A stretch of 64,000 bases of DNA, from the NCBI GenBank assembly GCA_945874145.1, contig CAMCFN010000006.1, forward strand, positions 16,164 to 80,163, read 5' to 3'. This DNA comes from Akkermansia muciniphila. GTDB taxonomy: Bacteria; Verrucomicrobiota; Verrucomicrobiia; Limisphaerales; SXTU01. Under the pieces are notes generated by a model that was given only the letters and a program-made list of their open reading frames with translations, was not told the origin of the DNA and ran no database searches. The first letter of the stretch is position 1. Each line of letters starts with the position of its first letter. Made by a program: the position numbers and the translations under genes. Positions 1 through 64,000 of the stretch are shown in pieces.

Positions 1-522
1 CAGCGCCACCTCGGTCTCGGCTTGCTGGAGGCGGCGAAGTAATTGGCGCCGCGCGTCCGTCACAGGTTTGCCCGCAGCAGCTTCCACCGCATCCACGAAC
101 GCAAATGCATCCCACTTGCCTTGCGGAAGGAGTTTGGTGGCAAGCGGAGGGCCGGACGAGAGCAACGGCGCGGCGCGCTTCGCCAAGTCTGCCAAGACCG
201 GGTGCGGGCCGACGCGGCGGAACCAATACTTCGCGTTCGAGTAGTCCGGCTCGCGCCGGTGCAGGATGCCGTGGACGAGGCTGCCGTCCGGGTTCTCGAT
301 GCTCTGCGAGAGTGTGTGCGAGGCGTCGTGGTGGTCGTGCCAGAGCAGCAGCAACGCGCGGATGAGTTCGGCCTTCGCGGGCGTTCCGTGGCGGCGAAAC
401 AGGTCGTCGAGGGCGCGGTTCAAGTCGCCTTGTGCCAGCGTGCCGGGACGCGACTCGGGACCGAGCGCAGCGGGGCCGGGCTGGGTGATGAGTGCGTGGA
501 GTTCAGTGGATTGAGAAGACAT
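1..522 (-). CDS. conserved hypothetical protein, N-terminal part only (gene runs off window start)
   Basis: Absent from the ORF track because no stop lies in the window. ATG at 520-522 (minus) opens an unbroken frame to base 1: MSSQSTELHALITQPGPAALGPESRPGTLAQGDLNRALDDLFRRHGTPAKAELIRALLLLWHDHHDASHTLSQSIENPDGSLVHGILHRREPDYSNAKYWFRRVGPHPVLADL... Codon bias matches neighbours. No family recognised. Confidence 0.5.
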   Translation of the reverse strand, partial: MSSQSTELHALITQPGPAALGPESRPGTLAQGDLNRALDDLFRRHGTPAKAELIRALLLLWHDHHDASHTLSQSIENPDGSLVHGILHRREPDYSNAKYWFRRVGPHPVLADLAKRAAPLLSSGPPLATKLLPQGKWDAFAFVDAVEAAAGKPVTDARRQLLRRLQQAETEVAL

Positions 523-536
523 TATCTTGGCCCGCC

Positions 537-596
537 AAACACGCGAAAGCACACGAACCAAACCAACCTAGAGATTTCGAGTCAATTCGCGTGTTT
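537..596. repeat. REP-like intergenic hairpin: 11-bp perfect inverted repeat AAACACGCGAA (537-547) / TTCGCGTGTTT (586-596)
   Basis: Read directly. Lies between the start of the 1-522 gene and the carA stop. Same flavour (CGCGAAAG...ACA-rich arm) as the element at 55075-55139. Confidence 0.6.
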
Positions 597-632
597 CGCG
601 CGCAGACAATCAGAAACTCCTCACGTCGTCTC

Positions 633-1790
<1,158 letters not shown>

Positions 1791-1842
1791 CCAGTAGCGA
1801 ACAAATTGGGCGGACTCTAGGGGTGGGGAAAAAGCGGTCAAG

Positions 1843-1862
1843 CCCTTTGGCACCCTTTGGCA
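1843..1862. repeat. tandem 10-mer CCCTTTGGCA x2
   Basis: Read directly in the carA-lpxA spacer (agCCCTTTGGCACCCTTTGGCAccctgc). Confidence 0.5.
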
Positions 1863-1991
1863 CCCTGCGACGCCGCGCAAGATTGCAGGAGAAAAATTGG
1901 ATGGGACGAATGGTAGCCGCGTGCATGGCCGTTCGAACCCTGAAGCGTCCAGAAGCCCCAAGGGGCAGGGTCATGCTTGCGCCCGCGCTTG

Positions 1992-2780
1992 CTACTCCTC
2001 CGGATGCTGGCCACCCACATGCCCGCAGACGCCGCGTGTGCTGGCAGCAACGAAGTCGAGGAGCTGTTTTGCAGCGGGAGCGACGGCGAGTGCCCCGGCT
2101 TCCGCCAGCGCGTCGCGCCGCAGCTTGCCGCTGAGGAACAGCAGGTGATACAGCCGCTTGAGTTCCGTGCGTTGCTCCGGCGTGAAGCCCCCCCGCCGCA
2201 GGCCGATGGTGTTCAGCCCGCAGATCGAGTTGATGCCCGTCGCGATGCAGAACGGCGGCACGTCCTTGCTCACCGCCGCGCCGCCTTGCAGCAAGGCCAG
2301 TGGTCCGACGCGGCAGAACTGGTGCACCAGCGAGTTCGCCGAGAGGAACGCGCGCTCGCCGATCACCGCGAATCCAGCGATGGCGATGCCGTTGCAAAGG
2401 ATGGCGTGGTCCCGCACCTGCACGTCGTGGCCGACGTGCGCGTTGCCCATGATAAAGCAGTGCGAGCCGATAGTCGTGGCGGTGTCGGGCTTGGTCGAAC
2501 AGTGGATGGTCGCATGCTCGCGGATGACGTTGTCATCGCCGATGATGAGGCGCGTCGGCTCGCCCTTGTATTTCAAGTCCTGCGGCGTGTCGCCGATCAC
2601 CGCACCCGCGTGGATGCGGTTCCGTGCGCCGATGATCGTGCGCCCGGTGAGATGCACAAACGGCCCGACCACGCAGCCGGGGCCAAGGGTGACGTTGCCC
2701 TCGATGACGGCATAGGGGCCGACCTGCACGTCCGGCGCGAGTTGCGCGGTCGGGGCGATGATGGCGGTGGGGTGGAGCAT
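1992..2780 (-). CDS. lpxA: acyl-ACP--UDP-N-acetylglucosamine O-acyltransferase
   Basis: Left-handed beta-helix hexapeptide repeats (IHPTAIIAPTAQLAPDVQVGPYAVIEGNVTLG...) plus the LpxA C-terminal helical domain (GLNTIGLRRGGFTPEQRTELKRLYHLLF). ATG at 2778-2780. Confidence 0.92.
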   Translation of the reverse strand: MLHPTAIIAPTAQLAPDVQVGPYAVIEGNVTLGPGCVVGPFVHLTGRTIIGARNRIHAGAVIGDTPQDLKYKGEPTRLIIGDDNVIREHATIHCSTKPDTATTIGSHCFIMGNAHVGHDVQVRDHAILCNGIAIAGFAVIGERAFLSANSLVHQFCRVGPLALLQGGAAVSKDVPPFCIATGINSICGLNTIGLRRGGFTPEQRTELKRLYHLLFLSGKLRRDALAEAGALAVAPAAKQLLDFVAASTRGVCGHVGGQHPEE

Positions 2781-2784
2781 CCGA

Positions 2785-2875
2785 AGTGTTCAGTGTTCAG
2801 TCATTAGTGGCCCGCCGTCGCTCTGTGAGACTGAAAACTGAAAACTGAAAACTGAAAACTGAAAACTGAAAACTC
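2785..2875. repeat. heptamer-built hairpin element: arm AGTGTTCAGTGTTCAGTC (2785-2802), ~26-nt loop, (CTGAAAA)x6 (2831-2872)
   Basis: Six perfect tandem CTGAAAA units read directly. The left arm pairs with GACTGAAAACTGAAAACT at 16 of 18 positions. It fills the radC-stop to lpxA-start spacer. Confidence 0.8.
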
Positions 2876-3581
2876 ACGAGTAGAAGTAGCCCAACTCCCG
2901 CAACGACGCGAAGTCCCGAGCCCGCTCCGTCGTCCGCCGGCCCAAGATGACGTGGTCAACCACCTCAATCTTGAGCAACTGTCCGGCACGGATGAGGTCG
3001 CGCGTCACCTTGATGTCCGCCTCGCTGGGCGTGGGGTCGCCGCTGGGATGGTTGTGGACGAGCACGATGGAGGCGGCGTTGGCAGAGATGGCGTGCTTGA
3101 AGACCTCGCGGGCGTGAACGTGAATGGCATCGAGCGTGCCCTGCGAAATTGGCTCCACGCGAATGAGCCGGCGGCGCGTGTTGAGCAGCAACACGATGAA
3201 ATGCTCCACCTCGTAGCCACGTGCATCCTCTCGCAGCAGGTCGGCGACACGGTCGGGCGTGTCGAGCAGCGGCGACTCCACGCGAATCTCGGCGGCCATG
3301 CGGCGGGCCAGCGTGAACGCGGCCTGAAGCGTCACCGCCTTGTCGCGGCCGATGCCCTTCACAGCGCACAGTTCCTTCACCGACGCCTGCGACAGCCGGT
3401 CGAGCGTCTGGAATTTCGCGAGCAGCTCCTGCCCGATGACCAGCGCCGATTTCCCCTGCAAACCGGTGCGCAGCAGGATGGCGATGAGGTCGGAGTTGCC
3501 GAGTGTGTCTGCGCCGTTGGCCGCGAGCCGCTCGCGCGGGCGCTCACAGGCGGGAATGTCCTTGATGCGCGGACCGCTCAT
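2874..3581 (-). CDS. radC: RadC-family JAB/MPN domain protein
   Basis: N-terminal HhH region (ERPRERL...GADTLGNSDLIAILLRTG) and the JAB motif HNHPSGDPTPSEADIKVT. Its ATG overlaps the hflX stop (ATGA at 3578-3581). Confidence 0.9.
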   Translation of the reverse strand: MSGPRIKDIPACERPRERLAANGADTLGNSDLIAILLRTGLQGKSALVIGQELLAKFQTLDRLSQASVKELCAVKGIGRDKAVTLQAAFTLARRMAAEIRVESPLLDTPDRVADLLREDARGYEVEHFIVLLLNTRRRLIRVEPISQGTLDAIHVHAREVFKHAISANAASIVLVHNHPSGDPTPSEADIKVTRDLIRAGQLLKIEVVDHVILGRRTTERARDFASLRELGYFYS

Positions 3582-4939
3582 AGCTCCTTCACCACAAACT
3601 TTGCGAACTCCGCGTGCAGATGCGGCGGGATGCGGGCCTTGAAGCGCGCCAACTCACCGCTGTAATCGCGCTCCACTATCTGCGCCACCTCATGAAGCTT
3701 GGCGATGACAGCGGACTGCTCGTGCGGGATCGCGAGTTCCACGAAGTTACGGACCGGGCGGAGGGCGGTGCCCAGCTCGGCCATCAGTGCGTCGAAGCCT
3801 TCGCCGGTGCGGGCGGAAACGGCGACTGCGCGAGGATGGGCCATCCGCCAGCGCGCGACCAAATCCGGCTCGGCCTGGTCGATCTTGTTGAGCACCAGCA
3901 TGGTGGGCTTTTCAGCCGCGTGAATTTCCTCCAGCACGGCGTTCACCGCCCGGATTTGGTCCTCGGCCTGCGGGTGCGTGCAGTCCACGACGTGCAGCAA
4001 CAGGTCCGCCTCGACGACTTCCTCCAGCGTGGCCTTGAATGCCTCGACGAGCCGCGTGGGCAGCTTGCGGATGAAGCCCACGGTGTCGGAGAGCAGGACG
4101 TTTTGATTCGTCGGCAGGCGGAGGCGGCGCGTGGTAGGGTCGAGCGTGGCGAAGAGTTTGTCCTCGGCCAACACGGATGCCCCGGTGAGCTTGTTGAAGA
4201 GGGTGGATTTGCCGGCGTTCGTGTAGCCGACGATGGACGCGAGCGGCCATTGATTGCGCTGACGGCCTGCGCGTTGCGTAGCCCGCTGGCGGCGGACGAT
4301 CTCCAGTTCATCGTCGAGCTTCTCGATGCGCTCGGAGATTTTCCGCCGGTCGGCTTCCAACTGGGATTCGCCCTCGCCGCCAATCGCCCCCATGCCGCCG
4401 CGCTGACGCGACAGATGCGTCCAGTAGCGGGTAAGGCGCGGGAGCAGATACTGAAGCTGAGCGAGTTCGACCTGCAACTTGCCCTCTCGCGTGCGGGCGC
4501 GCTGCGCGAAGATGTCGAGGATTAGGGCGGTGCGGTCGAGGACGGTGCCTTCGAAAACCTTCTCCAGATTACGCGTCTGCGCGGGGGAAAGCTCGTCGTC
4601 GAAGATGATCGTGTCCACGTTGAGCTCGTGGCAATGCTTGGCAAATTCCTGTGCCTTGCCGGTGCCGATGAAGGTGGCGGGGTGGATGGATTCGAGCTTC
4701 TGCGTGCCTTCCCCGACAATGTTCGAACCGGCGGTGCGCGCGAGTTCGGCCAGCTCGGTCATCGAGTCCGTGGTCTCCCAGGGCGTGCCAGACTTGAGTT
4801 CCACGCCGACGAGGAAGACGCGTTGCGCCTTGTGATTAGGATCTGCGATGAGTGCTTTCAAATCAGGACTGGAGGCAGCGTAGCAGACGGCCGGGCGCGG
4901 CGGAAGCGTTACGTGCCGGCAGGCTGGCAGCCGGCGCAC
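3578..4939 (-). CDS. hflX: GTPase HflX
   Basis: HflX N-domain (LDRTALILDIFAQRARTREGKLQVELAQLQYLLPRL) and G-domain (GYTNAGKSTLFNKLT...DTVGFI...NKID). The track start is a GTG at 4937-4939. The true start is uncertain because there is no early ATG. Confidence 0.9.
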   Translation of the reverse strand: MRRLPACRHVTLPPRPAVCYAASSPDLKALIADPNHKAQRVFLVGVELKSGTPWETTDSMTELAELARTAGSNIVGEGTQKLESIHPATFIGTGKAQEFAKHCHELNVDTIIFDDELSPAQTRNLEKVFEGTVLDRTALILDIFAQRARTREGKLQVELAQLQYLLPRLTRYWTHLSRQRGGMGAIGGEGESQLEADRRKISERIEKLDDELEIVRRQRATQRAGRQRNQWPLASIVGYTNAGKSTLFNKLTGASVLAEDKLFATLDPTTRRLRLPTNQNVLLSDTVGFIRKLPTRLVEAFKATLEEVVEADLLLHVVDCTHPQAEDQIRAVNAVLEEIHAAEKPTMLVLNKIDQAEPDLVARWRMAHPRAVAVSARTGEGFDALMAELGTALRPVRNFVELAIPHEQSAVIAKLHEVAQIVERDYSGELARFKARIPPHLHAEFAKFVVKEL

Positions 4940-4940
4940 G

Positions 4941-5789
4941 TCATGGCTTGGCAGGAACAGGCAGGTTCAGCTCCAGCCCCACGTCCAGCCGCACTGAGGT
5001 TCCGGCGGCATCCAGCGTGGGCGTAAGGTTGATGACCGGCCCAGTCTGCGTGCCGTCAGGTTGCGCCTGCGTGACGGAAATCTGCGCGGCCTGACCATTG
5101 GCGGTGAGCACCCGGGGCGTGCTGAGGACTGAGACGCCCGTTTGCTGATGGGCCAGTTTGAGCAGTGCGGCGAGTCGGGCCGGGTCCAGACCAGCGGTGG
5201 CTTGGCTGGCAGCCTGATCGGTGCGCAAGTCTTGCAGGCCGAGCCGGTCGAGCAGCCGGTCAGGCACGGTCAACAGGTGTGTTTGAAGCAGGACTTGCCC
5301 GGGGGCATTCACATCCGTTGCGGGCGTGATGAAACCGATAATGCGCTGGCCCAGTTCGGCCCCAGCCCAGCCGCCGAGCGCCAGCGCCTGTCCGAGCGGC
5401 ACCTGCGCTGAGACAGTGCTGGTTAGTTTTGTGACGGGCGGTGACGGCGTCACCGGAGTCGGGAGGGTCGCTGGGGCGCGGCGCGCCGGAGGGGTGTTGG
5501 TGGCGAGGTCGGCGGTGCGCTGCGCGTTGCGCAGGCGCGTGACTTCGTTGCGGAGCCGGGCCAGTTCAACCAACTCGGCATCAAGGACGGCGGGTGGCTG
5601 ACTGGTTGCCCGTCTTTTGGCGGCCGATTCCAAATCGGCAACCACGGCGGCCTGCCGGGCAAACTCACGCTGGATGGCAGCCAGCTCAGCTTGGGCCTGG
5701 GTTGACTGATGGCGTGTAGCCAACAGGGCTCCGATCAGGACCACGTTTACCCCCAAAGAGATGAACAGGAGAATTCGTTCGCGACGCAT
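4941..5789 (-). CDS. hypothetical N-terminally anchored coiled-coil protein with secretin-like C-terminal motif
   Basis: ATG at 5787-5789. It has a TM helix (ILLFISLGVNVVLIGALLA), a coiled-coil stretch, a Pro/Thr linker and a C-terminal VSVLSTPRVLTANGQAAQISV that resembles the secretin core motif. The stop lies 1 nt from the hflX start. Confidence 0.55.
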   Translation of the reverse strand: MRRERILLFISLGVNVVLIGALLATRHQSTQAQAELAAIQREFARQAAVVADLESAAKRRATSQPPAVLDAELVELARLRNEVTRLRNAQRTADLATNTPPARRAPATLPTPVTPSPPVTKLTSTVSAQVPLGQALALGGWAGAELGQRIIGFITPATDVNAPGQVLLQTHLLTVPDRLLDRLGLQDLRTDQAASQATAGLDPARLAALLKLAHQQTGVSVLSTPRVLTANGQAAQISVTQAQPDGTQTGPVINLTPTLDAAGTSVRLDVGLELNLPVPAKP

Positions 5790-5882
5790 GGTTTGGTTAG
5801 GCAGAGGATGGTAACGAAACCGCCCGAAACGGGAATCCGAAATTGGGCCCGCTGAATCGCTGCTCGACTGAGCAGTTTGGAA

Positions 5883-6338
5883 TCACCGCCCCTTAAGCCG
5901 CACCATGGTTTCGCGCTGCATGTCACGCTCGGCAGCACGCTGCTTCAGATCCTCGCGCTTGTCGTATTGGGCTTTGCTGCGGCCCACGGCGAGCGCGACC
6001 TTCACCCGGTGGTTTTTCCAGTAAAGCGAGAGCGGGACAAGCGCCAGCCCTTTTACCTTGGTAGCTTCGTGGAGCTTTCGGATTTCCGACCGGTTGAGCA
6101 GCAGCTTGCGGGGGGCCTTGGGCGCGTGGTTCTGGCGGTTGCCGTGGCTGTATTCCTCGATGTGGACGTTGTGGAGCCAGACCTCGTCGCGCTCGACCCG
6201 GGCAAAGGCATCGCTGATATGCACGTGACCGGCACGGATGGCTTTCACCTCCGTGCCGCAGAGCACGATCCCCGACTCGAACGTATCCAGAACCTGATAG
6301 TCCCGACGCGCCTTAGGATTGCTGACAATCTCCGCCAT
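5883..6338 (-). CDS. smpB: SsrA-binding protein
   Basis: NPKARRDYQVLDTFESGIVLCGTEVKAIR...LHNVHIEEY...RKLLLNRSEIRKL...LVPLSLYWKNHRVKVALAVGRSK is the canonical SmpB sequence. Confidence 0.95.
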   Translation of the reverse strand: MAEIVSNPKARRDYQVLDTFESGIVLCGTEVKAIRAGHVHISDAFARVERDEVWLHNVHIEEYSHGNRQNHAPKAPRKLLLNRSEIRKLHEATKVKGLALVPLSLYWKNHRVKVALAVGRSKAQYDKREDLKQRAAERDMQRETMVRLKGR

Positions 6339-6348
6339 AAACGCAAGC

Positions 6349-6373
6349 GGCCAGAAGGTGTGACCTTCTGGCC
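6349..6373 (-). terminator. 10-bp perfect hairpin GGCCAGAAGG-tgtga-CCTTCTGGCC between rpoZ and smpB (possible attenuator/terminator, weak U-tract)
   Basis: Read directly. On the minus strand it is followed by gcttgcgttt only, so intrinsic-terminator status is doubtful. Confidence 0.3.
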
Positions 6374-6397
6374 TGCGTGCAAAGGATGAAAAGCCGA

Positions 6398-6646
6398 CTA
6401 ATGCTTGTTGCTACGGCGTTTGCGGGGTGACACATCCCCTTCTTCGGGGATTTCCGGGGTTTCCCAGTGCATCTTGTCCTCCACGATTTCCAGCAAGGCG
6501 ATATCGGCCGCCCCGAGGGTGGGCGAAGCTTCGATGAGCGGGCGATTGCCGGAGTTGAGCTGGCGCACCCGGCGCGACAGGAGGTTTACCAGGAAGTTGG
6601 GGTTACCAACTTTTTCCAACGCTTTCCGAACGAGTTCTGGATTCAT
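6398..6646 (-). CDS. rpoZ: DNA-directed RNA polymerase subunit omega
   Basis: Only the last 82 codons of the 520-aa track ORF are credible: MNPELVRKALEKVGNPNFLVNLLSRRVRQLNSGNRPLIEASPTLGAADIALLEIVEDK matches the RpoZ pattern (EKxGNxFxLVxxxxxRxRQL...IALxEI). ATG at 6644-6646. The upstream part is antisense to ald. Confidence 0.8.
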   Translation of the reverse strand: MNPELVRKALEKVGNPNFLVNLLSRRVRQLNSGNRPLIEASPTLGAADIALLEIVEDKMHWETPEIPEEGDVSPRKRRSNKH

Positions 6647-6889
6647 GTCTTTAGTAGCTCCGCACAGAGCCGCGCACAATACTGAGCAGCGACAAGCAAG
6701 CAATAGAAAAATCCGGTTCCCCACCATCCGGACACGCTCTCGACACCGCCCTTGAAGACTCAAGGAAGTCAGCCGCCCCACGATGGCAGAGCCAAGCAGC
6801 ACCCGGCATTCTCGCAGCCTCCCCACCCCCCTAAACACCCCTGGATGAGCAGCTTGTTTGGCACGCTGCAAACTGTTAGGCTCGCGGGC

Positions 6890-7990
6890 ATGACCATCGG
6901 CGTGCCCAAGGAAATCAAAGCTCAGGAAAACCGCGTCGCCCTCCTGCCCTCGGCGGCCTACCAACTCCTCCGACATGGCCACAAGGTCATCGTCGAACGC
7001 GGGGCCGGAACCGGATCCGGCTACCCGGATGCCAACTACGAACAGGCCGGGGCAACCCTTGTAGCCGAGCACTCCGCCGTCTTCGCGGAGGCCGATTTGA
7101 TTGTGAAAGTGAAGGAGCCGCTTCCCGCCGAGTATCCACTCTTGAGGCCCGGCCAGTTGCTCTTCACCTATCTGCACCTCGCCGCGAACCGCGAGCTGAC
7201 CGACGCCTTGCTCAAGTCCGGCGCGACGTGCATCGCCTACGAGACCATCGAGGTCAACCGCCGCCTGCCATTGCTCGAACCCATGAGCGAAATCGCCGGG
7301 CGCATGAGCGTGCTCGTGGGCGGTTACTTCCTCGCCAAGCACTGCGGCGGCAACGGCGTGCTTCTCGGCGGCGTGCCCGGCGTCCTGCCGGGCAAAGTAG
7401 TCGTCCTGGGCGGCGGCGCGGCAGGCGTCAATGCCGCCCGCATGGCCCAAGGCCTCGGCGCAGACGTGACCATTCTTGAAGTGGACGTGGAGCGGATGCG
7501 CTTTCTCGACATCACCCTCCACACGGCCCACACGCTCTACTCGAACGAGGCGCACCTCATGGAACTCCTTCCCACCGTGGACCTCCTCATCGGCGCGGTG
7601 CTCGTCCCCGGCGCTAAGGCCCCCAAGCTCATCCGCCGCGAGATGCTCCGCCAGATGCGCCCCGGCAGCGTGCTCGTGGACATCGCGATTGACCAGGGCG
7701 GCTGCGCCGAGACTTCCCGTCCCACCACGCACCACGACCCCGTGTTCACTGAGGAAGGCGTCCTCCACTACTGTGTCGCGAACATGCCTGCCGCCTACGC
7801 CCGCACCGCCACGCAAGCCCTCACCAACGTCACCTATCGCTACATCGAGCAACTCGCCGACCTCGGCCTTGCCGACGCCTGCGTGCGACAGCCTGCGCTC
7901 CTCGGCGGCATCAATGTTCAGGCGGGCAAACTTACGTGCCGGGCAGTGGCGGAGGCGCACGAGCTGCCCTTTGCGCCCGCAGCCGTGTAG
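6890..7990 (+). CDS. ald: alanine dehydrogenase
   Basis: MTIGVPKEIKAQENRVALLP...VKVKEP...FTYLHLA...VVVLGGGAAGVNAARMAQGLGADVTILE...LVDIAIDQGGC. Start trimmed to the ATG at 6890. Confidence 0.93.
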   Translation: MTIGVPKEIKAQENRVALLPSAAYQLLRHGHKVIVERGAGTGSGYPDANYEQAGATLVAEHSAVFAEADLIVKVKEPLPAEYPLLRPGQLLFTYLHLAANRELTDALLKSGATCIAYETIEVNRRLPLLEPMSEIAGRMSVLVGGYFLAKHCGGNGVLLGGVPGVLPGKVVVLGGGAAGVNAARMAQGLGADVTILEVDVERMRFLDITLHTAHTLYSNEAHLMELLPTVDLLIGAVLVPGAKAPKLIRREMLRQMRPGSVLVDIAIDQGGCAETSRPTTHHDPVFTEEGVLHYCVANMPAAYARTATQALTNVTYRYIEQLADLGLADACVRQPALLGGINVQAGKLTCRAVAEAHELPFAPAAV

Positions 7991-7991
7991 C

Positions 7992-8088
7992 CAGTGAGTG
8001 TTCAGGAATCAGTAGTCAGTATTCAGTCCCGAAGAGTTTGCGAGCTTCGAGCGCTGCTTCCCAACTGAACACTGATTACTGAACACTG
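7992..8088. repeat. heptamer-built hairpin element (arms 7992-8027 and 8064-8088)
   Basis: CAGTGAGTGTTCAGGAATCAGTAGTCAGTATTCAGT ... ACTGAACACTGATTACTGAACACTG. The arms are imperfect reverse complements made of (T/A)CAGT-type ~7-nt units. It starts 2 nt after the ald stop. Confidence 0.75.
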
Positions 8089-8208
8089 CCCGAGCGCCTC
8101 AAACTTGAAACTTCCCTCCCGCCGCCCGTGTCCTACCTTCCTTAGCGCAGCCCCAATTTTGTTCGTAACGACCGGCTGCCGCAAGCGTCACCTCAGCACA
8201 TCAAACTT

Positions 8209-8751
8209 ATGATAATGGCAGACGTCCTCAAATACTTCCTCTCCATCCTCGGCGGCCTCCTCATCTTCATCGCCTACTGGCTCGCGGCGGAAGCCCTCTT
8301 CCCCGCCCTCGTCGAGCGGTCTCGCGACCAATACCGCCGCCCGTGGAAGCTCACCTTTGCCGGCCTCGCGATGACCGCGCCGTTCATCGGCATCGCGCTA
8401 CTGCTGTTCACAAAGGGCAACAACCCGCTGCTGAACATCGTGGGCTTTGTCTTCCTCGCCGTCGTGTTGTTCGGCGGCCTTGCCGGGTCCGCTGGCCTAG
8501 CCAAGCGCATCGGTGCGGGCCTGCCCTCGCCGCTCGACGAAGCCCAGCCATGGCGGCGCGTCCTGCGCGGCGGAGTCGTGCTCACGCTCACGTATCTGCT
8601 GCCCTTCATCGGGTGGATGGGCCTGAGCATCTGGACGCTCGTCACCGGCTTCGCCGCGCTGGTCTTCGCCGTTCGCGAGGCTAAGAAGGAAAACACTCCA
8701 ACTCCCGCGCTGCCCTCGACTGAACCGCCTGCTGTCCCTGCCGCCGCATGA
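8209..8751 (+). CDS. hypothetical multi-pass membrane protein
   Basis: Four hydrophobic helices (ILGGLLIFIAYWLAAEALF, FAGLAMTAPFIGIALLLF, IVGFVFLAVVLFGGLAGSAGL, GWMGLSIWTLVTGFAALVFAV). The stop overlaps the DUF1800 start (ATGA 8748-8751). Confidence 0.6.
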   Translation: MIMADVLKYFLSILGGLLIFIAYWLAAEALFPALVERSRDQYRRPWKLTFAGLAMTAPFIGIALLLFTKGNNPLLNIVGFVFLAVVLFGGLAGSAGLAKRIGAGLPSPLDEAQPWRRVLRGGVVLTLTYLLPFIGWMGLSIWTLVTGFAALVFAVREAKKENTPTPALPSTEPPAVPAAA

Positions 8752-10274
8752 ACTTCTCCCGCCGCCACTTCCTCCAGACCGGTTCCGCCGCGTCGCTCGC
8801 CGCCGTCGCCGTTGGCTGCGACAAGCTCGAAGTCCCCGACGCCCTGCTCCCCGGACGCCGCGCCGCTGCGCCGCCGGACGGCCCTTACACCGTGCCCGCC
8901 GGCAAGGACATTGACCTCGTCTCGCACGCGTTGAACCGCCTCACCTTCGGCGTGCGACCGTGGGACTACCAACGCACGCGCAAGCTCGGCGTGACCGAGG
9001 AAGCCGCCTTCGCCGCCTTCCTCGACCAGCAGCTCGCGCCTGAGAGAATTGACGACCCCAACTGCGAGAACGCCACGCGCCGCTTCGAGTTGCTCAACGA
9101 GCCGCTCGGCGAACTCTTCGAGTATCAGGAGAAGCATCTCCTCGACGCCCTCGTCCGCAGCACGGTGCTGCGCGCCGTCTTCACCGAGCGCCAGCTCTAC
9201 GAGGTGATGGTCAATTTCTGGAGCGACCACTTCAACATTGACCCCTCCAAGGGCGACGCGAAGTGGCTCAAGGTCGCCGACGACCGCGATGTCATCCGCG
9301 CGCACGCGCTCGGCAAATTCCCCGCGATGCTCCGCGCCTCTGCGCTCAGCCCCGCGATGCTTTGGTATCTCGACGGCCGCGTGAACAAGAAGGCCAACGC
9401 CGCCGAAAAGCCCAACGAAAACTACGCGCGCGAACTGCTGGAGCTGCACACGCTCGGCGTCCACGGCGGCTATTCGCAGAAGGACGTTATGGAAGTCGCC
9501 CGCTGCCTCACCGGCTGGGGCGTGCAGGAAGTTGGCCGCTCGAAGCTGAACCTCGGCAGCGTCGAGTTCAAACCCTTCCAGCACGACCGCGGCGAGAAAG
9601 TCGTCCTCGGCCACGTCATCCCGGCGATTCCCAAGCGCGCCACACCCGAAGAAATCGAAATCCTCGGGCGAGGCGAGCTGGACACCGTGCTCGGCATCAT
9701 CGGCCTGCACCCCTCCACCGCGAAGTTCATCGCCACCAAGCTCTGCCAGCGCTTCATCGCGGACGCCCCGCCCGCCGCCGCCGTCAGCGCGGTCGCGGAG
9801 CAGTTCATTGCGTCCGGCGGCGACATTCCGGCCACGCTGCGCGCGCTCTTCGCCACCGACGCCTTCCTCACCACGCGCGGCAACAAGCTCAAGCGCCCGT
9901 TCCACTACATCGTCTCCACGCTGCGCGCCACGCACGCGACCACCGACGCGGGCCCCTCGATTCAGGACTACCTCCTGCGCATGGGCCACGCGCCCTTCCA
10001 CTACCCGACGCCCGATGGCTACCCGGAGGAAGCCGCGCCGTGGCTGGGCACGCTCCTCTGGCGCTGGAATTTCGCCGTCGCCCTGACCAAGAACGAACTC
10101 GGCAACGCAACCAAGCTCGAAGCCGACAAACTCCGCGCCAGCTTCGCAACCGAGGAAAACCAGATGGCGCACCTGCTAGGCCGCGCGCCCAACGCCGACG
10201 AAATCACCGCCTGCAAGGAATCCGGCGCCCCGCTCGCACTGCTGCTGGCCTCGCCGAGTTTTCAGAAGTGCTGA
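8748..10274 (+). CDS. DUF1800 domain protein with twin-arginine signal
   Basis: MNFSRRHFLQTGSAASLAAVAVGC (Tat-like). DUF1800 core: FWSDHFNI...AMLWYLDG..N......PNENYARELLELHTLGV.GGYSQKDV.EVARCLTGW. Confidence 0.85.
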   Translation: MNFSRRHFLQTGSAASLAAVAVGCDKLEVPDALLPGRRAAAPPDGPYTVPAGKDIDLVSHALNRLTFGVRPWDYQRTRKLGVTEEAAFAAFLDQQLAPERIDDPNCENATRRFELLNEPLGELFEYQEKHLLDALVRSTVLRAVFTERQLYEVMVNFWSDHFNIDPSKGDAKWLKVADDRDVIRAHALGKFPAMLRASALSPAMLWYLDGRVNKKANAAEKPNENYARELLELHTLGVHGGYSQKDVMEVARCLTGWGVQEVGRSKLNLGSVEFKPFQHDRGEKVVLGHVIPAIPKRATPEEIEILGRGELDTVLGIIGLHPSTAKFIATKLCQRFIADAPPAAAVSAVAEQFIASGGDIPATLRALFATDAFLTTRGNKLKRPFHYIVSTLRATHATTDAGPSIQDYLLRMGHAPFHYPTPDGYPEEAAPWLGTLLWRWNFAVALTKNELGNATKLEADKLRASFATEENQMAHLLGRAPNADEITACKESGAPLALLLASPSFQKC

Positions 10275-10376
10275 ACTGCGGTGAACACGGATATGCCCTC
10301 GCTCGGTGAAGCGCCGGTGCCCTTTGTTTGCCAGCTCGCCATTCCCAAGCTCCTCGCGGCGGCATAGGCTGCGCCC

Positions 10377-10961
10377 ATGTCCGAACCGGTTGCTCCGTCC
10401 GACGCCGCTGTCATCGCCGCCATGCGCCACTGGGTAGAAGCGGCGGTCATCGGCCTCAATCTCTGTCCCTTCGCCAAACCAGTTCAGCGCAAGGGACAGG
10501 TGCGCTACGTCGTCAGCAGCGCCCGCACGGAAGACCAGTTGCTGGCCGACCTGCGCACCGAGCTGGCGCATCTGCACGCCACTCCGGCGGAAGTGACGGA
10601 CAACACCCTGCTCATCCATCCGCACGTGCTGGAGGAGTTCTTTGTCTTCCAGGCTTTTCTCTCCCGTGCGGAGGCGACCGTGCGCAAGGCCGGGTTGCGC
10701 GGCGTGATCCAGATCGCCAGCTTCCATCCGCAATACCAGTTCGCCGAGTGCGAGCCGGATGACCTTGGCAATTTCACCAACCGCGCGCCCTACCCCACGC
10801 TGCACTTGCTGCGGGAGGCCAGCATCGAGCAGGCCGTTCAGTCCTATCCAGCCGCCGAGCCCATTTACGAGCGGAACATGGCCACCCTCCAGCAGCTTGG
10901 ACCGGAAGGTTGGGCCGCCTTGCAAATCAAGCCCGCGCCCTCTGGAAAGTCGGACATCTGA
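10377..10961 (+). CDS. DUF1415 family protein
   Basis: WVEAAVIGLNLCPFAKPV...IRYVVS...TLLIHPHVLEEF..F..FL...E..........GVIQIASFHPQYQFA...DD..NFTNRAPYPTLHLLRE matches the DUF1415 consensus as I recall it. Confidence 0.8.
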   Translation: MSEPVAPSDAAVIAAMRHWVEAAVIGLNLCPFAKPVQRKGQVRYVVSSARTEDQLLADLRTELAHLHATPAEVTDNTLLIHPHVLEEFFVFQAFLSRAEATVRKAGLRGVIQIASFHPQYQFAECEPDDLGNFTNRAPYPTLHLLREASIEQAVQSYPAAEPIYERNMATLQQLGPEGWAALQIKPAPSGKSDI

Positions 10962-10979
10962 GCGGGCTGCCAAGCCAGC

Positions 10980-13763
10980 TCATTTCCACGCCTCGTTGAA
11001 GTAACCTGCGCGAACGGCCTCTTCCGGGAAGGTGGACGTGCCGGGTTTCCACGCTTCAGCGCCCGCGCCGAGTTTCATCACCGCCCAGTCGCCATGACGG
11101 GGGAACAGCAGGTAGTTGAACGCGGCGAACTCCTTCTCGTGGAACGTGTGGCCGCTGTTGATGACCACGTAGTGGTCACCCGCGCCGGGAAACGGGCTCG
11201 CATTGATGAGCACGGGCGCGTGGTCCTTCGCAGCGTGGCTTTCCGGCCCGAGCTTCACCGTGTCGCGTGTCCAGGTGACGGGCAGCTTGGGCAGCGCCTT
11301 GGCGATCCATGGGTTGCTGCCGGGGTCGCCGAAGAGGATGAGGTGCTTCGTGCGCACGTCGGCCTCGGTGACCTCCGTGTCGTTCTTCACCTGCAGGTCG
11401 CCGCGCATGTAGCGGGCGAACTCGTAGGCAAAGCGCCGCAGGCTCGCGTCCGCCCACGCACCGACCGCAGGATTCCACGGCGTGCCCGTGCCGCGCACGC
11501 AGAGAAAGGGCGAATCGAAGGCATCGTCAATCGGGCCTTGGACGCCGGGGCGTTTGCCTGCGAGGGGGACGGAGATGCGCGGGCCGGCGAACTTCCATTT
11601 GCCCTGCTCCAGTGCAAAGACCAGCGCCTGGGGTTCGCCCGCTGTCCGCTTCGGCAAAGTAATTTCCGCCCCGGCGATGCGGACTTTTGCGTTGGGCGAA
11701 ACCAGCATCGGCGGGTGAATGGCAAACTGCGCGATGTTCTTCGCGAGGCTCACATCCACTGAACCGTCCTCAGCGGCTTTTGCGACGATTTCCGCCCGCT
11801 CGTAGTGCTCGCCCAGCGCGAGCAATTCCAGCCAATGGCAGCGGTTGTATTTCAACGTCCACGTCACGAAACGCAGCTCCTTGCGCGCGTGGTCCAGGCC
11901 CTTCGCGACGTGCTCGCCGATGCGCCGCATCTGTTCGCGATGCGTCACCGGGTCAATCGTGTGGCCGGTGCCGGGCGAGATGAGGTTCAACATTTCGAGG
12001 CCCTCCTTCGCCATGACCTCGCGCATGTGGACGTGCGACTGGAAGAACACATCCTTGTCTCCAATGGCTCCGATGGCGGGCACGACGCTGGCGTTCGCCG
12101 CGTAATCAATCGAGTCGAGCATGTGCAAGCCGCGCTCCTGATGCACTGGCAGCGGGCCGACCTTGATGAAGCTCGGAATCGGCGTCTCCGAGAAGCGGTG
12201 CGTGTCCACGTAGCCGCAGTAAGGCCCGAGCGCGACGAAGCGGCTGGGGTGCTTCAAGCCAAGATGCCAGGTGCCGGATGCGCCCATGCTCATGCCGCGC
12301 AGCACGATGCGGTCGCGGTCAATCTTGTAGTTCCGACACACGGCCTCGATAGCCTCGAACACATCCGTCTCGCCCGCCCAGCGATAACAATTCTCCACGC
12401 GCCCCAGCGGGTGCAGCTCGATGAAGTCCACGTCCGGCGCGGACTTCGCCGCGTCATCGCCCTCGTCGAAGCGCGCGCCAAATTTCAGCTCGCTCATGCC
12501 CACTGGCTTCGAGCTGCCGTGCAGGACCACATCAAGGCGCATCGGCTTGGAGGCGTCGTAGCGCGCGGGGATGATGACGCCGTAGGGCTGCGTGGAGCCG
12601 TCCACGGTGGAGACGAAGCCGCGAAGGACTTTGCCTTTGCGGGCGGCCCACGGCTGCGTGTTGGCCAACAAGGCGTCGGCACGCTGCTGGCCGCGCGTGA
12701 GGGCTTTCTTGAGCAATGCAACGTCGTTGGTTGCGAGCTTGGTCTCGTAACGCAGCGCCCAAGTGATGCCTTTGTGAAACATATCCGCGTCGGCGAAGCG
12801 GTCGGCCTTCGCAGGTTCAACGAGCGGATTAAAGTCCGAGCGCAGGCGGGCCAGTTTCTCCTGCAAGCGTTTCGCCTCGGAGACAATGAACGGCTGTTCA
12901 TCGCCGGCAGGCGCGGGGAGTGCGACGGAGGCATTTGCTGAACCCGGCAGCTTCACCCCGGCGGCGTTCAGCACAAACTCCAGCGCCGCCGTGGTGTCCT
13001 CGTAAGTCGTCGCGTGCCCACCCGCCTCGCGGTGCAGCAGCAGCGTCTTGCGCCGGGCCTGCTTCAGCTTATCAGCGAGCCGCAGCAGGCTCTGCGGCGG
13101 CACAGCCGTGTCCTTCCCGCCGGTGGTGAAGGACACGGGCATCGTGAATTTCTCCGGCCACAGCTCGGCACTACGCTTCTTGTATTCCTCCGGCACCTGC
13201 GCCTTCGTGCCGCCGAAGGACGCGGCGACGGCGTCCTGGAACTTGTCGTATTCCACGTGGTTCGCCGTGCCGTTCAGACTACACACGCCTGCGACCAGTT
13301 CCGCGTGCAGCGCCGCGAAAGTCAGCACCGCCGTCCCGCCCATTGAGCCGCCCACGAGGAACACGCGCCCGACTTTGTGCCGCTGCCGCAGTTCGGCGAT
13401 GATTTGCACCGTGTCCGCCTCGGCCAGCGGCCCCATCCACGAGGTCTTCGCGCGGTAGTCCGGCGAGACAAAAATCATCCCGAACCGCGCCGCGACATCG
13501 CGCGAGCCACGGCACTCCCCCCGCGCATCGCGGATGAACTGCCAGCGGTCCGACCCGTGCCCGTGAAAGGCGATGAGCACGTCGTGCGGTTCCCTCGCAT
13601 CAAATCCCGGCGGCACCACCTCGACGTAGCGCTGCGTTGTGCCATCGGCCTTCGCGATGAACGCGATGTCCTGCGGCTCACCGGGGGAAGCGGCGAAGGC
13701 CGCGCTGAGGCTCAACCCGAGGGCGAGCGTTGCGATGGCGAAGAGTTGGGATGCGCATTTCAT
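10980..13763 (-). CDS. secreted protein with two alpha/beta-hydrolase (esterase/S9-peptidase-like) domains
   Basis: Signal peptide MKCASQLFAIATLALGLSLSAAFA. Two nucleophile-elbow contexts: VFLVGGSMGGTAV and IVLRGMSMGASGTWHL, each preceded by HG..S motifs. ATG at 13761-13763 directly abuts the MFS stop. Confidence 0.8.
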   Translation of the reverse strand: MKCASQLFAIATLALGLSLSAAFAASPGEPQDIAFIAKADGTTQRYVEVVPPGFDAREPHDVLIAFHGHGSDRWQFIRDARGECRGSRDVAARFGMIFVSPDYRAKTSWMGPLAEADTVQIIAELRQRHKVGRVFLVGGSMGGTAVLTFAALHAELVAGVCSLNGTANHVEYDKFQDAVAASFGGTKAQVPEEYKKRSAELWPEKFTMPVSFTTGGKDTAVPPQSLLRLADKLKQARRKTLLLHREAGGHATTYEDTTAALEFVLNAAGVKLPGSANASVALPAPAGDEQPFIVSEAKRLQEKLARLRSDFNPLVEPAKADRFADADMFHKGITWALRYETKLATNDVALLKKALTRGQQRADALLANTQPWAARKGKVLRGFVSTVDGSTQPYGVIIPARYDASKPMRLDVVLHGSSKPVGMSELKFGARFDEGDDAAKSAPDVDFIELHPLGRVENCYRWAGETDVFEAIEAVCRNYKIDRDRIVLRGMSMGASGTWHLGLKHPSRFVALGPYCGYVDTHRFSETPIPSFIKVGPLPVHQERGLHMLDSIDYAANASVVPAIGAIGDKDVFFQSHVHMREVMAKEGLEMLNLISPGTGHTIDPVTHREQMRRIGEHVAKGLDHARKELRFVTWTLKYNRCHWLELLALGEHYERAEIVAKAAEDGSVDVSLAKNIAQFAIHPPMLVSPNAKVRIAGAEITLPKRTAGEPQALVFALEQGKWKFAGPRISVPLAGKRPGVQGPIDDAFDSPFLCVRGTGTPWNPAVGAWADASLRRFAYEFARYMRGDLQVKNDTEVTEADVRTKHLILFGDPGSNPWIAKALPKLPVTWTRDTVKLGPESHAAKDHAPVLINASPFPGAGDHYVVINSGHTFHEKEFAAFNYLLFPRHGDWAVMKLGAGAEAWKPGTSTFPEEAVRAGYFNEAWK

Positions 13764-15008
13764 TCAGTGAACCCTTTCGTAGTCGCGATGGAACAGGAAC
13801 CGGATGCCCGCGATGACCGCCAGCCCCGCCAGCACGTAGGCCAGCGCGGTGTAGGTGAGCAGATTGTTGATGCCGACGCTCTGCTTGAGTGCGCCGCCCG
13901 CGAGCGTGGCGAAGCCGGAGATGACCGCGCCAAAGAGATTCAGCACGCCCACCGCCGAGGCGCGGGCGTCGGCGGGGACGATTTCAAACGCGGACGGGAA
14001 GATGTTGCCCATGAAGAAGCCGCTGAAGAGGCCGAAGCCCATCGCGGCGATGCGCGTGGCGGCGAGCGTGTCGCTGTTGCCGAGGTAGTGGAGGAACGGC
14101 GCGCAGCCCAGCAGACTCGCGGTGAGGAGCCAGAGACGCGCGGCCTTCGTGCGGCGGTAGAGCTTGTCCGCCAGCACGCCGCCGGAGAGCATCCCGACGA
14201 GCGTTGCGCCTTGGAGGAAGACGGTGGCGTTGAAGGCGGCATCGGCGAGATTCAGCTCGAACTTTTCCTTCAAGAAGTTCGGCAGCCAGCCATAGAGCAG
14301 CCACAGGCCGAAGACGAACACGGGGAAGACCACGCAGAGCAGCCAGTAGGTTCGTGTTTGCGCCAGCCCGGCGAGCGCGCCGGAACCGCCGCTCTTCTTG
14401 GTCTCGACCTGCGCCTCTTCACTCACGCCGCGCAGGAAGGCGAAGTAAGGCAGCGCGAAGACCAGGCCCACCGCGCCGAGCACGAAGAACGCCATGCGCC
14501 ACTGGCCTTGCTGCGCCATCCAGCCGCCGAACCAGCCACCGCCCACGTTGCCGAGGATTTGCGCGGTGGTGAGCGCGGCGATGGCGCGCGAGCGGGTGGC
14601 GGGCGGAAAGGCGTTGGCCGTGAGCGCGATGGCCGCCGGCATGAAGAGAGCCTCGGAGATGCCCATGAGCGCGCGTAGCGCCAGCACCATGTTCGGCGAA
14701 TTCGCCATGCCGGTCGCGATGGTGACGAGGCTCCACAGCGCGAGACTCCACACGATGAGTCGGCGCTTGGAGAATTTGTCCCCAATCTGCCCCGCGAAGA
14801 AGCTGCCGACGCCGTAAATCCAGAGGAAAGAAGCGCCGACGAAGCCGAGCTGTTTGTCCGTGAAGCCGAGGTCGGACTTGAGCACCGGGAACATCGAGAA
14901 CACCGCCTGCCGGTCGCAGTAATTCAGGAAGTAGGCGAACCACATAAAGGCCACCAGCAGCAAAGCTTGGCGGCTGGGCGGCGGCGGAGTGGAAGGCGGT
15001 TCGCTCAC
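13764..15008 (-). CDS. MFS transporter
   Basis: About 12 hydrophobic segments. MFS loop motif GQIGDKFSKRRLI between TM2 and TM3. GTG start at 15006-15008; an alternative ATG (MWFAYF) lies 21 codons downstream. Confidence 0.88.
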   Translation of the reverse strand: MSEPPSTPPPPSRQALLLVAFMWFAYFLNYCDRQAVFSMFPVLKSDLGFTDKQLGFVGASFLWIYGVGSFFAGQIGDKFSKRRLIVWSLALWSLVTIATGMANSPNMVLALRALMGISEALFMPAAIALTANAFPPATRSRAIAALTTAQILGNVGGGWFGGWMAQQGQWRMAFFVLGAVGLVFALPYFAFLRGVSEEAQVETKKSGGSGALAGLAQTRTYWLLCVVFPVFVFGLWLLYGWLPNFLKEKFELNLADAAFNATVFLQGATLVGMLSGGVLADKLYRRTKAARLWLLTASLLGCAPFLHYLGNSDTLAATRIAAMGFGLFSGFFMGNIFPSAFEIVPADARASAVGVLNLFGAVISGFATLAGGALKQSVGINNLLTYTALAYVLAGLAVIAGIRFLFHRDYERVH

Positions 15009-15027
15009 GCGTGCACTGGGTTCACGG

Positions 15028-17640
15028 CTACTTGGACTTGGGCGTGGCTGCTGCCGCCCGGGCTATTTCAGGCGCGGCACGGCTGGTCAGAAACGCGAGC
15101 AAGTCCCGCAACTCCGTGTCCGTGACCGAGGCGACCAGGCCTGCTGGCATGAGCGAGGTTTTCAACTCGGCGCGCTTCACGATGTCGATCGGTTTGAAGC
15201 TGCGCTCCTTGCCGGTGAGGTCGCGGAAGACATCCACGCTCGACGAGCGCAGCAGGATGCCGGTGAACTCGCTGCCATCCTTCAGCTCCAGTTGCGTGGG
15301 GAAGAACTGCGGCGCGACCTCGCGGTTCGGTTCGAGCAGGGATTGCAGGATGGCCCGCTGGTCGCCCTGCTGCGCGACGAGGCTCAGGTCCGGGCCAACG
15401 ACGTTGCCGCGTCCGCTGTGACGGTGGCAGGTGGAGCACATCGCCACACGCGAGTGGAAGAAGATGCGGCGGCCGGCCTCGGCATCTGGCTTGCCCGGCA
15501 GGGCGGCGAGCCGCTTCAACCACGCGACGGTGTCCTCCACCGGCGGGCGGCCAGCCTCAATGGAAGCGGGCTCCAGCAAGGCTTTTACCAGCGACGCGGA
15601 GTCGGGGTGGCGTTTAGCGATGGCTCCGAGCGCCTGCTTGACAGAGGCGTCCAGCGTTTGCGTGCGCAGTGCCCGCAAGGCTTCGTTCCGTAGCGAGGCG
15701 TTGGCGTGCGCGGTGAGGTTTACCAGCAAAGGCAGGTGAACCGGCGTGAGCGCGGAAGCCAGCCCGGCGGTGGCATCAGCGCGAAGTTCGGTGGTGCGCT
15801 TCTCATCCGCAGCAATTTCAGCAAGCACGAGACGCGCATCGTCCGCGTCGCGGGCCGCTAGCGTGCGGACGACTTCGAGCGAGAGGACTGGGTCGTTCGC
15901 GGTGAGCAGCTCGCGCAGGAGCGGCACGGTGAGCTTGGTATGCGTGGCGGGCGCGAGGCGGAGGGCGTAGCCCTTGAGGCGCGCGGGCGTCGCGGCGTCG
16001 GTCACGCGGTCCACCAGCACGGCGGCATCGGTGACGCCGGCCTCGGGCTTGCCGCGCAGCGTGTTCCATGTGGCGAGCGCGGCCTCGAACAGGCGGTAGT
16101 CGAGGTCGGGCCGCGTGAGCATCCGCTCGACGTCGCTGCTGAAGCCGATGAGCACTGCGTCGGCAATCCAGCGCAGGCACTCGAAGCGGATTTCCGGGTC
16201 GGCATCGTTGAGCAGCAGGCGCACCCACTTCTCCTCGCTCAAGTTCACGCGACGCAACGCCACCAGCGCCCACACGCGGTCCTTGGCGGCCAGCCCGCGC
16301 ACGTGCTCAGTCGTCCAGTTCGCGCCGATGCGGGCGAGCGCGGTCAACGCGGCGTCGGCCAGATACGCGTCGCTGCCGCGCACGAGGTCGAAGAGCTGCC
16401 GTTCCGAAGGCTTCGACTTGCCGTCGCGGAGGTTCTTCGCGAGCTGGGCGTCGGGGTTGGGTGGTTCGGCGACCGGCTTGAGCCAGGTTGCCTTCGCCTT
16501 GTCCACCTCCAGCTTCCACAAACGCCCTCGGCCGTGAATGGGATACGAGCTGAACACCCAGTCGTTGAAGTAGAACGCGCCGTCCGGTCCCGTCGCGAGA
16601 CAGGTGGGCCGGAAGAAATCGCTGCCGCGCAACAGCTCGACGCGGCTGGCCGTATAGCCCGCGCCCTTGCGTGTGAGCGGGAAGTAGTCGAGGCGATGAT
16701 TGCTCCACGAGGGCACGAGCACGCCGCCACCCAGCTCGACGATGCTGCACGGCCCCTCGCCGGACGGATGCACCATGCCCAGCGTGCCGCGCAGTTCGCC
16801 GTTCCACGCGACGAACGGATGCACCGGCGCACTGCCATAGACCCATTGATAACCGTAGTCCGCTCCTTCGATGATGTTCAGCAGGCGGCACGGCGGGCGG
16901 CTGCCGGGGTCGTTGTCCACGGCGAACAGCTCGCCGTCCTGGCGCGCGAGCAGGCCGAAGGGATTCCAGAAACCGCGCGCGATGCGGCGCAGGCCCGAGC
17001 CGTCCGGGCGGCAGCGGAAGATGCCGCCTTCGCCCCGGCCCGTGAGCTTCGTGCCGTCGCGGCCCGTGAGGGTCCAGTCCTTCCCGAAGTTCTCGCCGTG
17101 CGAAAACATCAGGTCGCCATCGGGCAGCCAAGCCATCCCGGCGAGGCCGTTGTGCGGATAGTCGGCGACGGTGCCGAGCACGGCGACGTTCTCCGCCACG
17201 TCCGCCACGCCGTCGCCGTCCGAGTCCTTCACGCGCAGGATGCGGCTGCGCTCGGCGAGATACACCCAGCCGCCGGGGCCGAGCTTGAGGTTCATCGTCA
17301 TGTCCGTCTTGTTGTAGAAGACGCGGCGGTTCTTGCCGTCGCGGTCGAAGACCAGCACCTCGTCATGCTCCGGTCCGGCGTAGCCCTGCGGGCGGAAGTG
17401 CGTGTGGCACGACACCGTCCAGATGCGGCCCTGCGCATCCACGTCAATGCCCGTGGGCGTGACCAGCGCGGGATGCTCGGCGAGGAGCGTGAGCTTCACG
17501 CCCGGCTGGAGCAGCTCGATGCGCGGCGGCAACTCAGCGGGGACTTCGGGGGCCTTGGGCGGCGGGGCGGCGAGGAGGGTGAACGGGAGGGCAAGTGCGG
17601 CGAGGAGAATGGCGGCTTTCAAGTTGAGCGTCGGTTTCAT
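15028..17640 (-). CDS. membrane-bound-dehydrogenase-domain / HEAT-repeat / c-type heme-binding domain protein (Pirellula-Verrucomicrobium type)
   Basis: N-terminal beta-propeller-like dehydrogenase domain, central HEAT-like repeats, and a C-terminal CSTCHRHSGRGNVVGPDLS...ILQSLLEPNREVAPQF...MPAGL heme-binding domain. Start trimmed to the ATG at 17638-17640 (MKPTLNLKAAILLAALALPFTLLAA signal). Confidence 0.85.
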   Translation of the reverse strand: MKPTLNLKAAILLAALALPFTLLAAPPPKAPEVPAELPPRIELLQPGVKLTLLAEHPALVTPTGIDVDAQGRIWTVSCHTHFRPQGYAGPEHDEVLVFDRDGKNRRVFYNKTDMTMNLKLGPGGWVYLAERSRILRVKDSDGDGVADVAENVAVLGTVADYPHNGLAGMAWLPDGDLMFSHGENFGKDWTLTGRDGTKLTGRGEGGIFRCRPDGSGLRRIARGFWNPFGLLARQDGELFAVDNDPGSRPPCRLLNIIEGADYGYQWVYGSAPVHPFVAWNGELRGTLGMVHPSGEGPCSIVELGGGVLVPSWSNHRLDYFPLTRKGAGYTASRVELLRGSDFFRPTCLATGPDGAFYFNDWVFSSYPIHGRGRLWKLEVDKAKATWLKPVAEPPNPDAQLAKNLRDGKSKPSERQLFDLVRGSDAYLADAALTALARIGANWTTEHVRGLAAKDRVWALVALRRVNLSEEKWVRLLLNDADPEIRFECLRWIADAVLIGFSSDVERMLTRPDLDYRLFEAALATWNTLRGKPEAGVTDAAVLVDRVTDAATPARLKGYALRLAPATHTKLTVPLLRELLTANDPVLSLEVVRTLAARDADDARLVLAEIAADEKRTTELRADATAGLASALTPVHLPLLVNLTAHANASLRNEALRALRTQTLDASVKQALGAIAKRHPDSASLVKALLEPASIEAGRPPVEDTVAWLKRLAALPGKPDAEAGRRIFFHSRVAMCSTCHRHSGRGNVVGPDLSLVAQQGDQRAILQSLLEPNREVAPQFFPTQLELKDGSEFTGILLRSSSVDVFRDLTGKERSFKPIDIVKRAELKTSLMPAGLVASVTDTELRDLLAFLTSRAAPEIARAAAATPKSK

Positions 17641-17703
17641 TGCTAAACGAAAGAAGTTCACGAGCCACCGTCACGCGATGGCCTGGTCCAACACATCGCA
17701 CGA

Positions 17704-18174
17704 TTAGGCAGGTGTAATCCCAAGGTGTTCATACGCCGATGTAGTGACGGGCAATCCGTGCCTCTTTTCTTGCAGGATGTAATGCCGGAGCTGATCGGCA
17801 GAACTCATCCGGTCAAGCCACGGGATAGCCCATCGCAAAATAATCACGTCCAGCTCACTTCGACGTTGCTCCTCTGGAAGCTCCTGCACGAAGTCGGACA
17901 GTTGAATGAAACGCTTCCTGTCCGGGACAATGGCATCAAGGCGCTCTCGGATGTGACAGTGCGGCTCCGGAGGGCGATCCGAGGTGCCAAGTGCTGTGAT
18001 GTAGATACCCAGGTTGAAGTAAAAGCTACGACTCCACTGAGATCCTTGGATGTTGAAGACGTGGATTAACTCTTTCGTCGGCCGGTGCCATGTCGCACCG
18101 GTCTTCTTGAATCCGGCAGCCTTGAACGCTGGCGCGAACCAAGTCTGTAGGAGTTTGTTCTCTGGAGAGGGCAC
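17704..18174 (-). CDS. DUF4304-like protein
   Basis: FAPAFKAAGFKKTGATWHRP..ELIHVFNIQGSQWSRSFYFNLGIY fits the DUF4304 N-terminal pattern as I recall it. GTG start. The sequence here is visibly more A/T-rich than its flanks. Confidence 0.55.
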   Translation of the reverse strand: MPSPENKLLQTWFAPAFKAAGFKKTGATWHRPTKELIHVFNIQGSQWSRSFYFNLGIYITALGTSDRPPEPHCHIRERLDAIVPDRKRFIQLSDFVQELPEEQRRSELDVIILRWAIPWLDRMSSADQLRHYILQEKRHGLPVTTSAYEHLGITPA

Positions 18175-18236
18175 AGTTACAGACTCAGATTTGTATTGAG
18201 CAGCAGGGATATGGCAATCAATTCACAGCGCATCGC

Positions 18237-19256
18237 TCACGCCTTCATCACTTCCTGCTCGCTCACCTGCTGGGCGATGACGGCCACGCAGTCGCCTTGC
18301 TGGGTGAGGCAGGGGGCGCGGATGGTGATGAGGAAACCGCTGGATTGTGCGACGAGCGGCTCGGGGGCGCGGTCGGGGCGTTCGAGGTGGTGGATGTAGC
18401 CGACGGTCTGGCCGCGCTTCACCTTCGCGCCGAGGTCGAGGCAGATTTCAAAGATGCCGGACTCGGGCGCGAGCAGGTAGTCCTCGCGGTGCAGCGCCTG
18501 GGTGAGGATGACGGGCGGCAGGCCGAGCTTGGCGCGGGTTTGCTCGCGGCCTTTCAGCGCGCCGAGGTGGATGAGGACGTTGCGCAGGCCGCTCTGCGTG
18601 ATGCGGTGCACGTCGGCGGGAATGCATTCGCCGCCGCCCATTTCCGTGGTGACGACGAGCTTGCCCTGGTTCTCCGCCTCGACGGGCAGCAGGCCCGTGC
18701 CCGCGATGTCCGCGTAGAGGAAGGCGAAGTCCGAGTTCCACGCGAGCATGGCGTCGAGCATCGTGCGGCGCTGCGCGCGGTCGGCGACGAGGTGCATGGT
18801 GGAGCACGGGACAAACTCCATGCTGCGGCCGCCGGAGTGAATGTCTATTACCACGTCGCTCATGGGGAAGAGCACGGTGGTGAGGTAGTGCGCAATCTGG
18901 CTGGTGACCGCGCCCTCGGGCTGGCCGGGGAAGGCGCGGTTCATGTTCATGCCGTCCACGGGCGAGAGGCGCGTGGCGGCGCGGGCGGCGGGGAAGTTCA
19001 GCGACGGGATGAGGATGATGCGGCCGTTGACCATCTCGGGCGTCAGCTCGCGCGCGAGCTTCATGATGGCAATCTGCCCCTGATATTCGTCGCCGTGATT
19101 GCCCGCGAGGATGAGGACGGTCGGTCCCGTGCCACGCGCGACGATGGTGCAGGGGATGAAGATGTTCGCCCAGCCGCCGAGGTTGTGGGACCAGGGGACC
19201 TGAAGGAAGCCCTGCTGTTTGCCGGGGGCGGTGAAGTTGAGGGTGGTGTTTAGCAT
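18237..19256 (-). CDS. succinylglutamate desuccinylase/aspartoacylase (AstE/AspA) family zinc deacylase (DoeB-like)
   Basis: LILAGNHGDEYQG (HxxE zinc site), NMNRAFPG and DIHSGG motifs. Start trimmed to the ATG at 19254-19256 (MLNTTL), 13 nt downstream of the DUF1501 stop. Confidence 0.85.
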   Translation of the reverse strand: MLNTTLNFTAPGKQQGFLQVPWSHNLGGWANIFIPCTIVARGTGPTVLILAGNHGDEYQGQIAIMKLARELTPEMVNGRIILIPSLNFPAARAATRLSPVDGMNMNRAFPGQPEGAVTSQIAHYLTTVLFPMSDVVIDIHSGGRSMEFVPCSTMHLVADRAQRRTMLDAMLAWNSDFAFLYADIAGTGLLPVEAENQGKLVVTTEMGGGECIPADVHRITQSGLRNVLIHLGALKGREQTRAKLGLPPVILTQALHREDYLLAPESGIFEICLDLGAKVKRGQTVGYIHHLERPDRAPEPLVAQSSGFLITIRAPCLTQQGDCVAVIAQQVSEQEVMKA

Positions 19257-19269
19257 AATGGGGACGGGG

Positions 19270-20664
19270 TCACGCGATGATGGGGTGGACGACTTCACCC
19301 GCCACGTCGGTGAGGCGGAAGTCGCGGCCGGCGTAGCGGTAGGTGAGGCGCTCGTGGTCGAGACCGAGCAGGTGGAGCATCGTGGCGTGCAGGTCGTGCG
19401 TGTGGACCGCGCACTCGGCGGGGAGGATGCCGTGCTCGTCGGACTTGCCGTAGGCCAGACCGCCTTTCACGCCGCCACCGGCCATCCACGAGGAAAAGAC
19501 CAGGTTGTGATGCTCGCGGCCCAGGTGGTTCGCCTGCTGGTGGAAGGGCGTGCGGCCAAACTCCGAGGTCCACACGAGCAGCGTGCGCTCCAACATCCCG
19601 CGTTGCTTGAGGTCCGCGATGAGCGCGGCGATGGGCTGGTCAATGGCCTTCGCGAGGCGTTCGTGGTCGGCCATGTTGCCATGGGAATCCCAGTTCCCGC
19701 TGGAGCCGACATCAATGAGTTCGAGGAAGCGCACGCCGCGCTCGGCGAGCCGGCGGGCGACGAGGCATTGCCAGCCGAAGCCCGTGTTCGCGCCGCGCGT
19801 GAGGCCGTAGAGCTTGAGCGTGGCGTCGGTTTCGCGCGAGAGGTCGAAGGCGTCCGGGGCCTCGCGCTGCATGCCGAACGCGGTCTCGAACGAGCGGATG
19901 CGTGCGTCGAGCGCCTCGTCCGCCGCACGCTGTTCGAGATGCGCGCGGTTCAGCTTGCCGAGCAGGCCCAACTCCATCGCCTGCAACTCGGCGGCGGGCG
20001 TGTTGGGCTTGAGGTTGGGCAGCGGTTCCTTGCCGGGGATGACGTGCGTGCCCTGATGGCAGGCGGGGAGGAAATCACTGCCCCAGGTCTGCGCGCCGGC
20101 GTAGGGCGCGGCGGGGGCGAGCACCATGAAGGACGGCAGGTTGCGGTTCTCCGTGCCGAGGCCGTAGCTGACCCACGCGCCTGCGCTGGGGCGAATGGCC
20201 TGAGCGGTGCCGACGTGCGCGGCGAGCGTGGCTTTGTCGTGGCCATCGCTGTCGCAGTGCATCGCGTTGAGCACGCAGACATCGTCAATGACGCCGCCGA
20301 TGTGGGGAAAGAGGTCGCTGACCCAGGTGCCGCTTTGGCCGTATTGCTTGAAGCCCCAGCGCGACTTGATGAGGAAGCGGTCGAACTTGCCGGGCTTGTT
20401 GAGCCAGCGCGACGCGGTGACGGCCTTGCCGTGGTCACGGATGAGCTGGGGCTTGTAGTCGAAGGTGTCCACCTGCGAAACGCCGCCGGTGGAGTAGAGG
20501 AAGATGACGCGGTCGGCCTTCGCGGGGAAATGGCCGGAACGCGGGGCGAGCGGGTCGGTGGAGGCGGCCTGGGTCTCGTGGCACAAGCCGGCGAAGGCGA
20601 GCGCGCCGAAGCCGCCGGAGGCGCGGCGGAGGAATTCGCGGCGGGAGGAGAAAGCGGAGTTCAT
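19270..20664 (-). CDS. DUF1501 domain protein (sulfatase-fold, Tat signal)
   Basis: MNSAFSSRREFLRRASGGFGALAFAGL. DUF1501 motifs: GGVSQVDTFDYKP...WDSHGN...EFGRTP...GREHH. ATG at 20662-20664. Confidence 0.9.
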   Translation of the reverse strand: MNSAFSSRREFLRRASGGFGALAFAGLCHETQAASTDPLAPRSGHFPAKADRVIFLYSTGGVSQVDTFDYKPQLIRDHGKAVTASRWLNKPGKFDRFLIKSRWGFKQYGQSGTWVSDLFPHIGGVIDDVCVLNAMHCDSDGHDKATLAAHVGTAQAIRPSAGAWVSYGLGTENRNLPSFMVLAPAAPYAGAQTWGSDFLPACHQGTHVIPGKEPLPNLKPNTPAAELQAMELGLLGKLNRAHLEQRAADEALDARIRSFETAFGMQREAPDAFDLSRETDATLKLYGLTRGANTGFGWQCLVARRLAERGVRFLELIDVGSSGNWDSHGNMADHERLAKAIDQPIAALIADLKQRGMLERTLLVWTSEFGRTPFHQQANHLGREHHNLVFSSWMAGGGVKGGLAYGKSDEHGILPAECAVHTHDLHATMLHLLGLDHERLTYRYAGRDFRLTDVAGEVVHPIIA

Positions 20665-20683
20665 GCGTGGAGAACGAAGGGGA

Positions 20684-20800
20684 AACGTTCAACGTTCAAC
20701 GTACAACTTCCAACGCTCAACGTTCAGAGCCTTGCGCTCGTGTGTCACGGCGCGTTCGTTGAGGGCTTTGGACGTTGAGCGTTGAGCGTTGGACGTTGAA
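20684..20800. repeat. heptamer-built hairpin element (arms 20684-20726 and 20769-20800)
   Basis: AACGTTCAACGTTCAACGTACAACTTCCAACGCTCAACGTTCA ... TGGACGTTGAGCGTTGAGCGTTGGACGTTGAA. Arms are (CAACGTT)n / (GAGCGTT)n and are reverse complementary. It lies between the PSCyt-DUF1553 stop and the DUF1501 start. Confidence 0.8.
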
Positions 20801-20838
20801 AGTTTCATTCCTAAAGAAGCGGTGTGTGCCGTTGGCTT

Positions 20839-23800
20839 TCAATCCACATACAGAAACGCATTGCTCGTCAGCAGCACGCGGGCGAGGCCGGACCAGGCGA
20901 GTTCGGCGTCATTGGTCGGGGGCTTTTCGAGGGCGGTGAGCTTGGTGCGGTAGGCGGTGAGGAAGGCGAGGGCGTCACTGACTTCCGCGTTGCTCGGCAC
21001 GCGACCGTGGGCCAGGGCGAAGGCGAGGCGGATGCGCTGGGTGTCGTCGGCGGACTCGGCGAGCAGGCGGCGGGCGAAGGACTCGGCCTGTTGCTGCACG
21101 AAGGGCGAATTCATCAGGTAGAGCGTCTGCGTGGGCGTGGTGGTGGGCAGGCGCTGTGCGATGCTGAGGTTCGGGTCGGCGGCGTCGAAGAGCGCGAGGA
21201 AGGGATGGCGGCGATTGCGCTGCTGCATCAGGTAAAGGCTTCGGTGGTCGCTGTCGTAAACGGCGAAGAACGGATTGTGGATGGTGAAGCGCCAGGTCGC
21301 CATGTCGGGGAACGGATGCGGGCCGGGCACGGCGCGATTAAGCCGGCCGCTCACGGCGAGCATGGAGTCGCGGATGGACTCGGCGTCGAGCGGACGGCGC
21401 GCGTGCCGCCAGAGCCAGACATTGGCGGGGTCCTGCTTGAGATTCGCAGCGTGGTCGTCGCTCGCGAGCTGGTAAGTCTGCGAGCGCATGATGAGCCGGT
21501 GCAGCGCCTTCACAGACCAGCCGGACGCGATGAATTCGGACGTGAGCCAGTCGAGCAACTCCGGGTGCGTGGGCGGCTCGCCGCGCAGGCCGAAGTCGCT
21601 GGGCGTCGGCACGAGGCCCTGGCCGAAATGCCATTGCCAGACGCGGTTCACGAAGACGCGCGCGGTGAGCGGGTTGCTCGGGCGCGTGAGCCAGTTCGCG
21701 AGTTCGAGTCGGCCGCTGTTGGTCGAGCCGGCGGGGAGCTTGTCGCCGCCGAGCACTTCGAGGAAACGGCGCGGCGCTTCGTCGCCGAGTTTCTCCGGCT
21801 CGCCACGGAGCTGGATGCGCGCGTTGACGGGCTTGTCCTCGCTGACGCCATAGGCCACGGGATACAACGCTTTCGCCGCCTCGGCGTCGCGCAGTTTGGT
21901 CGCGGCGACGATGTCCGCATCAAGCTGCTTCAGCCGCTCGGCGAGGTCGGCGGGTGGGGCGGTGGGCACGTCGACGGGGCCGGTGCCCGGTTCGGCGAAG
22001 GGAGTTTCCTGCAAGCCGAGGTTGTCGAGGTCGCGCTCGGGAGCGGGGCCGCTGACGTGGCCGATGGCGTCGCAGATGAAGGTATCGGCCACGCCATCCC
22101 AGTTCGCGCCGAGCGGTTTGCCTGCGAACGTGGTGAGGTCGCCGGTCACGCCGACCGCGCCGGAGTAGGTCTTCTTCGCGGGGTCGAGCGTGAGGCGGAG
22201 GGTGTGCCAGGAGCCGGGCTGAAGCTGGCGGAGGACTTCCCACTTGGTGCCGTTGCGGAGCGCGATCTCCGTGGCGGTCACACTCACCTCGACCGCGAGC
22301 GACGCGATGACGCCGCGCCCGAGGTAGAAACGATACGCGCCGGACTTGTCCGTGGGAGCGACGGTGCGGAAATCCACGGTGAAGTGCATTTGCTTGCCGG
22401 GCGCGGCCTTGAGCGGGCGGGCGAAGACGTAGCGGACGCCGTTGTTGGCCTTGCCGGTGCCCACGCGCACGCCGCGCGTGCCCACGGGGTGAATGTGCGC
22501 GAAGGGGCTTTGGGCCTCGGCCAGCACTTTGTTCGGCCCTTCGGACAGCCAGGGCGCGGTGGGCGGCTGACCGATGGTTTGCAGCTCGAAGCCTAGGTCT
22601 GGTCCACCGGCGATGGACTTGTTGTCGAGCGCGACGCGGTCGGCTTTGAGTTTCGCGAGCGCGGCGTCGAGACGAGCGAGTTCGGCGGACTTCAGCTTGT
22701 CGAGGCGCGCGGCTTCCTCGCGCGAGACGAGCGGGGGAAAGTCGGACGGGCGTTTCTGCTCTTCGCCGCCGGGGAACGCCCACTTCGTGCTCTGGAAGAT
22801 GCCGTAGAGCGAGTAGTAATCCGCCGCGCTGACCGGGTCATACTTGTGGTCGTGGCAGCGCGCGCAGCCGAGCGAGAGGCCGAGGAGCGAGCGCCCCACG
22901 GAGTCAATCGCATCGGCGAAGTCGAGGTGCTGGTAGTCGGGCGAGGGCTTGTAGCCGTAGCGCTTGCCAACGGCGAGGAAGCCGGTGGCGGTGATGCGGC
23001 GGGCGTATTGGTCCGCCGGCCCTTGTGCGGCGAGAATGTCCCCGGCGATTTGATCACGGATGAACTCGTTGAACGGCTGGTCGGCGTTGAAGGCATTCAC
23101 CACCCAATCGCGATACTTCACGGCCTCGCGCACGGGGTAGTCCGCGCCATCGCCGGCGGTGTCGGCGTAGCGGGCGACGTCGAGCCAGTGGCGGCCCCAG
23201 CGTTCGCCGTAGGCTGGGCTGGCGAGGAGGCGGTCAATGGCATTGGCGATTGCCGATTGCCGATTGCCGATTGGGGAGTAGGCGCGCTCGAAAGCTTCGA
23301 TTTCCTCGGGCGGCGGCGGGAGGCCGGTGAGGTCGAAGGTCATGCGGCGGATGAGGGCGCGCGGGTCGGCGGGGGGATTGGGCGCAAGACCTTGCTGCTG
23401 GAGGCGAGTGAACACGAAGCGGTCGAGGGGTTGCTGGCTCCAGGCGTTGGGCTTGGGGGCGGGTGGCTGTGGGTGGGTGAGGGGCTGGAAGGCCCAGTGC
23501 TTCCGCACGGCGGCGGGGTCCACGCCGGCAGTGACGGCGGGGGTGCCTTCGCGCGGGTCAGGCGCGCCGAGCTTCACCCATTGTTCGAGCGCGGCGACTT
23601 CCTCGGAGCCGAGCGCGCGCTTGGGGGGCATCTGCAGGTCCTTGTCCTTCCGGCGCACGGCTTGGATGAGGCGGCTCTTGTCAGGGTCGCCGGGGACGAT
23701 GACGGGGCCGTGGTCGCCGCCTTTTTGCCAGCCGGCTTTCGTGTCGAGGCGGAGACCGCCTTCCTGTTTCTTTTCGCCGTGGCACTTCTGGCAGTGCTCG

Positions 23801-23994
23801 ATGAAGAGGGGGCGAATCTTCGCCTCGAAGAAAGCAGGTCCGTCAGGGTTGGCAGCCTTGATTGCTACGGAGCCACTGAGCAGCACGGCTAGAATTGTTG
23901 AGCCACGGATGAAACACAGACGAAACACGGATGGAATTGAAGAGGCACGTCTATCGCGCTTCCCACTGATAACTGTGTTCAATCTGTGTTTCAT
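20839..23994 (-). CDS. PSCyt1 / DUF1549 / PSCyt2 / DUF1553 multidomain protein
   Basis: CQKCHGEKKQEGGLRLD...MPP (planctomycete cytochrome c). DRFVFTRLQQQGLAPNPPADPRALIRRMTFDLTGLPP (DUF1549). CARCHDHKYDP (PSCyt2). C-terminal LANWLTRPSNPLTARVFVNRVWQWHFGQGLV...THPELLDWL (DUF1553). The ATG at 23992-23994 lies inside a hairpin repeat, so the start is uncertain. Confidence 0.9.
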   Translation of the reverse strand: MKHRLNTVISGKRDRRASSIPSVFRLCFIRGSTILAVLLSGSVAIKAANPDGPAFFEAKIRPLFIEHCQKCHGEKKQEGGLRLDTKAGWQKGGDHGPVIVPGDPDKSRLIQAVRRKDKDLQMPPKRALGSEEVAALEQWVKLGAPDPREGTPAVTAGVDPAAVRKHWAFQPLTHPQPPAPKPNAWSQQPLDRFVFTRLQQQGLAPNPPADPRALIRRMTFDLTGLPPPPEEIEAFERAYSPIGNRQSAIANAIDRLLASPAYGERWGRHWLDVARYADTAGDGADYPVREAVKYRDWVVNAFNADQPFNEFIRDQIAGDILAAQGPADQYARRITATGFLAVGKRYGYKPSPDYQHLDFADAIDSVGRSLLGLSLGCARCHDHKYDPVSAADYYSLYGIFQSTKWAFPGGEEQKRPSDFPPLVSREEAARLDKLKSAELARLDAALAKLKADRVALDNKSIAGGPDLGFELQTIGQPPTAPWLSEGPNKVLAEAQSPFAHIHPVGTRGVRVGTGKANNGVRYVFARPLKAAPGKQMHFTVDFRTVAPTDKSGAYRFYLGRGVIASLAVEVSVTATEIALRNGTKWEVLRQLQPGSWHTLRLTLDPAKKTYSGAVGVTGDLTTFAGKPLGANWDGVADTFICDAIGHVSGPAPERDLDNLGLQETPFAEPGTGPVDVPTAPPADLAERLKQLDADIVAATKLRDAEAAKALYPVAYGVSEDKPVNARIQLRGEPEKLGDEAPRRFLEVLGGDKLPAGSTNSGRLELANWLTRPSNPLTARVFVNRVWQWHFGQGLVPTPSDFGLRGEPPTHPELLDWLTSEFIASGWSVKALHRLIMRSQTYQLASDDHAANLKQDPANVWLWRHARRPLDAESIRDSMLAVSGRLNRAVPGPHPFPDMATWRFTIHNPFFAVYDSDHRSLYLMQQRNRRHPFLALFDAADPNLSIAQRLPTTTPTQTLYLMNSPFVQQQAESFARRLLAESADDTQRIRLAFALAHGRVPSNAEVSDALAFLTAYRTKLTALEKPPTNDAELAWSGLARVLLTSNAFLYVD
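23241..23275. repeat. five-unit heptamer tract (GATTGCC-type) inside the DUF1553-family CDS
   Basis: cATTGGC GATTGCC GATTGCC GATTGCC GATTGGG. It encodes SPIGNRQSAIANA on the minus strand. A near-identical tract lies at 58976-59010 in a paralogue. Confidence 0.8.
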
Positions 23995-24000
23995 CTGTGG
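23903..24000. repeat. hairpin element (arms 23903-23934 and 23971-24000) overlapping the 5' end of the 20839-23994 gene
   Basis: CCACGGATGAAACACAGACGAAACACGGATGG versus the reverse complement of AACTGTGTTCAATCTGTGTTTCATCTGTGG (= CCACAGATGAAACACAGATTGAACACAGTT). The arms are near-identical. Confidence 0.75.
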
Positions 24001-24017
24001 CTAGAGGAAAGTTCCGC

Positions 24018-25136
24018 TCAGGCGACGCGGTGCTTCCGCACTTGCTCATCGTCCAGTTCCAAGCCCAGCCCCGGCGCATCCGGCACGGGGAGGAAGCCGT
24101 CCTTCATTCGCACGTGGCCCTTGGTGAGAAACTCGCGGAGGCTGGTGTTTTCCTGCACGACGAACTCGGCGATGAGGGCGTTGGGAATCGCGTTGAGCCA
24201 GTGCAGGGCGGCGTGGACGTTGATGTAGGTGCTGAAACCGTGGTTGGCCACCTTGAGGCCGCGGTCGGCGGCGAGGCTCGCGATTTTCATCGCCTCGGTG
24301 AAGCCGCCGCAGCGGGTGAGGTCCACTTGCGCGATGTCCACGCGGCCCTTGTCCATCAGGTCGAGGAAGGACTGCCGGCCGCTCTCCTGTTCGCCGGCGG
24401 CGATATGGACGGGGCTGGCGGCGGTGAGCTTGGCGTAGCCTTCGTAGTCGTCGGGCGGGAGCGGCTCCTCGAGCCAGAAGATGCCGAACTCGGCGAAGGC
24501 CTGCGCGCGCTGGATGGCGGTGCGCGCGTCCCACACAAGGCCCGCGTCAATCATCACGTCGCCGTCCGCGCCGAAGCTTTTGCGCGCCTGCCGGACGAGA
24601 TCCACGTCGGTCTTCGCGTTCTCGCCCATCGGGGCCCAGCCGAACTTCACGGCGGAAAAACCTTTTGCGCGGATGCGCTTGGCGAGTTCGCCGGTAGCCT
24701 TGGGCGTCGCGCCGAAAAGCGAACTGGCGTAACAGCGGATTTGCTTTTGGAAACCGCCGCCGAGGAGTTTCCAGACGGGAAGGCCAAGGGCCTTGCCCTT
24801 GATGTCCCAGAGCGCGAGGTCAATGCCGCTCATCGCGTGCAGGCCGATGCCACGCCGGCCCGAGTAGATGGTGCGGTGATACATCTGATGCCAGAGCCGC
24901 TCGGTCTCGAAGGGGTCCTGGCCGATGAGCAGGTGCTTCAGACCGGTGCTGATGGTGTGGCTGAACGGCCCCTCGATGACCGCCTTGGCCGCGAGCGGCG
25001 CGGAGTCCACCTCGCCGATGCCGGTGATGCCGGCGTCGGTCGTGACCTTGACGATGAGCGCGTCCTGCCCGCTGTCGCACTGGGCGCGGACAAGTTTTTG
25101 AGAGACGTAAATCGCTTCGACGTTCGTGATTTTCAT
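24018..25136 (-). CDS. enolase-superfamily (mandelate racemase/muconate lactonizing enzyme) protein, acid-sugar dehydratase-like
   Basis: MKITNVEAIYV...GITGIGE...LWDIKGKALGLPVWKLLGG...KFG...IDAG...WLEEP...IAAGE... is the typical MR/MLE layout. ATG at 25134-25136. Confidence 0.9.
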   Translation of the reverse strand: MKITNVEAIYVSQKLVRAQCDSGQDALIVKVTTDAGITGIGEVDSAPLAAKAVIEGPFSHTISTGLKHLLIGQDPFETERLWHQMYHRTIYSGRRGIGLHAMSGIDLALWDIKGKALGLPVWKLLGGGFQKQIRCYASSLFGATPKATGELAKRIRAKGFSAVKFGWAPMGENAKTDVDLVRQARKSFGADGDVMIDAGLVWDARTAIQRAQAFAEFGIFWLEEPLPPDDYEGYAKLTAASPVHIAAGEQESGRQSFLDLMDKGRVDIAQVDLTRCGGFTEAMKIASLAADRGLKVANHGFSTYINVHAALHWLNAIPNALIAEFVVQENTSLREFLTKGHVRMKDGFLPVPDAPGLGLELDDEQVRKHRVA

Positions 25137-25174
25137 GTGGGACTGCTGGCGGATGACTCGACGCGATGCACGGG

Positions 25175-26071
25175 TCAGGGATTCGCTTTGATTCCCCGCA
25201 AATGCAGGTCGAACCAGTCGGCGAAGAGCTGCAGGTCAGTGACCATCTCGGGCCAGCCGTGGACCTTGCCGGGGCGGTTGATCAGTTTCGCGGTGGCGCC
25301 GGCCTCCGTGGCCTTTTCCACGAACGACTCGGCTTGCTGGTAGGGCACAAGCTTGTCCGCGTCACCGTGAATGATGAGCGTTGGGGCCGTCTTCGCACTC
25401 GCGAAGTAAATCGGCGAAATCTCACGCCCCAGCGCCCTGCGGCCCTCCTCGGTATCGGAGCGTGAACCAAAAGCGGCCTTGAAATTCTTCAGTGTGCCCA
25501 CGCCCACCGCGTCCTCACCGGGCTGGCCGTAGTTCAGGAAATCCGTTGGTGGAAAGAAGCACGCGACCGCCTGCACGGCGCTGCTCGCGCGGTCCACGGG
25601 TTCTTTCGCGTCGCTTTTCCCGGGCCCGCCCTGCGTGCCCATCGTGAGCGAAAGGTGGCCGCCCGCGCTGCCGCCGGAGATGCCGAACTTGTCCGGCTTC
25701 ACCCCCCACTTCGCCGCGTTGGTGCGGATGAATCGGATGGCGCGGTGGATGTCCTGCGTCACCTCGGGGATGGTGAACTTGGGCTGCGACCCATGCACCA
25801 CGGCAAACACCGTGTAGCCACGGTCGAGGAACGCCTTGTAGTAGGCGGGCCGGATGTTCTCCTTCGCGGAGAACCAGCCGCCGCTCACCATGTAAATCAC
25901 CGCGCAGCCGTTGTTGGTCGTATTCGACTGGAAGACATCCAGGGTCAGGGCGGTGCCGAATTTGCGGCCGTAGATGACATCCTCGGTGTGCCTGTAGCCG
26001 GGGTCCTGGGCCGGGGCAGCAAGAACGGTGAAACTGAACAGGAGCAGGGCAAGTGCGAGGCGTTGAGGCAT
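25175..26071 (-). CDS. secreted alpha/beta hydrolase (carboxylesterase-like)
   Basis: Signal MPQRLALALLLFSFTVLAAPAQ. VIYMVSGGW... and the nucleophile elbow GISGGSAGGHLS. C-terminal IIHGDADKLVP. Start trimmed to the ATG at 26069-26071. Confidence 0.8.
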   Translation of the reverse strand: MPQRLALALLLFSFTVLAAPAQDPGYRHTEDVIYGRKFGTALTLDVFQSNTTNNGCAVIYMVSGGWFSAKENIRPAYYKAFLDRGYTVFAVVHGSQPKFTIPEVTQDIHRAIRFIRTNAAKWGVKPDKFGISGGSAGGHLSLTMGTQGGPGKSDAKEPVDRASSAVQAVACFFPPTDFLNYGQPGEDAVGVGTLKNFKAAFGSRSDTEEGRRALGREISPIYFASAKTAPTLIIHGDADKLVPYQQAESFVEKATEAGATAKLINRPGKVHGWPEMVTDLQLFADWFDLHLRGIKANP

Positions 26072-26190
26072 GGCCGAAGTGTAGCGGACGAAGTCCGCCC
26101 GAGAAGCCGTTTTTCCCCGTGACTGGACGCTGCTGGCTTCCACCCGAATTTCGCCTCGCCAAAGCCCGCGCGGCACAGTCGAATCCGCGC

Positions 26191-27216
26191 ATGGCGTTCG
26201 TCGATTTCCCCGCCCAGCAACAGGCCGTCACGTTGCTCCAACGCAGTCTGGAGCGCGGCCGGCTGGCGCACGCATATCTTTTCACGGGAGATGATCTGGA
26301 TGAGCTGGAGGCCATGGCCCGCACGCTGGCCAAGACGCTGAACTGCCAGCAACCCGGGCTCGGCGTGGCCAGTGACTGCTGCGATGACTGCCTGGCCTGC
26401 CGGAAGATTGACCACGGCAACCATGCCGACGTGCAGTGGATTCGGCCCGAGATGAAGTCCCGACAAATCTCCGTGGACCAAATTCGGGAGCTGATTCATA
26501 CCGTCAATCTCAAGCCCACCGAGGCCGAGTGGAAAGTCGCCGTCATTGTCGCCGCCGACCGCTTGAACACGCAGGCGGCCAACGCATTCCTCAAGACCCT
26601 CGAAGAGCCACCGGCTCGCAGCATCCTCATTCTCCTCACTGTAGAACCACAGCAACTGCTGGAGACGATTCTTTCGCGCTGCCTGCGCTTGAACTTCGCC
26701 GGTGGCGCGGGCGGGCGGAAATTCGCCCCTGAACACGTCGCGTGGCTGCGGGAATTCGGCACTCAACTCGCGGAGCCAAAACAGAACCTGCTGGGCCGCT
26801 ACCGCGTGCTGGGCCAGATGCTGGCCCGGCTGGCCGCTTTGAAGGACGAACTCAAGGACACCCTCACCGCACGCTCGCCGCTCCAAAACTACCCGGATGC
26901 CGAACCGAAGCTCGTGGAGAAATGGGAAGAAGAACTTACCGCCGCCATCGAGGCCGAATACCGTCGCCAGCGCGGCGAACTGCTGCTCACCCTGCAATGG
27001 TGGTTACGCGACATCTGGCTGCGGAAGCTCGGCACGGACGCGGAACTGGTGACATTTCCCGAACTCGCCGCGCCCGTGGACGTCATCAGCGCCCGGGTCT
27101 CGTTGCCCGAGGCGTTGGAAAACCTGCGCGTGGTTGATCAAACGCAGCGGCTGCTGCGCACCAACGTCCAGGAGGCCCTTGCGCTGGAAGTCGGCCTGAT
27201 CAAGCTCCGGTTGTAG
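26191..27216 (+). CDS. holB: DNA polymerase III subunit delta'
   Basis: LERGRLAHAYLFTGDDLDELEAMARTLAKTLNC...C..C..C..I..GNHADV...AANAFLKTLEEPP. Start trimmed to the ATG at 26191. Confidence 0.85.
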   Translation: MAFVDFPAQQQAVTLLQRSLERGRLAHAYLFTGDDLDELEAMARTLAKTLNCQQPGLGVASDCCDDCLACRKIDHGNHADVQWIRPEMKSRQISVDQIRELIHTVNLKPTEAEWKVAVIVAADRLNTQAANAFLKTLEEPPARSILILLTVEPQQLLETILSRCLRLNFAGGAGGRKFAPEHVAWLREFGTQLAEPKQNLLGRYRVLGQMLARLAALKDELKDTLTARSPLQNYPDAEPKLVEKWEEELTAAIEAEYRRQRGELLLTLQWWLRDIWLRKLGTDAELVTFPELAAPVDVISARVSLPEALENLRVVDQTQRLLRTNVQEALALEVGLIKLRL

Positions 27217-27265
27217 GCGGCAAATCCCGCTTGCCGGCCTGCCGTCGGACAAGGATGTTTCGGGC

Positions 27266-27868
27266 ATGAGTTCGTCCTGCGCTTTGAGTCGATGGTTCGT
27301 CCGGCGCATTGCCTCCGCCACGCTCGCCCTGCTGCTGGCCACCCCGGTTTCCCCGCGGGCCGCTGGTGACTTCATGCTGACGCCGGGGCAAACACAGGCA
27401 CTGGAGGCGACTCGGAAGGGTTTTGGCAAGGGAAAGAAACTCCAAGCCGAAATGGAAAAACTTCTCGGCCAGACCGCCGAAACCGACCGCGTCCAGCTAG
27501 CCTTGAGACTCGCCGCGTTCACGGCCGAGAAGTGGCCCGCAGAAGCGCCCGACGCATTGGGCAAACTGGTGCAACTGCTCCCCGCGCACGCGGTGCCCCT
27601 GTTGCACGCGGCGCTCAAGGTCGCCCCGAAGGAGGCACGCCCCCTCGCCTCAGCGGCGATGTCCGCCTCGCCCACCAACACCGTGCGTCTGGCCGGCGCG
27701 GCGATTCAGATCGTCCCGATGGAGGTCAACGCCATCCTCGAAGCCGCCTCGTGGCGTGTGCCGAAGGAATTGAAAACCCAGTTTGAGCAGCTCAAGGCCA
27801 GCCTGCCGTCTGCCGTGGTCGCCCCGCCCCTGAAGCTGAAGCCCGTTGAGAACCCAATGGCGAGGTAA
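27266..27868 (+). CDS. hypothetical secreted protein
   Basis: ATG start and a signal-like N-terminus (VRRIASATLALLLATPVSPRAAG). Codon bias is consistent. No family recognised. Confidence 0.5.
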   Translation: MSSSCALSRWFVRRIASATLALLLATPVSPRAAGDFMLTPGQTQALEATRKGFGKGKKLQAEMEKLLGQTAETDRVQLALRLAAFTAEKWPAEAPDALGKLVQLLPAHAVPLLHAALKVAPKEARPLASAAMSASPTNTVRLAGAAIQIVPMEVNAILEAASWRVPKELKTQFEQLKASLPSAVVAPPLKLKPVENPMAR

Positions 27869-27890
27869 GTTTGAGTGGCGGCCTTTTTCC

Positions 27891-29339
27891 TCAACCCCGT
27901 AGAATCTCGTTCACCAGCCGCGCGTTCTGGCCGTCCACGAGGGACATCTCCGTGGCGTTGCGCTTGAAGACGAGCTTCTTGTAGTCGAGGCCGAAGAGGT
28001 GCAGCAGCGTGGCGTGGTAGTCGTAGTGGTTCACGATATCCTTCACCGCGTGGTGGCCGAACTCGTCGGTCTCGCCGTAGGTGATGCCATTCTTGAACCC
28101 GCCGCCCGCCACCCACATCGAGAAGCCGTAGGTGTTGTGGTCTCGGCCCACTCGGGCGGGACCAACATCATTCTGAATGACCGGCAGCCGCCCCATCTCG
28201 CCGCCCCAGTGGACGACCGTTGAGTCGAGCAGGCCGCGCGCCTTCAAGTCCGTGACCAAACCCGCCGAGCCTTTATCAATGTATTTGCACGCCGCCGGCA
28301 GGCCGGTGCGGATGCTGCCGTGATGGTCCCACGTCTGGTTGCCCGTGTAGAGCTGCACAAAGCGCACGCCACGCTCCACGAGCCGCCGTGCGATGAGGCA
28401 GCGCGTGCCGAACTCCGCCGTGGCCGGCACATCGATGCCGTAGAGCGCCTTCGTTGCCGCGCTCTCGCCGGTGATGTCCATGGCCTCCTTCGCGGCGGTC
28501 TGCATCTTCGCGGCCAGCTCGTAGCTGGCGATTCGCGCCTGCAAATCCGTCTCGCCCGGATGGTCGCGGAGATGGTCGCGGTTCAGCTTGTCGAGGAACG
28601 AAAGGTAATTCTCCTGCGCCGGGCCGCGCAGGTGCGTTGGTGGGTCGAGGTTCGGGATGCGCGGCTCTTTCGAGCGGACGGCCGTGCCTTGGAAGAGCGA
28701 CGGCAGCCAACCGTTCTCCCAATTCGCCACGCCCAGCACCGGCAAGCCGCGCGGGTCCGTGAGCGCCATGAACGCCGGCAGGTTGCTCGTCTCCGCGCCG
28801 AGAGCGTAAGTGAGCCAGCTCCCAAGCGTGGGGCGACCGCCGAGCACGCGGCCGTTTTGCAGGGCGTAGATGGACTGGCCGTGGTTGTTCACGCCCGTGT
28901 GCATCCCGCGCAGCAGACACACGTCGTCCACGATGCCCGCGAAGTGGGGCAGCAGCTCGCTGACATCCATGCCGCACTGGCCGTGCTTCTGGAATTTCCA
29001 CGGGCTGGCGAGGACCTTGGGGCTGGCCTGCGCGGCGTTGTCGAACTTGATCTCGCCGGGGAACTTCTGGCCGTCCAGCTTGTCGAGCGCAGGCTTGGGG
29101 TCGAACAAGTCCATGTGGCTCGGACCGCCCTGCATGAACATGGAAATCATCGCCTTCGCGCGCGGCTCGAAGTGCGGGCGCCGAGGCAGGAGGTCGAAGC
29201 TCTTCGGGTCGAGGTCGGGCTTGGGCGGGCTGGCGAGCAGGTTGTCCTGCTTCAGCAACCACGCGAGCGCGACCGAGCCGAGGCCAAAGCCGGATTGTGC
29301 CAAGAAGTGGCGTCGGGAATTGCAGGTGGTGCTGGTCAT
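27891..29339 (-). CDS. DUF1501 domain protein (sulfatase-fold, Tat signal)
   Basis: MTSTTCNSRRHFLAQSGFGLGSVALAWLL. GGPSHMDLFDPKP...WDHHG...GEMGRLP...GRDHN. Start trimmed to the ATG at 29337-29339, 6 nt downstream of the partner stop. Confidence 0.9.
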   Translation of the reverse strand: MTSTTCNSRRHFLAQSGFGLGSVALAWLLKQDNLLASPPKPDLDPKSFDLLPRRPHFEPRAKAMISMFMQGGPSHMDLFDPKPALDKLDGQKFPGEIKFDNAAQASPKVLASPWKFQKHGQCGMDVSELLPHFAGIVDDVCLLRGMHTGVNNHGQSIYALQNGRVLGGRPTLGSWLTYALGAETSNLPAFMALTDPRGLPVLGVANWENGWLPSLFQGTAVRSKEPRIPNLDPPTHLRGPAQENYLSFLDKLNRDHLRDHPGETDLQARIASYELAAKMQTAAKEAMDITGESAATKALYGIDVPATAEFGTRCLIARRLVERGVRFVQLYTGNQTWDHHGSIRTGLPAACKYIDKGSAGLVTDLKARGLLDSTVVHWGGEMGRLPVIQNDVGPARVGRDHNTYGFSMWVAGGGFKNGITYGETDEFGHHAVKDIVNHYDYHATLLHLFGLDYKKLVFKRNATEMSLVDGQNARLVNEILRG

Positions 29340-29345
29340 GGTCAA

Positions 29346-32120
29346 TTACTCGACGTAAAGGAACCGGTTCGCAGTCAACAAGGCCTGACAAAGTCCCGTG
29401 AGCGCGTGTTCCTCCGCATTCGTCGGCGGGGGTTCCTTGCCCTTGGCCACCTTGGCTTCTTTCGGGGCGTTCGCAGTGAAGTGGGCGCGTTGCTTGCTGA
29501 GGAAACCGAGGGCGTCGGACATCTCCGTGCTGTTCGGACGTCGGCTGAAGGCGAGCTGCCAAGCGCGCGAAACCTTGGATTCGTCGGTCGAGTCGCCGGC
29601 TTCCTTTGCCACGCGCTCAGCGAAGAACTTGGCCTGTGCGAGCGCGAACTCGCCGTTCATCAGCGCGAGCGACTGCGGGGCGACGGTCGAGGCGTTGCGC
29701 AGCTCGCAGTTTGGTTCCATGCGCGGCGCGTCGAACGTCTCCATCAGGCCGAGCGGCTTGCTGCGGCGCATTTGCACGTAAAGGCTGCGGCGGAATTCCT
29801 CGCCGTTCAGCCCCACAAACTTCCCGCTGGGCCGGCCTGCCGTGTCGTCGGTGTTCACGCCCACGACGACTTGGCCGGTTTCGTCGGTCATGATGGGCAC
29901 CGGCGCGCCGCCGGGCTTTGGGTTAAGTCTGCCGCTTACGAAGAGCTGCGCGTCGCGAAGCTGCTCGGCGTCAAGCCGGCGGATGGGGTGGCGCCAGAGG
30001 AGCTTGTTGTCCGGGTCCTTGGAATTCGAGATGCGGAATTCGGCGTTCGAGAGCTGCGAGGCCTGTCTATACGCCGCGCTGGTCATGATGACCTTGTGCA
30101 ACTTCTTCAAGCTCCACCCCTGTGCGACGAACTCGCTCGCCAGCCAGTCGAGCAGCTCCGGGTGCGTCGGGCGTTCGCCCAGCGTGCCGAAGTCCGAGGG
30201 CGACGCCACGATGCCGCGGCCGAAGTGGTGCATCCAGATGCGGTTCACGAGCACGCGCGACGTGAGCGGGTGCTGGCCGTCGGTGAGCGCGCGCGCGTAG
30301 GCGAGGCGGCGTCCGCTCGTCGGCAGTGCCGCATCCTTCTCCGGCAAATCCACCGGCCGCAGCGCCGCGAGGATGGTCAAGTCACCGGGCTTGAGCTGCT
30401 GCTTGGGCTGGTCGGGGTCGCCGCGATGGAAGAGAAACGTCGGCGCAGGGCCGTCCTTCGCCGCCGTCTCGTTGAAGACAGGGATGAACTCCTCCGCTGG
30501 TTTCTTCTCGCGAATCTTCGCCGCCTCGTCCGTCTGCTTCTTCAGTTCGTCGGCCTTCTTCTGCTCGTAAAGATACAGCGAGCCGGGGCTGAGCTGCATC
30601 ACGGTCGGATGCTCCTTGAGCAGTTTCACCTGCGCGGGCGTGCGCTTGGCAACGACGGTCTTGTAGGCTTCGCGGAGCGGGGTGCGCAATTCCTCGGGCC
30701 GCTTCAACAACTCTTTCTCCAGCACCTCGTCGATGAACTCGTTCTGTTTCTTGAGGCGCGCGTCCTCAATGATCTTCGCCTCTTTCTCCACTTCGGCGGC
30801 CTTCGCGCGGGCTTCGTCTGACATGAGGGAGACGAGCCGGGCATTGGGCGTGCGCCAGGTGCGCAGGTCGAAGCCCGGCTCGAACACCGCACGCATTCGG
30901 TAGTAATCCGCCTGCGGAATCGGGTCGTGCTTGTGATTGTGGCACTGCGCGCAGCCGACCGTCACGCCGAGCAGCGAACTGGACACGACTTTGATGGTGT
31001 CCGCCACCACCGCGTTGCGCGCGACCTTCTGCTCGACGCCTGCGTTCGCCGTGCCGTCCGGGGCCATGCGGAGGAAGCCGGTGGCCGTGAGCTTGTCCAC
31101 GTCGGCGGGCGGAAGGTTCTTGTGCGGCGGCTTGACCAGTTCGTCGCCGGCGATCTGCTCAACGATGAACTCCCTGAACGGCTTGTCCGCGTTGAGCGAG
31201 CGGATGACGTAGTCGCGATACTTCCACGCCCACTTGCGCTCGGTGTCGGTATCCGTGTAGCCGTCCGAGTCCGCGTAGCCAGCGATGTCGAGCCAGTGCC
31301 GCCCCCAACGCTCGCCGTAATGTGGCGACGCGAGAAGGCGGTCGAGCAGCTTCTCGTATGCATCGGGCGAAGTGTCCTTCTCGAAGGCCTCGACCTCCGC
31401 CGGCGACGGCGGCAAGCCCAGGAGGTCAAAGTTCGCGCGGCGGATGAGCGTGGCGCGGTCGGCAGGCGGGGAGAAGCTGAGCTTGGCGGCGGCCAGTTTT
31501 TGGCCAATGAACGCGTCAATGGGGTGCGGCTTGGAACCAGTTTTCAGTGGCCAGTTTTCAGTGTTCAGTTGGGAGCCGCTGCGTTCCTTACCCGACTGAT
31601 TACTGAACACTGAAGACTGAATACTTGGAACTTCCGGCCGCTTCACTGGCTGAAACGCCCAATGCGCGCGCTCCTCCGGGGTAAACTCGTCCGCCGCGCC
31701 GGGCTTGGCTGGCTCCGCCCGCGCGACCTTAGCACCGCCCGCAATCCATTGGCGGAGCAGCTCGATCTTCTCCGGCGGCAGCTTCTTGCCCTGACCTTTC
31801 GGCATCTCGCCATCGCGGACCATGGTGAACAGCAGACTCTTCTCCGCTTTGCCGGGGACGATGGCCGCGCCCTGTTCGCCGCCTTTGGCAATGAGATGCC
31901 GCAGCCGCACGTCGAGGCCGCCCTTGGTCTTCCCCTCCTCGCCATGGCAGTGGAAGCAGTTCGCCTTGAGGATGGGCCGGATGTCCTTCTCGAACGTCAG
32001 CGGGCCGGTCGCGGCGGTCTTCGCGGCGGGGGCCGCCATGAGTGAACTCGCAGCCACAACGGCTACGACGGAAAGCACGCCCCGGAGACAATCACGCGAT
32101 ATTTTTGCGACGCTGAACAC
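29346..32120 (-). CDS. PSCyt1 / DUF1549 / PSCyt2 / DUF1553 multidomain protein
   Basis: CFHCHGEEGKTKGGLDVRL...MPK. IDAFIGQKLAAAKLSFSPPADRATLIRRANFDLLGLPP. CAQCHNHKHDP. RVLVNRIWMHHFGRGIVASPSDFGTLGERPTHPELLDWL. GTG start at 32118-32120. Confidence 0.9.
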   Translation of the reverse strand: MFSVAKISRDCLRGVLSVVAVVAASSLMAAPAAKTAATGPLTFEKDIRPILKANCFHCHGEEGKTKGGLDVRLRHLIAKGGEQGAAIVPGKAEKSLLFTMVRDGEMPKGQGKKLPPEKIELLRQWIAGGAKVARAEPAKPGAADEFTPEERAHWAFQPVKRPEVPSIQSSVFSNQSGKERSGSQLNTENWPLKTGSKPHPIDAFIGQKLAAAKLSFSPPADRATLIRRANFDLLGLPPSPAEVEAFEKDTSPDAYEKLLDRLLASPHYGERWGRHWLDIAGYADSDGYTDTDTERKWAWKYRDYVIRSLNADKPFREFIVEQIAGDELVKPPHKNLPPADVDKLTATGFLRMAPDGTANAGVEQKVARNAVVADTIKVVSSSLLGVTVGCAQCHNHKHDPIPQADYYRMRAVFEPGFDLRTWRTPNARLVSLMSDEARAKAAEVEKEAKIIEDARLKKQNEFIDEVLEKELLKRPEELRTPLREAYKTVVAKRTPAQVKLLKEHPTVMQLSPGSLYLYEQKKADELKKQTDEAAKIREKKPAEEFIPVFNETAAKDGPAPTFLFHRGDPDQPKQQLKPGDLTILAALRPVDLPEKDAALPTSGRRLAYARALTDGQHPLTSRVLVNRIWMHHFGRGIVASPSDFGTLGERPTHPELLDWLASEFVAQGWSLKKLHKVIMTSAAYRQASQLSNAEFRISNSKDPDNKLLWRHPIRRLDAEQLRDAQLFVSGRLNPKPGGAPVPIMTDETGQVVVGVNTDDTAGRPSGKFVGLNGEEFRRSLYVQMRRSKPLGLMETFDAPRMEPNCELRNASTVAPQSLALMNGEFALAQAKFFAERVAKEAGDSTDESKVSRAWQLAFSRRPNSTEMSDALGFLSKQRAHFTANAPKEAKVAKGKEPPPTNAEEHALTGLCQALLTANRFLYVE
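31537..31628. repeat. heptamer-built hairpin element inserted in frame in the 29346-32120 CDS
   Basis: CCAGTTTTCAGTGGCCAGTTTTCAGTGTTCAGT (31537-31569) ... GACTGATTACTGAACACTGAAGACTGAATACTTGG (31594-31628). Translated as ...SIQSSVFSNQSGKERSGSQLNTENWPLKTGS... Confidence 0.8.
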
Positions 32121-32198
32121 GCTTTAGCAGACTGCCCGTTTGATTAGTCAATTCACCCGGCCGCTTGACACGCCAGCCTTCCGGGACAACCTCCCTCC

Positions 32199-33158
32199 GT
32201 GCGCTTCAGTCGCCGCAAAGCTCTGATAGCCGGGGGCGTCGCCACCACCGGTGTCGCGGGCGGCTGGTGGTGGCTACGCAGCTCAAATGTCTGGGCCGCA
32301 AGGTTCTTACGCGAACGCGTGCGCGAAGCGGACCGGGACATCGCGCCCGCACCGCACAAGCCCATGCCCGCCAGCTGGGACGCTAACGCCGTCACGGTCG
32401 CGTGGCTCGGGCACACCACTGTCCTGCTCAACTTCCACGGCCTCACCATCCTCACGGACCCGGCGCTGGGCAACCGCATCGGCCTTGGCCTCGGGCTGGG
32501 CACGCTCGGGCCGAAGCGCTTCATCGCACCCGCGCTGCGGTTAAACGAACTGCCACCGATTGATGTGGTGCTGCTCTCGCACGCGCACCTCGACCACATG
32601 GACATGCCGACCTTGAGCCGTCTGCCCGGCGCGCCGCTCGTCGTCTCCGCGCACGCAACAGCCGACATCTTCGGGCCGAAGCGCTTTGCCGCGACTCACG
32701 AACTACGCTGGGGCGAACGCGCCACGCTGCGGACGGCGAAGGGCGAATTGCGCGTCGAGGCCATCGAAGTGAAACACTGGGGCGCGCGTTGGCGCAGCGA
32801 CACGCATCGCGGCTACAACGGCTACATCCTCCGCCGCGAGGGCCGCGCGCTGCTCTTCGGCGGCGACACGGCGAACACGGACGGTTTCGCGGCGTTGCGG
32901 AGTCGCGGGCCGTTCGATCTCGCCATCATGCCCATCGGCGCCTACCGCCCGTGGGTGCGCAGTCATTGCACGCCAGAGGAAGCGCTCAAGATGGCGGACA
33001 CAGCGGGGGCGCGACACATCGTCCCCGTGCACCACGCGACGTTCAAACTCAGCGACGAGCCGATGAACGAACCCATCGAGCGCATGCAAGCCGCGTTGGC
33101 GAAAGAGGCGGATCGGTTGGCCTTAAAGGAAGTAGGGCAGACGTTCCGGTTGACGTGA
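32199..33158 (+). CDS. MBL-fold metallo-hydrolase
   Basis: VTVAWLGHTTVLLNFHGLTILTDP...VVLLSHAHLDHMD (HxHxDH)...GGDT...PVHH. Tat-like N-terminus RRKALIAGGVATTGVAGG. GTG start at 32199. Confidence 0.85.
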   Translation: MRFSRRKALIAGGVATTGVAGGWWWLRSSNVWAARFLRERVREADRDIAPAPHKPMPASWDANAVTVAWLGHTTVLLNFHGLTILTDPALGNRIGLGLGLGTLGPKRFIAPALRLNELPPIDVVLLSHAHLDHMDMPTLSRLPGAPLVVSAHATADIFGPKRFAATHELRWGERATLRTAKGELRVEAIEVKHWGARWRSDTHRGYNGYILRREGRALLFGGDTANTDGFAALRSRGPFDLAIMPIGAYRPWVRSHCTPEEALKMADTAGARHIVPVHHATFKLSDEPMNEPIERMQAALAKEADRLALKEVGQTFRLT

Positions 33159-33159
33159 A

Positions 33160-33183
33160 CCGTGCCGGCGATTTGCAGTCGCC
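33160..33183 (+). repeat. stop-proximal hairpin motif CCGTGCCGGCGATTTGCAGTCGCC
   Basis: Begins 2 nt after the MBL stop. A near-identical copy, CCGTGCCGGCGACTTCCAGTCGCC, lies at 56172-56195, 2 nt after the PfkB stop. Stem GGCGA(Y)/GTCGCC. Confidence 0.7.
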
Positions 33184-33263
33184 TATTTCAGCCAGCCAGA
33201 ACGAAGGCTGAAGCGAAGTTGTCCGGGCGGGCGAAAGCTGAAGCGGCCTGAAGGCCACGCGCC

Positions 33264-34403
33264 TCACGCCGCGTGGGCGTAGGTGAGGTCGCGCTTCGGG
33301 TCCACACCCCAGCGCTTCGCAACGGCTTCCAACTCGGGCGTCAGCGGCCACTGATCGGGCTGTGCCTCCCCGGTGAATTCGGGATGGCCGCCCTTGAGGT
33401 TCATGCAGCCCTTGTTATCGCCGATGCGCCGGAGGGTCTCGCACTCTTCCGCAGTCAGCTTGATATCCGGCAGCGCGGCGAGTTCATCGATCTTTGTTTC
33501 GATGGGCTTGCTGCTCGCGCCGACTTCCTGGATGTGCGTGGGGATGACGCTCTGCACGGCCGTCTGGCTGAGGGTCCAGAGGCAGGCGAGTTGCAGCATC
33601 GTAATAAGATATTTCTCCGCAATGGGGCGCATCTGCTCAACCTTCGCGTTGCCCGCCTCGACCCATCCCGCCGGGCGAAACGTGCGGTGGTCGCCGTGGC
33701 CGAACTCGTGGCCGGGCTTCACGTCGTCGTGAAACAACCCGCCGTAATCCACCACGCGCGCGATGAGTTTCACGCCGTTCTTCTCCGCCGCCGGCAGCAC
33801 GTAACCGCCGGGCCATGGCTCCATCGGACCGAGAATAATCATCGCCTCGTCCACGAGCCCGCTGAAGCGCTCGAAACACTGGATGATGTCGAGTGAGAAG
33901 CCGTTCGCCGGCCCGGGCGCGATGCCGAGGCGGCTGGTGAGCTTGGCGTCCTTGAGCGCAGCCATGCCCTTCCACGCGGTGTCGTCCGAGTAGCCGATGG
34001 AGTCGGGGTTGTGCAGGAGCAGCGAATCGAAGCGGTCGGTGCCGATGCGCTCCAGCGACTTCTCGGCGGCCATGCGGAGGTAGCTAGCGTATTGGTCGGG
34101 CTTGCGGAGGCGCGGGTCGGTGAAGCGCAGGAAGCCTTTCGCACCGTCGCGTTTGCCGGGGTAAATGTCGTGGCCAATGATGCCGATGAGGCAGTAGCTG
34201 TCGCGGGGAATTCCCTGCAACGCGCGGCCCAGCATCGTGTCCGCCTCGCCGTTGCTGTAAACGTCCGCCGTCATGAAGGTGCGGATGCCCTTCTCGTAGG
34301 CGCGGCGGATGCAGGCGAGGTAGCGCTCCTCGCTGAGGGCTTCGCCGAAATGCATGTAGCGTCCGCCACTCCAAGTGCCGTAGGCAGTGCGTGTCAGTTC
34401 CAT
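33264..34403 (-). CDS. aldo/keto reductase
   Basis: YLACIRRAYEKGIRTFMTADVYSNGEADTMLGRAL...DSLLLHNPD... is the AKR fold pattern. ATG at 34401-34403. Confidence 0.88.
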   Translation of the reverse strand: MELTRTAYGTWSGGRYMHFGEALSEERYLACIRRAYEKGIRTFMTADVYSNGEADTMLGRALQGIPRDSYCLIGIIGHDIYPGKRDGAKGFLRFTDPRLRKPDQYASYLRMAAEKSLERIGTDRFDSLLLHNPDSIGYSDDTAWKGMAALKDAKLTSRLGIAPGPANGFSLDIIQCFERFSGLVDEAMIILGPMEPWPGGYVLPAAEKNGVKLIARVVDYGGLFHDDVKPGHEFGHGDHRTFRPAGWVEAGNAKVEQMRPIAEKYLITMLQLACLWTLSQTAVQSVIPTHIQEVGASSKPIETKIDELAALPDIKLTAEECETLRRIGDNKGCMNLKGGHPEFTGEAQPDQWPLTPELEAVAKRWGVDPKRDLTYAHAA

Positions 34404-34655
34404 AGTCTAAAGGTGTTTATTTTGCGTTCATCGCGACGGTTTGCCGCCGGCTGAAATTCGCACGGCGAAACTGTCTGCCGGGAATGGACGCGAAAGCAAG
34501 GCGCAAGGCACAGCGGGAATTGGCGCGGAGTGGGCGCGAATTGACGCGCCAACCACGTAGGTCAACGCAGTTTGCCTGACCTCCGTTTGAAATGAACCGC
34601 TCAAGCGGAATCGGGAGAGTCAGAAGGGCCAGGCGGGCCGCGCTCTCCTACTCGG

Positions 34656-36023
34656 CTATCGGCCCCAACTGCGCCCGGACGGCCTGCTGCTGGGACGCAG
34701 GATGGGAGGAATGTTTCCACCAGCACGATTTCCACTCGAACTCGACCCGCCGCCTTGCGAACCGCGCTGCCCGCCCGAGCCGCCCCGGCGACCCTGTCCC
34801 CCACCGCCACCGCCGTGGCCTCCACCCCGCGATTGCTGCCGATGCTGACCGCGCTGCTGGCCTACATCACCCGCCGTGCGGACTTCCGGCCGATCCGTGT
34901 AATCAAAACCCTCCGCCTTCTTGCGCACCAAGCCACGCCCGATGAAGCGTTCCAGCGAGCGCAACTCGCCATGGTCCTCCGGCGTCACGAAGCTTATGGC
35001 GTCGCCCACTGCGTGCGCCCGGCCCGTGCGTCCGATGCGGTGAACGTAATCCTCCGAGTGCATCGGGAAGTCGAAGTTCACGACATGCGAAATGCCGTCT
35101 ACGTCAATGCCGCGGGCCGCGATGTCCGTCGCCACCAGCACACGCACCACGCCGGACTTGAAATCTCGCAACGCCCGGAGCCGCTGGGCCTGCGAACGGT
35201 TCGAGTGCAGCGTCGCCGTGGTGATGCCGTGCGTTTCCAACTGGCGCGCCAGTCGGTCCGCAGAGTGCTTCATACGCAGGAAGATGAGCACCATGTTCAT
35301 CGTTGGCTCGCCGAGGAGATGGACGAGCAGGGCCACCTTCCGCGAGCGCGGCACTTCGTAGGCCCACTGCGTGACGGTTTCGGCGGGGTTCGAGCGCCGG
35401 CCAATTTGCACGAGCTTCGGCGCGTGCTGGAATTCATGCGTCAGCGCCTCGATTTCGCGCGACAGCGTGGCGGAGAAGAGCAGCGTCTGTCGCTGCTTCG
35501 GCAGGGAGCGGACGATCTGCCGGATGGACGGGAGGAAACCCATGTCCAGCATCCGGTCGGCCTCATCCAGCACGAGGAATTGCAGGCCGGTGAAATCCGC
35601 GCACCGCCGGCCCATCAGGTCCATGAGGCGCCCGGGGGTGGCGACAATGATCTCCAAACCATCGCGCAACGCGCGGATTTGTGGGGTTTCACCGACGCCG
35701 CCGAAGACGGTCGCCATGCGCAACGAAAGATGCTTCCCGTAGGCGCGGATGTTCTCCTCGATCTGGACCACCAGTTCACGTGTCGGGGCCAACACCAGCA
35801 CCCGCGTGCCCCGGCCCCGGCCGGCGACTGCCGCGAGCTTGGTCAGGATGGGCAGCGTGAAGGCCGCCGTCTTGCCCGTGCCCGTCTGGGCGATGCCGAT
35901 GAGGTCATGCCCCGCGAGGATTTGCGGGATGGCTTGCGACTGAATGGGGGTAGGCTCGGTGTAGCCGGCGTCCGCGATGGCGCGGAGGATGTTGGGGTCG
36001 AGGTTTAATGCGCTAAACGACAT
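34656..36023 (-). CDS. rhlE: DEAD-box ATP-dependent RNA helicase (RhlE-like) with RGG-rich tail
   Basis: Q-motif GYTEPTPIQ, AQTGTGKT, PTRELV, VLDEAD, SAT, HRIGRTGR. The C-terminal ~70 aa are Gly/Arg/Gln-rich. Confidence 0.92.
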   Translation of the reverse strand: MSFSALNLDPNILRAIADAGYTEPTPIQSQAIPQILAGHDLIGIAQTGTGKTAAFTLPILTKLAAVAGRGRGTRVLVLAPTRELVVQIEENIRAYGKHLSLRMATVFGGVGETPQIRALRDGLEIIVATPGRLMDLMGRRCADFTGLQFLVLDEADRMLDMGFLPSIRQIVRSLPKQRQTLLFSATLSREIEALTHEFQHAPKLVQIGRRSNPAETVTQWAYEVPRSRKVALLVHLLGEPTMNMVLIFLRMKHSADRLARQLETHGITTATLHSNRSQAQRLRALRDFKSGVVRVLVATDIAARGIDVDGISHVVNFDFPMHSEDYVHRIGRTGRAHAVGDAISFVTPEDHGELRSLERFIGRGLVRKKAEGFDYTDRPEVRTAGDVGQQRGQHRQQSRGGGHGGGGGGQGRRGGSGGQRGSQGGGSSSSGNRAGGNIPPILRPSSRPSGRSWGR

Positions 36024-36133
36024 AGAGCTTGGCAGTGTGCGTCAAAGCGGTGCGCTGATGCGAACTAAATTTACAGGCTGCAAGGAGGTGCAGTGAACCC
36101 GTGCCCACCATAGCGCGACATTGGAATGTCGAG

Positions 36134-37012
36134 CTACGCCCCCCACCGCGCCAGCCGTTGCCGCAGCTTCTTCACGTGCGAAAACTTCGGCGTGATGGGC
36201 GGAAAATCCTTAAGCATCTGCTCGACCGTCGGCACCGCGCCCCACGCCGTCACGGTAAACATCTCGAACGCGTGCTGCGACTTGAAGCCGAGTTCCTGAT
36301 TCTGCCGCAGGAAGCGTGCGCGCAGCACCGCTTTCCACTCCTCGCGGTTCTGCGGCGCGGCCATCTTGTGCCGGCCCACCCAAGGAATCCACTCGACGAT
36401 TTGTGACTGGTGGCACCACGTCATGTCGCAGATGGCTTCGAACGCCGCCTCCACGTCCACCGCGAGGTCGTGTGCGTTCTCACCGAACTGGTAGGTGTCG
36501 TAGGTGTTCAGGATGACCGGCACCTTCACTTGCGTGGACTTCGTCTCGTCCGCCGGATACTCAGGCGTGAAGGCGTGCGGGACGTTAATCATGTAAGCCA
36601 CCTCGCGCACCGCTGTGGCGACGGCGACATGGTCCACATGAATGCCCGCGCGCGGATCACTCGCAACGGGCGGGCAGAAAAGGTAGTCCGGCTCGAAGTC
36701 GCGAATCGCCTTCCACAGCGCCGCGAGCAAATCCGTCGTCACCCGCAAGCACGCCTCGCGGGGAATCTGGCCGTTCGGCAAACGCAGCGGCTCGAACTGA
36801 AACTCGCCAATCGCCGCCGCTGCCGCCTGTTCGCGCAATCGCAGCGCGCCCGTTTCCTCGCGCGTGCGGAAGTGATGCCCCGCCTTGCCGTCCGTGCAGA
36901 CGACCACCTTCGCCGTGAAGTCCGCGCCGAGCTTGCGCCGCCACAGTTCGAACGTCCCGGCGGCGGTGAACTCGTAGTCGTCGTGGTGCGCGTGTAAGAA
37001 GAGAACTTTCAT
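36134..37012 (-). CDS. PIG-L/LmbE family deacetylase
   Basis: MKVLFLHAHHDDYEFTAAGT (AHPDDE-like metal site) and an internal HVDH motif. Confidence 0.8.
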   Translation of the reverse strand: MKVLFLHAHHDDYEFTAAGTFELWRRKLGADFTAKVVVCTDGKAGHHFRTREETGALRLREQAAAAAIGEFQFEPLRLPNGQIPREACLRVTTDLLAALWKAIRDFEPDYLFCPPVASDPRAGIHVDHVAVATAVREVAYMINVPHAFTPEYPADETKSTQVKVPVILNTYDTYQFGENAHDLAVDVEAAFEAICDMTWCHQSQIVEWIPWVGRHKMAAPQNREEWKAVLRARFLRQNQELGFKSQHAFEMFTVTAWGAVPTVEQMLKDFPPITPKFSHVKKLRQRLARWGA

Positions 37013-37132
37013 GATGAACCCGGACTGCGGGTGGCGAAGCTTGGGCTAGGCTCGCATAACTGGAAAGCCCCGACCGTTGGCCACGCGGACTTTTCCTCGC
37101 CTTGCGCCAGCGGCTCCCGTATCCAGACCCCC

Positions 37133-38377
37133 ATGCACCTGCTCGTGCGGATTGCCGCCCTGAACCTCCTCCTCGTCCCCCCTGCCCTGCCCGCCGCCGA
37201 CTGGCCCCAATACCTCGGCCCCACTCGCAACGCCGCCTACGCCGGCAACGACCTCGCCGACACTTGGCCCAAGGAAGGCCCACCCGTCGCGTGGCAGAAA
37301 AAACTCGGCACCGGCTGGGCTGGGCCCGTGGCAGCGAGCGGCAAGGCCATCCTCTTCCATCGCGTCGCAAACGAGGAGGTCGTCGAATGCCTCGACGCCA
37401 AGACCGGCAAGGAACTCTGGAAGCAACCCTTCCCCACCCGCTACACCGACAACTTCGGCTTCGACAACGGCCCCCGCGCCACGCCGTGCATCGCCGACGG
37501 ACGCGTCTTCGTCTTCGGCGCGAACGGCAACTTGCACGCCCTCGACTTCGCCACCGGCAAGCCCCTGTGGAGCGTGGACACACAAAAGGACTTCGGTGCC
37601 GACAAAGGCTTCTTCGGCTTCGCGTGCTCCCCGCTCGTGGAGGGGAAAATGTTGCTCGTGAACGTCGGCGGGAAAAGCGGCGCGGGCATCGTCGCCTTCG
37701 ACACCGGCACCGGGAAAGTTCTCTGGCAAGCCCCCGACGACGAGGCCAGCTACTCCTCGCCCATCGCCGCAAACATTTCCGGCCAGCGCCACGCCCTCTT
37801 CTTCGCGCGGCACAAGCTCGTCTCCCTCGATCCCGTGAATGGCAAGGTGCGCTTCACCTTCCCGTGGGGGCCGAAGATGCAGGCGTCCGTCAGCGCCGCC
37901 GTGCCCGTGGTGAGTGGCGATACCGTGTTCATCTCGGCAGGCTACGGCGCGGGCGCGGCGTTGCTGCGCGTGAAGGCCGGCGGTGTGGAGAAAGTCTGGT
38001 CCGGGGAGGAACAACTCACCGCCCAATACGTCACCCCCGTCCTGCGCGATGGCTTCCTCTACGGCTTCGAGGGCCGCGTGGACACCGGCCCCCGGCCCGA
38101 GCTGCGCTGCGTGGAACTCGCCACCGGCCAAGTGCGCTGGAGCACCGACAAAGTCGCGCACGGCGGCATCGTCCTCGCGGCCGGCGACCTCCTCATCACC
38201 GCCGACAGCGGCGAACTCCTGCGCGTGGCCGCCGACCCGAAAGCCTTCGTGGAAAAAGCCCGCGCCCAAATCCTCGGTCGCGAAGGCCGCGCCCAGCCCG
38301 CCCTCGCCGACGGCCTGCTCCTCGCGCGCGATAAGACCAAGCTCGTGGCGGTGGACCTGCGTAAACGCCCCGAATGA
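37133..38377 (+). CDS. PQQ-like (BamB-type) beta-propeller repeat protein, secreted
   Basis: Signal MHLLVRIAALNLLLVPPALPAA followed by DWPQYLGPTRNA and repeated G.VF..G..G.L.ALD..TGK..W blades. Start trimmed to the ATG at 37133. Confidence 0.8.
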   Translation: MHLLVRIAALNLLLVPPALPAADWPQYLGPTRNAAYAGNDLADTWPKEGPPVAWQKKLGTGWAGPVAASGKAILFHRVANEEVVECLDAKTGKELWKQPFPTRYTDNFGFDNGPRATPCIADGRVFVFGANGNLHALDFATGKPLWSVDTQKDFGADKGFFGFACSPLVEGKMLLVNVGGKSGAGIVAFDTGTGKVLWQAPDDEASYSSPIAANISGQRHALFFARHKLVSLDPVNGKVRFTFPWGPKMQASVSAAVPVVSGDTVFISAGYGAGAALLRVKAGGVEKVWSGEEQLTAQYVTPVLRDGFLYGFEGRVDTGPRPELRCVELATGQVRWSTDKVAHGGIVLAAGDLLITADSGELLRVAADPKAFVEKARAQILGREGRAQPALADGLLLARDKTKLVAVDLRKRPE

Positions 38378-38394
38378 AGGCACGGGCGGCGAAG

Positions 38395-38426
38395 CCTCCC
38401 CTTCTCCCTCCGAGGGAGAGGGAGGG
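38395..38426. repeat. CT/GA-rich hairpin CCTCCCCTTCTCCCTC-cg-AGGGAGAGGGAGGG between convergent genes
   Basis: Read directly, 18 nt after the 37133-38377 stop. Related GGGGAGAAGG/CCCTCTCCCC arms occur at 46899-46982. Confidence 0.65.
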
Positions 38427-38458
38427 CGCTCCGCGGCTCGTTCGTATATCCGCAAGGC

Positions 38459-39856
38459 TCACTTCGCCGCCGCCACATCGGTCACGGCGTGCCAGATGAA
38501 CTCCATGAACTGGCCCAGGCCCTTCACGTTGATGCGCTCGTCGTTGCCGTGCATGCCGGTGACTTCCTTGTCCGAGTAAACGGTCCCGACGCCGTAGGCT
38601 TGCACGCCCTTGGCGCGGAGTTGCGCGGAGTCGGTCGCGCCCACGACCATCATGGGCATGGTGATGGCGCCGGGGAACTGCCGCTTCTGCGAGCGTTCGA
38701 GCGCGCCGAACATCTCGTTGTCGTGCCTAGAGGGCACGGCGGTGGGGCGGCCACCCACGGGCGGGACGACCTCGATTTGCGGGTCGTTGATGACTTTGCG
38801 CAGCGCGGCGGCGAGGCGCTCGACGTCTTCATCGGGTAGCGCGCGGACGTCAATTTGCGCGAGGGCGTCGCCGGGGATGACGTTGATGCGGAAGCCGCCC
38901 TTGATGATGGTGGGCACGAGCGTGGTGCGGGTCATGGCGTGGTAGGTGCCGAAGTTCAGGCGCAACTTTTCTTGGACCAAGCTGCCCACGGTGGGGTCGT
39001 CGAGGTGCGTGAAGAGAAAGGCGTCGGGCGCGGGGCTGATGGTGGCGAGGCGTTTGAAGAACTCGCGGGTGGTGTCGTTGAGGCGCATGGGGGCCTGCCA
39101 CTCGCCGACCTTCGCGACGGCGGCGCAGAGGTGAACGATGGCGTTGTCGGGGCGCGGGCGGGAGCCGTGGCCGCTGGTGCCGCGAGCCGAGATGAGGAAG
39201 GGGCGCGGGACTTTCTCCGTGGTGGAGACGCCGACGTAGGTGACCTTGCCGCCGACTTCGTGGATGCGCCCGCCTTCGTTGAGGGCGTATTCGCAGGCAA
39301 TCTTGTCCCAGTGCTTGGCGACCAGGAAATCAATACCGACGTGCGTGGTGCCCTCCTCGCCGGACTCCGCGAGGAAGATGATGTCGCGGTCGAGGGGGAC
39401 TTTGTGCCGGTGGAGGAGGAGGAAGATTTCGAGGAAGGCGCTGGTCATGCCCTTGTCGTCGAGCGCGCCGCGGCCATAGACCCAGCCGTCCTTCACCATC
39501 CCAGCGAACGGCTCGACGGTCCACTTCTCGCGCTCGACGCCGACTACGTCCGTGTGGCCCATGAGCAGGAGTGGCTTTTTCTTGCCGTTGCCCTTGATGC
39601 GCGCGACGAGGCTGCCGCGCGCGGGTTCGAGCGCGAGGATTTCGCTGGGGATACCCTCGCGGTCGAGGAGGGCTTTGAGGAACTGCGCGCCGCGCGTCTC
39701 GTTGCCGGGTGGGTTGACCGTGTCCACGCGGATGAAGGCGGAGAGATTAGTGATGGTTTCGTTGAGCGCGGCGGGGAAGTTCGGCTGCGGCAGCGGCGCG
39801 GCGGACAGATGGGTGGCAAGCGCGATGCCCAGAACGAGGAGAAGCAAGCGTTTCAT
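38459..39856 (-). CDS. M20-family metallopeptidase, secreted
   Basis: Signal MKRLLLLVLGIALATHLSAA. LLLMGHTDVV, GRGALDDKG and ESGEE motifs. Start trimmed to the ATG at 39854-39856. Confidence 0.88.
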   Translation of the reverse strand: MKRLLLLVLGIALATHLSAAPLPQPNFPAALNETITNLSAFIRVDTVNPPGNETRGAQFLKALLDREGIPSEILALEPARGSLVARIKGNGKKKPLLLMGHTDVVGVEREKWTVEPFAGMVKDGWVYGRGALDDKGMTSAFLEIFLLLHRHKVPLDRDIIFLAESGEEGTTHVGIDFLVAKHWDKIACEYALNEGGRIHEVGGKVTYVGVSTTEKVPRPFLISARGTSGHGSRPRPDNAIVHLCAAVAKVGEWQAPMRLNDTTREFFKRLATISPAPDAFLFTHLDDPTVGSLVQEKLRLNFGTYHAMTRTTLVPTIIKGGFRINVIPGDALAQIDVRALPDEDVERLAAALRKVINDPQIEVVPPVGGRPTAVPSRHDNEMFGALERSQKRQFPGAITMPMMVVGATDSAQLRAKGVQAYGVGTVYSDKEVTGMHGNDERINVKGLGQFMEFIWHAVTDVAAAK

Positions 39857-39946
39857 GTGTGGAAGCTGGCGGAGGTGGTAGCCCAGCAGACCGAGCGGGG
39901 CAAGCGGAGGATTGGTGGACAAGAGTGTCCACCTCACAGCCTCGCG

Positions 39947-41287
39947 CTACTGCCGCAAGTCGGCACAGAGGAGTTCGCGGTCGTTGCGGGCGAAGATGTG
40001 GCCGTTGGCGTAGGCGGGATGGGCCCACACGACGTCGCGTCCCTGATACGAAAGCGTCGGCGCAAGGAGTTTGCAGCGGCTGATCTCCTGCGGGCCGGCG
40101 GGACTGAGGCGCACGATGAGGAGATCGCCGTTCTCGTGGCTGAGGAAGAAGCGGTCACCTTGCTTCACGAGGTGGGCGGTGGCGCATTCGAGTTCCTCGC
40201 CGCGCGTGAGGAGGGCGGTGTTTTCCCAGACGCGCGCGCCGGTGTCAGCGCGGAGGGCACGGAACTGGCCGTGGTTGCAGACGCCGTAGATGTGGCCGGC
40301 TTCGAGGAAGGGCGTGGTCATCAGGGCGTTCAGGTGCGTGGTGTCTTTCTCGCTGATCTTGAGGGTTTGCCACAGGACGGAGGCCCCGGGTGGCTGGGCC
40401 TCGAGGCGGACCATCAAGGAGCCGTTGTAGAAGGAGGAGACGTAGAGCAGGTCGCCGAGCTGGCGGGGCATGGTGATGGAGACGGCCTGGCGGATGGGCG
40501 CGGGAATGGTCCAGAGAAGTTTGCCGGTCTCGGGGTCGAGGGCGTTGAGCGCCTCGGCGTGCCAGATGATGAGCTGGCGGCGGCCGGCGTGCTCGATGAT
40601 GACGGGCGGGGCGTAGCCGGGTTCCTTCGCGGAGAGCGCGCGCCAAAGTTCCTTGCCGGTGTCCTTGTGGAAGGCGACGGCCACGGAACCTTTGCCACCG
40701 ACGAGGCAGATGAGTTTGTCGCCGTCGAGCAACGGATGCGCGGCGAAGCCCCACAGCGGGGTCTTCGCGCCGAAGTCCTTTTTCAGTTCGCGCGACCAGA
40801 TGACTTTCCCCTCGCTGGCGCTGAGGCAATGCAGATGTCCCTCGGTGCCGAGCGTGAAGACCTTGCCGTCTGCGGCGACGGGTGTGGCGCGGGGGCCGGA
40901 GTTATAGCTGACGCCGTAGGCAGCGGCGTAGCGGTGCTGCCAGCGGACCGCGCCGGTCTGCTCGTCGAGGCAGAGCACGCGCTCGGTGCCCGGGACCATG
41001 CTGCGGTCGAAGGGATCGTCGTCGTTGACCTTGGCGTTCTTTGCCAATTGCCGGTCGGTGACAAACACGCGGCCACCCGCGACGGCGGGACCGGAGAAAC
41101 CGGGGTCCACCGGCACCCGCCAGCGAACCTTCGGTCCGCCGGCGGGAAACTTCTCCACGATGCCAGCTTCACGCCAAACCGCGTCCCGACGAGGGCCAAG
41201 CCACTGCGGCCAGTCATCCGCACGGAGCACAGACAGGGAAAGGGCAAAGAGCGGAAGCCCGAGCCAAAGCCGTGAAAGGGAGGCCAT
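39947..41287 (-). CDS. PQQ-like (BamB-type) beta-propeller repeat protein, secreted
   Basis: Signal MASLSRLWLGLPLFALSLSVLRA followed by DDWPQWLGPRRDA. Paralogous to 37133-38377. Confidence 0.8.
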   Translation of the reverse strand: MASLSRLWLGLPLFALSLSVLRADDWPQWLGPRRDAVWREAGIVEKFPAGGPKVRWRVPVDPGFSGPAVAGGRVFVTDRQLAKNAKVNDDDPFDRSMVPGTERVLCLDEQTGAVRWQHRYAAAYGVSYNSGPRATPVAADGKVFTLGTEGHLHCLSASEGKVIWSRELKKDFGAKTPLWGFAAHPLLDGDKLICLVGGKGSVAVAFHKDTGKELWRALSAKEPGYAPPVIIEHAGRRQLIIWHAEALNALDPETGKLLWTIPAPIRQAVSITMPRQLGDLLYVSSFYNGSLMVRLEAQPPGASVLWQTLKISEKDTTHLNALMTTPFLEAGHIYGVCNHGQFRALRADTGARVWENTALLTRGEELECATAHLVKQGDRFFLSHENGDLLIVRLSPAGPQEISRCKLLAPTLSYQGRDVVWAHPAYANGHIFARNDRELLCADLRQ

Positions 41288-41435
41288 GCCCGTGTGATAA
41301 AGGAACGGCGCGCGGGAGGCAATGCCGTGTGCAACCCCGGGCAGCAGCCGCCCTGCGAAACTTCCGCTTGTTTCGGTGCGGGGGCCTACCTACCTTCCGC
41401 GCACGCGAGATGATGAAGCTGCCAGCCCAGGCTGA

Positions 41436-42104
41436 ATGATCGAACTAATCCAGTTTCCTTGGAGTCCGTTTTGCATCGTGCAACGACGCATCCTGGAGTT
41501 CTCAGGCACGCGTTTCAAAACCACGAACATTCCGAACACGGATCGTTCGCTCGTGTGGAAACTCACCCGCGGGCAATCCTACCAAGTGCCGGTTCTCCGC
41601 GATGGCCGGCACGTGGTGTTTGAGGCGGCGGAAGATTCACAGGCGATTGCCGAACATCTCGATCAGAAGCTGGAGCTGGGGCTTTTCCCAGCCCAATGGC
41701 GCGGCTTGCAGACGGTTCTCTGGCGGCATATCGAGGATGAAATCGAAGGCCTCGGCTTCAAGCTCAACGACATTTATTTCGAGGAGTTCATCCCCGCCAA
41801 GGAACGGTTGGCCTTCGTGCGGCACAAGGAACGGAAGTTCGGGCGCGGCTGCCTGGCGCACTGGCGAGCCGGACAAGCCGAGCTGCTCCAGCAGTTGGCG
41901 GCGAGCCTCGGCCCCTACGAGCAGATGCTTCTGAACCGGTCCTTCCTGTTGGATGAGCGCCCGCGTTTTGTGGACTTCGACCTCTACGGGGTGCTGGGAA
42001 ATTTCATGGCGTCCGGCCACTACGAATTTCCCGCTGCCCACGCGGAGATGCGCAAATGGTATTCCCGCATGACCACGGTGCGGGCCGGTGACTTTTCTAG
42101 CTGA
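41436..42104 (+). CDS. glutathione S-transferase-like protein
   Basis: Thioredoxin-like N-domain (IELIQFPWSPFCIVQRRILE...QVPVLRDG) and a helical C-domain. Family-level call only. Confidence 0.6.
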   Translation: MIELIQFPWSPFCIVQRRILEFSGTRFKTTNIPNTDRSLVWKLTRGQSYQVPVLRDGRHVVFEAAEDSQAIAEHLDQKLELGLFPAQWRGLQTVLWRHIEDEIEGLGFKLNDIYFEEFIPAKERLAFVRHKERKFGRGCLAHWRAGQAELLQQLAASLGPYEQMLLNRSFLLDERPRFVDFDLYGVLGNFMASGHYEFPAAHAEMRKWYSRMTTVRAGDFSS

Positions 42105-42192
42105 TGCTGCCCTCCACTTTCGCCGCCACCCGCCCGATTCCGGCAGCGCCACCGGTTGAAGGTGTGGTGGCCCAACGCTTTGTTACAACCCT

Positions 42193-43500
42193 GTGAAAAA
42201 CTACATCCTCGACACCAACGTCCTCCTCCACGACCCCAACTCGCTCCTTAATTTCAAGGAGAACCAAGTCCTCCTGCCGATTGAAGTCGTGGAGGAAATC
42301 GACCGATTCAAACGCGACCCCAGCGAGCTGGGCCAGAACGCACGCACCGTCTCCCGCATGCTGGACAGCCTGCGCGGCACCGGGCGTTTGAGCGAAGGCG
42401 TCGTGCTCTCGAACGGCGGCCATCTGCGCATCTTGTTGCAAGAAGGAAAGCATGACCAGGCCGTCGTCCACAGCAGCGTGCAGAATGTGGACAACCGAAT
42501 CCTCGCGCAGGCCCTGCTGGTGAAGCAGGCCAGTCCCGAGCGCGCTACGGTGCTGGTCAGCAAGGACATCAACCTCCGCATCAAGGCCGACGCGCACGGC
42601 CTCGCCGCCGAGGACTATGAAACCGACCGCGTGCGCCTACAGGATTTGTATTCGGGCAAGGTGGACCTACCGGTGACGCCCGAGCAGGTGGCGCAGTTCC
42701 GCACGCACGGAGAACTGGCCTTGCCGACCGACCGCCAGTATTTCCCCAATGAGTATTGCACTTTGGTGGAGGCGAACCCCAAGCGCACCATCCTCGCCAA
42801 AGTGGATCCCACCGGCAAGAAACTGGTGCCGCTCATCGACACGCGGGAAGGCGTCTGGGGCATCAAACCTCGCAACCGCGAGCAGCACTTCGCCCTCGAC
42901 GCGCTGCTGGACGACCGCATCAAACTCGTCACGCTGATGGGCAAGGCCGGCACGGGCAAGACGCTGATGGCCATGGCGGCGGGCTTGCAGCGCACCGTGG
43001 TGGACCGTGAGTTCCGTCGGCTCGTGGTCGCCCGACCGACCATCTCGATGGGCAAGGAGCTGGGTTTCCTGCCGGGTTCGCTAGAGGAAAAACTCGGTCC
43101 GTGGATGCAGCCAATCCACGACGCTTTGGAGTTGCTCAGCGACCTCAACATGGGCAACGAGCACCGCCGCAGCAGCGACCTACTCCGCTCCGGCACCATC
43201 GTCGTCGAAGCCCTCAGCTACATCCGCGGGCGCAGCATCACCAACCAGTTCCTGATCATTGACGAAGCGCAGAACCTCACGCCGCTGGAGGTGAAGACCA
43301 TCATCACCCGGGTGGGCAACGGCACGAAGATCATCCTCGCCGGTGACCCCTACCAGATCGACAATCCCTACGTGGATAGCTCGTCCAACGGCTTCAACTA
43401 TATCGTGAGCAAGTTCCGGGATCATGCCATCGCGGCGCACGCCGAGCTTCAGCGCGGCGAACGCTCGGAACTCGCGGAACTGGCGGCCAATATCCTGTGA
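42193..43500 (+). CDS. PhoH-like ATPase with N-terminal PIN domain (PhoH2/YlaK type)
   Basis: PIN: YILDTNVLLHDP...VLLPIEVVEEID. PhoH: LMGKAGTGKTLMA...IIDEAQNLTP...KIILAGDPYQID. GTG start at 42193. Confidence 0.9.
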   Translation: MKNYILDTNVLLHDPNSLLNFKENQVLLPIEVVEEIDRFKRDPSELGQNARTVSRMLDSLRGTGRLSEGVVLSNGGHLRILLQEGKHDQAVVHSSVQNVDNRILAQALLVKQASPERATVLVSKDINLRIKADAHGLAAEDYETDRVRLQDLYSGKVDLPVTPEQVAQFRTHGELALPTDRQYFPNEYCTLVEANPKRTILAKVDPTGKKLVPLIDTREGVWGIKPRNREQHFALDALLDDRIKLVTLMGKAGTGKTLMAMAAGLQRTVVDREFRRLVVARPTISMGKELGFLPGSLEEKLGPWMQPIHDALELLSDLNMGNEHRRSSDLLRSGTIVVEALSYIRGRSITNQFLIIDEAQNLTPLEVKTIITRVGNGTKIILAGDPYQIDNPYVDSSSNGFNYIVSKFRDHAIAAHAELQRGERSELAELAANIL

Positions 43501-43750
43501 ACGGCCCAATTGACGCTCCCACCAAGCCCCTCAAGCAACGGCCGTTGCCGGCAATTCCTCGGCGGTCAAGGGTTGCCGGGAAGAGGAGTTGTGACCTCCT
43601 TTTTGCGCCGCCAAACATCGCTCAATATTTTTGTGGCGCAAAAAGTCGCCTTTGCTACATTCGCGCACTCTTTTGCGGGCGGGCGGATTCCGCAGCGTTG
43701 GTGGGCGGTGAACCCCGCGCAATGTAGTCGGACCCGCACAGCAGGCATTT

Positions 43751-44377
43751 GTGACCAAAACGAACATGACAAAGTCGAAACCGGCGGCTCCGAGAAAGCC
43801 GACCAAGCCCACCGGCAAGGCCGTTGGGTCGGCCACCCTTGCGGCCATCCTAGGCAAAGCATCGTCCCAGAAGCAGCCACAGACCATGGTGTGGACCCCG
43901 AGTGGAAAGATGAAAATCAAGCCGGAGTGGCAGGGCTACTACAACACTTTGATTTCCCTGCGCGAGCGGTTACAGCTCCAGATGAGCGGGTTGGCGAAGG
44001 AATCCGCCACCCAGATGGAAAGCTACAGCCTGCACATGGGTGATTCAGGCACGGACAACTTCGACCGGGACTTCGCCTTGAGCCTGCTGTCTTCCGATCA
44101 GGATGCCATCTACGAGATTGAGGAAGCCCTCAAGCGCATCGAGAAGGACACCTTCGGCGTTTGCGAACTGACCTCCAAGCCGATCCCCAAAGCCCGGCTT
44201 GAGGCCATTCCGTGGACCCGGTTCACCTTGGAAGCCCAAGCCCAGCTCGAACGCGAAGGCGCTCTCCGTCAGAAGCGTTTGGGAGCCCTCGGCACCATGG
44301 AAGCCACCAGCACAGCAGAAATTGACGACAGCGATGTCGAGGAATCCGACGAGAAGCCCGCAAAGGAAAAGGAATAA
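43751..44377 (+). CDS. DksA/TraR-family protein with degenerate (C-x2-T ... T-x2-A) zinc finger
   Basis: GDSGTDNFDRDFALSLLSSDQDAIYEIEEALKRIEKDTFGVCELTSKPIPKARLEAIPWTRFTLEAQ aligns to the DksA/TraR C-terminal half, but three of four Cys are replaced. Basic ~60-aa N-extension. Start is GTG 43751 or ATG 43766. Confidence 0.75.
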   Translation: MTKTNMTKSKPAAPRKPTKPTGKAVGSATLAAILGKASSQKQPQTMVWTPSGKMKIKPEWQGYYNTLISLRERLQLQMSGLAKESATQMESYSLHMGDSGTDNFDRDFALSLLSSDQDAIYEIEEALKRIEKDTFGVCELTSKPIPKARLEAIPWTRFTLEAQAQLEREGALRQKRLGALGTMEATSTAEIDDSDVEESDEKPAKEKE

Positions 44378-44384
44378 GTAATTT

Positions 44385-44552
44385 ATGGCCCGTGAAATTG
44401 TAACCATCGAATGCACCGAAGCGCGTAAGGAAGGCAAATCCCCTTCCCGCTATCAAACCTCGCGCAACAAGAAGCTCCAGCAGGAAAAGGTGGAGAAAAA
44501 GAAATACAACCCCGCCCTCCGCCGCCACACTGTGCACCGCGAAATCAAATAA
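44385..44552 (+). CDS. rpmG: 50S ribosomal protein L33 (Cys-less, non-zinc-ribbon form)
   Basis: Below the ORF-track size cutoff; translated by hand: [55 protein letters not shown]. The L33 pattern (Y.T.KNK......K.E.KKY.P..R.H..H.E.K) is present. Only one Cys. Confidence 0.85.
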
Positions 44553-44558
44553 CCATCT

Positions 44559-44810
44559 ATGCCCCGCAAGACCCACACCGACAAGAAAGACGCCAAAGGC
44601 CGCACCACCGAGCGCCGAGCGCCCCGCCCGAAGCCGAAAATCGACTTCACCGTGGACGCCTTGGACTACAAGAACGTCAACCTGCTCAAGCAGTTCATCA
44701 CCGACAACGGTCGCATCCTGCCGCGCAAATACACCAATCTGCCGGCGCATTATCAGCGCCGCATGACCACCGCCATCAAGCGGGCGCGTCAGATGCTGCT
44801 GATGAAGTAG
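44559..44810 (+). CDS. rpsR: 30S ribosomal protein S18
   Basis: IDYKNVNLLKQFITDNGRILPRKYTNLPAHYQRRMTTAIKRARQMLLM is the canonical S18 core. Confidence 0.93.
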   Translation: MPRKTHTDKKDAKGRTTERRAPRPKPKIDFTVDALDYKNVNLLKQFITDNGRILPRKYTNLPAHYQRRMTTAIKRARQMLLMK

Positions 44811-44826
44811 CCCCACCGATCTATCC

Positions 44827-44864
44827 GCCCGCCCGCCCTGAAGCCGGGCGGGCTTTTTCTTTTC
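44827..44864 (+). terminator. rho-independent terminator after rpsR
   Basis: GCCCGCCCG (44827-35) - ccctgaagc - CGGGCGGGC (44845-53), followed by TTTTTCTTTT. Confidence 0.75.
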
Positions 44865-44870
44865 CTGGTC

Positions 44871-44885
44871 TGCAAATCGTTTGCA
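44871..44885. promoter_or_regulatory. perfect 6-3-6 palindrome TGCAAAtcgTTTGCA upstream of znuA; candidate Fur/Zur-family operator overlapping a putative -35
   Basis: Read directly. TTGCAC (44881-86) - 17 nt - TATTGC (44904-09) could be a sigma70-like promoter ending 7 nt before the znuA ATG at 44917. Function is inferred only. Confidence 0.35.
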
Positions 44886-44916
44886 CGAAGGCTCTCAGCG
44901 CGCTATTGCTCTGCAC

Positions 44917-45876
44917 ATGAACTTGCTCCCGCACTGGCCTTGGCAGCCGCCCAGCCACCGCTTGCTCATTCTCTTGGTGGCCGCTTGGGGCATTTTTTCC
45001 ACGCCACTCTCTTCGGCTGAACCTGCCCCCAAGCTAAAGGTTTTGACCAGTTTTCTGCCGATGTATTGCCTGACCGCGCAAGTCGCCGGCGACCTAGCTG
45101 AGGTCGAAAATCTCCTCCCCGCCAATGTAGGTCCGCACGACTACCAATTTGCCCCGCGCGATGTCCGCAAGCTCAGCAGTGCCCAAATCTTCGTAGTCAA
45201 CGGCCTGGGCATCGAAGACTGGCTGGCCAAAGCCTTGAAAGCAGCCAAAGGAACCAAGCCCATGACCGTGGTGGAAGCCACCGCTGGCCTGACCAAAGCC
45301 GACCTCATCACCTCGGTGCCCCACATCCACCTGCCCGGCGAACGCGGTCATGACCACGGCACCGGCCCCAACCCGCACACCTGGCTCGATCCTCGGCTGG
45401 CGGCTCATGCGGTCACCAACATCCTTGTCGCCTTGCAAAAGGCTGACCAAAAAAATGCCGCCGCCTATGCCATGAACGCCGCGCAAGCCGTCGCCCGTCT
45501 CCACCAGCTCGACGAAGAGATCGGCCTTGCCTTGGGCCCTTACCACGGCAGCCGCATCGTCACCTACCATCACGCCTTTCCCTACTTCACGCGCCGCTAC
45601 GGCCTTGCCTTGATCGGAGTCATCGAGGAAGTCCCCAACGTGGAACCTTCGCCCAAATATCTGGCTGCCCTGCTCAAAGTCATTCGCGAGAAAGAAGTGA
45701 AGGCCATTTTCACCGAGCCCCAATTCTCCGCCAAGCTCGCCCAGCGCATCTCCCGCGACACCAAAGTCCCCGTCGCCGAACTCGACACCCTCGAAACCGG
45801 CCCGCTCAAACCCACCGCCTACGAGGAAGGCCTGCGGCGGAACCTGAACATGCTTCTGAAGCATTTGGGAAAGTAA
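44917..45876 (+). CDS. znuA: zinc ABC transporter substrate-binding protein
   Basis: Cluster-9 SBP pattern (KVLTSFLPMYCLT...GPHDYQF.P.D...A.IFVVNG...). His-rich loop HIHLPGERGHDHGTGPNPHTWLDP, typical of ZnuA. Start trimmed to the ATG at 44917. Confidence 0.85.
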   Translation: MNLLPHWPWQPPSHRLLILLVAAWGIFSTPLSSAEPAPKLKVLTSFLPMYCLTAQVAGDLAEVENLLPANVGPHDYQFAPRDVRKLSSAQIFVVNGLGIEDWLAKALKAAKGTKPMTVVEATAGLTKADLITSVPHIHLPGERGHDHGTGPNPHTWLDPRLAAHAVTNILVALQKADQKNAAAYAMNAAQAVARLHQLDEEIGLALGPYHGSRIVTYHHAFPYFTRRYGLALIGVIEEVPNVEPSPKYLAALLKVIREKEVKAIFTEPQFSAKLAQRISRDTKVPVAELDTLETGPLKPTAYEEGLRRNLNMLLKHLGK

Positions 45877-45877
45877 C

Positions 45878-46678
45878 GTGAACGAACGACCAATGAACCT
45901 CGGGCATCCAAGTCGTTCGCCTCTCCCAACTTTTCGCCAAGATCTGAAAGCCCGTCATTCGTCAGCCTGGAGTGAAGCCCCAGGTTTTCAGCCAACCAAC
46001 GACACAAGCCCTACAGGGGCAAAACCTCCCTCCCGCCACCTCCACGCATTCACGATGGTTGAGCTGTGCGTAATACTCAGCCTGCTGGGGATTCTCGCCC
46101 TTGGGTTCGTGGCCAGGCAGCAAGAAGCAAAGGCTAAATCGGGCCGCGTCAAATGCGCAGGCAACCACAAGCACGTCGCGCTCGCGCACAGGGTGTTCGG
46201 AAACGACCACGGAGACCGTTTCACCATGAGCCTCTCCACGAATAAGGGTGGCACGCTGGAGCTGGTCGGCACTGGCAGCGTGATCAGCCACTACCTGAAC
46301 ATGACGAATGAACTCGGGGCACCTCAGATCCTGATATGTCCCGACGACCGAACTCGCACCATGCGAAGGGACTTTCTACCTCTACTCAGCAACACCAACG
46401 TGAGCTTCACCGTCGGCTTGGATTCGGATGAGACGCTGCCAAATTCGTTTCTGGCCAGCGATAACCACATGACTTCGTCCCTGCCGCGCGTGCGGGGCAT
46501 TGCCGGGCTGTCCACCACCGATCTCGCAGGCTGGTCGCAGAGGTTGCACGGTGGCGGGGGAAACTTCGCCTTGGCCGATGGCAGCATTCAGATGTCCACC
46601 AGCGCTACACTTTGGCAGCAGGTCACCCAGGCGCTCGCCTCCACTCGCACCAACAGCCACCGTCTCGAATTTCCATGA
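45878..46678 (+). CDS. prepilin-type N-terminal domain protein with DUF1559-like (H-X9-DG) C-terminus
   Basis: AFTMVELCVILSLLGILALG resembles the G/A-FTLIEL class-III signal. C-terminal RLHGGGGNFALADGSIQ is the H-x9-DG motif of PVC pseudopilins. The start is ambiguous (GTG 45878, ATG 45893, or the internal ATG at MVEL). Confidence 0.65.
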   Translation: MNERPMNLGHPSRSPLPTFRQDLKARHSSAWSEAPGFQPTNDTSPTGAKPPSRHLHAFTMVELCVILSLLGILALGFVARQQEAKAKSGRVKCAGNHKHVALAHRVFGNDHGDRFTMSLSTNKGGTLELVGTGSVISHYLNMTNELGAPQILICPDDRTRTMRRDFLPLLSNTNVSFTVGLDSDETLPNSFLASDNHMTSSLPRVRGIAGLSTTDLAGWSQRLHGGGGNFALADGSIQMSTSATLWQQVTQALASTRTNSHRLEFP

Positions 46679-46717
46679 GCTGCCGGACTGAGTCATCGCC
46701 GCTGCGTAGCACGCGCC

Positions 46718-46875
46718 CTTTGGAGTGCGGTGACTCGTCACCGCTTTCTGCAGGCGACTTGTCGCCGTCTTGCGCAAGGACGCGCCTGAACCTCGACGAG
46801 CCGCTTCCGCGCGGCTCTGCTTGGCGGACAAGTCCGCCCAGCGCCCAAAGCGGTGACAAGTCACCGCACTCCACA
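46718..46875. repeat. ~158-bp nested imperfect palindrome (REP/MITE-like)
   Basis: Outer arms TGGAGTGCGGTGACTCGTCACCGCTTT (46721-47) and AAAGCGGTGACAAGTCACCGCACTCCA (46847-73) are reverse complements with 1 mismatch. Inner hairpins GGCGACttGTCGCC (46753-66) and GGCGGACaaGTCCGCC (46823-38). Confidence 0.8.
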
Positions 46876-46898
46876 ACGGAGCCTTCTTCCTTCGCGCA

Positions 46899-46982
46899 GC
46901 GAGGGGAGAAGGTGGCCGCAGGCCGGATAAGGGGTGCGGCCACTTGCACAGTCGCGGCCAACCCACGACCCTCTCCCCTTGC
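46899..46982. repeat. second structured element: GCGAGGGGAGAAGG ... CCCTCTCCCCTTGC with inner TGGCCGCA/TGCGGCCA stem
   Basis: Read directly. Arms at 46899-46912 and 46969-46982, inner stem at 46913-20 / 46935-42. Confidence 0.65.
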
Positions 46983-47030
46983 TCCGCAAAGGAAAAGGGA
47001 GTCGAAGCGCGTGCGGCTTTCCACCCGCTT

Positions 47031-47066
47031 CTCCCCCATCTCCCATCTCCCATTCCCCATTCCCTC
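47031..47066. repeat. degenerate heptamer tract CTCCCCCAT CTCCCAT CTCCCAT TCCCCAT TCCCTCG abutting the znuC GTG
   Basis: Read directly. Confidence 0.7.
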
Positions 47067-47876
47067 GTGAGCGTTACGCACACCACCTGCAGCCACTCCG
47101 CCGCCGACATTGCCGTCTCCGTGCGCGACCTGCGCGTCACGCTCGGCGGGCAGGCCATCTTGCGCGGCGTGAACATGCACCTGCATCGCGGGCAGCTCGT
47201 CGCGCTCATCGGCCCGAACGGCTCGGGCAAGACCACGCTGCTGCGCGCCATGGTCGGCCTGCAAAAGCCCGACTCCGGCGAGGTCCGCCTCTTCGGCGAG
47301 AGCAACTTGAAGAAGGCCCTGCCGCGCGTCGGCTACGTCCCGCAACGCCTCGCGCTGGACCGCAGCTTCATCCTCAGCGTCCGCGAATTCCTCGCCCTGC
47401 GCCTGCGCGAGACGCAGCATTGGTTCTGGCACCGCCACCGCGACACCGACGACCGCCTCCACGCCGCGATGGCCGAGTTGGGCGCCGAGTCGCTGCTGGA
47501 CCGCCCCATCGCCGCGCTTTCCGGCGGCCAGCTCCAGCGCGTGCTCATCGTCTTCGCTCTGCTGAAACAACCCGACCTCCTGCTCCTCGACGAACCCACC
47601 GCCGGCGTGGACTCGCCCGGCGAACAGGACTTCTACGAAACCATCGCCGAGGTTCACCGCAAGCATAAGCTCACTGTCGTCCTCGTCTCCCACGACCTCT
47701 CGATGGTCTATCGCCACGCCTCGTGGGTCTATGCGCTCAACGGCGTCGTCTGCTGCGAAGGCTCGCCCGAGCACGTGATGAACGCCGACTCGCTCAAGGA
47801 AGCCTACGGCCTGAACGTCACGCCGTATCACCACCACAACCATTCACACGGACCCGGTGGAGGGCACGCGCAATGA
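47067..47876 (+). CDS. znuC: zinc ABC transporter ATP-binding protein
   Basis: Walker A GPNGSGKTTLLR, signature LSGGQLQRV, Walker B LLLLDEP. The track ORF start (46944) runs through the repeats. GTG at 47067 chosen, giving ...IAVSVRDLRVTLGG about 16 aa in. The start is uncertain. Confidence 0.85.
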   Translation: MSVTHTTCSHSAADIAVSVRDLRVTLGGQAILRGVNMHLHRGQLVALIGPNGSGKTTLLRAMVGLQKPDSGEVRLFGESNLKKALPRVGYVPQRLALDRSFILSVREFLALRLRETQHWFWHRHRDTDDRLHAAMAELGAESLLDRPIAALSGGQLQRVLIVFALLKQPDLLLLDEPTAGVDSPGEQDFYETIAEVHRKHKLTVVLVSHDLSMVYRHASWVYALNGVVCCEGSPEHVMNADSLKEAYGLNVTPYHHHNHSHGPGGGHAQ

Positions 47877-48709
47877 GCATCTTCTCCGACATCGAACCCT
47901 TCATGCTCCGCGCCTTCGCGGTGGCCGTTGTCATGGGACCGTTGTGCGCGTTGCTCGGCGTGTTCGTCACCGCGCGACGGATGGCCTTCTTCAGCGACAC
48001 CATCGCGCACGGCGCGTTGGCGGGCATCGGCTTGGGCTTCCTGCTCGGCTTCGAAGACCCCACCTGGCCGATGGTCCTCTTCAGCCTGCTCGTGGCGGCG
48101 GCGATTCTCTGGCTCAAGGAGCACACTGACCTGCTCACCGACACCATCATGGCGCTGCTGCTCTCCGGCTCGGTGGCGTTCGGCATCATCGTGCTGAGCA
48201 TGCTGAAGAACAAACGCGGCGAACTGCACCGCTACCTCTTCGGCGACATCCTCAGCGTCGGCCCGGACGACGTATGGCTCGCGGTGGTGCTGTGCGCGGC
48301 CATCGGCGCGTGGCTCTTCGCGAAGCTGAGTCCGCTGGCGCTGCTCACGGCGAGCGAAGACCTCGCCCACGTCTGCGGCGTGCGCACGCGCTGGTTGAAC
48401 TACGCCTTCGTGCTCGTGCTGACCGTGGTCATCTCCTTGAGCATCCGGCTGCTGGGCATCATCCTCGTCACCTCGCTCGTGGTCATTCCACCCGCCGCTG
48501 CGCGCAACCTCGCGCGCAACCTCCGGCAGCAGCTCATCCTCAGCCTCATCATCGGCCTGTTCGGCGGCGCGGTCGGCACGGTGGCGAGCTACCACTGGGA
48601 CATCCCGTGCGGCCCGGCCATCGTGATGGCGTGCATTGCGGTGTTCATCGGCTCCCTGCTGGCAAGCAAACTCTGGCTGAACCGGCCGGTGAAGGCGAAA
48701 GCGGTTTGA
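47873..48709 (+). CDS. znuB: zinc ABC transporter permease
   Basis: ABC-3 permease pattern (FMLRAF...FFSDTIAHGALAGIGLG...). ATG at 47873 overlaps the znuC stop (ATGA). Confidence 0.9.
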   Translation: MSIFSDIEPFMLRAFAVAVVMGPLCALLGVFVTARRMAFFSDTIAHGALAGIGLGFLLGFEDPTWPMVLFSLLVAAAILWLKEHTDLLTDTIMALLLSGSVAFGIIVLSMLKNKRGELHRYLFGDILSVGPDDVWLAVVLCAAIGAWLFAKLSPLALLTASEDLAHVCGVRTRWLNYAFVLVLTVVISLSIRLLGIILVTSLVVIPPAAARNLARNLRQQLILSLIIGLFGGAVGTVASYHWDIPCGPAIVMACIAVFIGSLLASKLWLNRPVKAKAV

Positions 48710-48814
48710 CGCAAGGGCGCAGAGACGCGAGGAGAACATGACTTCAAACCAACCAAGCGCTATGACTGCCACCAGTTTTCTTCTTTGCGTGCCCGCGTCT
48801 TTGCGCCTGTGCGT
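48709..48814. repeat. REP-like inverted repeat ACGCAAGGGCGCAGAGACGCGAGG ... CTTTGCGTGCCCGCGTCTTTGCGCCTGTGCGT
   Basis: Arms at 48709-48732 and 48783-48814 are imperfect reverse complements. It lies between the znuB stop and the zur start. Confidence 0.7.
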
Positions 48815-48829
48815 TAAATCTTCTCGCCC

Positions 48830-49342
48830 ATGAAGAAGGCCGCCCACGCGCACGCCCACGCCGCCGCGCCGTTGTCTGACCTGACTTCCCGGCTGCGGGA
48901 CAAGTCACAGCGCGTCACCGGGCCGCGTCAAGCCATCCTCGCCCTGCTGCGCGAGCACCGGCACCCGATGACGAACAAGGAAATCCACGCCGCGCTCGCA
49001 AAAGGCGACTGCGACCTCGCGACCATCTATCGCTCCATGCACTTGCTGGAGGAGATGGGAATGGTGAAGCGCTTCGACTTCGGCGATGGCGTGGCGCGGT
49101 TCGAGTTGGTCACAGGCGACGAGCACGCGCATCACCATCACCTCGTCTGCACCTGCTGTGCGGACATCGTGGAGATTGACGACTGCTTCGCGGACGAGCT
49201 GGAGAAGCGCGTCGCCGCTGCGCACGGCTTCAAGAGCGTCACACACAGGCTGGAATTCTTCGGCGTCTGTCCCGATTGCCAGCGGGAAGGTCATTCACAT
49301 GACGAGACGAAACGAGCGCGGCGGAAGCCTTGCGGTTGCTGA
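48830..49342 (+). CDS. zur: Fur-family metalloregulator, Zur-like by context
   Basis: Winged-helix (RVTGPRQAILALLREHRHPMTNKEIHAAL...ATIYRSMHLLEEMGMV). HHHHLVCTCC...CPDC metal sites. Zinc specificity is inferred from znuABC linkage only. Confidence 0.75.
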   Translation: MKKAAHAHAHAAAPLSDLTSRLRDKSQRVTGPRQAILALLREHRHPMTNKEIHAALAKGDCDLATIYRSMHLLEEMGMVKRFDFGDGVARFELVTGDEHAHHHHLVCTCCADIVEIDDCFADELEKRVAAAHGFKSVTHRLEFFGVCPDCQREGHSHDETKRARRKPCGC

Positions 49343-49431
49343 GTTTGGAGCCGCAGATGGAGCCCCGACCTGAACGAGCGCCCACCTAGTTTACGGCCTC
49401 TCTGCGACTGAACCGCCGCCAAAAACCCCAA

Positions 49432-51135
49432 CTATTGCAGCGCGAACGGTAGGCGAGACAACCGCGTGTTCAATTCCAGCAGCCGGTTGCGCAGCATGTC
49501 CGTCGTGGTTTTCTCATCGAGGGTGTAGCCCGGCAGCGTCTCGAAACTCTTGATCACGGCGCAGTAGTCTGAGTTGGCCATCACGCCGAGGAACTCGCCG
49601 GTCTTGCTCAGGACGATGTCGCCCGTTGACGGCGAGAACTCACCCTGAAACACGCGGCTGATGATCCGGTTCTTCATCTTCACGTAATCGGGAGTGCGGG
49701 CGTCGAGCTTGAACTCCACTTCGCCGTAGTGCTTTCCACCGCGATTCACCAGCACGGCTTCCGTGAACTTGAAGGGATTCCTGGCCACCGGGTAAAGTTT
49801 CACGCCCATCGCCATGGCCTGCTGTGCGTTCACCGGGATGACAGCAAGCCGAGGATCGGCGGTGATGAAGGTCAGCGCACCACTGCCGATCACCTGCGAC
49901 CCCCTGGACACCCGCGCACCCACATGCTCCATGCCCTGTGGGTTGATGAGTGAAAACGGGGTGTCGCCCACATGGACAATGGCATAGACGCCCCGCCCAT
50001 CATGCACGAGGACGCTCTTTGCTTCCCTGAGGCGCGCACCGGAACCAAGGAGCACCGCTTGATGCGCCGAAATCGCCACATCCACGCGGTTGCTGAGAAA
50101 CTCGCTGAACATGAGGTTCATGTTGATGGGCGTGTTCTCGCGAATCTCCTTGGCGAGTTCGCCGGATTTCGCCGCAAGCTGGCCGACGCCGTCCGTGAGC
50201 CGGGTGGTCTGTGTCTGTAGCAGATCCTTTTCCTGCCGCACCAGGGCCACTTCCTTCTTCAAGTCGGTCAGGTTCTCGCGGAGCAAGTTGCGCTCGGACT
50301 CGGCGACCTTGGCGGCGGTTGATGCCTGGGCGGCCTGGGCGGCGGCGGCTTGCCGTTGTTTCTCCAAGTCGGCCAGCGCGGCCTGCTGCTTCTCCAACTC
50401 GGCCTGCTTCGCGGCAAGAGCGGTTTGCATCTGCTTCTCCAACTGCTCGCGGATCAAGTCGCGCTCGGCCTGGGCAACGCGGACGGCGGTGGCCAAGCCG
50501 ACTGCCTGCTGGGCGGAAGCATTCTGCTGCTTGCTCAATTCATTGAGTGCGGTCTGTTGCTTCTGGATCTCGGCCTGCTTGGTGGCGACAGCCTGCTGCA
50601 TCTCCTGAGCAAGCCGGGCTTTCTCGCTCTCCGCCCTAGCCTTGTCCGCCTCCAACCGGACCTTCTCGGCCTCAACATTCTTGATGGCGGCAGTGAGCGC
50701 GTCCTGCTGCTGCTTGGCGGCCGCAGTAAGAGCTTCCTGTTGCTGCTTGGCCTTTTGCTTCACATCCACCGCCTCCTGGGCCACGGCGGCGTAGCGTTGG
50801 GAAAGCACCTGGGCGGCGGTCTGCGACTGCTTGAGCGTCTGCTCCAACTGGCTGCGCTGGGCCTGAATCTGGGCCAGGGTCTGCTCGCGGGTCTTCACGT
50901 CCGACTCGGCAAATTGCAGCCGCTGCTGGAGTTGATCCCGCGCGGCCTTCTCCTGTTCGAGCGCCACCTTCATCATGTCCACGAGATCCTGGTTCTTGGG
51001 ACGGGCGGCGTTGGCCTGCACCTCCGGCACCGGAGCGCTGGTGTTGCGCACGGGCTCCGCCTCATCCCAGCGGGTCAAGGCCAGCAGGTTCAGCAGGAGG
51101 AAGTCGCAAATGATGAGAAGCAACGTCTTGTTCAT
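49432..51135 (-). CDS. single-pass membrane protein: TM helix with buried Asp, long coiled coil, beta-rich C-domain
   Basis: MNKTLLLIICDFLLLNLLAL, then ~300 aa Q/A/E/K heptad-like sequence with an internal duplication, then a C-terminal domain ending GDIVLSKTGEFLGVMAN. The ATG overlaps the upstream stop (ATGA 51132-51135). Confidence 0.7.
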   Translation of the reverse strand: MNKTLLLIICDFLLLNLLALTRWDEAEPVRNTSAPVPEVQANAARPKNQDLVDMMKVALEQEKAARDQLQQRLQFAESDVKTREQTLAQIQAQRSQLEQTLKQSQTAAQVLSQRYAAVAQEAVDVKQKAKQQQEALTAAAKQQQDALTAAIKNVEAEKVRLEADKARAESEKARLAQEMQQAVATKQAEIQKQQTALNELSKQQNASAQQAVGLATAVRVAQAERDLIREQLEKQMQTALAAKQAELEKQQAALADLEKQRQAAAAQAAQASTAAKVAESERNLLRENLTDLKKEVALVRQEKDLLQTQTTRLTDGVGQLAAKSGELAKEIRENTPINMNLMFSEFLSNRVDVAISAHQAVLLGSGARLREAKSVLVHDGRGVYAIVHVGDTPFSLINPQGMEHVGARVSRGSQVIGSGALTFITADPRLAVIPVNAQQAMAMGVKLYPVARNPFKFTEAVLVNRGGKHYGEVEFKLDARTPDYVKMKNRIISRVFQGEFSPSTGDIVLSKTGEFLGVMANSDYCAVIKSFETLPGYTLDEKTTTDMLRNRLLELNTRLSRLPFALQ

Positions 51136-52889
51136 GCAAGCGGCAGGACGGGTTGCGGGGCGGGCTCAGGCTGGCTTTCCAAAATCAGCCGGTGCTTGGC
51201 GGCGCGCACATGGCGAATCTTGATAAGGGCGACGCAGACGATGCCGAAGAGGTTAGAGGCATAGGCCGCCAGCAAATCGGCCTTGATGACGCCGACGACC
51301 TGGAGCACCAGCGCCGTCGCCGTGCCGGCGATGCCGATGTAGAGCCCGGAGTCGAACAGGTTTTCCTCGTTCTCCATGAGCCGGAGTTTGAGCTGGGGCG
51401 ATCCGGGCGACATCTCGATCTCGCGGATCTTCATCAGGCAGACGGAATACACGCCGACTTGGAGGGCGGCGAAGATTAGCACGCTGAGGATGGTGGACAG
51501 TTCCATACTTGGTTTCGTTACGGTTGTATTCTTACTGGTCGGGACAGGCGAATTCGTCAACACCGGTAGTTTCAGCCGCAGCCGGAATTCCGACGAGCCC
51601 AGCGGCTTGAACAACAGCGGCTCCCCCGCTGCAAGCAGCAGCAGCGCCAGACAGCCGGCCGCCACCGCACGCTGGAAATAAATCATCCGCACCCCGGCTG
51701 CACCGCGACCGGGCGATTGGACGGGAGAGAGCTCGCGCCACACCAAAAAGAATACCAGCCCGGCCAGCAGGAAGAGCAGCACTTTCCCGGCGAGCATCAC
51801 GCGCGGAACCTTGAGTGTCCAGGCCGCGAGAAAGCCCGGCACCCAACCTCGCGCCGGGCCCACCGGCAGTTGCTGTGCCACGAGCAACCGCACCGCGCCC
51901 TCGCCTTGGGCAAGCGCCTTGGTCAAATCCGCGAGCCCCGCCTTGCCAAACCGCAGCAGATAGGTGGCGACCCGATCCGGAGATTGCGCCAGCAAGGCGG
52001 CGGAAAAGAACAGGGGCAAATCGTCCGGCGTGACCTGAACCAACTGGGCGAAGTCGTTCAGCGCCTTCGCGGTTGGCATCAATCGCAGCAGCTCGGAAAG
52101 CTGCGTCCAATCCAGCCGCCGGCCCAAGGCCAGCAGGTCGAAGCAAAAACTTTCCCACTCGGTCGCCAGCCGCGTCTCACTCGTCCGCTCGGCGAGCAGC
52201 CGAATGTCTTGCGCGAGCGTCGGAGCGAACCGCTCGCCTTCATAGAGCAAGGCCGCCAGCAGGATCGTGGCCTCGAAGGGCTGGCCGCCGGGCTGGTTCA
52301 CCGGAATGAACTCCACCGTCGTGGACAGATCCCGGGTGGCCAGAATCGCCCGCCCCCCGGGCGACCGCGAGCTGGCGAGGTGCTCGCGCAAGGCAGCGCG
52401 GTTGGCCTCGATCAACAGAAACGGCAGCATGGCCTCGGCGGTGGGACTCGCATTGTTGGTGTTCCGGCGGAAAATCCCGTCGATATACGAATCACGCCCA
52501 CCTGTGCCCGCAGCGCCGGACTTGACCTGTCCAGCCACCAAGGCCGCCCTCAGCTTGGCCACTTGCTCATCCTTGAGGGATTGCGCCGCTGTTAGCGCGA
52601 GGTTCGCCACGCCCGGTTTTTGCGCAGCGACCGCAGCTAGGCCCAAATCGATCACCGCTGGAGTCCCCTGCCCCGCCCGCTCCAGCAGCGCGGGATGGAG
52701 GGATTTCCAGTTTGCCGGCAACAGCATGCCCAGCCCAACCAGCAAGGCGGAGAGCCCGGCAAACAGGATGACCCGCTTCAAATCCGGAGGCGTGCCGGCA
52801 AGGCTTCCTTGCTCCTCAGCAGGATTCCCGCGTGCCGTGCGCGAGGCGCGCCAGCGGGCTGCATCCAAGGAATTTTCGTCGCCGTTCAC
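51132..52889 (-). CDS. polytopic membrane protein, C-terminal MotA/TolQ/ExbB-like helices (tentative)
   Basis: About 6 hydrophobic segments. Last three: ELSTILSVLIFAALQVGVYSV, LYIGIAGTATALVLQVVGV, LLAAYASNLFGIVCVALI. GTG start at 52887-52889; the start is uncertain. Confidence 0.65.
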   Translation of the reverse strand: MNGDENSLDAARWRASRTARGNPAEEQGSLAGTPPDLKRVILFAGLSALLVGLGMLLPANWKSLHPALLERAGQGTPAVIDLGLAAVAAQKPGVANLALTAAQSLKDEQVAKLRAALVAGQVKSGAAGTGGRDSYIDGIFRRNTNNASPTAEAMLPFLLIEANRAALREHLASSRSPGGRAILATRDLSTTVEFIPVNQPGGQPFEATILLAALLYEGERFAPTLAQDIRLLAERTSETRLATEWESFCFDLLALGRRLDWTQLSELLRLMPTAKALNDFAQLVQVTPDDLPLFFSAALLAQSPDRVATYLLRFGKAGLADLTKALAQGEGAVRLLVAQQLPVGPARGWVPGFLAAWTLKVPRVMLAGKVLLFLLAGLVFFLVWRELSPVQSPGRGAAGVRMIYFQRAVAAGCLALLLLAAGEPLLFKPLGSSEFRLRLKLPVLTNSPVPTSKNTTVTKPSMELSTILSVLIFAALQVGVYSVCLMKIREIEMSPGSPQLKLRLMENEENLFDSGLYIGIAGTATALVLQVVGVIKADLLAAYASNLFGIVCVALIKIRHVRAAKHRLILESQPEPAPQPVLPLA

Positions 52890-53039
52890 GATGCTAAAAT
52901 TGGCCGGGCAGGGCCAGTTAAAGCCTTGTTTGCTGCCCGACGGCTCAAGCGTGCCCCGACTGACTCAGCCCCGCGAGGCGAAATTCACCAAGGCCCCACC
53001 ATTGCCAATTATTCCTGGCTGCCATTAACTCCCTCCGTG

Positions 53040-53870
53040 ATGACTGCCGTCCAGCCCGTCGATATCGAAATTTGCCCCGGCTACTCGCCCCGTCCCAAAC
53101 TGACGCACGCGGTCTTCGACTTTGACGGCACGCTCTCCCTGCTGCGCCACGGCTGGCCGGACACGATGCTGGCCATGTTTTTGGAAATGCTGCCGCCTCT
53201 TCCAGACGCGGTTCCGGCCTCGCTGCGGGCGGAGCTGATGGAGGAAATCCTTGCCTTCAACGGTCAGCAAACCATCCACCAGATGACCCGCTTTGCCGAA
53301 CGGGTGGCGGAACGCGGCGGCCAGCCACGCGAGCCGCAGTGCTACCTCGCCGAATACACCTTGCGCCTTGAGCGCGCCATCGCTGCCCGCACCCAACGCA
53401 TTCGCGATGGAGCCAGCCCGGACACCTACGTGGTGCTCGGCGCGCGCGCCCTGCTGGGACGTCTGCGTGACCGGGGAGTGAAACTCTTCATCCTCAGCGG
53501 CACGCTGGAACCCTTCGTCCGCCAGGAGGCAGCACTGCTGGACTTGGCCCAATTCTTTGAGGACCGCATCCACGGCGGGCACGAGGACCACACACGTTTC
53601 TCCAAGCAGATGGTTTTCGACCGCATCCTCCGCGAGGAAGGCATCTCCGGCGCACGCCTGCTTTCCTTCGGTGACGGCCCGGTGGAACTGCGGCACACCA
53701 AGGAGCTGGGCGGCATCGCGGTCGCCGTGGCCAGCGATGAGACGGAAATCGGCTCCGGCAAAATCCACGAGCAGAAGCGCACGCAGCTCATCGCGGCGGG
53801 GGCGGACTTGGTGATTCCGGATTACCAGTGTCGCGAACCGCTGGTGAAGCTGCTGCTGGGCGACCGTTAA
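53040..53870 (+). CDS. HAD-superfamily hydrolase
   Basis: Motif I AVFDFDGTL, motif II LFILSGT, motif IV SFGDGPVE. Start trimmed to the ATG at 53040 (GTG at 53037 is also in frame). Confidence 0.8.
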   Translation: MTAVQPVDIEICPGYSPRPKLTHAVFDFDGTLSLLRHGWPDTMLAMFLEMLPPLPDAVPASLRAELMEEILAFNGQQTIHQMTRFAERVAERGGQPREPQCYLAEYTLRLERAIAARTQRIRDGASPDTYVVLGARALLGRLRDRGVKLFILSGTLEPFVRQEAALLDLAQFFEDRIHGGHEDHTRFSKQMVFDRILREEGISGARLLSFGDGPVELRHTKELGGIAVAVASDETEIGSGKIHEQKRTQLIAAGADLVIPDYQCREPLVKLLLGDR

Positions 53871-53883
53871 TTCTTCGACCGCG

Positions 53884-55065
53884 ATGCAACCTCCCGTCCC
53901 CCTCGATCTCTCGAAAATCCGCGTCTTCCCGCTCGCGCAGCGCAAGAGCATGAGCACCGTGGACGAGGTGCTCATCGAGCCGACCAACACGCCGCCGCCC
54001 GTCAGCGACTTCAACGCCGCGCTCATCGAGCGTTGCGCCCGCGACATCAAGGCCGCGTTGGAGCGGGGTGCCTCCGTGATGTTCATCTACGGCGCGCATC
54101 TCGTGAAGAACGGTGGCCAGCTCCTGCTCGGCCAGATGCTCGACCGCGGCTTCCTGACCCATCTCGCGACGAATGGCGCAGGGACGATTCACGATTGGGA
54201 GTTCTCCTGGCTGGGCCGCTCCACCGAAAGCGTTCGCGACAACGTCGCCACCGGCAGCTTCGGCACCTGGGACGAGACGGGGCGCTACATCCACCTCGCG
54301 CTGCTCACGGGTGCTGTGCGTGGCTGGGGCTACGGCAGGTCGCTTGGCAAGTTCATCTACGAAGACGGCACGTTTATCCCGACCGAAGCCGAGCTGACGA
54401 AACAGATTCAAGCCGAGCCGGGCCACCCGCTCACGTCTGCGCGCGCAGACCTGCTCCAGGCCATCCAACGCTTCGGCCTCAAGCCCGGCCAGCACATCGT
54501 CCCCCACCCGCACCGCAACAGCAGCGTGCTCGCGCAGGCCGCGCGCCACGACGTGCCCTTCACCGTCCACCCCGGCATCGGCTACGACATCATCTCAAAT
54601 CATCCGTGGTTCAACGGTGGCGTCATCGGGCGCGCGGCGGGCGTGGACTTCGCGCTGTTCGGCGGGTCCGTGGAGAAGCTGGATGGCGGCGTGGTCCTGA
54701 GCGTCGGCTCGGCCATCATGGGGCCACAGGTCTTCGAGAAGAGCATCAGTTGCGTGAACAACCTGCGCCTGCAAGCGAACCGCCCCATCGTCAGCGGCCA
54801 CAGCATCTACGTGGTGGATTTGCAGGACGGCGGCAACTGGGACTGGACCCAAGGCGAACCACCCAAGGACAACCCGGCCTACTACCTGCGCTTCTGCAAG
54901 AGCTTCTCCCGCATGGGCGGTGCGATGCACTACGCGCAGTGCGACAACGTGGCCTTCCTGCATCACCTCTTCCACAAGCTGGAAAGCCTCCACGGTCGCA
55001 CGGCGGCGAAGGCGAACATTCCGGACATTGGCGACCCGAACCCCGAACCGCGCTACAAGTGGTGA
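53884..55065 (+). CDS. conserved protein, deoxyhypusine-synthase-like fold suspected
   Basis: YGAHLVKNGGQLLLGQMLDRGFLTHLATNGAGTIHDW, VPFTVHPGIGYDII and VVLSVGSAIMGPQV parallel the DHS segments (...VDVLVTTAGGVEED..., ...IPVF.PALTDGS..., ...ILGGGV.KH) as I recall them. The CDS itself is solid; the family call is tentative. Confidence 0.55.
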   Translation: MQPPVPLDLSKIRVFPLAQRKSMSTVDEVLIEPTNTPPPVSDFNAALIERCARDIKAALERGASVMFIYGAHLVKNGGQLLLGQMLDRGFLTHLATNGAGTIHDWEFSWLGRSTESVRDNVATGSFGTWDETGRYIHLALLTGAVRGWGYGRSLGKFIYEDGTFIPTEAELTKQIQAEPGHPLTSARADLLQAIQRFGLKPGQHIVPHPHRNSSVLAQAARHDVPFTVHPGIGYDIISNHPWFNGGVIGRAAGVDFALFGGSVEKLDGGVVLSVGSAIMGPQVFEKSISCVNNLRLQANRPIVSGHSIYVVDLQDGGNWDWTQGEPPKDNPAYYLRFCKSFSRMGGAMHYAQCDNVAFLHHLFHKLESLHGRTAAKANIPDIGDPNPEPRYKW

Positions 55066-55074
55066 AACATTTTT

Positions 55075-55139
55075 GCCGCGAAAGAACACAAAGAGCACAA
55101 AGGGAGTTCATCTTTGGGAACTCTGCGCCCTTTCGCGGC
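55075..55139. repeat. REP-like hairpin: GCCGCGAAAG (55075-84) / CTTTCGCGGC (55130-39) closing an ACA/AAG-rich arm
   Basis: Perfect 10-bp closing stem read directly. Interior aacacaaagagcacaaaggg...gaactctgcgcc. Same flavour as 537-596. Confidence 0.65.
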
Positions 55140-55150
55140 TAATCCCCTCC

Positions 55151-56170
55151 ATGACACCGGCCCGCTTCGCTGAAATCACCGACCGCTACGCCTCGCTGCG
55201 CCTCGCGCTCGTGGGCGATTTCTGCCTCGACCGCTATCTGGAGATTGACCCGGCGCGCGCCGAGACCTCCATCGAAACCGGCCTGCCCGTCCACAACGTC
55301 GTGCGCGTGCGCTCGCAACCGGGGGGAGCGGGGACGATTCTCAACAACCTCGTCGCGCTGGGCGTGGGGCATGTGATTCCAATTGGTTTCTATGGGGAGG
55401 ATGGCGAGGGCTACGAACTACAGGCGAGCATGGCGAAATCGCCACGCGTGTGGATGATGTGCTTTAGGCGGACACCGTTGCGCCGCACTTTCACATACTG
55501 CAAGCCGCTCGTGCTCCATCCCGGGCAACCACCGGTGGAATTAAATCGCTTGGACAGCAAGAACTGGACACCAACGCCTGCTTTGATCGAGGGCACGCTC
55601 ATGGCCTCGCTGGAATCTGTCGCCCGCGAGCTGCAGGCCGTCGTAGTGCTCGATCAGGTGGATATTCCCGACACGGGTGTCGTCACCCATCGCATGCTGC
55701 AAGCTCTGGATCAGTTGCGACGGGTGCGACCAGAACTGCCCATCGTCGGTGACAGTCGGCGCGGCTTGCGTGGTTGGCCGCCCATCATCTTCAAGATGAA
55801 CGCAGCGGAACTCAGCGCGCTCACCAGCCTGCCCGCCGATGCAGAGCTCCGCCTAATCAGTGAGGCCGCGTGTGCCCTCGCAAAGCAGAACGGCAGCGAA
55901 GTTTTCATCACCCTCTCCGAACGTGGGATCCTCGGCGCGGCTCCGAACGGCGAGGTGGAACACGTCCCCTGCCATCCGTTACGCGGGCCGATTGACATCG
56001 TCGGTGCCGGGGATTCCGTCACCGCCAACCTTACTGCTGCGCTCGCCGCCGGAGCGACTTTGCGGGAGGCAATCGAACTCGCCAATGCCGCCGCCTCCAT
56101 CGTCATTCGCCAACTCGGCACAACCGGCACCGCCAGCGTGCCGCAAATTCGCGAACTGCTGCTGCCTTGA
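55151..56170 (+). CDS. PfkB-family carbohydrate kinase (RfaE/HldE kinase-domain-like)
   Basis: LALVGDFCLDRYLEID...ETG.PV......R.QPGGAGTILNNLVALG...DIVGAGDSVTA (PfkB signature 2). Start trimmed to the ATG at 55151. Confidence 0.85.
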   Translation: MTPARFAEITDRYASLRLALVGDFCLDRYLEIDPARAETSIETGLPVHNVVRVRSQPGGAGTILNNLVALGVGHVIPIGFYGEDGEGYELQASMAKSPRVWMMCFRRTPLRRTFTYCKPLVLHPGQPPVELNRLDSKNWTPTPALIEGTLMASLESVARELQAVVVLDQVDIPDTGVVTHRMLQALDQLRRVRPELPIVGDSRRGLRGWPPIIFKMNAAELSALTSLPADAELRLISEAACALAKQNGSEVFITLSERGILGAAPNGEVEHVPCHPLRGPIDIVGAGDSVTANLTAALAAGATLREAIELANAAASIVIRQLGTTGTASVPQIRELLLP

Positions 56171-56195
56171 CCCGTGCCGGCGACTTCCAGTCGCC
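56171..56195 (+). repeat. stop-proximal hairpin motif CCCGTGCCGGCGACTTCCAGTCGCC (copy 2)
   Basis: See 33160-33183. It starts 1 nt after the PfkB TGA. Confidence 0.7.
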
Positions 56196-56271
56196 GTCCG
56201 AATTGGACCCAGTGCCAAGACCAGACTTCCACCGCAGCCCACTGACGGCGGTTGGAAACCGTGAGCACAGG

Positions 56272-57126
56272 TCACGCCGCCCGCATCGTCGAAGGCTCGC
56301 CCGCGTTGAGCACGCGGATCTCCCGCTGCGGGAAGGGAATCTCGATGCCTTGCTTGCGAAACTCCTCCGCAATGGCCTGGTTCACCGCCGCCGCAGCCGG
56401 ACCGTAGTCGCCCACTCTCGACCACGGTTTGATCGCGATGTTCACGGCGGAATCGCCAAACGAGGCGACGCCCACTACCGGGACCGGGTCTTTGAGCACC
56501 GTCGGCGTGCGCGCCAGCACGGCGTTGACCGCGTTGAGCGCTTTGTTCAAGTCCGTCGAGTAAGCCACCCCCACGCTGAGGTCGAGCTGGCGGATGGAGC
56601 CGTAGTTATGCAGAATCTCACCGATGATCTTGCGGTTGGGGATGACCACGCGCGACCGGTCGGCGTGGACAAGGATGACCGAGAACAGCTCGATAGCGTG
56701 AACCTGCCCCTGAACGCCGTGAATCTCGATGTATTCGCCGACACGGAAGGGTTTGGTGAAGATGATGAGCAAGCCAGCCATGAGATTGCCCAGCACGCCC
56801 TGCAACGCGAGGCCCACCCCCACACCCGCCACGCCGAGACCGGCGATGATGGGCGCAATGGCCACGCCGACCTTCTCCAACACGAGCATCATCGTCAGGC
56901 CCATCACCATCAGGCGCGCTACTCGCACGATCAGAATGCGGACGGGTGGCTCCAGATCTTTCTTGCCCAACCAGCGCTGGAGCACCTTGCCCACCTGCAT
57001 GGCAATCACCAGGCCGATGACCAGAATGATGGCGGCCCCGAGCAGCTTCGGACCGTAGTCGAAAAGAAAGGTGATGCCTTGCTCTGTGACTTTGTTCAGC
57101 AACTCGGTATCAATGACGGCGAACAT
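56272..57126 (-). CDS. mscS: small-conductance mechanosensitive channel (MscS family)
   Basis: GLGVAGVGVGLALQGVLGNLMAGLLIIFTKPFRVGEYIEIHGVQGQV..I.LFSV.L...D...V.IPN is the canonical MscS TM3/beta-domain. Start trimmed to the ATG at 57124-57126. Confidence 0.9.
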   Translation of the reverse strand: MFAVIDTELLNKVTEQGITFLFDYGPKLLGAAIILVIGLVIAMQVGKVLQRWLGKKDLEPPVRILIVRVARLMVMGLTMMLVLEKVGVAIAPIIAGLGVAGVGVGLALQGVLGNLMAGLLIIFTKPFRVGEYIEIHGVQGQVHAIELFSVILVHADRSRVVIPNRKIIGEILHNYGSIRQLDLSVGVAYSTDLNKALNAVNAVLARTPTVLKDPVPVVGVASFGDSAVNIAIKPWSRVGDYGPAAAAVNQAIAEEFRKQGIEIPFPQREIRVLNAGEPSTMRAA

Positions 57127-57151
57127 AAGCGTGAAACGTGATGTGTGTGTG

Positions 57152-58234
57152 ATGCAACTGAGCCCCGATACTACCAAGCGGGCCTCCGCAGGCCAACGTG
57201 ATTTCGCGGACGTGAGCCGCCGGACTGCGCTCAGCGGCCTGCTCGTGCTCGGCGCTGGTGGCTGTGCCAGCCGACCGACAGCAACCCTGTCGCAACGCTT
57301 CGAGTTTGAGCAGGCGCAGATGGGCCTGCCCTTCCGCATCGTGCTTTATGCGGACAGCCAGCCCGTTGCTGACACCGCCGCCAGTGCGGCCTTCGCTCGC
57401 GTCGCGGAACTGAACCAAATCTTCAGCGACTACGAGGACAACAGCGAGTTGACCCTGCTCTCCCGCAGCTCCGGCAGTGGTCGCGCCGTGCCCGTGAGCG
57501 ACGAACTCTGGCGGCTGCTCAAGGTCGCGGAAGCCACCTCACGTCGCTCGGACGGCGCATTCGACATCACCGTCGGCCCACTCGTGCAAGTCTGGCGACG
57601 CGCCCGGCGGCAACGCGAGTTGCCCACGTCCGAAGTCATCGCTGAAGCCAAGGCCCGCGTCGGCTGGCAGAAAGTCGTCCTCGACCCACATGGGCGCACC
57701 GCGAAGCTGCTTGTGCCCGGAATGCGTCTCGACCTCGGCTCCATCGCGAAGGGCCGCGCGCTCGACGAAGTGCTCCGCGTCCTGCGCACGCATGGCATCA
57801 ACCGCGCGCTCGTCACCGGCAGCGGAGACATGGCCATCGGCGACCCACCGCCGGGTCGCGTCGGCTGGCGTATCGAACTCGCGCCGCTCGATGCGCCCGG
57901 CGCTCCGCCCACGCGCTTCCTCGCGCTGCGCAACTGCGGCTTCGCCACCTCCGGCGACCTCTTTCAACACGTCGAGTTGGGCGGCAAACGCTACTCGCAC
58001 ATCGTGGACCTGCGCACCGGCTTGGGCATGACCGACCACAGCCTCGTCGTCGTCATCGCGCCGGACTGCGTCACCGCGAACAGCCTCTCGACGACAACTT
58101 GCGTGGTCGGCCCCGAGCGCGGGCTGGCACTCGTAAAAGCCACTCCCGGCGCATCCGCACGAGTTGTGCGCAAGCCCGGGGAGCAAGTCGAAGCCACAGA
58201 GACTCGGGGCTTCGCGCGCTACTCCGAAAAGTAG
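57152..58234 (+). CDS. apbE: FAD:protein FMN transferase (ApbE family)
   Basis: GAFDITVGPLVQVW, LDLGSIAKGRALD, GDMAIG and RYSHIVDLRTG motifs. Tat-like SRRTALSGLLVLGAGGC. Start trimmed to the ATG at 57152. Confidence 0.88.
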   Translation: MQLSPDTTKRASAGQRDFADVSRRTALSGLLVLGAGGCASRPTATLSQRFEFEQAQMGLPFRIVLYADSQPVADTAASAAFARVAELNQIFSDYEDNSELTLLSRSSGSGRAVPVSDELWRLLKVAEATSRRSDGAFDITVGPLVQVWRRARRQRELPTSEVIAEAKARVGWQKVVLDPHGRTAKLLVPGMRLDLGSIAKGRALDEVLRVLRTHGINRALVTGSGDMAIGDPPPGRVGWRIELAPLDAPGAPPTRFLALRNCGFATSGDLFQHVELGGKRYSHIVDLRTGLGMTDHSLVVVIAPDCVTANSLSTTTCVVGPERGLALVKATPGASARVVRKPGEQVEATETRGFARYSEK

Positions 58235-58367
58235 GTCAGCGCGTTCCGCCTGACACTCCATTCAATCCGACCCGCCCAGCGGTATCTTCAAGTCAGTGGG
58301 ACAGGCGGGACGCACGGTCCTACTTTCACGCATTCCCAACCCCATCGCCGCCGTCTATCCTCTCGCC

Positions 58368-61300
58368 GTGACCAGTCGTTTCCTTCAACCTGTTGCCCCC
58401 TTCATCGCGTTGCTGGCGTTGGCCTTTCCCGCTGCTGCTGCACCCGCGCCGGACTTTCAACGCGAGGTTCGCCCCATCCTGTCCCGCCAGTGCTTCGCCT
58501 GCCACGGGCCGGACGAACACGCGCGCAAGGCCAATCTCCGCCTCGACCTCCGCGACGCCGCGCTCGCCCCCGCCAAGTCCGGCCAGCGCGCCGTCGTCCC
58601 TGGCAAGCCTGAGCAAAGCGAACTCGTCCGCCGCATCACGAGCACGGACCACAACAAGCTCATGCCGCCGCCGGAGACGAAGAAGCAGCTCACCGCTGCC
58701 GAGGCGGACACGCTCCGCCGCTGGGTCACCGGTGGCGCGGATTACCAGCCGCACTGGGCCTTCATCAAGCCGCAGCAGGCCGCGCTGCCGAAGGTGAAGC
58801 AAACGACTTGGCCGCAGAACGCCATTGACCTCTTCATCCTCGCGCGGCTGGAGCAGGAGGGCTTGAAGCCATCCGCGCCTGCCGATGACTACTCGTTGGT
58901 CCGCCGCCTTTACCTCGACTTGATTGGCCTTCCACCGACACCCGAAGAGGCCGACGCGTTCGTGAAGTCCGTTCAAATCGGCAATCGCCAATCGGCAATC
59001 GCCAATCTCGCCGACAAACTGCTCGCCTCCCCGCACTACGGCGAGCGTTGGGCGCGCAAGTGGCTCGACCTCGCCCGCTACGCCGACACCAACGGCTACG
59101 AGAAGGACCGCCCGCGCAACATCTGGCCCTGGCGCGACTGGGTCATCCGCGCGTTGAACGAGGATTTGCCCTTCGACCAGTTCACCCTCCAGCAGCTCGC
59201 TGGCGACCTGCTGCCAAACAACTCAAAACCCAAAACTCCCAACTCAGAACTCAGCCACCTCGTGGCGACCGGCTTCCATCGCAACACCATGCTCAACGAG
59301 GAAGGCGGCATTGACCCGCTGGAGTTCCGCTTCTACGCGATGGTGGACCGCGTCGCCACCACCGGCACGACCTGGCTCGGCCTCACCGTCGGCTGCGCGC
59401 AATGCCACACGCACAAGTTCGACCCCATCCCGCACACCGACTACTACGCGATGATGGCCTTCCTCAACAACGCCGACGAACCCGACCTCGACCTGCCGGA
59501 CGCCGCGTTGGATGAACAGCATCGCAAGAACCTAGAGCGCGCCGCCACCCTGCTGGCTGAGTTACCGAAGAAGTTTCCCGCGGACACAAACTCCACCCCG
59601 CCAACGCCCGGAGCCGAACATCTGGAGCGGAAGTTCGCTGCGTGGCGCAACGCCGAACGCGCCCGCGTCGTGCCGTGGACGACGCTGCGCCCGCATGAGG
59701 CCAAGTCCACCCTCCCGCTCCTCACCGTGCAGCCCGACGCCTCTGTCTTCGCCAGCGGCGACATCAGCAAGAACGACACTTACACGCTCAAGTTCCGCAA
59801 CGTCCCCGCCGGCACCACTGCGTTGCGCCTCGAAGCCTTGCCTGATGACCGCCTGCCCGCCCACGGCCCCGGCATGGCCTACTACGAAGGGCCAAAGGGC
59901 GACTTCTTCCTCGGCGAGTTCCGCGTCAAGTCCGGCGGCCAGCCGCTGAAGCTTGCGCGCGCATACCAAACCTACGCGAAGCTCTGGCTCGGCGGCGACC
60001 GTGCTTCCGCTGCATTGGCCATTGATGGCAATCCCGAGACGGGCTGGGGCGTCTTCGAGCGCTTCGGCGAACGGCACGTCGCGGTCTTCCACTTCGCCCA
60101 GCCACTCGCCGCTGCTGGCGAACTCGAAGTGCAGCTTCAGTTCGGCCGCCACTACGCCTGTTCGCTGGGCCGGTTCCGCATCTCGGCCACCGGCGATGCA
60201 CAGGCCACCGCGAGCGAACTGCCCGAAGCAGCCGACGCCTTGCTCCGCGTGCCGGAGGCGCAACTCACCGCCGCCCAACTCGCCCAATTGCGCGAGCAAT
60301 TCCTCCTTGTCGCACCTGAGCTGAAAGCCGCCCGCGCTGAGATTGAGAAGTTGCGCAAGCCGCCCGCGCATCAAACGACGCTCGTGCTGCGCGAGCGCCC
60401 GCCGGAGAACCCGCGCCCCACGCACCGGCATCATCGCGGCGAGTTTCTGTCGCCGAAGGAAGCCGTCGCGCCTGCCGTGCTCGGCGTGTTGAACCCGCTG
60501 CCACCTGGCGCACCGACGAACCGACTCGGCTTCGCGCAGTGGCTCGTCTCGCCGGAAAATCCGCTCACCGCCCGCGTGACCGTGAACCGCCAGTGGGCCG
60601 CGTTCTTCGGGAGCGGCATCGTGCGGACGACCGAGGACTTCGGCCTGCAAGGCGACGCGCCCACGCACCCGGAGTTGCTCGACTGGCTGGCGGTGGAGTT
60701 TACGAAGCAGGGCTGGTCACTGAAGCAGTTGCACAAGCTCATCGTGACCAGCGCCTCTTACCAACAGAGCAGCAAGTTTTCAGTGTTCGGTGCTCAGTCT
60801 TCAGTTGCGACCAGCGCACCGAAGCCCACTGAAAACTGGAAACAGAATACTGAACACTCCTCCCGCCTCGACCCGGATAACCGGCTGTTGAGTCGTTTCC
60901 CCCGCTCCCGCCTCGATGCCGAGCTCATCCGCGATTCCGTCCTGCGCGCCAGCGGCCAGCTCTCGCCGAAGATTGGCGGGCCGAGCGTCTATCCGCCGCA
61001 GCCCGCGAGCGTGACCTCGGAAGGCGTCTATGGCGGAAAGTCATGGAACGAAAGCCAGGGCGAAGACCGCTACCGTCGCGGCCTCTACACGTTCGCCAAG
61101 CGCTCCGCCCCCTACGCGATGTTCAACACCTTCGACGGCCCCAGCGGCGAAGCCTGCGTCGCCCGCCGCGACAGCTCGAACACGCCGCTCCAGGCCCTCA
61201 CGCTCCTCAACGACACCGTCATCCTCGAAGCCGCCCAAGCCCTCGGTCGCCAGCTCGCTGCGGAGCCCGGCACCATCGAGAGCCGCGTGGAAAACCTCTT

Positions 61301-61508
61301 CCGCCGCTGCCTCACCCGCCCGCCGTCCGCCGAGGAACGCACGCAGCTCGTGAAGTTCTTCGCGACCCAGCGCGCCCGCTTCGCCAGCGGCGAACTCAGG
61401 GCCGCCACCTTCGCCGGCAAAGGGGACGGGGACGCGAACGACCGCGCCGCCTGGACCGCCCTCGCCCGCGCGCTCCTGAACCTCGACGAGATGATTGCGA
61501 AGAGCTAG
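58368..61508 (+). CDS. PSCyt1 / DUF1549 / PSCyt2 / DUF1553 multidomain protein
   Basis: CFACHGPDEHARKANLRLD...MPP. IDLFILARLEQEGLKPSAPADDYSLVRRLYLDLIGLPP. CAQCHTHKFDP. RVTVNRQWAAFFGSGIVRTTEDFGLQGDAPTHPELLDWL. The track start is GTG 58296. GTG 58368 is preferred because it gives a signal peptide (VTSRFLQPVAPFIALLALAFPAAAAP). Confidence 0.9.
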   Translation: MTSRFLQPVAPFIALLALAFPAAAAPAPDFQREVRPILSRQCFACHGPDEHARKANLRLDLRDAALAPAKSGQRAVVPGKPEQSELVRRITSTDHNKLMPPPETKKQLTAAEADTLRRWVTGGADYQPHWAFIKPQQAALPKVKQTTWPQNAIDLFILARLEQEGLKPSAPADDYSLVRRLYLDLIGLPPTPEEADAFVKSVQIGNRQSAIANLADKLLASPHYGERWARKWLDLARYADTNGYEKDRPRNIWPWRDWVIRALNEDLPFDQFTLQQLAGDLLPNNSKPKTPNSELSHLVATGFHRNTMLNEEGGIDPLEFRFYAMVDRVATTGTTWLGLTVGCAQCHTHKFDPIPHTDYYAMMAFLNNADEPDLDLPDAALDEQHRKNLERAATLLAELPKKFPADTNSTPPTPGAEHLERKFAAWRNAERARVVPWTTLRPHEAKSTLPLLTVQPDASVFASGDISKNDTYTLKFRNVPAGTTALRLEALPDDRLPAHGPGMAYYEGPKGDFFLGEFRVKSGGQPLKLARAYQTYAKLWLGGDRASAALAIDGNPETGWGVFERFGERHVAVFHFAQPLAAAGELEVQLQFGRHYACSLGRFRISATGDAQATASELPEAADALLRVPEAQLTAAQLAQLREQFLLVAPELKAARAEIEKLRKPPAHQTTLVLRERPPENPRPTHRHHRGEFLSPKEAVAPAVLGVLNPLPPGAPTNRLGFAQWLVSPENPLTARVTVNRQWAAFFGSGIVRTTEDFGLQGDAPTHPELLDWLAVEFTKQGWSLKQLHKLIVTSASYQQSSKFSVFGAQSSVATSAPKPTENWKQNTEHSSRLDPDNRLLSRFPRSRLDAELIRDSVLRASGQLSPKIGGPSVYPPQPASVTSEGVYGGKSWNESQGEDRYRRGLYTFAKRSAPYAMFNTFDGPSGEACVARRDSSNTPLQALTLLNDTVILEAAQALGRQLAAEPGTIESRVENLFRRCLTRPPSAEERTQLVKFFATQRARFASGELRAATFAGKGDGDANDRAAWTALARALLNLDEMIAKS
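58976..59010. repeat. five-unit heptamer tract AATCGGC AATCGCC AATCGGC AATCGCC AATCTCG inside CDS
   Basis: Read directly. Encodes QIGNRQSAIANLA. Paralogous tract at 23241-23275. Confidence 0.8.
59220..59254. repeat. five-unit heptamer tract AACTCAA AACCCAA AACTCCC AACTCAG AACTCAG inside CDS
   Basis: Read directly. Encodes NNSKPKTPNSELS in a loop that differs among the three paralogues. Confidence 0.75.
60775..60858. repeat. heptamer-built hairpin element inserted in frame in the 58368-61508 CDS
   Basis: AGTTTTCAGTGTTCGGTGCTCAGTCTTCAGT (60775-60805) ... ACTGAAAACTGGAAACAGAATACTGAACACT (60828-60858). Translated as SKFSVFGAQSSVATSAPKPTENWKQNTEHS. Absent at this position from both paralogues. 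Confidence 0.8.
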
Positions 61509-61517
61509 CCTCACTTC

Positions 61518-62027
61518 ATGCCGATGCCACCCACAGCTTGGAGTAACCAGGACTTGGTGCTGTTTCATGGCACCACGGAAGGCTGCGCCCGGCGCATCAT
61601 GGCGGAAGGTGTTAGGCTCTCTGAAAGTAAGGTATGGACGGATTTCGGTCCGGGCTTCTACGCCTGCACCTACCGCCCGCAAGCGGCGGCTTGGGCGACG
61701 AGCCGCGCCCTGCGTTCCAACACGCCGGAGCGTCCGGCCGTGCTGGCCTTTCAGGTCAGCCGGGATGAACTGGCCACCCTCGAATCGCTAGTGTTCGTCC
61801 GCGCCGCATTGGACGCGGGGGATTATTGGAACTTCGTTGCCGCGTGTCGGTCTGGGTTGGGCCATCACGGACGCACCGGGACCAGCGCGTTTTACGATGT
61901 TGTCTTCGGCCCGGTCGTGGCTGACAACTATCTGCGCCGCAAGACGCACCTGACCTTTGACCAAGTCAGCTTTCACACAGAACGCGCAGTGCAAACCCTC
62001 ACGAGCCAACGATTCAGCATCCTATGA
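61518..62027 (+). CDS. DUF3990-like protein (possible ADP-ribosyltransferase-fold effector)
   Basis: LVLFHGT..., DFGPGFYAC...QAAAWA, YDVVFGPVVADNY and DQVSFHTERAVQTL follow the DUF3990 motif order as I recall it. The ATG lies 9 nt after the upstream stop. Confidence 0.7.
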   Translation: MPMPPTAWSNQDLVLFHGTTEGCARRIMAEGVRLSESKVWTDFGPGFYACTYRPQAAAWATSRALRSNTPERPAVLAFQVSRDELATLESLVFVRAALDAGDYWNFVAACRSGLGHHGRTGTSAFYDVVFGPVVADNYLRRKTHLTFDQVSFHTERAVQTLTSQRFSIL

Positions 62028-62428
62028 ACACCGAACAGAGCGCCTACTGGCATACCGTTCAGGAGACCATGGTCACCTTCCACGGCATCGATCGGGATGC
62101 AGCCAAGGCGAAAATCGAGCGCTATCGAGTGGCCTTGCTGGAGACAGGCGACGTGCTCGCGTTGGAGTTGGCCACGCACGAGGAGCCATTCTACCTAGCC
62201 ACCCAACTGGCTGGACGAAAGGTCGTCGAGCCCACCGCTTCACAGGCTAAGGTTTATGCCCAAATCATGAAGCGTTGCACGGAGGAGGCCGTTGCGTTCG
62301 GCGCGATGGATGAGCTCTTCCAGGAGACAAAGCAGCGACTGATACAAATCGAATCCAAGGCCAAAGGCGTGTTGCGGCGGAAACAGTCTGCCGAATCCCG
62401 ACGGCAAAAGCTGGCTGTTAGCGCATGA
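62024..62428 (+). CDS. hypothetical small helical protein (candidate partner/antitoxin of the DUF3990-like gene)
   Basis: 134 aa. ATGA overlaps at both ends (62024-27 and 62425-28). Sequence is predicted helical by eye (…KAKIERYRVALLETGDVLALELATHEEPFYLATQLAG…, lysine/arginine-rich tail). No family recognised. Confidence 0.6.
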   Translation: MNTEQSAYWHTVQETMVTFHGIDRDAAKAKIERYRVALLETGDVLALELATHEEPFYLATQLAGRKVVEPTASQAKVYAQIMKRCTEEAVAFGAMDELFQETKQRLIQIESKAKGVLRRKQSAESRRQKLAVSA

Positions 62429-63861
62429 CTAATTCACTCGCCACCGCCGCCAGCCGCCGCTGGTTCCTCGAACGCTGTGGCGTCGGCATCGGCAAAGTCG
62501 CGCTCGCCGGTTTGCTCACGGACGCCTTCGCCCGCCGTGCCAGTGCCGCGCCGGCAAGTCCCTTCCCCATCAAGCCGCCGCACTTCGCGCCGAAGGCCAA
62601 GCGCGTCATTCACATGTTCATGGCGGGCGCGCCGAGCCAGTTGGAGCTGTTCGACTACAAGCCCAAGCTCGCGGAACTGGAGGGCAAGCCCATCCCGCCC
62701 GAAGTCATCGGCGGGCAGCGCTACGCGTTCATCCGGTCGGACGCGGCGGTGCTGGGGCCACGCTTCAAGTTCGCCAAACACGGGCAGTGCGGCGCGGAGC
62801 TGGGCGAGACGTTGCCGCACCTCGCGAAGATTGTGGACGACATCGCCATCGTGAAGTCCATGCGCACGGACCAGTTCAACCACGCTCCGGCGCAGATTTT
62901 CTTCAACACCGGCTTCGGCCAGCCGGGGCGGCCCAGCATGGGCTCGTGGGTGCTCTACGGCCTCGGCGCGGAGACGAGCGACCTGCCGGCGTTCGTCGTG
63001 ATGAGCACGGGCAGCGGCATCAGCGGCGGCCCAGCGTGCTGGAGCAGCGGCGTGTTACCGGGCGTTTACACCGGCGTGCGCTTCCGCAATCAGGGCGACC
63101 CGATTCTCAACGTCTCAAGCCCGCCCGGTGCGGACGCGCAGTTGCAACGCGACTCGCTGGACTTGATTGGCAGCCTGAACCAGCGCCGCCTCACGCTCGA
63201 CGGCGACCCGGAAATCGCCACGCGCATCGCTGCCTATGAAATGGCCTTTCGCCTCCAGACCAGCGCACCGGACCTGATGGACTTGCGCGGCGAAACCAAG
63301 GCCACGCTCGACCTCTACGGCTGTGACCCCGCCAAGCCGTCCTTCGCACGCTCGTGCCTGCTAGCGCGGCGGATGGTCGAGCGCGGCGTGCGCTTCATCA
63401 ACATCTACAACGAAGGCTGGGACGCGCACTCGAACGTCGAGGGCAACGTCCGCAACAACTGCAAAACCACCGACCAGGCGAGCGCCGCGCTCGTCATGGA
63501 CCTCAAGCAGCGCGGCTTGCTCGACGACACGCTGGTCATCTGGGGCGGCGAGTTCGGTCGCACGCCGATGGTGGAGTCCAACGCCGCGCTGGGCCGCAGC
63601 CTCGGGCGCGACCATCACCCGCAGGCGTTCTCGATGTGGCTGGCCGGGGGCGGTGTAAAGCCCGGCCTTACCTACGGCCAGACCGACGAACTTGGCTTCC
63701 ACATCGTCGAGAACCCCGTCCACGTCCGCGACCTGCAAGCCACCATCCTCCACCAACTCGGCCTGGACCATGAACGCCTCTCCATCCGCTTCCAAGGCTT
63801 GGACTTGAAGCTCACCGGCGTGGAGCCGTGCGAGGTGGTGAAGGGCATTCTGGCCGCCTGA
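62425..63861 (+). CDS. DUF1501 domain protein (sulfatase-fold, Tat signal)
   Basis: SRRWFLERCGVGIGKVALAGLL. GAPSQLELFDYKP...WDAHSN...GEFGRTP...GRDHH. Confidence 0.9.
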   Translation: MTNSLATAASRRWFLERCGVGIGKVALAGLLTDAFARRASAAPASPFPIKPPHFAPKAKRVIHMFMAGAPSQLELFDYKPKLAELEGKPIPPEVIGGQRYAFIRSDAAVLGPRFKFAKHGQCGAELGETLPHLAKIVDDIAIVKSMRTDQFNHAPAQIFFNTGFGQPGRPSMGSWVLYGLGAETSDLPAFVVMSTGSGISGGPACWSSGVLPGVYTGVRFRNQGDPILNVSSPPGADAQLQRDSLDLIGSLNQRRLTLDGDPEIATRIAAYEMAFRLQTSAPDLMDLRGETKATLDLYGCDPAKPSFARSCLLARRMVERGVRFINIYNEGWDAHSNVEGNVRNNCKTTDQASAALVMDLKQRGLLDDTLVIWGGEFGRTPMVESNAALGRSLGRDHHPQAFSMWLAGGGVKPGLTYGQTDELGFHIVENPVHVRDLQATILHQLGLDHERLSIRFQGLDLKLTGVEPCEVVKGILAA

Positions 63862-63920
63862 TTTCAATTGCTTGAGTCCTGCCTGTCTGCATAGTGCGAG
63901 CCCAGTAACCACGTGTTTCC

Positions 63921-64000
63921 ATGAAAACATCATTCTTCTCATCCTTGAGGCCTGTCGTTGCTTTGCTCATCGCGTCGCTAATCGCGGTCGGGCTGCCGTT
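63921..64000 (+). CDS. possible start of a secreted protein (runs off window end)
   Basis: ATG at 63921 gives MKTSFFSSLRPVVALLIASLIAVGLP..., which is signal-peptide-like. Only 26 codons are visible. Confidence 0.3.
   Translation, partial: MKTSFFSSLRPVVALLIASLIAVGLP

Follow-up and report, generated by a model that had tools for sequence, protein, structure and literature searches.

DarT-DarG and ParT-ParS are mobile two-gene modules in which a small protein with an ADP-ribosyltransferase (ART) fold is encoded next to its neutraliser and co-transcribed with it. In DarTG the toxin gene comes first, and DarG is a macrodomain hydrolase that undoes the DarT modification. DUF3990 (PF13151) is a widespread family found as stand-alone proteins, beside DUF3791 partners, and as the tips of Rhs/T6SS toxins; Pfam assigns it to the ART clan (PMC7955679), in agreement with the original prediction for the locus described here, which had placed DUF3990 with ART-fold proteins. 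In DUF3990/DUF3791 pairs, which belong to genomes of the Firmicutes and Bacteroidota type, the PF13151 protein has an adjoining small helical partner encoded on the same strand. In T6SS Rhs proteins, DUF3990 is the C-terminal domain and is followed by putative immunity genes (PMC4524185; PMC10763514). The searchable literature holds no functional characterisation of DUF3990/DUF3791 pairs, and nothing functional that demonstrates toxicity, ART activity or a target for any DUF3990 protein.

The locus that we describe is a 916-nt insert with two genes, ORF1 and ORF2, between a DUF1553 gene and a DUF1501 gene in a window (the whole stretch of DNA that was analysed) of 64,000 nt. From sequence comparison we interpret the insert as a pair of genes that moves horizontally as one module of toxin-antitoxin (TA) type, a DUF3990 ART with ORF2 as its putative neutraliser, and we give this reading a probability of about 0.68. 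Like the DUF3990/DUF3791 pairs, it combines a PF13151 protein with an adjoining same-strand small helical partner, but the partner there is PF12668 and here a different family. Like DarT-DarG and ParT-ParS, it is predicted to be a mobile module in which a small protein of ART fold has its neutraliser encoded alongside and co-transcribed, and its order is that of DarTG; however, ORF1 has no sequence-family relationship to DarT or ParT (neither is matched in Pfam), and ORF2, in contrast to DarG, is modelled as a ~100-aa helical domain whose fold is neither enzyme-like nor known. Serratia Rhs5 and Enterobacter RhsA share with it a DUF3990 domain followed by a small, family-specific, putatively protective gene. 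They differ in that ORF1 has 169 aa, consists of the DUF3990 domain only and lacks a PAAR/Rhs/YD delivery region, which argues for an intracellular module rather than a secreted effector. Finally, ORF1 fits the DUF3990-type components of the PADLOC candidates PDC-M10 and PDC-M13 and ORF2 fits none of their components, so that neither system would be called here.

Layout and composition of the insert

All features are on the forward (+) strand. The upstream flank, which belongs to the host operon and lies outside the cassette, is the DUF1553 gene (58296-61508, 1070 aa; Pfam PSCyt1 E 2.6e-19, PSCyt2 E 2.5e-83, PSD1 E 2.4e-97), which is 74-88% identical to its sister-species orthologues. It ends in a TAG stop (61506-61508), and in the junction alignment the homology to empty-site loci runs out at that stop codon. 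The left boundary of the insert is a 9-nt spacer (61509-61517), a spacing found also in three related loci (L176-L178). ORF1, the predicted toxin, extends from its ATG at 61518 to 62027, and its stop overlaps the start of ORF2 in an ATGA (62024-62027), an arrangement of translational coupling. ORF2 (62024-62428, 134 aa), all-helical in its model, is the predicted antitoxin or neutraliser. Its stop in turn overlaps the DUF1501 start in a second ATGA (62425-62428), which closes the inserted genes on the right and recurs in L001 and L176-L178. The insert proper occupies 61509-62424, and the downstream flank is the DUF1501 gene (62425-63861, 478 aa, Pfam E 3.3e-151). Coordinates, spacer, both overlaps and insert length all agree with the original prediction. 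The two other DUF1553-DUF1501 pairs of the window are also as it had claimed, with spacers of 6 nt (TAA TTGACC ATG) and 174 nt, the latter folding into a CAACGY-repeat hairpin with a dG of -65 kcal/mol. The first ~50 nt of DUF1501 (twin-arginine signal n-region, ...SRRWFLERCGVG) are a distinct allele according to the N-terminal alleles and identity matrices, and this 5' allele is common only to loci with a DUF3990 or an antitoxin-like/PIN-like cassette. A search around the insert for target-site duplications and inverted repeats gave only short chance-level repeats, and we claim no transposition-type signature. A search for promoters and terminators in the same region gave two weak promoter-like sites and zero terminators.

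The impression that the insert is more A/T-rich at third codon positions than its flanks is confirmed by measurement, with GC3 values of 0.712 for ORF1 and 0.704 for ORF2 versus 0.835 and 0.887 for the flanks. These are the two lowest values amongst 45 ORFs picked across the window (mean 0.824, sd 0.055), and the overall GC falls to 0.58 at the insert. Between the window and L176, synonymous divergence (pS) is 0.65-0.78 in the cassette and 0.28-0.29 in both flanks. The elevated pS could reflect older or exchanged alleles, or in part a weaker codon bias.

The two proteins and their pairing

The assignment of ORF1 to DUF3990, originally made from the order of its motifs LVLFHGT, DFGPGFYAC, YDVVFGPVVADNY and DQVSFHTERA, all of which are in the protein, is upheld by Pfam, where residues 14-139 match PF13151 with 55.5 bits (gathering cutoff 32.2, E 6.8e-15). 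PF13151 is also precomputed in 9/9 close homologues, and the motifs are kept in the DUF3990 partners found elsewhere. When the ORF1 family profile is compared with PDB sequences, 50 of the 52 matches are ARTs of the His-Tyr clade. The proteins matched include PARP10 (E 1e-3), exotoxin A, PARP2/12/15, Tpt1 and diphtheria toxin, with the HGT and GxGxY motifs aligned. The alignment lays LVLFHGT...DFGPGFYA of ORF1 onto VLYHGTT...YGKGVYFA of PARP10. The original prediction had suggested looking for an H-Y-E or R-S-E triad; the His and Tyr of the former are found in this way as H17 (61566-61568, HG[ST] motif) and Y48 (61659-61661, GxGxY motif), both NAD-binding candidates that align with the PARP10 HGT and GKGVYFA. 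H17 is nearly invariant amongst the 10 sequences of one alignment (A1), in which Y48 is invariant; Y48 is nearly so in a further alignment (A4). A candidate third catalytic residue is D127 (61896-61898), in the predicted strand YDVVFGP, which is replaced by Ala in one homologue (P0005), with the alignments to solved ARTs ending at residue 85, short of it. Further along, D148 and H153 never vary and Q149 is almost invariant. An AF2 model from 10 sequences has low confidence (pLDDT 55.9). With this model, the top Foldseek matches are almost all ARTs, and weak (E 0.04 or worse): the best is exotoxin A (E 0.04, probability 0.93, TM 0.46), followed by the TA toxin ParT, amongst the best structural matches (6d0h, probability 0.75), cholix toxin, tankyrase and the RhsP2 toxin. 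PADLOC gives PDC-M13A (E 6.4e-15), PDC-M13B (1e-14) and PDC-M10A (9e-11); NCBIfam and PHROGs give noise only. The sole PDB sequence match of ORF1 alone, the designed repeat protein Tet4, was judged spurious. Taken from sequence, ORF1 is predicted to be a stand-alone ART-superfamily enzyme of the PARP/diphtheria-toxin-like His-Tyr branch.

ORF2 had been described as helical and unrecognised, and both hold. Its AF2 model is all-helical and confident (pLDDT 94.3), with zero structural matches by Foldseek against PDB and BFVD, and its family lacks annotation in the databases searched (zero family matches in Pfam, NCBIfam, PADLOC and PHROGs). A PDB sequence search with ORF2 alone gave nothing meaningful. 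An exhaustive HMMER search collects 63 representatives of the family, which are helical proteins of about 100 aa. In ORF2 the conserved domain spans residues 1 to ~98, including W9 and H52-x-E54-P-F-Y-L-A, and the C-terminal part (residues 72-133) is a long basic helix that is peculiar to this clade. The dN/dS of ORF2, ~0.14-0.18, indicates purifying selection, which together with the confident fold argues that ORF2 is a real protein. Pfam and NCBIfam detect no DNA-binding domain (HTH, RHH, AbrB, Phd) in ORF2, and Foldseek against PDB and BFVD finds no similarity to a known antitoxin or immunity protein. A DNA-binding domain of the antitoxin, for autoregulation, is frequent amongst TA systems and not universal.

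The expectation that DUF3990 usually pairs with DUF3791 stands only for distant members of gut type, where we do find DUF3791 beside the DUF3990 gene (L151, L155, L160, L161, L163; Pfam E 1e-9 to 3e-21). It fails for this locus, since ORF2 belongs to another family: PF12668 has zero matches in ORF2 and 45 relatives at E<=0.01, and zero in ORF2 alone at E<=1. Several other assignments of the ORF2 family were rejected. An hhalign comparison with the DUF3791 partners, as remote homologues, has a probability of 0.2%, and one with a second small family beside gut-type DUF3990 genes 0.4%. One homologue reaches 25.1 bits with Pfam DUF6192, short of its cutoff (27), and the other 45 members lack this match. 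A supposed relative of 439 aa (P0022) is a low-complexity repeat.

Metagenome DUF3990 loci were collected by a scan with the ORF1 alignment. An ORF2-family gene lies immediately downstream on the same strand in 42 of the 72 loci, and amongst the closest 40, 37 extend far enough downstream to tell, and 34 of these have it adjoining, typically with a 4-nt overlap (L097, L100, L104, L106, L109, L113, L115, L117, L118, L120, L123 and L129 are examples). The paired loci are in unrelated contexts and in several phyla, with examples in Longimicrobium, in operons for proline racemase, at peptide ABC transporters and beside DUF433-PIN modules, and the two-gene module occurs in more than 40 contexts where DUF1553 and DUF1501 are not nearby. 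Such recurrence across contexts and phyla argues for an autonomous mobile module and not for an accessory of DUF1553/DUF1501. Small, adjacent, co-directional, overlapping genes recurring as a unit in unrelated contexts are a trait of type II TA systems, and this pair shows it. One gene upstream of an ORF2 relative (L103) is not a DUF3990, looks like a deaminase, and was left out. DUF3990 always comes first in these pairs. Toxin first and antitoxin second is the less usual order in type II systems, and we count it against the TA-type reading of ORF1-ORF2.

Decay of the cassette is asymmetric, with DUF3990 lost first and ORF2 retained. In L008, a near-identical population variant of the window, pairwise alignment reveals a 182-bp deletion with a frameshift in ORF1 (61807-61988), and the gene calls have DUF3990 gone and ORF2 intact and 100% identical; as this is a single metagenome scaffold, the deletion could be an assembly artefact. 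In L093/L094 a truncated DUF3990 of 91 aa adjoins an intact partner, and L095/L096 and L099 have orphan ORF2-family partners. Loss of ORF1 ahead of ORF2 is indirect support for a toxin that its partner would neutralise.

The DUF1553-DUF1501 junction as a variable slot

We surveyed 60 DUF1553-DUF1501 pairs, of which 40 are directly adjacent; outside one Limisphaerales clade, ORF1 and ORF2 are in none of them. Within sister Limisphaerales species, whose DUF1501 proteins are 93-97% identical, we compared the orthologous junctions. The slot is empty in L013, L016 and L020, and L013 is the closest relative by DUF1501 sequence (94% nucleotide identity in that gene). The direct adjacency of most pairs and the empty slot of L013 favour the original suggestion of an insertion over a core component. 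In L014 the slot holds a HicB_lk_antitox and a HicA_toxin gene, both over the Pfam cutoffs. In L018, L019 and L022 it holds a Phd-like (antitoxin-like) gene and a PIN-like gene, whose 156-aa product has 20-21.7 bits in Pfam, just under the cutoff of 23.6, a PIN identity that is not confirmed by NCBIfam or by a PDB profile search. These modules of HicBA and VapBC type occupy the same slot as the DUF3990 cassette and are likewise co-oriented, with frames overlapping or nearly abutting, but their families are unrelated and the antitoxin comes first. The L017 slot is AT-rich filler (47% GC). The DUF3990 cassette itself is in the slot in at least three diverged lineages (the window; L001; L176-L178). 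Other DUF1553-DUF1501 junctions carry a C5-methylase/Eco57I-like gene (L031), YhcG/DUF1016 (L048, L052) or HNH (L046). Across about ten sister species a single operon junction thus carries four or more alternative contents. Nature has in effect run a replacement experiment there, which would assign the cassette a TA-like role by its position. The mobile pairing and the replacements in the slot lend comparative-genomic support to the TA-like or defence cassette originally proposed.

Under the TA-type reading, ORF1 would use NAD+ to ADP-ribosylate an essential macromolecule of the cell or of a phage, by analogy a protein or a nucleic acid, and the modification would lead to growth arrest. ORF2, presumably translated by coupling off the ORF1 mRNA, would be a protein antitoxin or immunity partner that binds and neutralises ORF1. 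Neither a promoter nor a terminator belonging to the cassette can be recognised, and it sits exactly between the DUF1553 stop and the DUF1501 start, so that it is probably transcribed by read-through from the host operon, with DUF1501 translation coupled to ORF2. The junction would act as a recombination hotspot where cassette alleles are swapped or lost while the flanks are conserved, and the role of the cassette may be addiction or phage defence. A wider proposal, whose two parts taken jointly we put slightly below even odds, is that DUF3990 and the ORF2 family form an unrecognised, phylum-spanning ART-based TA/defence family with an antitoxin fold that has no solved or predicted viral counterpart, and that DUF1553-DUF1501 stop/start junctions in Verrucomicrobiota and Planctomycetota are a cassette slot for TA, nuclease and restriction-modification genes. 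In such a slot, recombination between the conserved flanks would swap genes that remain frame-compatible and translationally coupled.

Alternative readings and significance

The pair could be an abortive-infection or anti-phage system in which, by analogy with DarTG and CmdTAC, ORF2 restrains the ART until phage infection frees ORF1. This is a sub-case of the TA-type explanation and not an exclusive rival, and we consider it rather unlikely. ORF1 does match the PADLOC candidates PDC-M13A/B and PDC-M10A (E 1e-14 to 1e-10), but the PDC systems are themselves only candidates and ORF2 fits no PADLOC model; and the window around the cassette has no phage or defence-island context, even if the restriction-modification and nuclease genes at other junctions (L031, L046, L048, L052), and the protection against phage by known ART toxin systems (PMC11618068, PMC11825919), point towards defence. 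Less probable still is a non-toxic role for ORF1, as an ART-fold enzyme of housekeeping or detoxification that acts, for example, on a small molecule like Arr or on RNA 2'-phosphates like Tpt1. ORF2 would then regulate it, chaperone it or adapt its substrate, and the two genes would spread because they are useful and not because they are addictive. Some enzymes of the ART clan are not toxins, Tpt1 RNA 2'-phosphotransferases are amongst the weak profile matches (E 0.5-2), the third catalytic residue of ORF1 is not a clear Glu, and ORF2 lacks antitoxin-like features. However, bona fide TA families fill the same slot in sister species, DUF3990 serves as a toxin tip in Rhs proteins, and the cassette is patchily distributed, mobile and atypical in composition. 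Repeated loss of ORF1 with ORF2 kept is also the opposite of what a useful enzyme with a helper would lead one to expect.

That ORF1 and ORF2 are lineage-specific accessories of the DUF1553-DUF1501 pair, for instance maturation or regulatory factors for the exported proteins, was the alternative offered in the original prediction, and we find it highly improbable. The tight translational coupling at both ends and an arrangement kept in the same slot by at least three diverged cassette lineages would suit it, but against it stand the 40 of 60 pairs that are directly adjacent, the empty L013, and the two other pairs of the window, which lack both genes. The presence of the module in more than 40 unrelated contexts without DUF1553 or DUF1501, and of HicBA or an antitoxin-like/PIN-like pair at the same place in other species, also speaks against it, so that by distribution the accessory reading is effectively refuted.

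ART toxins have repeatedly exposed new targets, amongst them ssDNA, mRNA, structured RNA and Prs, which makes a new ART branch worth an experiment. The locus and about 40 relatives define a minimal two-gene system whose partner, as modelled, folds confidently and is novel in fold, and such a clean system makes the DUF3990 family directly testable. The comparison of junctions is useful for annotation, and it suggests DUF1553-DUF1501 junctions as places to mine for small selfish or defence modules in the Planctomycetota and Verrucomicrobiota. If the slot reading is true, the junction would be a mini defence island embedded in an operon, hijacking the expression of the host operon.

Two coupled genes between DUF1553 and DUF1501

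The PSCyt1/PSCyt2/PSD1 (DUF1553) gene (58296-61508, 1070 aa), also confirmed by Pfam, ends in a TAG stop at 61508, and ORF1 (61518-62027, + strand, 169 aa) starts at 61518, 9 nt past that stop. The ORF1 stop overlaps the start of ORF2 (62024-62428, + strand, 134 aa) in an ATGA at 62024-62027, and a second ATGA at 62425-62428 joins the ORF2 stop to the start of the Pfam-confirmed DUF1501 gene (62425-63861, 478 aa). The ORF map and the raw sequence agree with the original prediction on the coordinates, the spacing and both overlaps, and the other two DUF1553-DUF1501 pairs of the window are as it described them, one with a 6-nt spacer and one with a hairpin-filled spacer. The latter, at 20665-20838 (- strand), is a 174-nt near-perfect hairpin of CAACGT/CAACGC (CAACGY) repeats with a predicted dG of -65 kcal/mol, possibly a repeat element, or else a strong attenuator/terminator within its operon. 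The insert is compositionally atypical. Its third codon positions are A/T-richer, as had been judged by eye, with a GC3 of 0.71 (ORF1) and 0.70 (ORF2) versus 0.84 in the DUF1553 flank and 0.89 in the DUF1501 flank; these are the two lowest values of 45 ORFs picked across the window (mean 0.824, sd 0.055). We find no transposon-like repeats, promoters or terminators marking the insert.

The motif-based assignment of ORF1 to DUF3990 is borne out by Pfam (55.5 bits, curated cutoff 32.2), and the PADLOC candidate-defence models PDC-M13A/B and PDC-M10A also match it. The suggested grouping of DUF3990 with the ADP-ribosyltransferase (ART) fold holds both in the Pfam ART clan, which includes the family (PMC7955679), and in the PDB matches of a profile of ORF1 and nine homologues, almost only ARTs of the His-Tyr clade: PARP10 (E 1e-3), exotoxin A, PARP2/12/15, Tpt1 and diphtheria toxin. 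Because LVLFHGT...DFGPGFYA in ORF1 aligns with VLYHGTT...YGKGVYFA of PARP10 in this search, H17 and Y48 are the predicted NAD-binding His and Tyr. The best candidate by position for the third catalytic residue is D127 (YDVVFGP), although one homologue has Ala there; the ORF1 alignment shows no variation at D148 and H153 and almost none at Q149. The AlphaFold model of ORF1 is poor (pLDDT 56); even so, Foldseek pairs it best with exotoxin A, the toxins ParT (of a TA system) and RhsP2, cholix toxin and tankyrase. The family to which ORF1 belongs is known but uncharacterised: in T6SS Rhs proteins of Serratia and Enterobacter, DUF3990 is a C-terminal domain followed by putative immunity genes, and that literature gives its function as unknown (PMC4524185, PMC10763514).

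The partner family and its pairing with DUF3990

ORF2 proves to be helical and unrecognised, as anticipated. It has no match in Pfam, NCBIfam, PADLOC or PHROGs, and a confident model (pLDDT 94.3) using the ORF2-family alignment, with four short helices and a long C-terminal one, has no significant structural neighbour in the PDB or the viral BFVD library. A word-indexed search gives only seven close relatives, and an exhaustive HMMER profile search 63 cluster representatives; members are mostly ~100 aa and have in common W9 and an H-x-E-P-F-Y-L-A motif. When 46 members are compared with Pfam, 0/46 fall in any family and 0/46 in DUF3791. Purifying selection acts on ORF2, since its dN/dS is ~0.14-0.18 relative to two diverged alleles. 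In one comparison locus, a 209-aa protein (P0079, L103:584-1213) has two copies of the domain in tandem; the gene upstream resembles a deoxycytidylate deaminase, and no DUF3990 gene lies upstream.

The DUF3990/ORF2 pair is an autonomous module. A DUF3990 gene is directly upstream of 5/7 distant ORF2 relatives that we looked up, mostly with a 4-nt overlap, and the genomic contexts are unrelated: after an acyl-CoA carboxyltransferase in Longimicrobium (Gemmatimonadota), beside a proline racemase, after an oligopeptide ABC transporter, and adjoining a DUF433/PIN_10 pair. Reciprocally, in a metagenome scan seeded with DUF3990 motifs, the next gene downstream, on the same strand, belongs to the ORF2 family in 42 of 72 loci; of the 40 closest DUF3990 loci, 37 extend far enough downstream, and 34 of these show the pairing. 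The expected partnership of DUF3990 with DUF3791 is true of the family at large but not of this subfamily, because it is the more distant gut-type DUF3990 genes that have true DUF3791 proteins as partners (best Pfam E 3e-21). No relationship to DUF3791 emerges for the ORF2 family in profile-profile comparison. Gut-type loci L159, L160, L161, L163, L165, L167 and L169 carry, besides DUF3791, one more family of conserved small helical proteins (alignment A5, ~80 aa, ...KYN....EA.R.F..S.TY.ML.D...LW...) with no Pfam match, so some DUF3990 systems may have a three-gene organisation.

Elsewhere, L102:669-2169 has the module beside a DUF433 gene with a PIN_10/DUF5615 gene adjoining, and L095/L096 (4001-4846 and 6908-7581) have an orphan ORF2 homologue beside DUF433 genes with a MazE-PIN pair near; such regions of other phyla resemble small TA islands. 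A lone, C-terminally shortened DUF3990 gene (L004:8001-8405, 134 aa, 47% identical to ORF1) is flanked by a dicarboxylate symporter gene and by dxs in a contig of 212 kb, has no ORF2-family partner, and is probably a decaying copy.

The operon junction as a candidate slot for cassettes

Scanning GTDB species representatives with the DUF1501 protein gives 80 loci, 60 of which have a same-strand DUF1553 gene upstream; 40 of these pairs abut (<=150 nt) and 20 have a larger gap. Comparison of orthologous pairs shows that the slot content varies across the Limisphaerales clade, in which DUF1501 is 93-97% identical at the aa level. Nothing occupies the slot in L013, L016 and L020, and L013 has the DUF1501 nucleotide sequence closest to that of the window (94.0% identity). 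In L014 the slot holds a HicB-like antitoxin and a HicA toxin, each scoring above its Pfam cutoff; L018, L019 and L022 have a Phd-like protein of 80-92 aa and a PIN-like one of 156 aa there (PIN call just below cutoff), and the window, L001/L015 and L176-L178 have DUF3990 with ORF2. In L017 (2731-3126) the slot holds a 396-nt filler of 47% GC between flanks of ~65% GC, with no ORF on the plus strand and an 85-aa hydrophobic ORF on the minus strand; this stretch may be what is left of another cassette, or else a gene for a small membrane protein. Further selfish or defence genes occupy the wider gaps of more distant pairs: the PIN-like TA pair UPF0175 and DUF3368, nucleases (one HNH; YhcG/DUF1016), a restriction-modification-type DNA methylase (C5-methylase/Eco57I-like, 961 aa) and DUF433. 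In every case the insert starts right after the DUF1553 stop codon. Because at least 10 of the 20 expanded junctions (>150 nt; 60 surveyed, L013-L092) carry TA, nuclease or restriction-modification genes, such junctions may in general be hotspots for selfish or defence genes.

The first ~50 nt of DUF1501 (62425-62480; twin-arginine signal n-region) occur as two alleles. One, ...SRRWFLERCGVG, is common to every locus whose cassette is of DUF3990 or PIN-like type (window, L001, L018, L019, L022, L176, L178), and the other, ...TRRHFFRNCGVG, to the empty and HicBA loci; the phylogeny of the gene body does not match this split. That DUF3990- and PIN-bearing loci have one 5' allele suggests that cassettes are replaced by recombination in the flanks. 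Three diverged DUF3990-ORF2 alleles occupy the slot with identical geometry, those of the window, of L001 (ORF2 69% identical) and of L176-L178 (ORF1 55%, ORF2 63%); identity in their flanks is 88-95%. When the window is compared with L176, the synonymous divergence pS is 0.65-0.78 for the cassette versus 0.28-0.29 for both flanks, and PIN-like cassettes follow the same trend. The higher cassette values fit old or laterally exchanged alleles, and weaker codon bias may also contribute.

A candidate toxin-antitoxin module

We give about two chances in three to a mobile TA-type module, read from sequence, in which the stand-alone ART-fold protein ORF1 would be the toxin and the translationally coupled ORF2 would neutralise it, the module being lodged in a host operon at a recombination hotspot and presumably expressed with that operon. 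NAD use, target, toxicity and neutralisation are all properties that we infer for the two proteins. Decay is asymmetric, the first gene being lost and the second kept. In L008, a population variant nearly identical to the window, ORF1 has lost 182 bp (61807-61988) with a frameshift and ORF2 is 100% identical; in Longimicrobium loci an intact partner stands beside a DUF3990 shortened to 91 aa, or by itself; and L099 has an intact partner with no DUF3990 called upstream. This is the pattern expected if ORF1 alone is harmful and ORF2 protective. It fits poorly with a non-toxic enzyme and its helper, as does the sharing of the slot, and we regard such a pair as improbable. That the two genes are a lineage-specific accessory of DUF1553 and DUF1501, the alternative offered originally, is effectively refuted. 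Within the TA-type reading, the module might serve in abortive-infection defence or act as an addiction element; defence, which we hold only tentatively, is favoured by the PADLOC matches of ORF1 and by the genes for nucleases and restriction-modification enzymes that fill equivalent slots.

TA systems with ART toxins are already known, such as DarTG and ParST, with CmdTAC as a defence example. New here are a partner family that has no annotation or fold match, the finding that this DUF3990 subfamily and its partner are conserved as a two-gene unit across phyla, and the behaviour of the DUF1553|DUF1501 operon junction as a cassette slot.
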